Origin: Halodesulfurarchaeum sp.
GTDB taxonomy: Archaea; Halobacteriota; Halobacteria; Halobacteriales; Halobacteriaceae
Direction of reading: 5' to 3'
DNA: 32,515 bases
Assembly (NCBI GenBank): GCA_042216015.1
Contig: JBDGUI010000006.1
Span: forward strand, 9,205 to 41,719
The notes below the pieces were generated by a model that had not been told where the DNA came from, ran no database searches, and saw only the letters and a program-made list of their open reading frames with translations. The position numbers were made by a program, and so were the translations under genes. Shown one piece after another: positions 1-32,515 of the stretch (positions are counted from its first letter, which is position 1; each line of letters starts with the position of its first letter).

Positions 1-23
1 CGTGGACTCCCCTTCTGTCTCAC

Positions 24-854
24 TTACGTGGACTCCTCTTCTCGCAACTCCTCGAGTTCGGCCTCGACCTCCGACTCGTCGACCTGGGCCTCGAGTTCTT
101 TTTTGACCTCCTCGGCCTCCGCGTCTTCCGGCGTCGTCGACTCCGCTTCACGTTCGCCTTCCCCCTCGGCCTCGCGGAGCGTCTCGAGTTCGGCCTCGAG
201 TTCCCGCTCCTCCCGGCCGGCCTCGAGTTCGCGGTCGATCTCGTCCTGATCGGAGATCGCGCTGTCGAGGACTCCTCGCTCCTCGAGTTCGTCGAGTGCC
301 GAGGCCCGGGCCTCCATCTCCTCGGTCTTCTCGGTGGCCTGCTCGATCGACCGATTGACATCCTCCATCTCGTCGCCGACCCCGGTGATGGCCTCCGAAA
401 CACGGGTCTGGGCCTCGGCGGCCTCGTAGCGGGCCTTCACGGTCTCCTTTTTGGTCTTGAACTCGTCGATCTGGCGCTTGAGGTCCGTCTTCTTCTGCTC
501 GAGGGAGGACTGGGTCGATTCGAGTTCGTTGATCTGGGCCGAGAGGTCCTCGACCTGTGACTGCTTGGCCTGTTTCTTCTCGAGGGCCCGCTTTGCCAGG
601 TCCTCGCGGTTCTGGGCCATCGCCTCCCGGGCCTGTTCGTTGTGCTTCTCGATGTTCTCCTCCAGACGATCCCGCTGGACCTCCAGGCGCTTTCTCTGGG
701 CGGTGATGTCCGCGATGCCCTTCTCGACGTCGGTGAGTTCGTCCCGCATCTGCTGGTAGGAGTAATCCAGCGTCTCTTTTGGGTCCTCGGCCCGGCCGAT
801 GAGCGCGTTGAGCTTCGACCGGAGCAGGAAGGACAGGCGTGAGAGCAGTCCCAT
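24..854 (-). CDS. pspA: PspA/IM30 family (ESCRT-III-like) coiled-coil stress protein
   Basis: Starts [36 protein letters not shown], the typical PspA N-terminus. Long coiled coil with [12 protein letters not shown] and [11 protein letters not shown]. Start chosen at ATG 854. Confidence 0.9.
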
Positions 855-1002
855 GGAACCCGTTTGCGCCTCCACCGTTAAAACGTCTCTCTCCGATGAG
901 GGTCCGCTCCGATTCGACCGGTCGGTGGTGAATGGGTCGCTCTCAGTGCCGGGACTGTGCCACGTCCGAAATGGTTTTTGCCGCCGGCGCCGCACGGTCA
1001 GT

Positions 1003-2640
1003 ATGCCGACAGAGACTGGATATGACCCCTCTCTGGGGAACAAGTTCATTTTCGTGACTGGCGGGGTGATGTCGGGCCTCGGCAAGGGGATCACGGCGGC
1101 GAGTCTGGGTCGCCTGCTGGAGAACGCCGGCTTCGACGTGACTGCCGTCAAGATCGACCCATACCTCAACGTCGACGCGGGCACGATGAACCCCTATCAG
1201 CACGGGGAGGTCTACGTCCTCAAGGACGGGGGCGAGGTCGACCTCGACCTGGGGAACTACGAGCGATTCCTGGACATCGACATGACCTTCGACCACAACG
1301 TCACGACGGGGAAGGTCTACGAGCACGTCATCGACCGGGAGCGCGCGGGGGACTACCTGGGAAAGACCGTTCAGATCATCCCGCACATCACCGACGACAT
1401 CAAGCGCCGGATCCGCGAAGCCGCCGAGGGCCACGACGTCTGCCTCGTCGAGGTCGGTGGCACGGTCGGGGACATCGAGGGGATGCCCTTTCTCGAGGCG
1501 CTCCGGCAATTCGTCGACGAGGAAGCGGCGGAAAACGCCCTCCTGATCCACGTCACGCTCGTTCCATACGCCCCGAACGGCGAGCAGAAGACCAAGCCGA
1601 CCCAGCACAGCGTCAAGGAACTCCGCTCGATCGGGCTCCGGCCGGACATCATCGTCGGGCGGAGCGACGAGCCACTGGAGGAGGAGGTCCGGGAGAAGAT
1701 CGCCCTGTTCGGGGACGTTCCGACCCGCGCGGTCTTCTCGAACTACGACGTCCCGGACGTCTATGAGGTACCACTCCTCCTCGACGAGGAGGGGATGGAC
1801 GAGTACGTGATGGACAAACTGGACCTCGCCGACCGGGCGATCCCCCGGGCCCACCGCAGCACCGAGTGGCGCGACCTGGTGACCCAGGAGACCGACGCCG
1901 AACTCGACATCGCCCTCGTCGGGAAGTACGACCTGCGGGACGCCTACATGTCCGTGAGGGAGGCGCTGAAACACGCCGGACTCGATCAGGGTGTGGACGT
2001 GAACGTCGAGTGGGTCGAGGCAGACCGGATGGACGACGGCGACGAAACCCGCCTGGCCGGGGCGGATGGAATCGTCGTCCCGGGTGGCTTCGGGAGCCGC
2101 GGGGTGGAGGGGAAGATGCAGGCCATCTCGTACGCCCGGAAAAACGACGTGCCGTACCTCGGCCTCTGCTTTGGCTTCCAGCTCGCGGTCATCGAGTACG
2201 CCCGCAACGTCCTCGGGCTCGAGGGCGCCCATTCGACGGAGATCGACGAGTCGACGCCCCACCCGGTCATCGACCTGCTGCCCGATCAGTACGACCTCGA
2301 GGACCTCGGTGGGACGATGCGGCTGGGCGCTCGGGAGACCCAGCTCGAGCCGGAAACACTCGCCCACGATATCTACGGGGCAGACACCTGCACCGAACGC
2401 CACCGTCATCGCTACGAGGTCAACCCCGAGTACATCGAGACGTTGACCGAGCGGGACCTGCGGTTCTCGGGTGAGGCGGGCAACCGGATGGAGATCCTCG
2501 AACTCGACGAGCACCCGTTCTTCCTGGGGACCCAGTTCCATCCCGAGTTCCGCTCCCGCCCGACCCGGGCGAGCCCACCGTTCGTTGGGTTCCTCGAAGC
2601 GATTCTGGAACTCCAGGCCCCGGCCCAGGAGGTGGCCTGA
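1003..2640 (+). CDS. pyrG: CTP synthase
   Basis: [51 protein letters not shown]; glutamine amidotransferase motifs GLCFG and QFHPE. Confidence 0.98.
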
Positions 2641-2641
2641 G

Positions 2642-3559
2642 ATGGTCGACGTCGAGTCCTTCATCGAGGAAAAAACGGCCGAGATCGCGGCCGAAATCGG
2701 CGACGAAACGGCCATCATCGCCCTCTCCGGCGGCGTGGACTCCTCGACGGCGGCCGCACTCGCCTACGAGGCAGTCGGCGAGCAACTCGTGCCGGTCTAC
2801 GTCGACACCGGCCTCATGAGAAAAGCGGAGACCGCGGGGATCCGGGAGACCTTCTCCCACATGGACTCCCTGCGGATCGTCGAGGCCCAGGACCGCTTCC
2901 TCGATGCCCTGGCGGGGGTCACCGACCCCGAGGAGAAGCGCCACGCGATCGGTGAGCAGTTCATCCGGGAGTTCGAGACCGTCGCCCGCGAGGTCGACGC
3001 CTCCATGCTCGTTCAGGGCACGATCTACCCGGATCGAATCGAGAGCGAGGGGACCATCAAGTCCCACCACAACGTCGGCGGGCTGCCGGAGGTCGTCGAT
3101 TTCGACGGGATCGTCGAACCCATGCGGGACCTCTACAAGGACGAGGTCCGTGAGGTGGCCCGCGCACTCGACCTCGAGGAGGTCGTCTCCGAGCGCATGC
3201 CCTTCCCCGGTCCGGGCCTCGCGGTCCGGGTGCTCGGGGAGGTCACCGAGGAGAAGCTCCGGGTCGCCCGCGAGGCGACCGCGGTCGTCGAGGAGGAACT
3301 CGAGGAATACGACCCGTGGCAGGCCTTCGCGGCCGTGCTGGGGAAGGCCACCGGCGTCAAGGGCGACAACCGTGTCCATGGCTGGATCGTCGCGGTCCGG
3401 TCCGTCGAGAGCAGAGACGGAATGACCGCCCGGGCCCAGCCACTCGACTGGGACACACTCCAGCGGATCCAGAGCCGGATCACCGGCCAGCTCGATTCTG
3501 TCTCCCGGGTCGTCTACGACATCACGCACAAACCACCGGCGACGATCGAATACGAATGA
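2642..3559 (+). CDS. guaAB: GMP synthase, ATP pyrophosphatase subunit B
   Basis: [11 protein letters not shown]-loop, [43 protein letters not shown]; no glutaminase domain. Confidence 0.96.
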
Positions 3560-3581
3560 AATCGACTGAATACGAAACACA

Positions 3582-3914
3582 ATGACACGCGCACTCATCG
3601 TCGGCCCCGACCGCGGGCTCGACGCGATCCTCACGGCACACGACGTGAAAACGACACGGATCCCAACCCCCGTCACCGAGGCTGACCTGGAGGAGGGCGG
3701 ACTCGCGGATGCGGCCCTGCTCTTCGTCACCGACCCGGGAGAGGCGACGGCGATACCCGTCGCGAAGCGGCGCCAGCCCGGGCTCCGCATCGTCTGGTAC
3801 GCCCCGGATTCGGTCCCGGAGTTCGTCACCCGCCAGCTCGATCTGGGCGTGGACCCCTCCCTGGTCGACCCCGAGATCTTGATCGAAGAACAGCTCTTGG
3901 CGCTCGGTGCCTGA
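3582..3914 (+). CDS. Small conserved haloarchaeal protein, stand-alone TrkA-N/RCK-like Rossmann domain
   Basis: 110 aa ORF continuing the pyrG-guaAB unit; LEEGGLADAALLFVT..AIPVAKRRQPGLRIV resembles RCK_N domains. Confidence 0.7.
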   Translation: MTRALIVGPDRGLDAILTAHDVKTTRIPTPVTEADLEEGGLADAALLFVTDPGEATAIPVAKRRQPGLRIVWYAPDSVPEFVTRQLDLGVDPSLVDPEILIEEQLLALGA

Positions 3915-3941
3915 TCGCCACAGCGTCGCCCTTGATCGGGT

Positions 3942-4568
3942 CTACGCCGATTCGACGTCGTCCAATTCCTCGCCCGGATAGACCCGGAAGGTGCGTCCTT
4001 GCTTCTCCTTGTACACCAGTCCCCGTTTTTCCAGTTCGGAGAGGGTCTGGCTGACCTTGCTCTTCGAGAAGTCAGCCCGGTCGCGGATTTCAATCTGCGT
4101 GACGCCAGGAGAATCGATGACCGGTTCGAGGACGCGACGCTCGTCCTCCGGGAGATAGCGGAGGAGTTCCCGCTCGGTGGACGGATTCGGTTTCTCATCC
4201 GCTTCTCGGTCGTTTGCTTTCCCCGCATCGATTTGCTCCGATTCCGACCCTGGATCGCCCTGTTCTGCTGCCGCGCCGACGGGCGTCCCCTCACTAGCCG
4301 TCGTTTGGGGGACGGCGCCCGCGGGCTCTGCCATCTGCTCCCGGAAGATCAGGTATCCGCCGGCGATCACGACGGCCAGGACCACCCCGGCGAGAAGGGA
4401 GAGCAGCGGGTCGGTGCCGTAGGTTCCCATCGACCCGTCCATCATCGACCCCATCGAGCCGTTCATCATCGTCGGTTGCTGGGCGGCCTGGAAACTCCAG
4501 ACTGCACCGAGCAAAAGCACGAGGGAAGCTATCCCGGCGACGAGCACGTCGGTCATTCGCCGGTTCAT
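3942..4568 (-). CDS. Membrane-anchored winged-helix transcriptional regulator with Met-rich loop
   Basis: Two hydrophobic segments flank MMNGSMGSMMDGSMG. C-terminal HTH: LPEDERRVLEPVIDSPGVTQIEIRDRADFSKSKVSQTLSELEKRGLV. Confidence 0.85.
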   Translation of the reverse strand: MNRRMTDVLVAGIASLVLLLGAVWSFQAAQQPTMMNGSMGSMMDGSMGTYGTDPLLSLLAGVVLAVVIAGGYLIFREQMAEPAGAVPQTTASEGTPVGAAAEQGDPGSESEQIDAGKANDREADEKPNPSTERELLRYLPEDERRVLEPVIDSPGVTQIEIRDRADFSKSKVSQTLSELEKRGLVYKEKQGRTFRVYPGEELDDVESA

Positions 4569-4898
4569 GGTGTTTTGCCTCCGTCTGTGGATTGATTCCG
4601 ATACCGAACGGCTGTCATTGCTCTCACTACGGAACGACCCTTTTTAGGTTGGCTGTTCCACCGTATCGATCGATGCCCCGCTGTGGAAACCGATGTCTTA
4701 CCATGGGGGTTGATGTCCTGCTGTGGCGATCGAAAGGTCATTCCCCGCGTGCAGGCGATGTGGACGAAGTGAACGCGACGTGGAACGACGTGCACGCAAC
4801 GTGGGTGGAAATGAGGGAGTCGGAGGGGAGCCACCTGGGCTCCGTCGATCGCTTCCCATTCCGGAGGGACAATAGGCCGGGGAGTCCAACTGGTTCCC

Positions 4899-5750
4899 AT
4901 GCGCGAAAACGCGGCCGAGCTCCCGAAAGCGACTCGCCCGGGACGCGTGGCCATCGCCGTGGAAGACCTGTACGGCACGAGTTCCTTCTACGAGGACGTC
5001 GTGGGTCTCGATCTGTTCGAGTACACGGAGTGGGGCGGGACGCTCGGCGTCGACGGAACGCCCCTGGTCGAACTCCTCGACGGCAGTGATCGTGGACCCC
5101 GAACCGACGCGCAGGCGGGGCTCTATCACGTCGCTTTCTGTTACCCATCCCGAACCGCACTCGGCTCCGCGCTCCAGCGGATCGAGAGCTTCTACGAACT
5201 CGACGGGGCGACGGATCACGGCGTGACTCACTCGCTGTATCTCACCGATCCCGCCGGCAACGGGGTCGAACTCTTCATGGAGACGCCCCGAACGGAGTGG
5301 CCCCGGAACGAGGCTGGCGCGGTGGTCATGGAGACCGACCCGCTCGATGTAGACGCCCTCCGGGACGAGGGCGACGCCGAGATGGCGGCCCCGGCAGCCA
5401 CCCGAATCGGGCACTTTCACCTCGAGGTCACCGACCTCGAGCGCTCGACGGCGTTCTATCGGGACCGGCTGGGGCTGCCAGTCTCCCGCAGAATCGGTGA
5501 CATGGCCCGGTTCTTCACCACCGGCGACGCCCACCACCATCTCGGGCTGACGAACTACCTCGGCCGAACCGATCCGGCGACGGGACAGGGGGTGGACTGG
5601 ATCGAATTACTCGTCCCCGATGACGCGGCGATCGGGGCGGCACGCGAGCGATTCGAGGGCGCGGGCGTTCCCGTCGAATCGGTCTCGGACGGAATTCGGG
5701 TGGCGGATCCGGACGGCATCGGTGTCCGGGTGCGGGTCCCCGCGGAGTGA
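4899..5750 (+). CDS. VOC/glyoxalase family protein, two domains (CatE/YfiE catechol 2,3-dioxygenase-like)
   Basis: GLYHVAF, DHGVTHSLYLTDPAGNGVEL, IGHFHLEVTDL, HHHLGL, DPDGIGV. Confidence 0.88.
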   Translation: MRENAAELPKATRPGRVAIAVEDLYGTSSFYEDVVGLDLFEYTEWGGTLGVDGTPLVELLDGSDRGPRTDAQAGLYHVAFCYPSRTALGSALQRIESFYELDGATDHGVTHSLYLTDPAGNGVELFMETPRTEWPRNEAGAVVMETDPLDVDALRDEGDAEMAAPAATRIGHFHLEVTDLERSTAFYRDRLGLPVSRRIGDMARFFTTGDAHHHLGLTNYLGRTDPATGQGVDWIELLVPDDAAIGAARERFEGAGVPVESVSDGIRVADPDGIGVRVRVPAE

Positions 5751-5773
5751 GGTCGCCGGCGAGTCGGCCCGGA

Positions 5774-6370
5774 TTACCGATCGGATTCGCGTCGGGCGAG
5801 GCCAGCCAGGTGCCCGATCTCCGGGAGGATCAGCGAGTCCATCGCGAGGGAGACCGCGTCGACGTTGCCGGGCAGCACGAAGACTGGCACGCCGTTCGCG
5901 ATCCCCGCCGTCGCCCGCGAGGCGATCGCCTTCGTTCCGATCTCGTCGGCGGACTTCCGCCTGAAGAACTCGCCAAAGCCCGGCAGGTCCTTCTCGAAGA
6001 GCGGGTCGATCGCCTCGACGGTCACGTCGTCGGGGGTGACTCCGGTTCCGCCGGTCGAGACGACCACGTCGACATCGCGACGGTCGACCAGCTGGTTCGC
6101 GGTGCCCTGGATTAGGTCGAGGTCGTCCCCGATCAGTTCGCGGGTCACGACCCGGTGACCGTCCGCCTCGAAGGCGTCCCTGATGGCGTCGCCACTGGGG
6201 TCCTCGTCGAGCGATCGCGACGTCGAGACCGTCAGGACGGCGGCCCCGACCGACTCGAGGTCCCCGGCGTGATGGTCGTGTTCTGGCTCCGGTTCCCCCT
6301 CCTCCGGTTCTGACTCCCTCGTGTCCTCTCGCCCGTTCCGGGACGTGTCCCGACGCTGAAAGTCGACCAT
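5774..6370 (-). CDS. moaB: Molybdenum cofactor biosynthesis protein MoaB/MogA family
   Basis: VLTVSTSR, DPSG, VVVSTGGTGVTPDDVTVEA, LPGFGEFFR, SRATAG, FVLPGN. Confidence 0.93.
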   Translation of the reverse strand: MVDFQRRDTSRNGREDTRESEPEEGEPEPEHDHHAGDLESVGAAVLTVSTSRSLDEDPSGDAIRDAFEADGHRVVTRELIGDDLDLIQGTANQLVDRRDVDVVVSTGGTGVTPDDVTVEAIDPLFEKDLPGFGEFFRRKSADEIGTKAIASRATAGIANGVPVFVLPGNVDAVSLAMDSLILPEIGHLAGLARRESDR

Positions 6371-6401
6371 GGCCGAACGTTGCCCCCCTGTTCCCTAAGT
6401 G

Positions 6402-6827
6402 CTATCGGCGAAAGTGGGGGAAATCGACCGTTTCGATGGAGACCGAGCGAAACGTCTCGCCCGTATGCCACCAGCCCCCGAGTTCCGGCTCGGGTCCGGC
6501 GAGTGAGACGATCAACGCGTACGTTTTCGGCCAGGCGGCCCCGGTGCGGTCGGTCTCGCTCGGGGAGGAGGGACCTTCCGGATGGGAGTGGTAGAAGCCA
6601 AGAAGCGTGAACTCAGTCGCGTCGAAGGACTCCTGGCCCTCGAGCAGCTCTTCGGGGTCGATCTCGAAGCGGCACTCCGGGTCGGCGGCGACGTTCGACG
6701 TTCGTATCGAGTCGAGAACGACCGGTGGGTCGCCATCCCGCCCGCCGAGCAGGCCACAGGCCTCTCTCGGGGCGCTCTCGCGGGCGTGGTCGAAAATCGA
6801 GGCCCGGACCGATTCGGCGAGTTTCAT
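6402..6827 (-). CDS. JAMM/MPN+ metalloprotease (desampylase, JAMM1-like)
   Basis: PREACGLLGG plus the JAMM motif GFYHSHPEGPSSPSETD. Confidence 0.92.
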   Translation of the reverse strand: MKLAESVRASIFDHARESAPREACGLLGGRDGDPPVVLDSIRTSNVAADPECRFEIDPEELLEGQESFDATEFTLLGFYHSHPEGPSSPSETDRTGAAWPKTYALIVSLAGPEPELGGWWHTGETFRSVSIETVDFPHFRR

Positions 6828-6869
6828 GCAGGCTGGCAGGTGGGAACCTCGATCCCGGGTTGCCCCCGT

Positions 6870-7463
6870 TCACACCGATTCGCTCCAGTCCTCGCCCAGG
6901 TCCCGACGCATCGCGATGTCGAACCAGGGGCAGGTCCGGAGCTGTCGGTAATTCCGCGGGTGCTCCCAGAGGTCCTCGTAGTCGACCCAGAGGGTCCCGC
7001 CGACCTCCTTTGGGTCGGTGTCGAGGTCGGTGTCCGAAAGCGTTGCTTTGAGGACCGCACAGACCTCCCACTCGACGCCCTCCGCGAGGTAGTGGCGCCT
7101 GTACTCGAAGCGGTCGGTGATTTGGAGGTTCCCGTACTGGTCGGGGGTGATGCCCAGTTCCTCCTCGAGGCGATCCTCCGTGGCCTCGATCTGGGTCTGC
7201 CCCTCGGCTGGGTGGGAGGCGACGGTGCCGTCCCAGTGGGTGTCCCAGAGGCGCTTGTCTCGGGCCCGCTGGGCGAGCAGAACCCGACCGTCCTCGTCGA
7301 AGAGCATGCAGGTGAAGGCGCGGTGGCGAATGCCGTCGCCCGTGTGGGCATCGAGGCGGTCGACGGTCCCCTGTGGGTTGTCCTCGCCGTCGACGGCGAT
7401 CACCGCCTCACCGCCGGAGCGCTCCGTGGGCGCACTGTCGCCCGCGTCGTCTGAACGATTCAT
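6870..7463 (-). CDS. idi: Isopentenyl-diphosphate delta-isomerase type 1 (NUDIX fold)
   Basis: DAHTGDGIRHRAFT, LLAQRARDKRLW, ASHP, RLEEELGI, EWEVCAV, CPWF. Confidence 0.88.
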   Translation of the reverse strand: MNRSDDAGDSAPTERSGGEAVIAVDGEDNPQGTVDRLDAHTGDGIRHRAFTCMLFDEDGRVLLAQRARDKRLWDTHWDGTVASHPAEGQTQIEATEDRLEEELGITPDQYGNLQITDRFEYRRHYLAEGVEWEVCAVLKATLSDTDLDTDPKEVGGTLWVDYEDLWEHPRNYRQLRTCPWFDIAMRRDLGEDWSESV

Positions 7464-7606
7464 GGGAATGGCAACGACGAGGACCGTTTTGTACCCACCG
7501 GTCTGCCCCGTGGCCCGACTGAACCGAAGTTCCTCGTGCTTCGACTGGCCCGGCCGCTTCGTGCCCGCCCGGATCGGGGGCGGCCGGGGGACCCAGGCAA
7601 CCACTC

Positions 7607-8020
7607 CTACCCACGGGTTTCCTCGAGAATCAGCCGGGTCTTCGTCGAGCGGACCTCCTCCTGCTCGCGGGTGCGAGTGATGAGTTCGTTGACCCGCTCG
7701 GTGTCCATCGCGTCGACCACGAGCACCACGTCCTCCTCGCCTGAGACCTGCCAGACGAAGTCCACCTCGGGCCACTCGGCCATCCGCGTGGCGAGCTCCT
7801 GGGTGTTCACGTCCACGCCGACTGACACCTCGACCATCGACTTGACGTTCCCCGTCCGGGTCGCGATGGTGAACCGCTCGATGGTCCCCTCCTCGAGAAG
7901 CCGGTCGACGCGGTTTCGAACCGTCCCCTCCGAGACCCCGAGCGCGTCGGCGATCTCGGTGTAGGGGGTGCGGGAGTCCTCCCTGAGCAGCGCGAGGATC
8001 TCCCGGTCGAGATCGTCCAT
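7607..8020 (-). CDS. Lrp/AsnC family transcriptional regulator
   Basis: MDDLDREILALLREDSRTPYTEIADALGVSEGTVRNRVDRL HTH followed by a RAM domain (VWQVSGEEDV); divergent from carA. Confidence 0.93.
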   Translation of the reverse strand: MDDLDREILALLREDSRTPYTEIADALGVSEGTVRNRVDRLLEEGTIERFTIATRTGNVKSMVEVSVGVDVNTQELATRMAEWPEVDFVWQVSGEEDVVLVVDAMDTERVNELITRTREQEEVRSTKTRLILEETRG

Positions 8021-8058
8021 GTCACTCCGTGTGTCGCCCCGACGAAAACTGTTTCGAA

Positions 8059-8079
8059 TTTCGTAACTCAACTACGAAA
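8059..8079. promoter_or_regulatory. Candidate operator TTTCG-N11-CGAAA in the lrp/carA intergenic region
   Basis: tttcgtaactcaactacgaaa, matching the site upstream of carB at 17 of 21 positions. Confidence 0.6.
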
Positions 8080-8086
8080 GCAAGCC

Positions 8087-8094
8087 TTATATTT
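8087..8094 (+). promoter_or_regulatory. TATA box of carA (probably leaderless transcript)
   Basis: TTATATTT centred about 27 nt upstream of ATG 8117, preceded by purine-rich BRE-like gaaagcaag. Confidence 0.65.
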
Positions 8095-8116
8095 CACGCT
8101 GCGTTTGAATCTCGTA

Positions 8117-9184
8117 ATGTCGGACGCCTACATCGCCCTGGAGACCGGCGAGGTCATCGAGGGTCGCGCCCGGTCTCCCGGTGAGGAAAACGGCGAACTC
8201 GTCTTCACCACGCCGTATACCGGATACGAGGAGAGCCTGACCGATCCGTCCTACGAGGCCCAGGTGTTGACCTTTGCCTACCCGCTCATCGGGAATTATG
8301 GCGTCCGAACCGAGCGATTCGAATCCGACCGCGTCCACCCGAGTGCGGTCGTCGCCCGCGAACTCACCGACGATGTCGCCGAGTGGCTCACCGAGGAGGG
8401 CGTTCCCGCCGTCGATTCCGTCGACACCCGGGACCTGGTGCTCGACATCCGTGACGGCGGCGCGATGAAGTGCGGGATCTCGGCCGGCCCCGACGCCTCG
8501 CCCGAGCGGGCCCGTGAACAGCTCGAGGTCTGTCCGCACATGAGCGAGATCGAGAACATCGGTGACATGGTCAGCGTCGATAGCGTCGAGGTCCATCGAG
8601 CGGAGGGGGAGGGTCCGAAGACGGCGCTCATTCACTGTGGGACCAAGGGTAGCATCATCGACTCGCTGCTCGAGCGCGGCTCGGACGTTCACGTCTTCCC
8701 TCACGACGCCGACCCGGTCGACGTCGAGGCCATCGACCCCGACCTGGTCTTCATCTCGAACGGTCCCGGCGATCCGGCGAACTACCGTGCGACCGAGGCC
8801 CTCGTGGAGCACTTCCTCGGGGAGGTGCCGATCGCCGGCATCTGTCTGGGGATGCAGATCGTCGCCAACGCCGTCGACGGCGAGACGACAAAGATGGAGT
8901 TCGGGCATCGCGGGGTCAACCAGCCGGTCCTCGACCACGAGAGCGGCCGGGTCGTCATGACCACGCAGAATCACGGCTACATGGTTGCGGACGCTGGCGA
9001 CCTCGAGGTGACCCAGATCAACGTCAACGACGACACGCCCGAGGGAGCCGAGTCCGTCGACCTCGACGTCATCACCCGCCAGTACCACCCCGAGGCCCAC
9101 CCCGGCCCACACGACACCCTCGACTTCTTCGACGACGTGCTGGCGATGGCGGAGGCGGGCGCCCATCCGGCGGCGACCCACTGA
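8117..9184 (+). CDS. carA: Carbamoyl-phosphate synthase small subunit
   Basis: GELVFTT..TGYEESLTDPSY, YPLIGNYG, ISNGPGDP, GICLG, HRGVNQPV, TQNHGY, QYHPEAHPGPHD. Confidence 0.97.
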   Translation: MSDAYIALETGEVIEGRARSPGEENGELVFTTPYTGYEESLTDPSYEAQVLTFAYPLIGNYGVRTERFESDRVHPSAVVARELTDDVAEWLTEEGVPAVDSVDTRDLVLDIRDGGAMKCGISAGPDASPERAREQLEVCPHMSEIENIGDMVSVDSVEVHRAEGEGPKTALIHCGTKGSIIDSLLERGSDVHVFPHDADPVDVEAIDPDLVFISNGPGDPANYRATEALVEHFLGEVPIAGICLGMQIVANAVDGETTKMEFGHRGVNQPVLDHESGRVVMTTQNHGYMVADAGDLEVTQINVNDDTPEGAESVDLDVITRQYHPEAHPGPHDTLDFFDDVLAMAEAGAHPAATH

Positions 9185-9265
9185 GGGCCACTCTCCCACC
9201 GGTGATCGGGTCAGTCGACCGCGAAAACCCGGAGGGCTTTATTTCTCCGGGACAATATCCCGGAC

Positions 9266-9829
9266 ATGGGACAAGACTACGCCGAGTCCATTCGGGAGCA
9301 GCGCGATCAGAAGGAGGCTTACTTCGCCGAGAGTCCCAGATCGCCAATCCCGAAAGCGGCCCGGGAGGAGTTCCCGGGGCTGGAACACTTTCCGGTGGAC
9401 GAATCGATGCGCTTCGAGGTCGAACTACACGAACACGAGGACCCCGATCGGCTGACGGTCGAGACCACGGCGGGAAACGAGCAGGAGTACCTCCAGTGGG
9501 GCGAGTTCACCCTCGAGATCGACGGCGAGCCGGTCACGATCCAGGCCTACAAGGGCGACCCGAACGAGGAGCGCCTCTGGGTCCCCTTCCGGGATAAGAC
9601 GAGCGGCGAGGAGACCTACGGCGCCGGCCGGTACCTCGATCTCGAACGGGACCACCACTTTCACGATGGCGTCTGGATTCTCGACTTCAACGAGGCCTAC
9701 AACCCGACGTGTGCGTACAACGAGGGCTACGAGTGTCCGCTCATTCCCACCGAGAACTGGCTCGACGTGCGGATCGAGGCCGGCGAGAAGGACTACCCAG
9801 GCGAACCGCACAGCCCGCAACACCACTGA
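9266..9829 (+). CDS. DUF1684 family protein
   Basis: PFRDKTSGEETYGAGRYLD and LDFNEAYNPTCAYNEGYECPLIPTENWLDVRIEAGEK signature. Confidence 0.9.
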   Translation: MGQDYAESIREQRDQKEAYFAESPRSPIPKAAREEFPGLEHFPVDESMRFEVELHEHEDPDRLTVETTAGNEQEYLQWGEFTLEIDGEPVTIQAYKGDPNEERLWVPFRDKTSGEETYGAGRYLDLERDHHFHDGVWILDFNEAYNPTCAYNEGYECPLIPTENWLDVRIEAGEKDYPGEPHSPQHH

Positions 9830-9908
9830 GTCGAGGGTCCAGCCCGCAAGAGGGGGGTAATCTCCCTGGCCGTCGCTGTTTTTTCCCGTGGCCTGAGGTC
9901 CGAACCCC

Positions 9909-13127
<3,219 letters not shown>

Positions 13128-13149
13128 TACCGATGGAAACCCGTACATC

Positions 13150-13157
13150 GTAATAAG
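13150..13157 (-). promoter_or_regulatory. TATA-like box of carB
   Basis: CTTATTAC on the minus strand, about 26 nt upstream of ATG 13127. Confidence 0.55.
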
Positions 13158-13176
13158 TCCGGCGAAAGATTCCAGT

Positions 13177-13197
13177 TTTCGCAACTCGATTTCGAAA
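13177..13197. promoter_or_regulatory. Candidate operator TTTCG-N11-CGAAA upstream of carB
   Basis: tttcgcaactcgatttcgaaa, near-identical to 8059-8079. Confidence 0.6.
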
Positions 13198-13242
13198 TTC
13201 GCAGCTTCGTCCGACGCGAATGCGACCCGTTGCTCGTCGCGT

Positions 13243-13484
13243 TCGGTGGGTCAGGACGAGCAACTTCTCGGGTGCCCGGACCACGCAGATTGGTCCCGGT
13301 GGGGAACTCGAAAGGAGTGTTCGGCCCGTTCGGTCGCGAGCAACCGGTCGAAGCACACGCCCCAGACTGGACAGGCGTAGCCCTCGCGATTCTCGGCAAG
13401 CGTCGTGGCGCCCGTGGCGAGCAGTTTGAACCCGTGTCGGTGGTCGTGAATCGAGAACCCCTTTACGACGTCCAGTGGCTCCAT
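13243..13484 (-). pseudogene. Frameshifted small CPxCG-type (zinc-finger-like) haloarchaeal protein gene
   Basis: MEPLDVVKGFSIHDHRHGFKLL..ENREGYACPVWG..FDRLL..EHSF in one frame. A protein-like tail, SSPPGPICVVRAPEKLLVLTH, lies in another frame after about 13311. Confidence 0.65.
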
Positions 13485-13571
13485 CGGTCGGCAATCGTGG
13501 GGCCTGGGAATAGGTGCTGTGACACGGGGATGGGGAGACAGTCGACCCGATTCTGGGCCACACTCCACAGC

Positions 13572-14438
13572 TCAGTAGAACTCCTCGACCAGTTCGTCGT
13601 AGGCTCCCATCAGCCGCTCGGTCACTGGGCCCACCTCGAATTGGTGGTCGTCTAGGTTGCCGACCGGCCAGACCTCCCCCGTCGTGTTCGTCAGGAAGAG
13701 TTCGTCGCTCGCTTCGATTCGTGGCGGACGATATCGACCCGTCTCGACCGGAATCCCGAGGTCGTCGGCGAGGTCGAGCACCACGTCCCGGGTCACCCCC
13801 GGCAGGATCGGTCCCTCGAGGGACGGTGTGTGAAGGACGCCGTCCTCGACGAAGAACACGTTCGCCGTCGTTCCCTCCGCGACGTACCCATCGGTATCGA
13901 GAAGGAGCGCGTCGTCGGCCACGGCTTCCCCCGCCTCGTCCCTGAGTTCGAGTCTGGCGAGGATGCCGTTGAGGTAGTTGTGGGTCTTCAGCCCGGGTGG
14001 AATCGCGTCCGGGTGATTCCGTCGGGTCTCGACGGTCCGGAGCACGGCTGGCCCATCCCATTGCGGCTCCCCCTCGACGCCGGCGCGGGGCAGCTCCGAG
14101 ACGAGGACCACGACTGTCGGGTCGACTTCGGGCTGGGGGGTGAGCGCCCCGGGCTGGATCCCCCGGGTGATCGATACGCGCACGTACGCGTCCCCGAGGT
14201 CGTTCGCCTCGAGGGTCGCCTCGACGCGCTCGTGGAGGTCCGCTGGAATCGCATCCGGCATGCCGAGTGTCTCACAGGTCCCCCGGAGCCGGTCGAGGTG
14301 GGCCTCCCACTCGAAGAGCGTGCCGCCGTAGGCCCGCAGCGTCTCGAAGGCGGCGTCGCCGTACTTGAAGCCGCGATCCGCGACGCTCACGGTCGCCTCG
14401 TCGGCTCGCACCAGCTCGCCGTTCACGTGATACTGCAT
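13572..14438 (-). CDS. pabC: Class IV PLP enzyme, likely 4-amino-4-deoxychorismate lyase
   Basis: DRGFKYGDAAFETLRAY, HLDRL, LKTHNYLNGILAR, VAEGTTANVFFV, ILPGVTR; overlaps pabA. Confidence 0.85.
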   Translation of the reverse strand: MQYHVNGELVRADEATVSVADRGFKYGDAAFETLRAYGGTLFEWEAHLDRLRGTCETLGMPDAIPADLHERVEATLEANDLGDAYVRVSITRGIQPGALTPQPEVDPTVVVLVSELPRAGVEGEPQWDGPAVLRTVETRRNHPDAIPPGLKTHNYLNGILARLELRDEAGEAVADDALLLDTDGYVAEGTTANVFFVEDGVLHTPSLEGPILPGVTRDVVLDLADDLGIPVETGRYRPPRIEASDELFLTNTTGEVWPVGNLDDHQFEVGPVTERLMGAYDELVEEFY

Positions 14439-15061
14439 ACCTCGACTACGAACGCCCGTACGATATCTTTCCCCTTCGGCGTCAGGATGCTTTCGGGGTG
14501 GTACTGGACGCCGAAGTGTGGCTTCTCGTCGTGGCGCACGCCCATCACGAGTTCGGGTTCGTCGTCGGTCCACGCGGTCTCCTCGAGACAGGCCGGGAGG
14601 TTCCGGCGCTCGACGCCCAGGGAGTGATAGCGCCCCGCCTCGAACTCCGGGGGGAGTGCCGCGTACATCCCCTCCCCGTCGTGGGTCACGACCGAGGACT
14701 TCCCGTGGACGACCCCCGGCGCGTGGTCGACGGGCGCACCGTAAACCGCACAAAGGGCCTGATGGCCGAGACAGACTCCAAGCGTGGGATAGTCGAGTTC
14801 CGCGAAGACCGGCATCGACACCCCCGCGTCCTGTGGGATTCCCGGGCCGGGCGAGACGATGATTCCGTCGGGATCCAGCTCCCGAATCTCTTCGAGGGTG
14901 ATCTCGTCGTTGCGCCTGACGGTGACGTGGCCGGCGAACTCCCCGGCGTACTGGACGAGGTTGTACGCGAACGAATCGTAGTTGTCGATGACGAGGACGT
15001 GGGGGGCACAGTCGTCCCCGGTCCCGCCGGTCTCCACTTCAGTCCCCGCAGACCCCGTCAT
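14423..15061 (-). CDS. pabA: Aminodeoxychorismate/anthranilate synthase component II (glutamine amidotransferase)
   Basis: [46 protein letters not shown]. Confidence 0.9.
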
Positions 15062-16509
15062 TCGCCCACCTCCATCTCCCCGGCCTCGAGAGCCGCGTCG
15101 ACCGCGTTGAGCAGGGCCCGGGCCTTATCGAGGGTCTCCTCGTACTCGCGGTCCGGGACCGAATCGTGGACGATCCCCCCGCCAACGCGGAGGTGGTACT
15201 CCTCGCCGTGCCGGACGAGCGTCCGGATGACGATGTTGAGCGTGGCCCGTCCGTCAAAGCCGATGGCGGCCATGCTCCCGGTGTAGGGCCCGCGGCGGGT
15301 CGACTCGACCTCCTCGATGATTTCCATGGTGCGGGGTTTGGGCGCTCCGGTGATCGTCCCGCCCGGGAACATCGCCCGGATGGCGTCGACGACCCCCGCG
15401 TCGGGCCGGAGCCGGCCCGAGACCAGCGAGACGAGGTGCATCACCTCGGAGTAGCGATCGACGCGGCGGTACTCGTCGACGGTGACGGTGCCGTACGCCG
15501 AGACCTTCCCGAGATCGTTTCGCTCGAGGTCCACGAGCATGGCGTGTTCGGCCCGTTCCTTCTCGTCGCCGGTGAGGTCGGCCTCGAGGGCCTCGTCCGC
15601 CGGCTCCGTCTCACCCCTGGGTCGGGTCCCCGCGATCGGCTCGGTCTCGACGCGGTCCCCCTCCCGCTCGAGGAGGAGTTCGGGACTCGCGCTCACCAGA
15701 TCGACCCCGGGGAACTCGATCAGTCCCGAATAGGGGGCCGGGTTCACCGTCCGGAGCGCGTCGAAGGCCTCGACGGGGTGGACCGCGGCGGGGGCCTCCA
15801 GTCGCTGGGAGATGTTGACCTGAAAGGTGTCACCGTCCCGGATGTAGTCCTGGACGGTGCCGACTCGTTCGGCGTAGGCAAGCCGGTCTGTCGAACTCTC
15901 GAACTCGGCGGTGTTCGTGGCGACCGGCGGGTCACCGACCTCGGGGTCGCCCTCCCGGATCCGGCCGGCGAGCGACTCCAGTTGCTCGATCCCCCGGTCG
16001 TAGGCCGCCTCGGGGTCCTCGCCGACACGGGGCGAGGCGACGAGACGGAGGGTCGGCTCCCCCTCGATGGGCATCCGCCACGCGGCGATGGCGTCATAAA
16101 CGCCGAACTGGAGGTGCGGAAGCCCGCGATCGTCCACCGCGTCCTCGGGGAGGTCCTCGAGGTCCCGGACGACGTCATAGGAGAGCCAGCCGAAGAGCCC
16201 GCCGGGATAGGGGACGTCGCAGTCGGTTTCGACCAGGCTCTCGCCCTCGAGATGGGCTTCGAGTCGATCGAGTGCGCCGGGCCCGTCGACGGTGAGGAAG
16301 TCCGAGGGATCGACGCCGAAGTACCCCCAGCCCGGTCGGCCGCCCGAGGTCTCGAAGAAAAACGAGGGATGCTCGCCGCGAGCCCGTCGGTACGCCGTCC
16401 AGGGATCCGCGTCGATGGTCCCGACGACCGGCACGCGTGCGTCCGCCGGGGCCGCTGTGGCCCGTTCGAGGAACGTCGAACGGGTCGTCGATACCGTGAA
16501 CGTCGCCAT
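15058..16509 (-). CDS. pabB: Aminodeoxychorismate synthase component I
   Basis: [75 protein letters not shown]; operon context with pabA and pabC favours PabB over TrpE. Confidence 0.88.
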
Positions 16510-16607
16510 TGGTTCTCGAAGGTCGGCGCCGATTCAAGACGTTTTGGGTCTCACCCGGTGCTGCCGTTGGTTAACCTGGATGGAAAACTACAGGCAGCAA
16601 CTGCCCG

Positions 16608-17150
16608 TTAGGCGGGTTCGTCGAACTCGTCCTCGAAGTCTCGCACCTCGCGATATTCCTCGACGAACTCGCTCACGTCGAAGTCCCCCCGCACCTCGCT
16701 GAAGGTCTTTGCCGCCGAATCGTCTCCGACCGCCGTCACTGCCTGGGCCATCACCTCGAGGACGGTTCGAACGACTATCTCGTGGAACTCGCGGGCGTCG
16801 AAGACCGCGATCCAGGCCGCCGCGTAGCCGGTGGAACCGTCCTCGCTCGCGTCGTGGGCGACGATTTCCTCGGGATGGGCATCCATCACGAGCCCCATGA
16901 GCGGGACCGTGCCGAACGCCTCCATCTCGGTCCCTTCGGCCGCGAGCGTGTCCGCAAGGACCTCGGTCACCGACTCCGGCAGAAATCGGGAGGGCGGGTG
17001 CGGATCGAGTACGACGGCGTGGGTCTCCCCGCAGTCACACCGGACTTCCCTGAGGCCCAGGTCCAGGTCGTCGCTTTTGATGGTCTCCCCGCAGGGCAAC
17101 TCGATCGACTGGCCGCTCGGTCCCGTTGGAACCCCCGGTTGGGCCGTCAT
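16608..17150 (-). CDS. Conserved haloarchaeal protein (DUF5815-like), possible metal-binding N-terminus
   Basis: IELPCGE..DLDLGLRE..CDCGETHAVVLDPHPPSRFLPE; acidic 180 aa protein coupled to the upstream gene. Confidence 0.7.
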   Translation of the reverse strand: MTAQPGVPTGPSGQSIELPCGETIKSDDLDLGLREVRCDCGETHAVVLDPHPPSRFLPESVTEVLADTLAAEGTEMEAFGTVPLMGLVMDAHPEEIVAHDASEDGSTGYAAAWIAVFDAREFHEIVVRTVLEVMAQAVTAVGDDSAAKTFSEVRGDFDVSEFVEEYREVRDFEDEFDEPA

Positions 17151-17560
17151 GGCCAGTCCTCCCGCTCCACTTCGCCATCAGGTTTGCGCTGTTCGCCCAC
17201 GGTCCAGCCCGCCGCGTCGGCTGCCTCCTGGACTGGCAGGTACTCCCAGCCGGCGGCCTCGGCCCGTTCGCGATCCGACTCGTCGGTGCCGATCACGACG
17301 TAGCGGTCCGATTCGAACTGCTCGCGAACGCTCTCGAGGGTGTCCCGAGCGCCCTTCGGGCCCGAAAAGAAGTCCTCCCGAATGCGTCGCTTCCGGGTGA
17401 AGTTCGTGAGGACGTGGGTCGGTTCGTCGGCCGACACCACGCCCGCATAGCGGGTCCACTGCCGCGCGTCGGCGAAGGCCGTGCCCGGCTCGGCCAGGGC
17501 CTGGAGTGCCGAGAGCTCGAAGGCGAGGGTCATCTCGCCGCCCGCGTCCGGCGTGTCCAT
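17147..17560 (-). CDS. Conserved haloarchaeal protein, degenerate HAD-like fold
   Basis: MTLAFELSAL..FADARQWTRYAGVVS..FFSGP..RYVVIGTDESDRERAEAAGWEYLPV. The start may instead be ATG 17533. Confidence 0.75.
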   Translation of the reverse strand: MDTPDAGGEMTLAFELSALQALAEPGTAFADARQWTRYAGVVSADEPTHVLTNFTRKRRIREDFFSGPKGARDTLESVREQFESDRYVVIGTDESDRERAEAAGWEYLPVQEAADAAGWTVGEQRKPDGEVEREDWP

Positions 17561-17610
17561 ACACCGGTTTCGGGGCGATTCGCGCAAAACGGCTTCGGTC
17601 CGTCCCGGGA

Positions 17611-18867
17611 CTACAGTTCTACGTCGACGTCCAGGTCCTCGAGGTCGAAGCTCTCCTGCAGGAGGACGTCTTTCTGGTCTGCCACCTTCGCGCCGCTGAG
17701 AATGAGGTCCTTGTACTTCGACTGGGCGGCGAGGTCGCCGATGAGGACGCCACCGATGAGTTGGCCGTCCTGGAAGGTGAGTCGCCGCCATGAGGTCTCG
17801 TCGTACTTTCGCTCGGCCTCGTCGTCGCCCTCGGTCGGATAGCCAAAGGAGAGGAACGGGAAGTCGAAGTGGGTGATCGAGTACGAGGAGACCCACCGGA
17901 ACTCCTCGGTCTCGACGTCAGCCCCCTGATCGGCCAGCATCGTCCGGGCGGCCTGACTGCCCTGCTCCTTTGCGGATCCCCACGAGCCGTTCTGGGCCTC
18001 GTCGCCGATGACCGGGTCATGGAAGGTCACGATGTCGCCGGCAGCGTAGATGTCCTCGGCGTCTGTCCGCATGTACTCGTCCGTGTGAATCCCGCCGTTG
18101 GTCTCGACGGTCGTCCCCTGCAGCAACTCGGTGTTGAAATTGAGCCCGATGGCGGCCCCGACGAAGCGACTCTCGTAGCGATCGCCGTTGGCGTCTACCG
18201 TGGCCACAACGTGGCCCTCCTCGTCGGTCTCGAATTGTTCGACGCCGGATTCGAGAACGAGTTCGACGCCGAGGTCGCGCATGGCCTCGTGCATGATCTC
18301 TGCGCCCTCGAGGCTCAGCGCGTAGCGCCACCAGCGATTGCCGCGCATGATGTACCAGGCGTTCTCGAGGTCGTGGGCGCCGGCGATGGCGGCCAGGTCG
18401 ATCCCGAGCAGACCCGCGCCGACGATCACGGCGTTCTCGGCTTCCTCCATCCCCTCCTTGATGTCCCGGGCGTCCTCGAACGTCCAGAAGTGGTGGATGC
18501 CGTCGGCGTGACTCCCCGGAACGGGCAGCTGGGATGGGGTCCCGCCGGTGGCGACCAGCAGTTTGTCGTACCCGATGGTGTCGCCCTCGTGGGTATAAAC
18601 CTCGTGGGCGTCCTCGTCGACCTGCGTGACGTAGGTATTCATCTGGAGGTCGATGTCTCGATCGGAATACCAGCTCTCGTCGTGAATCGAGACCGGCCCC
18701 TCGGGCATCTTGCCCTTCGCAAACTCCTTGATCAGGATCCGGTTGTAGAGCGGTTCCCCCTCGTCGGTGATGACCGTCACGTCCGCGTCCTCGTCGTGTT
18801 CTCGAATTTCCTCGGCGGCGGTGCTGCCCGCGATGCCATCGCCAATAATTACGTACGACGCACTCAT
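17611..18867 (-). CDS. NAD(P)/FAD-dependent oxidoreductase (ferredoxin/rubredoxin reductase-like)
   Basis: YVIIGDGIAG, LYNRILIKE, YDKLLVATGG, VIVGAGLLG, TDEYMRT..IYAAGD. Confidence 0.92.
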   Translation of the reverse strand: MSASYVIIGDGIAGSTAAEEIREHDEDADVTVITDEGEPLYNRILIKEFAKGKMPEGPVSIHDESWYSDRDIDLQMNTYVTQVDEDAHEVYTHEGDTIGYDKLLVATGGTPSQLPVPGSHADGIHHFWTFEDARDIKEGMEEAENAVIVGAGLLGIDLAAIAGAHDLENAWYIMRGNRWWRYALSLEGAEIMHEAMRDLGVELVLESGVEQFETDEEGHVVATVDANGDRYESRFVGAAIGLNFNTELLQGTTVETNGGIHTDEYMRTDAEDIYAAGDIVTFHDPVIGDEAQNGSWGSAKEQGSQAARTMLADQGADVETEEFRWVSSYSITHFDFPFLSFGYPTEGDDEAERKYDETSWRRLTFQDGQLIGGVLIGDLAAQSKYKDLILSGAKVADQKDVLLQESFDLEDLDVDVEL

Positions 18868-19010
18868 ATCACGGGACTTCTCTGTCGCCCCTAATGTGGA
18901 TTGCTATATCCGTCCAGGAGTGCCTCGTGTGATCGTCTCCCGGGGACCTGGGGCTCCTGCTGACAATTCTCGGATCGCTGTCCCACCACCGTCCCATCGA
19001 TGGAATCGTC

Positions 19011-19055
19011 TGGCCGATCGTCGAGCCGACCGCGTATTGGCCGATCGTCGAGCCG
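19011..19055. repeat. 18-bp direct repeat x2 (tggccgatcgtcgagccg), period 27
   Basis: Exact copies at 19011-19028 and 19038-19055. Confidence 0.85.
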
Positions 19056-19067
19056 GGCGTTCTCCTC

Positions 19068-19307
19068 TCACCCGTCCGCGTAGACGATCTCGGCGATCAC
19101 CCGACGTTCGCCCTCGTCATCGTCGTTTTCGTACTTGTAGCGGACGTCGGGGTCCTCTTCGCGGGTGGCGGCGTGGGACCCGTCGCAGAACGGGTAGTCG
19201 GCGGACAACCCGCACATACAGATGGCGATGTCGCCCTTCTCCTCGCTGACGTCGCGTTCGTCGATGCGGTGGGGTCCGCGTGCGTCGTGTGTGATCTCCC
19301 GGGGCAT
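19068..19307 (-). CDS. CDGSH iron-sulfur domain protein
   Basis: ICMCGLSADYPFCDGSH motif. Confidence 0.92.
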   Translation of the reverse strand: MPREITHDARGPHRIDERDVSEEKGDIAICMCGLSADYPFCDGSHAATREEDPDVRYKYENDDDEGERRVIAEIVYADG

Positions 19308-19355
19308 GCGTCGATGTTCGTCGGCCGATCACTTAATGGTGGAGCCGATCGGGCC

Positions 19356-19429
19356 CTTCTCCCCTCGGTCGGGCTTCCCCCACGTCGATTTCCCCCTCGG
19401 TCGGGCTTCCCCCACGTCGCTTCTCCCCT
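19356..19429. repeat. 32-bp tandem repeat, about 2.3 copies
   Basis: cccctcggtcgggcttcccccacgtcg at 19361-19387 and 19393-19419; cttctcccct recurs at both flanks. Confidence 0.85.
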
Positions 19430-19510
19430 TGGGACGATTTCACTCCATTCAGCTCGACTGACACGATCGTCCGGGTTCGGTAACTCCCGGTCGGGGTGAT
19501 GGGGGGCCAA

Positions 19511-20821
19511 TCAGGACTCGTTCAGGATCCGGTCGGCGGCCTCGAACCCGGCGACGATCCCGCCGTCGAGACTTCGCTCGGGATACTGCGCCCTCGAGGC
19601 CATGCCCGCGTAGTAGACACCGTCCCCGACCGGTTCGCTCAGCTCGTACGGGACGACTTTCTCGAGGTAGCCCCGCTCGTAGACCGGTGCCGTTCGTGGG
19701 TTCCGGGTCGTTTCGATCCAGTTCACCGATTCGCGGTCGAAGTCGGGAAAGAGCGACTCGATCCCGTCGAGCCATCGCTCCTCGATCGCCGCGTCGTCGG
19801 CCTCGAAGAGCGGGTCAGACGCGCTCTGGACGTACTTCGGCACGTAGAGCAGATGCTCGCCCCCGTAGCGGTCGGGCTCGACGAAGTTCGTGTGCTCGAT
19901 GAGTGCGCCAAACGGCGCCGTATCGCCGATGTTGAGCCAGTAGGTGTCCGAAAGCGGTTCGTCCATCGAGATCACCGAGCAGACGGTTCCCTGGAAGTCG
20001 ATCTCGCAGGCGTAGCCAGTCAGGTCCTCGAGGACGTCCGGCATGGCGGCGATCACTACGTCGTCCACCGCCCGTGTGCCTGACTCCTCGCCCTCGGTCG
20101 CGATCGATTCCACGCCGTCGGCACCGACCCGGATGTCGGTCACGCGGGTGTCGGTGACGACCCGCTCCGGGCCGATCTCCGCGAGGAGTGCCTCCACGAG
20201 CCGACCGAAGCCACCCCGGAGGTAGCCAAGCGGCTCGCCCCGAAGCAGGTCCCGCTCGCCCCGGAACCGGACCCGACCGAGCAGCCAGGCGGCGCTCACG
20301 TCGTCCTTCCGCGAGCCGAACTTCGCCTCGAGGAGCGGGAGAAAGAAGTTCTCGTAGACGCCGTCGGTCGTGTGCTCCCGGACGAAGGCCTCGAGGGACA
20401 CGTCCTCGTAGGCCTCGAGTTCCCCGTAGGCGTCGAAATCCGGGATTCCGCCACGGACGTCCACGCCGAGCACGAGCAGTCCGAGCCGGAACGTGTCATA
20501 GAGGCTCAAATACGGGTAGGCGGCGATCTCCCAGGGCGTATCGAGCGGATAGACGGTCCCGTCCATGTAGTAGGCGTTCTTCCCGATCGGCCACTCGAGG
20601 TCGCCGGCGAGGCCGAGTTCCTCGATCAACTCGACGATCGTCTCCTCGGACCTCGAGAGGTGGTGGTAGTAGCGCTCGATCGGGTCGCCGGCGGTCTCGT
20701 AGGTCGCGGCCAGTCCGCCGACCCGGTCGGCCGCCTCGTAGATCCGCACGTCGCGGCCCGCACGCGCGAGTCGGTACCCGGCGGCGAGTCCGGCGATGCC
20801 GCCGCCGACGATGGCGATCAT
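19511..20821 (-). CDS. Flavin-dependent oxidoreductase (amine oxidase/protoporphyrinogen oxidase superfamily)
   Basis: MIAIVGGGIAGLAAGYRL, YEAADRVGGLA, IERYYHHL, GYLRGGF, YPERSLDGGIVAG. Confidence 0.88.
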   Translation of the reverse strand: MIAIVGGGIAGLAAGYRLARAGRDVRIYEAADRVGGLAATYETAGDPIERYYHHLSRSEETIVELIEELGLAGDLEWPIGKNAYYMDGTVYPLDTPWEIAAYPYLSLYDTFRLGLLVLGVDVRGGIPDFDAYGELEAYEDVSLEAFVREHTTDGVYENFFLPLLEAKFGSRKDDVSAAWLLGRVRFRGERDLLRGEPLGYLRGGFGRLVEALLAEIGPERVVTDTRVTDIRVGADGVESIATEGEESGTRAVDDVVIAAMPDVLEDLTGYACEIDFQGTVCSVISMDEPLSDTYWLNIGDTAPFGALIEHTNFVEPDRYGGEHLLYVPKYVQSASDPLFEADDAAIEERWLDGIESLFPDFDRESVNWIETTRNPRTAPVYERGYLEKVVPYELSEPVGDGVYYAGMASRAQYPERSLDGGIVAGFEAADRILNES

Positions 20822-21023
20822 ACCACTCACTCCGCGAGCCCCGTGGAATAGGATTGTGGTCCCGACCTGCCAAGGGACCGCCGTTGGCACAGGGTGGGAC
20901 CACCCGACTGCAGTCCCGTGGTCTCCCCTGCCCACCTCGCTTGGACGGGCCGATACTCGCTGAAACGGGACCCTTCGCGGGGAATCTTAAAACCTTTCCC
21001 CGTCCAACTGCTCCGTACGCACA

Positions 21024-22163
21024 ATGGATATTGCCGATATTGCGACGACGGATTACATCGAGGTTCCCGTCGACCGACGGCTGGGAAAGGTACGCTCGCT
21101 CTTCGAGAAGGAGCACCCAAAGGGGATCATCGTCACCGAGGACGGCGAATACCGGGGGGTCATCACCGAACGTGCACTCCTCCAGTCCCACGTGGAGGAC
21201 GACGCGAAGGCGGATGCCCTGGCGAATCACGCCCCGAAGGTCTCCCGAACCGAGGACATCCGGGAGACCGCCCGGATGCTCGTGGAGGGGAACACCAAGG
21301 TCGCCCCGGTCTTCGAGGACGGCTCGCTCTGGGGCATCGTCACGGAGGATCTGATCCTCGAGGCGGTCCTCGACAACCTCGACGCCCTCGACGTGGCGGA
21401 CATCTACACGACGAATCCAGTCACCATCTCCCAGGACGCGACGGTCGGCCGCGTTATCAACCTGCTCCGGGAGAACGGCGTCTCGCGGCTTCCCGTTCTC
21501 GATGACGGCGCCCTCTCCGGCGTCGTAACCGTTCACGACGTCGTCAACGTCGTCGTCCGGGACATGTCCAAGGCGACGGTCGGGGACCGCCGCGGCGAGG
21601 TCGAGCGCGTCCTCGACCTGCCGGTTTACGACATGATGTCGAGTCCCGTCGAGACCGTCACGCCGGGGGTCAGCGTCGAGGACGGGGTCCGTCGGATGCT
21701 CGAGGGGGACTTCGGCGGGCTCGTCGTCGTCGATCCCGAGGACGAGCGCCGGGTCGACGGCGTCCTGACGAAGACGGACGTGCTGCGGGCACTCACCTAC
21801 ACCGAGGAGTCCCAGATGGACGTCCAGATCACGAACATCGCCCTCCTCGATACCATCTCCAGGGCGGAGATCCGCGAGCAGATCACCGCCATCAGCGACA
21901 AGTACAGCGACATGCAGGTCCAGCACGCCCACGTCCGCTTCCACCAGCACAAGGAGAAACTCCGCGGGACGCCCCTCGTGCAGGCCCAGATCCGGCTGCG
22001 GACCAACCGCGGTCAGGTCGCCGGCACTGGCGAGGGCTACGGCGCCGACAACGCCTTCTACGTGGCCATCGACAAGCTCGAGCGAAACGTCCTCGAACTC
22101 AAGAACATTCGGGCGGACGAGGAGTACGAGGGTCAGTTACTGCGCAAGCTGAACGAGCTGTAA
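21024..22163 (+). CDS. 4xCBS-domain protein with C-terminal HPF/RaiA (S30AE)-like domain; putative ribosome hibernation factor
   Basis: CBS motifs (GVITERAL, GIVTEDLI, VSRLPVLDDGALSGVVTVHDV, GVLTKTDVL), then from Met265 MDVQITNI..HVRF..AQIRL..GYGADNAFYVAIDKLERNV. Confidence 0.8.
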   Translation: MDIADIATTDYIEVPVDRRLGKVRSLFEKEHPKGIIVTEDGEYRGVITERALLQSHVEDDAKADALANHAPKVSRTEDIRETARMLVEGNTKVAPVFEDGSLWGIVTEDLILEAVLDNLDALDVADIYTTNPVTISQDATVGRVINLLRENGVSRLPVLDDGALSGVVTVHDVVNVVVRDMSKATVGDRRGEVERVLDLPVYDMMSSPVETVTPGVSVEDGVRRMLEGDFGGLVVVDPEDERRVDGVLTKTDVLRALTYTEESQMDVQITNIALLDTISRAEIREQITAISDKYSDMQVQHAHVRFHQHKEKLRGTPLVQAQIRLRTNRGQVAGTGEGYGADNAFYVAIDKLERNVLELKNIRADEEYEGQLLRKLNEL

Positions 22164-22195
22164 CGCGGTTTCGCCGGGGAGGGAAGGTGCTTTTG

Positions 22196-22303
22196 GGATT
22201 CGCTCTGGACCGACCACCGATCCGGTCCTGATTCGTTCTGGACCGACCACCGATCCGGTCCGGATTCGCTCTGGACCGACTATCGGGACTGTCCGGATTC
22301 GAC
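22196..22303. repeat. 33-bp tandem repeat, about 3 copies, between convergent genes and overlapping the radB stop
   Basis: Unit ggattcgctctggaccgaccaccgatccggtcc at 22196, 22229 and (diverged) 22262. Confidence 0.9.
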
Positions 22304-22975
22304 GCCGCTCTCGGTGATGTGGAAGTCGACGCTTTCCCCCTCCGGTTTCGAACGGTGTTTCTCGAGGACCGCCTTCCGGTTCCCGCCGCGATAGCGGTCC
22401 AGGCGGACGATCGTGCCGGTCCAGTGAGAGAGCGTGTGGCCCCCGAGCGGGCGGGGTCGTCCGCTGTCGCTTTCGGGATCGCTGAAGACCTGGTTCGTGA
22501 GGACCACCGCGAGGTCGTGTTTTCGCGCCAGCCCGAGCAGGTGGGTGACCTGGTCGGCCACGGCCCGCAGGGCGTCACCCGTCTCCACGTCGGCGGCGCG
22601 CTTCACGCGATAGAACCCGGTCGCGCTGTCGAGGACGATCAGGTCGAGCTGGTCGCCGAACTCCGCGGCGTCCCGGACGGCCTCGGCCTGCTCCTCGAAG
22701 TCCACTGCCTCGCTCACGATCACGTTTCCCGCGGCGGCGTCCGGATCGGCGGTTTGCCCCTCGAGGATCTGCTCGAAGCGATCGATCGAGAGCCCCTCGG
22801 TGTCGATGTAGAGGGCCTGCCCGCCGCGGGCAGCGACGGCCACGGCGCTTGCCAGGGCGACGTTGGTCTTTCCCGCTCCCGGCGGCCCATAGAGCTGTGT
22901 CGCGGTTCCCCGCTCGAATCCCCCGCCGAGGAGGGAATCGAGTGCCGCACAGCCAGTGGGCACCTCGGCTGTCAC
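22280..22975 (-). CDS. radB: DNA repair and recombination protein RadB
   Basis: PTGCAALDSLLGGGFERG, YGPPGAGKTN, YIDTEG, LIVLDSATGFYR, VVLTNQV, and the RadB-specific KHR motif. GTG start inferred. Confidence 0.93.
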   Translation of the reverse strand: MTAEVPTGCAALDSLLGGGFERGTATQLYGPPGAGKTNVALASAVAVAARGGQALYIDTEGLSIDRFEQILEGQTADPDAAAGNVIVSEAVDFEEQAEAVRDAAEFGDQLDLIVLDSATGFYRVKRAADVETGDALRAVADQVTHLLGLARKHDLAVVLTNQVFSDPESDSGRPRPLGGHTLSHWTGTIVRLDRYRGGNRKAVLEKHRSKPEGESVDFHITESGVESGQSR

Positions 22976-23082
22976 AGCCACCGTTTCTCCGCCATCCCCT
23001 GAAAACCCCCCGGTCTTTCGCCCGGGCCGGCGCAACGTTCTTCCGTGGTGGCATCACACCCTAACACAACCCAATCGCGATC

Positions 23083-25311
23083 ATGAACGAAGTCCAACTC
23101 GAGGTGGCAAAGGCCTACCCGAACGACTCGGGCCGCGGCATCGCCCGCCTCGACCCCGACACGCTGTTGCACCTGAAACTCAGCCCCGGCGACATCATCG
23201 AGATCGAGGGGGCCGAATGGACCGCGGCGAAGGTCTGGCGGGCCGACCGCCAGGACTGGAACAGCGACACCGTCCGCATCGACGGGTTCACCCGCCAGAA
23301 CGCCGACGTCGGCATCGGCGAGCGCGTGACCATCCGCAAGGCCACGACCGAACCCGCCGAGCGGCTGGTGTTGGCCCCGCCGGAGGACGCGAGCGTCCAG
23401 TTCGGCTCCGACGCGGCCGGGATGGTCAAGCGCCAGATCCTCAAGCGCCCCGTCGTCGCCCGCGACATCGTCCCCGTGATGTCGAGCACGAACCACCCCT
23501 TCATGCGCTCGCCCGGGCAGGCGATCCCGCTGATCGCCGTCGAGACCGAGCCGGAGGGAACGGTGCTCGTCGACGAGGACACCGAGGTCGAGTTGCGCGA
23601 GGAGCCCATCGCCGGATTCGAGCGCACCGGCGGCGGCATCACCTACGAGGACATCGGCGGGCTGGAAAACGAGATCCAGCGCGTCAGGGAGATGGTCGAA
23701 CTCCCGATGAAACACCCGCAGGTGTTCAAGAAACTCGGGATCGAACCCCCACAGGGGGTGCTCCTCCACGGCCCGCCCGGAACGGGAAAGACCCTGCTCG
23801 CGAAGGCCGTGGCAAACGAGACCGCCGCGAGCTTCTTCTCCATCGCCGGCCCGGAGATCATCTCGAAGTACTACGGGGAAAGTGAACAGCAACTCCGGGA
23901 GATCTTCGAGGACGCCAAGGACGACTCCCCGGCGATCGTTTTCATCGACGAACTCGACTCCATCGCCCCCAAGCGCGAGGACGTGACCGGTGAGGTCGAG
24001 CGCCGGGTCGTCGCCCAGCTGCTGACGATGATGGACGGCCTCGAGGGCCGGGGCGAGGTCATCGTGATCGCGGCCACGAACCGCGTCGACGCGGTCGATC
24101 CCGCGCTCAGGCGGCCGGGTCGATTCGACCGCGAGATCGAGATCGGCGTCCCCGACGAGACCGGTCGGGAGGAGATCCTCCGCATCCACACCCGGGGGAT
24201 GCCCCTGGCCGACGAGGTGAGCCTCTCCGAGCTGGCCGATGACACCCACGGCTTTGTGGGCGCTGACATCGAGTCGCTCTCGAAGGAAGCCGCGATGCGC
24301 GCGCTGCGGCGGTATCTCCCCGAGATCGACCTCGACGAGCAGGACGTTCCACCGTCGCTCATCGATCGGATGATCGTCACGCAGGGGGACTTCGAGGGGG
24401 CGCTCAACGAGGTCGAACCGAGCGCGATGCGCGAGGTGCTGGTCGAGTTACCGAAGGTCTCCTGGGACGACGTGGGGGGTCTCGAAGACGTCAAGAGCCA
24501 GATCAAGGAGAGCGTCGAGTGGCCCCTCTCGGACGCGGCGGGCTTCGAGCGGCTCGGGGTCAACCCCCCGGCAGGGGTCCTCCTCTACGGGCCGCCGGGA
24601 ACGGGGAAGACGCTGATGGCGAAAGCGGTGGCCAACGAAACCGACGCCAACTTCATCAGCGTTCGGGGCCCCCAGCTCCTCTCGAAGTGGGTCGGGGAGA
24701 GCGAGAAGGCGATCAGGCAGACCTTCCGGAAGGCCCGGCAGGTCAGCCCGGCGGTCGTCTTCTTCGACGAACTCGACAGCCTCGCGCCCGGCCGGGGCCA
24801 GGACGCCGGCAACAACGTCTCCGAGCGCGTGGTCAACCAGCTGTTGACCGAACTCGACGGCCTCGAACAGATGGAGGGCGTGATGGTGATCGGGGCGACG
24901 AACCGCCCGGACATCATCGACCCCGCGCTCATCCGCTCGGGGCGGTTCGACCGGCTCGTGATGGTCGGCCAGCCCGACGAATCGGGGCGAGAGGAGATCC
25001 TCCGGATTCACACCGACGAGACGCCCCTGTCGCCGGACGTGAGTCTGCGCGAGATCGCCGAGCGCACCGAGGGCTACGTCGGCTCCGACCTGGCGACGGT
25101 CGCCCGGGAGGCCGCGATCGAGGCCCTCAGGGAGGATCCAGACGCGGAAACCGTCGAGATGTCACACTTCCGGGCCGCGATCGAGGACGTGCGCCCGACG
25201 GTGACCGACGACCTCCTCGAGTACTACGAGCGGGTCGAGGAGGACCTCACCGGCGGGACCGGCCCGGCCGTCGCCAGCAGGGATCAGGAGCGCCACATCG
25301 GATTCCAGTGA
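23083..25311 (+). CDS. cdc48: CDC48/p97/VAT family AAA+ ATPase
   Basis: N-domain [16 protein letters not shown]; two AAA modules (GPPGTGKT twice, FIDELDS and FFDELDS, PGRFDRE and SGRFDR); C-terminal HIGFQ. Confidence 0.97.
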
Positions 25312-25382
25312 GCTCGTCCGTCGTCGGACCCGAGGCCTCTCATCGGCGAACCGCGTGAAAACGAACGCTGACTCCGAAGCAC

Positions 25383-25769
25383 TCACTCCTCCGGCTCGTA
25401 GTCGACCGCGACCGCGTTGACCTGACCGGTCTGGCCCGGACGGGAGGTCACGCGGGCGTATCCGAGTTCGGTCTCGATGATGGCGCCCTTGGTGATGATG
25501 TTCCGCCGCGCGTAGTTGGGGTTTGCGGGATTGTCGACGACGTTCTCGATGTCGACCCGCCGGGTCTCGCCGTCCTCCGTGACGTTCGCGACGTCGGTCG
25601 CGAGTGCCCGAATCTTCGTCGTGTTGCCACGGGCGTCGACGGTCCGGTAGGCCGGCTCGTCGAACTGGGTCTCGGTCGGGTTTCGTCCGAGCTGCTGTTT
25701 CTTCTTCGTCCCGTGGGGGTGGATGCGACCACCGGTCTTGGTTCGCGTGGAGCGACCCTGATCTTGCAT
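25383..25769 (-). CDS. rps8e: 30S ribosomal protein S8e
   Basis: MQDQGRSTRTKTGGR, NPANPNYARRNIITKGAIIETELG, RVTSRPGQTGQVNAV. Confidence 0.97.
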   Translation of the reverse strand: MQDQGRSTRTKTGGRIHPHGTKKKQQLGRNPTETQFDEPAYRTVDARGNTTKIRALATDVANVTEDGETRRVDIENVVDNPANPNYARRNIITKGAIIETELGYARVTSRPGQTGQVNAVAVDYEPEE

Positions 25770-25874
25770 ATCTCTAAAGAACTCCAGCCCGCACTAAAAC
25801 CCCTCGTTTCCTGCCCCCTCGGTTCGCTGTGGCGGATGGCAACCGTTTAGGGCCGGGCGGCCGTTCGTCCGTCG

Positions 25875-26321
25875 ATGAGTCTCCGCGTCGCCGTGGCCGC
25901 GCCGTTCAAGCGGGCAGGCCGGGACCGCCTCGCCGAGCAGGCCTTCGTGGTGGATCTGGCCGTGGATCGCAACTGGGTTTCCCCCGACCAGGCAAAGCGC
26001 CTCGTCGAACTCGGGACGGCCCGGGGGCTCCTCGAGCGCGAGGCCGATGATCTCCTCGTGACCTTCGACGCGGCCGAGCAGCCGATACCGGAAGGGTTCA
26101 CCCCCGACGAGACGCTCTTCCAGCGCCGGTCGCCGGTCGAGGTCGTCATCGACGCGCTCGTCGAGGCCGGGACCGACAGACGGGAGGCCGTCGCCTCGAT
26201 CAACGGCCTCCAGCAGGAACTGTCGATCACCGCCGGCACAGCCGCCGTACTGCACGCCAGACGGGCCGGCCTCGAGGTTCCCGAAGCCGAGACCGACGTG
26301 AAACGGGAGTTGCGATCCTGA
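25875..26321 (+). CDS. DUF2240 family protein
   Basis: MSLRVAVAAPFKRAG..FVVDLAVDRNWVSPDQAKRLV..IPEGFTPD. Confidence 0.85.
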   Translation: MSLRVAVAAPFKRAGRDRLAEQAFVVDLAVDRNWVSPDQAKRLVELGTARGLLEREADDLLVTFDAAEQPIPEGFTPDETLFQRRSPVEVVIDALVEAGTDRREAVASINGLQQELSITAGTAAVLHARRAGLEVPEAETDVKRELRS

Positions 26322-26689
26322 TGGTCGAGGAGGAAATCCGCGATTCGGACCGGATCGCGACGCTCCTGCGGGCCGAACTCGAGGGGCTTGCGGGCCCGCC
26401 GTTCGAATCGCTCGCGGTGGCGGACCGGACGGAGACAGCGGATCTCGGCGACCCCGCCTTCGACGTGCGTCTCGGCGGGAAATCGGTTTTTACGGCAACG
26501 AAACAGGACGATCGGCTCGTCCTCGAGTTCTCTCAGCAGCCGGATGCCGTTCTCGACGCTGCGGAGACGGCCGGATTGCCGGCCAGGCCGAAGGCGACCC
26601 ATCCGCCGACGACGGTGATCTTCGTCGAGCGGGCGGCGGCGGTAAAGCGCGTGATTGATGTGCTCCGGGGGACCCACGACTCCCAATGA
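26321..26689 (+). CDS. Conserved haloarchaeal hypothetical protein
   Basis: 122 aa ORF overlapping both neighbours (TGATG and ATGA); RIATLLRAELEG and LPARPKATHPPTTVIFVE. Confidence 0.75.
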   Translation: MVEEEIRDSDRIATLLRAELEGLAGPPFESLAVADRTETADLGDPAFDVRLGGKSVFTATKQDDRLVLEFSQQPDAVLDAAETAGLPARPKATHPPTTVIFVERAAAVKRVIDVLRGTHDSQ

Positions 26690-27489
26690 GCTTCTTCTCG
26701 GCTCTCGCGGATCGCATCGACCGGATCGACAGCGTCCTCAGCGTCGGGCTGGATCCCGATCCGGACCGGCTCCCCGCCTCGGTCGGGGACGCCGATCTTC
26801 CGCGCTGGGCGTTCAACCGCCGGATCATCGACGCGACTCACGAGTACGCCGCGGCGTACAAACCGAACGCCGCCTACTACGAGGATCCGGACGGCTGGCG
26901 GGCCCTCCGGGAGACGGTGGCCTACGCGGAGGGGAAGGGCGTGCCAGTCGTGCTCGACGCCAAGCGAGGCGACATCGGCAATACGGCCCGGCGGTACGCC
27001 GAACTCCTCGACGACGTCGACGCCATCACGGTCAATCCCTATCTCGGCGGCGACTCGCTCCAGCCGTTCCTCTCCCGGGCCGAGCGGGGCGTCTTCGTGC
27101 TCTGTCGCACCTCGAATCCGGGGGGCGGGGACCTCCAGGACCGCGAACTCGCCTCCGGGCGGCGGGTCTACGAGCGGGTCGCCGACCTCGCGCTTGGCTG
27201 GAACGAGCACGGGAACGTCGGGCTCGTCGTTGGCGCGACGGCTCCCGAGGAACTCGAATCGCTCCGCGAACAGGTCCCCGAACTTCCCTTCCTCGTCCCC
27301 GGCGTCGGTGCCCAGGGTGGAGACGTCGAGGCGGCAGCCACGGCGGGTCTCGCAGACGGCGTCGGCCTCGTGAACTCCTCACGGGGGATCATCTTCGCCG
27401 GCGAGGACGGCGAGGAGTGGGCCCGGACGGCGGGCGTGGCCGCCCGGCGGCTCCGGGATCGCCTCAACGAGCACCGGACAGACGCCTGA
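26686..27489 (+). CDS. pyrF: Orotidine-5'-phosphate decarboxylase
   Basis: SVGLDPD, YKPNAAYYE, VLDAKRGDIGNT, TVNPYLG, LCRTSNPG, GLVVGAT, LVPGVGAQGG, VNSSRGII. Confidence 0.96.
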   Translation: MSFFSALADRIDRIDSVLSVGLDPDPDRLPASVGDADLPRWAFNRRIIDATHEYAAAYKPNAAYYEDPDGWRALRETVAYAEGKGVPVVLDAKRGDIGNTARRYAELLDDVDAITVNPYLGGDSLQPFLSRAERGVFVLCRTSNPGGGDLQDRELASGRRVYERVADLALGWNEHGNVGLVVGATAPEELESLREQVPELPFLVPGVGAQGGDVEAAATAGLADGVGLVNSSRGIIFAGEDGEEWARTAGVAARRLRDRLNEHRTDA

Positions 27490-27566
27490 GCGGGATCGGA
27501 ACGTGGAGGGGTGCGTCGCCCGCTCGCGGGGGTAGGCTTAACTCCCGCGCCTGACAACTCGCGAGC

Positions 27567-29162
27567 ATGGCCGGTGACAGGGCCCTGCTTCGCGAGGCCC
27601 TCTCGAAGGGCGAACGAACGGACGGCCGGGTCGAATTCAAGGAGCGGCTCTCCCGGGAGGTCCACCTCTCGGAGGGTCGCTTCGAGAGCCTGGCCGCACA
27701 ACTCCGTCACCGGGTCCTCTCCGGTGACGGCGAGGCGACCTACGTGGTCGGGGTCACCGACGAGGGGCACGTGGCCGGCATTCCACCGGGGGAGTTCTCC
27801 GAGTCGATGGAGGTCCTGAACCTGATCGCCGAGGAGGCCGGTGCCCACCTCGCCGACGTCGAGACCTGGGGGGCAGAGGGCGGGATCGTCGGCGTGGCGA
27901 CCGTGCGAGATGGCGGCTCCCTCGAGATCGCCTCGGACCACCTCATCGTCGGCACCGCCGGCCACGTCGACCACGGCAAGAGCACGCTCGTCGGCAGTCT
28001 CGTGACGGGTCGCCCGGACGACGGCGAGGGCGGCATGCGCTCGTACCTCGACGTGAAGCCCCACGAGGTCGAACGCGGCCTGAGCGCGGATCTCTCCTAT
28101 GGGGTCTACGGCTTCGACGAGGCAGGCCCCGTCCGGGTGGACAAACCCGACCGGAAATCCGACCGGGCCACGGTCGTCGAATCGGCCGATCGCGTGGTCT
28201 CCTTCGTCGACACGGTTGGCCACGAACCGTGGCTCTCGACGACGATCCGCGGCCTGCTCGGCCAGAAACTCGATTACGGCCTGTTGACCGTCGCCGCCGA
28301 CGACGGGCCGACCGAGACGACCCGGGAGCACCTCGGGGTCCTGCTGGCGACCGACCTGCCCACGATCGTCGCGATCACGAAGACCGATCTCGTCTCCGAG
28401 GATACCGTCGAGGAGGTCCAGCGAGACATCGAGCGCCTGCTCAGACAGGCCGGGCGGAGCCCGCTCTCGGTCGCCCGTCACGGCGTCAGGGCGGCCCTTG
28501 CTGAGATCGGCGACGGCGTCGTCCCGATCGTCCGGACGAGCGCTGTGACGATGGAGGGGCTTCCGACGCTGGACACGATGTTCGAGGAATTGCCGAAGAC
28601 GGCCGCTGCAGGGGGTGAATTCCGGATGTACATCGACCGCACCTACCGGATCACGGGCGTCGGACCGGTGGCCTCCGGGACGATCGAATCCGGGACGGTC
28701 GCCGCCGGCGATGACCTGCTCGTCGGTCCGCTCCCGGATGGGTCCTTCGAGCCGGTCGAGGTCCGCTCGATCGAGATGCACTACCATCGCGTGGATCGGG
28801 CGGAGGCGGGACGGATCGTCGGCATCGCGCTCACGGGGATCGAGGAGGCCGACCTCGAACGGGGGATGGCTCTCGTTCCCCGGTCGAGCGATCCGACGCC
28901 GACCCGACGCTTCGAGGCCGAGGTCATGGTCCTCAACCATCCGACCCGCATCCACGCGGGCTACGAACCGGTGGTCCACCTCGAGACGGTGAGCGAGGCC
29001 GCCCGATTCGAGCCACTCGATGGCCAGCTCCTTCCGGGGGACACGGGTGAGACCGAGGTCGAATTCAAGTTCAACCCCTATCTCGTCGAACCGGGCCAGC
29101 GCTTCGTGTTCCGGGAGGGCCGAAGCAAGGGGGTCGGCACGGTGACCGGGCGGCTCGACTGA
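27567..29162 (+). CDS. Translational GTPase, GTPBP1/GTPBP2-like (EF-Tu superfamily)
   Basis: AGHVDHGKSTL, HEVERGLS, FVDTVGHE, ITKTD, EF-Tu domains II and III, FVFREGRSKGVG; N-terminal extension. Confidence 0.9.
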   Translation: MAGDRALLREALSKGERTDGRVEFKERLSREVHLSEGRFESLAAQLRHRVLSGDGEATYVVGVTDEGHVAGIPPGEFSESMEVLNLIAEEAGAHLADVETWGAEGGIVGVATVRDGGSLEIASDHLIVGTAGHVDHGKSTLVGSLVTGRPDDGEGGMRSYLDVKPHEVERGLSADLSYGVYGFDEAGPVRVDKPDRKSDRATVVESADRVVSFVDTVGHEPWLSTTIRGLLGQKLDYGLLTVAADDGPTETTREHLGVLLATDLPTIVAITKTDLVSEDTVEEVQRDIERLLRQAGRSPLSVARHGVRAALAEIGDGVVPIVRTSAVTMEGLPTLDTMFEELPKTAAAGGEFRMYIDRTYRITGVGPVASGTIESGTVAAGDDLLVGPLPDGSFEPVEVRSIEMHYHRVDRAEAGRIVGIALTGIEEADLERGMALVPRSSDPTPTRRFEAEVMVLNHPTRIHAGYEPVVHLETVSEAARFEPLDGQLLPGDTGETEVEFKFNPYLVEPGQRFVFREGRSKGVGTVTGRLD

Positions 29163-29195
29163 GCCAGGGCCATCGAACCAGTCTCCTCTCGTCGG

Positions 29196-30131
29196 TCACT
29201 CGAGTCCGAAACTGTCCGCGAGCACGGATTCGTGCACCTCGCCCGCGGTGTGGGTGGGCCCGTCGACGACGTCGATGGTGACCTGGGCCGGGCCGAAGAC
29301 CGCGGGATCGATCGCGGAGAGCTCCCAGTCGACGTGTTCGTAGATGTCGACGAACGGCTCCCCGTAGGTCACGGCCGCGGTGGAGGCGACGTCCTCAAGC
29401 ACCGCGTCGTCCCGCCGGACGGTGAGGTGGCCCTGTCCGCCGTACACCACGCTGTCGTTGACACGCCCCATCGCGGTCTCCTCGTCACCTGGCACGGGCG
29501 GGATCGGGGCGGAGCCGCTCGCGGTCAACACGTCCCTGGGATCATACCCCAGTTCGAAGAGGCGGAACACGGCCAACTCCGCGACCCGACCGGCCCCGCT
29601 GACGCTCCCAGCGACACTCGCGGTGCGGTAGGCGGGCAGATAGACGGTCTCGGGGGCGACCCCGCTCCGCTCGGCGACGTGGGCCGCGACCGATGCGGTG
29701 GGGAGGACGTCGGATTCGACGGCCAGTACGGCCAGATCGAAGGCGTCTGCGTAATCCAGGGCCTGGAACTCGGTCTCCTCGGCCACGAGGGCCCTGGCGG
29801 GACCGCTTCCCAGCCCCTCGAAGCCCTCGTGGGTCAGCTCCCAGCCCGACTTCTGGGATCCCAGAAGCGCCAGGCCGGGCTGGTCGGTCGTCAGTTCGAC
29901 GTGGGGGAATGGCGATCCGGAAACGGTGTCCATGCGGGTCTGGACGGTGGCGAGCCCGGCCGTCTGGAGTTCTGTCAACAAAAGGCCGGCCTCGATGCCG
30001 GCATCTGCGTCGACGCCGAAGTCGATCGCGGTGGCGCCGTTCTCGAGCTGGTGGGGGATGACCCCCAGTTCGTCGGCGAACTCGAGGGCCTCGTCGGCCA
30101 ACTCGATCGCCATCCGATTGAGACTCTCCAT
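29196..30131 (-). CDS. mch: Methenyltetrahydromethanopterin cyclohydrolase
   Basis: MESLNRMA, LLGSQKSGW, GSGPARAL, AMGRVNDSVVYGG, IDPAVFGPA. Confidence 0.92.
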   Translation of the reverse strand: MESLNRMAIELADEALEFADELGVIPHQLENGATAIDFGVDADAGIEAGLLLTELQTAGLATVQTRMDTVSGSPFPHVELTTDQPGLALLGSQKSGWELTHEGFEGLGSGPARALVAEETEFQALDYADAFDLAVLAVESDVLPTASVAAHVAERSGVAPETVYLPAYRTASVAGSVSGAGRVAELAVFRLFELGYDPRDVLTASGSAPIPPVPGDEETAMGRVNDSVVYGGQGHLTVRRDDAVLEDVASTAAVTYGEPFVDIYEHVDWELSAIDPAVFGPAQVTIDVVDGPTHTAGEVHESVLADSFGLE

Positions 30132-30269
30132 ACCCCCGAGTTTTCGGCCTTTGGCTAAAGGACTTTGCGTGGGCAGGGCCCTGTCGGTCGACCACGACCA
30201 TCGAGACTGTGCCGATTCCCACTCTTTCGGTTTCGGAGATACTGTTTTCAGGTGTGCACACTAATCACA

Positions 30270-30536
30270 ATGCAGGAAGACACCATGCAATAAAAACTGG
30301 ATCGGCTCGAATCGATAATCGACCGTCTGACCGAGGATCAGCCGATCGAGGAGGACGAACTCAGGGACATCGCCGGGGATCTGGAGACGGGGAAGAAATA
30401 CACCTGTGCGAGCTGTGCGATGTACTGCACCGGCGAGAACATCATGGTCATCTACGATCACGACGCGGACGAGTTCATCCAGATCGAGGCCCCGATGGAC
30501 GAGTCCCAGCCGATCTCGGTCACCCGCGTGAGCTGA
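30270..30536 (+). pseudogene. 88-codon acidic protein gene with CxxCxxxC motif and in-frame TAA at codon 8
   Basis: MQEDTMQ*KLDRLESIIDRLTEDQPIEEDELRDIAGDLETGKKYTCASCAMYCTGENIMVIYDHDADEFIQIEAPMDESQPISVTRVS*; haloarchaeal codon usage; absent from the ORF track. Confidence 0.65.
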
Positions 30537-30585
30537 ATCGGGGAGAAAGAGGAGCCTTCTTGTCCGGGTCGATCCCAGGGCCGAT

Positions 30586-31503
30586 ATGGTTCTCGGTCCC
30601 GAAACGACGGTCTATCTCCTCGCCCTGCTTCCGGCGGTCATCTGGGGATTCACGCCGGTGCTCGACAAGCGGGGCATGTCACTCGATGGGACGGCCCTGC
30701 AGGCCTCACTCGTCGTGGTCGTCGTCGATCTCTCGCTTTTCACCGCTGCCCTGCTTTTGACCCGCGGGTTCGATCTCCTCGCCGGGCTCGACCCGGCGGT
30801 TGCGGGCCTGTTTCTGTTCGCCGGCATGACGGGAACCGCGCTGGGCCGGCTGGCGGTCTTCGTCGGGGTCGACCGGGTCGGCGCGAGCATCAACAGCGCC
30901 GTCGTGAGCGCCCGTCCCCTGTTCGCGACGGTCTTTGCCTTCGGTCTGCTGGGCGAACCGGTCTCGCTCGACACGGCCGTCGGCATCGTCGTGCTCGTCG
31001 CGGGCCTCGTCGTCCTCAGCCTCGCGAAGGGCGGGGATCTGGGTGGCTGGGAGCCCCGGGATCTGCTCTACCCGTTCGCGTCGGGCACGCTCTTTGCCTT
31101 CGGGAACGTCCTCCGGCGGCTCGGTCTGGGGACGGGTGGTGTGGACGTGTTGCAGGCCGTCGCGCTCAACGAGGCCGGAGCGCTGCTCGTCTTCGTGACC
31201 TACGCTGCTCTCCGTGGGACCGTCGGCTTCCGGTCGGCCGATCGGCGCTCCTACGCCTACTTCGCCTCGAGCGGCGCGCTCACCTCGGTCGCCCTGCTCT
31301 CGATGTTCGGAGCCCTCGCGATGCCGGCGGGTCGGGTCGCCATCGTCGAATCGCTGGCCTCGACCGCGCCGCTTTTCACCACCGTCTTCGCGTACTTCCT
31401 CCTGCGAGACCTCGAGCGGGTGACACCGGGGATCGTGGTGGGAGCGCTGCTCGTGGTGATCGGGGTGCTGTTCGTGACGCTGGAGCCGGGGTTGTTGGTT
31501 TGA
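30586..31503 (+). CDS. DMT/EamA family transporter
   Basis: About ten hydrophobic helices in two repeats (AVIWGFTPVLDKRG, PLFATVFAFGLLGE, PLFTTVFAYFLLRDLE). Confidence 0.9.
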   Translation: MVLGPETTVYLLALLPAVIWGFTPVLDKRGMSLDGTALQASLVVVVVDLSLFTAALLLTRGFDLLAGLDPAVAGLFLFAGMTGTALGRLAVFVGVDRVGASINSAVVSARPLFATVFAFGLLGEPVSLDTAVGIVVLVAGLVVLSLAKGGDLGGWEPRDLLYPFASGTLFAFGNVLRRLGLGTGGVDVLQAVALNEAGALLVFVTYAALRGTVGFRSADRRSYAYFASSGALTSVALLSMFGALAMPAGRVAIVESLASTAPLFTTVFAYFLLRDLERVTPGIVVGALLVVIGVLFVTLEPGLLV

Positions 31504-31614
31504 GGGGGCCTATTGGGTGGGCGTTTACGCGAGACCACTTGGGACTGGGTTTTCAAACCGATTCGTTGGCACATGTCCACTAAGTGCCGTTTGGCCACAA
31601 CCTTGATTGGCCTG

Positions 31615-31634
31615 CACTGTCAACACTGTCAACA
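31615..31634 (+). promoter_or_regulatory. Tandem 9-mer (CACTGTCAA)x2 just upstream of vapB; possible autoregulatory operator
   Basis: cactgtcaacactgtcaaca ends 5 nt before ATG 31640. Confidence 0.4.
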
Positions 31635-31639
31635 AGGGA

Positions 31640-31870
31640 ATGTCACACCAGATTCGGCTCGATGAGGACGTGTACGAACACATCAAGGCCACCAAGCGGG
31701 ACGACGAGTCGTTCAGCGACGCCGTCGAGCGACTCATCGGCGGTCGTTCGCTTCGGGATCTCAGGGGACTCTTCGACAGTGAGCAGGTCGACGAGATGCG
31801 AGCGGCCATCGATGCCGCGGAGCACGACGACCGCGAGGAGGTCCGGGACCTCGCGGGCCGGTTCGAATGA
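31640..31870 (+). CDS. vapB: Putative antitoxin (VapB/DUF217-like)
   Basis: MSHQIRLDEDVYEHIKATKRDDESFSDAVERL; ATGA overlap with the PIN toxin gene. Confidence 0.88.
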   Translation: MSHQIRLDEDVYEHIKATKRDDESFSDAVERLIGGRSLRDLRGLFDSEQVDEMRAAIDAAEHDDREEVRDLAGRFE

Positions 31871-32274
31871 TCGTCGACACGAGCTTCGTCCTCGACGTCA
31901 TCGATGACGAAGCGGCCGCGTTGGCGAAAGAGCGAGAACTCGAGGCCGCGAGCGTTCCGATGGTGATCCCGACGATGACGGTCCTCGAACTCTACATCGG
32001 CGTCGGAAAAGTCGATGCGAGTCGAGCGGAGCGCCAGCGAGTCGAGGCCGTCCTCGGCTCCTATCCGCTCGTGGACCAGACGCCCAGTATCTCGCGCCGT
32101 GCCGGTCGCCTCCTCGGCGAGCGAATGGCCGAAACTGCCCCGGGCGAGGGTCCGGGAATCGGCAAGGGCGATGCGGTGATCGCTGCGACGGCCCTGGAGC
32201 GGGACGAACCCCTGCTCGCGGGGGACGGGCACTTCGAGACCATTCCCGGGCTCGACGTCGAGACGTATCGGTAG
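31867..32274 (+). CDS. vapC: PIN-domain ribonuclease toxin
   Basis: MIVDTSFVLD, TVLELYIG, GDAVIAATAL, LLAGDGHFETIPGL. Confidence 0.92.
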   Translation: MIVDTSFVLDVIDDEAAALAKERELEAASVPMVIPTMTVLELYIGVGKVDASRAERQRVEAVLGSYPLVDQTPSISRRAGRLLGERMAETAPGEGPGIGKGDAVIAATALERDEPLLAGDGHFETIPGLDVETYR

Positions 32275-32515
32275 TTGCATCGGGCTGCGAGGAGGCCCCA
32301 CCCGCGGAGTGGACCGAGGACGCCGCCGATCTGCTGGACGACTCGAGCGAGACGGGGGACGAGCAGGTGCTTGCATTCGTGCTCGCCAGGACGGCACAGG
32401 ACGAGTGGGTTGGCGTCGTCTCGGACGACCAGCGGGTGCGGACGATGGCCGGTGGGCTCGGGGCGACGGTGACCGGGACGATCGGGATCATCGTGTGCGC
32501 CGTGGCGGAGGGGCT
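32271..32515 (+). pseudogene. 5'-truncated second PIN-domain (DUF3368-like) gene fragment running off the window
   Basis: The frame from 32271 reads ..GDEQVLAFVL..VGVVSDDQRVRTMAGGLGATVTGTIGIIVCAVAEG, a PIN C-terminal half. No N-terminal half or suitable start is visible. Confidence 0.65.

What the first reader, a model, noticed from the sequence alone, without database searches (positions are those of the whole stretch)
21024..22163. 4xCBS plus HPF/RaiA-like fusion: candidate energy-sensing archaeal ribosome hibernation factor
Seen: residues 1 to about 260 form four CBS repeats. From Met265 (nt 21816) a roughly 100 aa domain reads MDVQITNI-helix-HAHVRF-AQIRLRT-QVAGTGEGYGADNAFYVAIDKLERNV. Known: this matches the beta-alpha-beta-beta-beta-alpha pattern and the 'y.AiD...kLerql' helix of bacterial HPF/RaiA. 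Four CBS repeats form AMP/ADP/ATP-binding Bateman modules, as in AMPK-gamma. Inference: adenylate charge gates ribosome silencing in a single polypeptide. Pipelines usually call this only a 'CBS domain protein'. I recall recent reports of archaeal CBS-HPF hibernation factors, so the novelty must be checked against the literature.
Basis: partly seen in the sequence, partly recalled or inferred. Interest (0 to 1): 0.72.

Follow-up and report, generated by a model that had tools for sequence, protein, structure and literature searches.

The report
Archaeal ribosome hibernation factor AHA/HibA

Summary
ORF 21024..22163 (+) encodes 379 aa with four CBS motifs (Pfam E 2.4e-37). [quoted passage not shown]

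The protein aligns end to end with Pyrococcus abyssi HibA, which was solved on the ribosome (9SR9 series, E 1.8e-46). It is the positional and phylogenetic orthologue of Haloferax volcanii AHA (HVO_2384): 66% identity to the Hfx. gibbonsii copy, the same convergent radB neighbour, and the same clade at 100/99 support.

Cryo-EM, knockouts and AMP binding for this family appeared in 2025-2026. The PTC-inserting loop, the CBS3/CBS4 adenine-nucleotide pocket and the decoding-centre motif EKxRG are all kept here. Whether adenylates actually gate ribosome binding is still unproven in the literature.

Two small leads remain. The convergent pairing with radB is conserved across Halobacteria and matches published co-purification. 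The two lysines reported as acetylated in HVO_2384 map to the decoding-centre contact.

Verdict: a true member of an already known family, of low interest.

The parts
21024..22163 (+). AHA/HibA-type gene, 379 codons plus stop
   Evidence: ORF list and translation. Full-length match to P. abyssi HibA chain 9sr9_H, E 1.8e-46. 66% identity to the radB-adjacent Hfx. gibbonsii gene.
21024..21386 (+). CBS1 and CBS2 (residues about 1-121), the first Bateman module; the G-h-h-T-x-x-D motif has no Asp here (G45...A51, G104...L110)
   Evidence: Pfam CBS in 4 stretches. Secondary structure of the full model. Motif scan. The boundaries are approximate and read from the model.
21393..21563 (+). CBS3 (residues about 124-180) with GVVTVHD. 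D172 is invariant in 34 of 34 aligned relatives. T129, S154, R155 and P157 equal the ATP-contacting T137, S162, R163 and P165 of HibA.
   Evidence: Best Pfam stretch 124-177. Alignment A1. HibA ATP contact table. Residue check.
21564..21617 (+). Extended loop (residues 181-198). It corresponds to the 'PTC loop' of HibA (190-207) and 'loop 3' of AHA, which insert into the peptidyl transferase centre. The G187-x-R189-x-G191-E192 core is conserved.
   Evidence: Gap-free alignment to HibA across the loop. HibA loop definition and contacts. Column counts G 27/34, R 19/34, G 22/34, E 19/34. Model pLDDT is below 50 at 182-193.
21618..21803 (+). CBS4 (residues about 199-260) with GVLTKTD. V247, T249 and D252 correspond to the ATP contacts I254, T256 and D259 of HibA.
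   Evidence: T249 and D252 are each kept in 33 of 34 rows.
21816..22160 (+). [quoted passage not shown] It holds E311-K312-L313-R314, which aligns with HibA E323-K324-F325-R326 (contacts to 16S h18 and h44 and to uS12).
   Evidence: AlphaFold2 model. Foldseek hits to YfiA/HPF/RaiA. Sub-threshold PF02482. HibA contact tables. Residue check.
20983..20992 (+). Conserved A/T-rich element AATCTTAAAA, 32-41 nt upstream of the ATG. Probably the TATA box of the gene, which would give a very short leader.
   Evidence: Sequence. Alignment of 10 upstream regions with invariant A, T, T, A columns in this element, including Haloferax. The promoter role is inferred, not tested.
22280..23035 (-). radB, convergent neighbour, with 116 nt between the two stop codons
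   Evidence: NCBIfam RadB NF006861 at 379.5 bits (cut-off 278) and TIGR02237 at 250.3 bits (cut-off 172.4). Pfam Rad51. The pairing is conserved in 36 of 74 and 17 of 24 related loci, always convergent.

Best explanation
The ORF encodes the orthologue, most likely in a Halodesulfurarchaeum genome, of the archaeal ribosome hibernation factor published as AHA (Haloferax volcanii HVO_2384) and HibA (Pyrococcus abyssi).

By homology to the solved complexes it would work as follows:
- The C-terminal HPF/RaiA domain sits in the mRNA/tRNA channel of the 30S subunit at the decoding centre.
- The N-terminal four-CBS disc sits on the 50S subunit over the A and P sites.
- The long loop of CBS3 (residues 181-198) reaches into the peptidyl transferase centre.

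The single chain therefore bridges both subunits. It blocks translation and keeps idle 70S ribosomes intact through starvation, which speeds regrowth. An adenine nucleotide, preferentially AMP, binds at the CBS3/CBS4 interface.

Shown here: the architecture, the fold, orthology, and conservation of the loop, pocket and decoding-centre residues. Taken from the literature on orthologues: ribosome binding, translation inhibition, the knockout phenotypes and AMP binding. Inferred and still unproven anywhere: that the AMP/ATP ratio switches binding on and off.
For: Architecture and fold: CBS in 4 stretches, E 2.4e-37. [quoted passage not shown] The full model has pLDDT 83.4 with only the loop 182-193 and the linker 261-263 below 50. 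Its CBS disc matches SriA/B, MJ1225, SriD, Dri and AMPK gamma at E 2e-22 to 1e-15.

Homology to solved factors: 9sr9_H, E 1.8e-46, in one stretch 3-376 against 6-388. The 9SR9 to 9SRF and 9T7H entries are the HibA-ribosome entries. A profile of the C-terminal domain finds the two archaeal CBS-HPF chains (8e-37 and 1.4e-23). Of the 16 remaining weak hits (E 0.05-2.9), 11 are bacterial HPF/RaiA chains.

Orthology to AHA:
- 66% identity to the 380-aa Hfx. gibbonsii protein.
- That protein lies next to a convergent RadB gene, as here, and RadB is HVO_2383.
- Its computed 42,504 Da and pI 4.93 fit the 42,521 Da and pI 4.87 reported for HVO_2384.
- In a maximum-likelihood tree of 43 rows the ORF falls in the clade holding that gene, split from the long-loop paralogues at 100/99 support.

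Functional residues:
- 6 of 12 HibA ATP-contact residues are identical (T129, S154, R155, P157, T249, D252), and 3 more are Ile to Val.
- The ribose-binding Asp of G-h-h-T-x-x-D is present only in CBS3 and CBS4, where AHA holds its two AMP.
- The loop has the same length as in HibA and keeps the GxRxGE core.
- E311, K312, R314, R324, R354 and Y368 equal the HibA 30S contacts E323, K324, R326, R336, R366 and Y380.

Literature on orthologues:
- AHA cryo-EM, two bound AMP, loop 3 in the PTC; the knockout shows a regrowth lag, about 4.4-fold fewer CFU, and loss of 32 ribosomal proteins and of 70S particles.
- HibA in three conformations, translation inhibition in vitro, about 60% fewer 70S in the deletion strain, and Kd AMP 12 uM.
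Against: Nothing was measured in this organism, and no RNA run could be listed (see Tried and rejected).

The HPF domain is below the curated thresholds of PF02482 (20.1 against 23.7 bits) and TIGR00741.

Several HibA ribosome contacts are not kept: Y195 to V186, which stacks on the PTC adenine in HibA; R299 to A289; and the basic tail R376, R379, K382, R383 to A364, E367, G370, Q371. This mapping was made by hand, and the residues here were checked. Details of binding in a high-salt cytoplasm may therefore differ.

The gating idea lacks support so far. The HibA authors saw no clear effect of AMP or ATP on ribosome binding. AHA protein levels do not change with growth phase.

Orthologues also co-purify with RadB, GINS23, primase and the acetyltransferase Pat2, so the ribosome may not be the only partner.
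Confidence: 0.9

Rival explanations
1. The protein's main job is regulating DNA recombination or replication through RadB, RadA or GINS, as proposed in 2013 for Pab0961. Ribosome binding would be secondary in this lineage.
For: Pab0961 (now HibA) was pulled down with RadB and a Sir2 deacylase. Hvo_2384 was reported, as a personal communication only, to interact with RadA and RadB in vivo (passages). TK1186 co-purified with GINS23 and primase. radB is the convergent neighbour here, and also in 36 of 74 and 17 of 24 related haloarchaeal loci.
Against: Two independent cryo-EM studies found the orthologues on most idle ribosomes, at amounts similar to ribosomal proteins. The knockouts lose 70S ribosomes. 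All ribosome-facing elements are conserved here. Convergent genes are not co-transcribed, so the pairing may be inherited gene order. Abundant ribosome-associated proteins are common contaminants of pull-downs (my inference).
Confidence: 0.05
2. A generic CBS regulatory protein whose C-terminal domain is a dsRBD-like RNA binder used in another process. The HPF likeness would be only a shared fold.
For: PF02482 is below threshold. dsRBD proteins appear among the weaker fold matches from rank 27 on. One NCBI-sourced name describes the family as CBS domains fused to a 'double-stranded RNA-binding domain' (the name is cut off in the listing).
Against: There is full-length homology to proteins solved on the ribosome, and orthology to HVO_2384. 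The 23 best listed fold matches are all hibernation factors. Published phylogeny places archaeal and bacterial HPF in one superfamily.
Confidence: 0.03
3. The ORF is not a working gene, being either a silent remnant or a chance open frame in G+C-rich DNA.
For: High-GC DNA gives many long spurious ORFs. A 484-aa antisense frame overlaps this one. No expression data were available.
Against: The frame is intact. It shares 96-97% identity with sister genomes and 62-74% across Halobacteria, with conserved length. An upstream A/T element is conserved. It is the only HPF-type domain in this assembly.
Confidence: 0.01

Closest known systems
[quoted passage not shown]
   Same: 4xCBS tetrad plus C-terminal HPF domain, with an extended CBS3 loop. 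Ribose-binding Asp only in CBS3 and CBS4, where AHA holds two AMP. 66% identity to the Hfx. gibbonsii orthologue, the same convergent radB neighbour, and the same tree clade. The lysines reported as acetylated in HVO_2384 (K311, K313) are K310 and K312 here.
   Different: Another genus, 379 instead of 380 residues, and no experimental data. I compared with the Hfx. gibbonsii sequence because the Hfx. volcanii sequence and its PDB entry 12DM were not among the tool results. Hfx. gibbonsii also has a long-loop paralogue. None was found in this 86.6%-complete assembly.
HibA, Pyrococcus abyssi Pab0961 (Nat Commun 2026, PMC13324472; PDB 9SR9 to 9SRF, 9T7H)
   Same: End-to-end alignment, E 1.8e-46. 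The PTC loop has the same length. 6 of 12 ATP contacts are identical and 3 more are conservative. The decoding-centre motif E-K-x-R-G is kept.
   Different: A distant relative. Y195 of the loop is V186 here. The basic C-terminal tail residues R376, R379, K382 and R383 are A364, E367, G370 and Q371 here (hand mapping). The protein is acidic (computed pI 4.74), as expected for a halophile.
Long-loop haloarchaeal CBS-HPF paralogues (PDB chain 9l96_a, 406 aa, 'CBS domain-containing protein')
   Same: The same two-module architecture. It is the best PDB sequence hit, E 4.7e-70.
   Different: They carry about 25 extra, glycine-rich residues in the CBS3 loop and a C-terminal tail ending in GWWL or similar. 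They form a separate clade at 100/99 support. They are present in only some genomes: 2 of the 5 searched, and as a second, longer gene in 3 of 3 same-genus genomes. The tool gives no title or organism for 9l96, and a literature search for '9L96' found 0 papers.
Bacterial HPF / RaiA (YfiA, protein Y), Pfam PF02482 Ribosomal_S30AE
   Same: [quoted passage not shown] By the published superpositions the binding site on the 30S subunit is the same.
   Different: They have no CBS module. The sequence score is below the Pfam and TIGRFAM cut-offs. The last helix is much longer here (residues 77-113 of the domain). The HibA paper reports two archaeal-specific insertions.
AMPK gamma subunit (eukaryotic energy sensor)
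   Same: A four-CBS disc. Fold matches at E about 1e-17 to 1e-15, TM 0.64-0.74 normalised to the target. The published nucleotide sites correspond to AMPK gamma sites 3 and 4.
   Different: It is not part of a kinase complex and is fused to a ribosome-binding domain. Sequence identity is 15-18%.
CBS-only archaeal hibernation factors: SriA-D / ARC-A,P (Methanosarcinia) and Dri (Thermoproteota)
   Same: CBS tetrads that occupy tRNA sites. Dri and AHA both put a loop into the PTC. They are the top fold matches of the CBS module.
   Different: They have no HPF domain, act as separate or doubled CBS tetrads, and bind in a different orientation. ATP-triggered release has been reported for ARC only (abstract).

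Membership tests
AHA/HibA (archaeal 4xCBS-HPF hibernation factors) | Four tandem CBS motifs forming one CBS tetrad at the N-terminus | tested here: met
   PF00571 in 4 stretches, E 2.4e-37. The model shows four beta-alpha-beta-beta-alpha units. Fold matches to CBS tetrads.
AHA/HibA (archaeal 4xCBS-HPF hibernation factors) | [quoted passage not shown] | tested here: met
   Model of residues 265-379. The 23 best listed Foldseek rows are hibernation factors.
AHA/HibA (archaeal 4xCBS-HPF hibernation factors) | Full-length sequence homology and orthology to an experimentally characterised member | tested here: met
   9sr9_H E 1.8e-46 over 3-376. 66% identity, shared radB synteny and the same clade as the Haloferax HVO_2384-type gene.
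AHA/HibA (archaeal 4xCBS-HPF hibernation factors) | [quoted passage not shown] | tested here: met
   The loop 181-198 is present, has the same length as HibA 190-207, and keeps the GxRxGE core. Insertion into the PTC itself cannot be tested here.
AHA/HibA (archaeal 4xCBS-HPF hibernation factors) | Adenine-nucleotide pocket at the CBS3/CBS4 interface | tested here: met
   At sequence level only. 6 of 12 HibA ATP contacts are identical, including five of the six polar side-chain contacts (T129, S154, R155, T249, D252); D96 is N90. D172 and D252 are kept. Binding was not measured.
AHA/HibA (archaeal 4xCBS-HPF hibernation factors) | Binds 70S ribosomes, blocks translation and preserves ribosomes in stationary phase | not testable with these tools
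   Known only for the Hfx. volcanii, P. abyssi and T. barophilus orthologues.
Bacterial HPF/RaiA family as defined by Pfam PF02482 / TIGR00741 | Score at or above the curated family threshold | tested here: not met
   20.1 bits against 23.7 (PF02482) and 14.7 bits against 40.9 (TIGR00741). It is a homologous fold but not a member by the curated models.
Bacterial HPF/RaiA family as defined by Pfam PF02482 / TIGR00741 | HPF fold | tested here: met
   Foldseek E 1.7e-4 to 2.9e-3, TM up to 0.79.
AMPK gamma | CBS tetrad acting as the regulatory subunit of a heterotrimeric kinase | not tested
   Only the fold of the CBS tetrad matches. I did not search for AMPK alpha or beta homologues. The fusion to HPF argues for a different effector.

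The most novel reading that the evidence does not exclude
Besides AMP, two further inputs may control this factor.

(a) RadB as a real partner. The convergent AHA-radB pair is kept in 36 of 74 and 17 of 24 haloarchaeal loci. The Pyrococcus and Haloferax orthologues were reported to co-purify or interact with RadB. RadB might sequester AHA away from ribosomes, or couple restart of recombination and replication to energy state.

(b) Lysine acetylation as an off-switch. K310 and K312 correspond to K311 and K313, which are reported as acetylated in HVO_2384. They lie in the HKEKLRG hairpin, whose HibA counterpart K324 touches 16S h18 at the decoding centre. Acetylation could therefore switch off 30S binding.

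The main texts of the two 2026 structure papers do not contain the words radB, synteny or operon. I did not search them for acetylation.
Probability: 0.12. Interest if true: 0.55.

Novelty: already known. Interest (0 to 1): 0.15.

Why it matters
The family matters. It is the main ribosome-preserving factor of many archaea, reported in 3160 homologues across 17 phyla. It also links bacterial HPF and eukaryotic AMPK gamma in evolution.

This copy adds no new kind of biology. It extends a known orthologous group to a small-genome, most likely sulfur-respiring, haloarchaeon. That genus assignment and physiology rest on the names of near-identical relatives and on my recollection.

Its practical value is for annotation. 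The NCBI-sourced names in the listing are 'CBS domain-containing protein', except two entries ('Protein containing two CBS domains...' and 'hypothetical protein'). The gene can be renamed as a ribosome hibernation factor AHA/HibA.

The radB pairing and the position of the acetylated lysines are cheap, testable leads on how the factor is regulated. The papers state that this question is open.

Tried and rejected
1. RNA evidence. The look-up of sequencing runs (kind rna) on the gene listed no RNA holder. This says nothing about expression.

2. Complex prediction of AHA (alignment A1) with RadB (A4). The verdict was 'no answer', score 0.00 against a mark of 0.32, and controls were not run. It is evidence neither for nor against binding.

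3. Whole-genome scan of the own assembly with PF02482 found nothing at E <= 1. The scan did not even recover the HPF domain of this gene, so it is uninformative for divergent archaeal HPFs. I replaced it with a scan using the archaeal profile A2, which found only this gene (E 8.4e-50).

4. Sir2 (PF02146) was not found in the own assembly, which is 86.6% complete. This neither supports nor excludes the acetylation idea here. I did not look for other deacetylases or for Pat2.

It is about 55-60% identical by eye to the Hfx. gibbonsii long-loop paralogue (E 6e-116), so it is not the HVO_2384-type protein.

6. Test of whether HibA's ribosome-contact residues in the C-terminal domain are better conserved here than the rest. 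A hand count gave roughly 13 identical of 54 contact positions, which is no enrichment. This was not computed by a tool, and I make no claim from it.

7. The radB pairing outside Halobacteria. None of the 3 more distant loci (30-33% identity) and neither of the 2 long-loop loci had RadB within 1.5 kb.

9. Supplementary figures of PMC13324472 (file MOESM1) were too large to read, and I did not open the appendix of PMC13728122. The residue-level AMP contacts of AHA could therefore not be compared directly. I used HibA's ATP contact table instead.
Full report
THE OBSERVATION. The window is G+C-rich (0.62-0.71). It carries an ATG-started ORF at 21024..22163 (+) of 379 codons. Pfam finds CBS (PF00571) in four stretches at E 2.4e-37. 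The last 115 residues scanned alone give only a sub-threshold hit to Ribosomal_S30AE (PF02482: E 0.0011, 20.1 bits against a cut-off of 23.7) and to TIGR00741 yfiA (E 0.032). On sequence profiles alone the HPF likeness is a hint, not a finding.

THE FOLD. I built two alignments from relatives. A1 has 34 full-length rows. A2 has 24 rows of the C-terminal domain and short relatives. The AlphaFold2 model of residues 265-379 (pLDDT 82.5) is strand-helix-strand-strand-strand-helix with a long last helix. Against the PDB, its 23 best listed Foldseek rows (ranks 1-26) are YfiA, HPF, RaiA, plastid pY, RafH or hibernating-ribosome chains, with TM up to 0.79. dsRBD proteins come only after them. A profile of A2 against PDB sequences finds two archaeal CBS-HPF chains (8e-37 and 1.4e-23). 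Of the 16 remaining weak hits, 11 are bacterial HPF/RaiA. The full-length model (pLDDT 83.4) is confident except in residues 182-193 and in the inter-domain linker 261-263. Its CBS disc matches SriA/B, MJ1225, SriD, Dri and AMPK gamma.

WHAT IT IS. A PDB sequence search gives a one-stretch, end-to-end match (3-376 against 6-388, E 1.8e-46) to chain 9sr9_H. The data-availability section of Madru et al. (Nat Commun 2026, PMC13324472) lists 9SR9 to 9SRF and 9T7H as the P. abyssi HibA-ribosome structures.

The best 120 database relatives are 378-385 aa and at least 68% identical. The top ones (96-97%) are named Halodesulfurarchaeum sp. Sixteen of the 120 already carry a JGI name that includes 'ribosome-associated translation inhibitor RaiA'.

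Among 80 related genomic loci, Haloferax gibbonsii has a 380-aa copy at 66% identity. It is directly followed by a convergent Rad51-family gene, exactly as in the window. NCBIfam confirms the window's neighbour as RadB at 379.5 bits. RadB of Hfx. volcanii is HVO_2383 (passages of PMC7776575). AHA is HVO_2384. The computed mass and pI of the Hfx. gibbonsii protein (42,504 Da, 4.93) fit the 42,521 Da and 4.87 reported for HVO_2384 (passages of PMC12607858). Pluchon et al. 2013 already called Hvo_2384 the homologue of Pab0961.

A maximum-likelihood tree of 43 rows separates a 'short-loop' clade from a 'long-loop' paralogue clade at 100/99 support. The short-loop clade holds this ORF and the radB-adjacent genes of Haloferax, Halobaculum, Halococcus and Salinibaculum. 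I defined the two groups by loop length beforehand. The ORF is therefore the orthologue of AHA/HibA.

HOW IT WORKS (by homology). In Hfx. volcanii lysate cryo-EM, the HPF domain of AHA sits in the 30S mRNA/tRNA channel, where bacterial HPF binds. [quoted passage not shown] An extended loop of CBS3 enters the peptidyl transferase centre. [quoted passage not shown] The knockout regrows late from stationary phase, gives about 4.4-fold fewer colonies, and loses 32 ribosomal proteins and 70S particles.

P. abyssi HibA shows the same 30S binding, with three positions of the CBS module. It inhibits translation in extracts, but only when the C-terminal domain is present. A T. barophilus deletion has about 60% fewer 70S ribosomes. 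Its CBS module binds AMP (Kd 12 uM) more tightly than ADP (65 uM) and ATP (113 uM). The authors saw no clear effect of AMP or ATP on ribosome binding. The EMBO J discussion states the adenylate-gating idea as a hypothesis still to be tested.

WHAT IS CONSERVED HERE. I mapped HibA residues onto this protein from the printed alignment. I checked the numbering against the residue names in HibA's contact tables (supplement 2, parts 1 and 5) and verified the residues and their conservation in A1 by script.
- Nucleotide pocket. The 12 ATP contacts of HibA (D96, T137, D139, V140, I141, I161, S162, R163, P165, I254, T256, D259) correspond to N90, T129, N131, P132, V133, V153, S154, R155, P157, V247, T249 and D252. 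Six are identical and three are Ile to Val.
- CBS motif. G-h-h-T-x-x-D ends in Asp only in CBS3 (D172, 34 of 34 rows) and CBS4 (D252, 33 of 34 rows). The motif definition is recalled. This fits nucleotide sites in the second Bateman module only.
- PTC loop. The loop (181-198) has the same length as in HibA and keeps G187, R189, G191 and E192. It is the one long low-confidence stretch in the model, as expected for a loop ordered only on the ribosome.
- 30S contacts. E311, K312, R314, R324, R354 and Y368 equal the HibA contacts to h18, h44, h31 and uS7.
- Not kept. HibA Y195 is V186 here, R299 is A289, and the basic tail residues R376, R379, K382 and R383 are A364, E367, G370 and Q371.

COPY NUMBER AND PARALOGUES. 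The own assembly (1.68 Mb, 51 contigs, 86.6% complete) has one full-length copy. It also has one HPF-type domain by the archaeal profile A2.

Haloarchaea also have a long-loop paralogue type with about 25 extra glycine-rich residues in the loop and a GWWL-like tail. PDB chain 9l96_a is of this type. It was found in 2 of 5 genomes searched: Hfx. gibbonsii with one copy and Halobaculum rarum with two. Three of three same-genus genomes hold a second, longer AHA-type gene of 394-395 codons. It was not found here, nor in the 96%-identical sister genome.

A 282-aa stand-alone CBS tetrad elsewhere in the genome is closest to PH1780 rather than to Sri proteins.

SURROUNDINGS. Upstream lies a divergent flavin amine-oxidase-like gene (19511..20935, -). 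Downstream lie radB (22280..23035, -) and a CDC48 ATPase (23083..25311, +). An A/T element, AATCTTAAAA, 32-41 nt before the ATG is conserved in 10 aligned upstream regions, Haloferax included. It is probably the TATA box (inferred).

The convergent radB pairing is frequent. It occurs in 36 of the 74 loci that have at least 900 nt downstream, and in 17 of 24 evenly drawn same-order genomes. It is always convergent, with a median gap of 108-151 nt. The other neighbours are kept far less often in the 80 loci: CDC48 in 24 of 80 and the amine-oxidase-like gene in 6 of 80.

This pairing is notable for two reasons. Pab0961 was pulled down with RadB and a Sir2 deacylase. Hvo_2384 was reported, as a personal communication only, to interact with RadA and RadB. 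The main texts of the two 2026 papers contain none of the words radB, synteny or operon. A complex prediction for AHA with RadB gave no verdict.

A SECOND LEAD. HVO_2384 co-purifies with an inactive Pat2 acetyltransferase and is reported as acetylated at K311 and K313. In the Haloferax-type protein KEKLRG starts at residue 311, and here at 310. These lysines are therefore K310 and K312 of the conserved HKEKLRG hairpin. K312 aligns with HibA K324, which contacts 16S h18 (G484, C485, G496) at the decoding centre. Acetylation there could weaken 30S binding. This is my inference and is untested. No Sir2 gene was found in this incomplete assembly.

NOVELTY AND VERDICT. The family, its structure on the ribosome, its phenotype and its AMP binding were published between October 2025 and October 2026. 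The October 2025 bioRxiv preprint 10.1101/2025.10.11.676729 I saw only in the search listing. The other two papers are Nat Commun April 2026 and EMBO J October 2026. [quoted passage not shown]

This is a straightforward orthologue of a known factor. I score it already known, interest 0.15.

Noticed in passing
window 22280-23035 (-) next to 21024-22163 (+); loci L007-L086 and L095-L119: The AHA gene and radB lie tail to tail. The pairing recurs in 36 of 74 and 17 of 24 haloarchaeal loci and is always convergent. It is kept far more often than the other neighbours (CDC48 in 24 of 80, amine oxidase in 6 of 80). Orthologues were reported to co-purify or interact with RadB.
   Followed up: partly
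window 21951-21959 (K310-E311-K312): The two lysines reported as acetylated in HVO_2384 (K311, K313) are conserved here. They fall in the HKEKLRG hairpin, whose HibA counterpart K324 contacts 16S h18 at the decoding centre.
   Followed up: partly
window 22196-22301: A 33-bp tandem repeat of 3.2 copies at 86% match. Each full unit holds a GGACCG...CGGTCC inverted repeat. It fills the AHA-radB intergenic space and runs into the 3' end of radB. The core occurs nowhere else in the own genome or in the 91 other loci held. It is absent from the four closest relatives aligned.
   Followed up: partly
own genome against G046, G097, G167 and G001, G004: A second, long-loop AHA paralogue (PDB 9l96 type) exists in some haloarchaea and, as a longer second gene, in three same-genus genomes. 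It was not found in this 86.6%-complete assembly or in its 96%-identical sister genome.
   Followed up: partly
window 27567-29162 (+): A 531-aa EF-Tu/EF-1-alpha-like GTPase with an N-terminal extension of about 120 aa. It reaches no curated NCBIfam cut-off; the best is EF-1-alpha at 158 bits against 502. It is an uncharacterised translation-GTPase paralogue 5 kb from the hibernation factor.
   Followed up: no
L029 (contig CAZENJ010000087.1): A contig labelled 'uncultured Thermotogae bacterium' carries an 87%-identical AHA fragment and the same amine-oxidase neighbour at 81%. It is almost certainly a mis-binned haloarchaeal contig.
   Followed up: no
L002 1201-2049 (-) (own genome, contig C6): A stand-alone 282-aa CBS tetrad closest to P. 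horikoshii PH1780 (2yzq, E 1.6e-34). Its matches to Sri chains are only weak. Whether it binds ribosomes is unknown.
   Followed up: partly
window 16608-17896 (-) and 19068-19307 (-): Two conserved domains of unknown function (DUF5815, DUF7124) and a small CDGSH iron-sulfur protein lie a few kb upstream.
   Followed up: no
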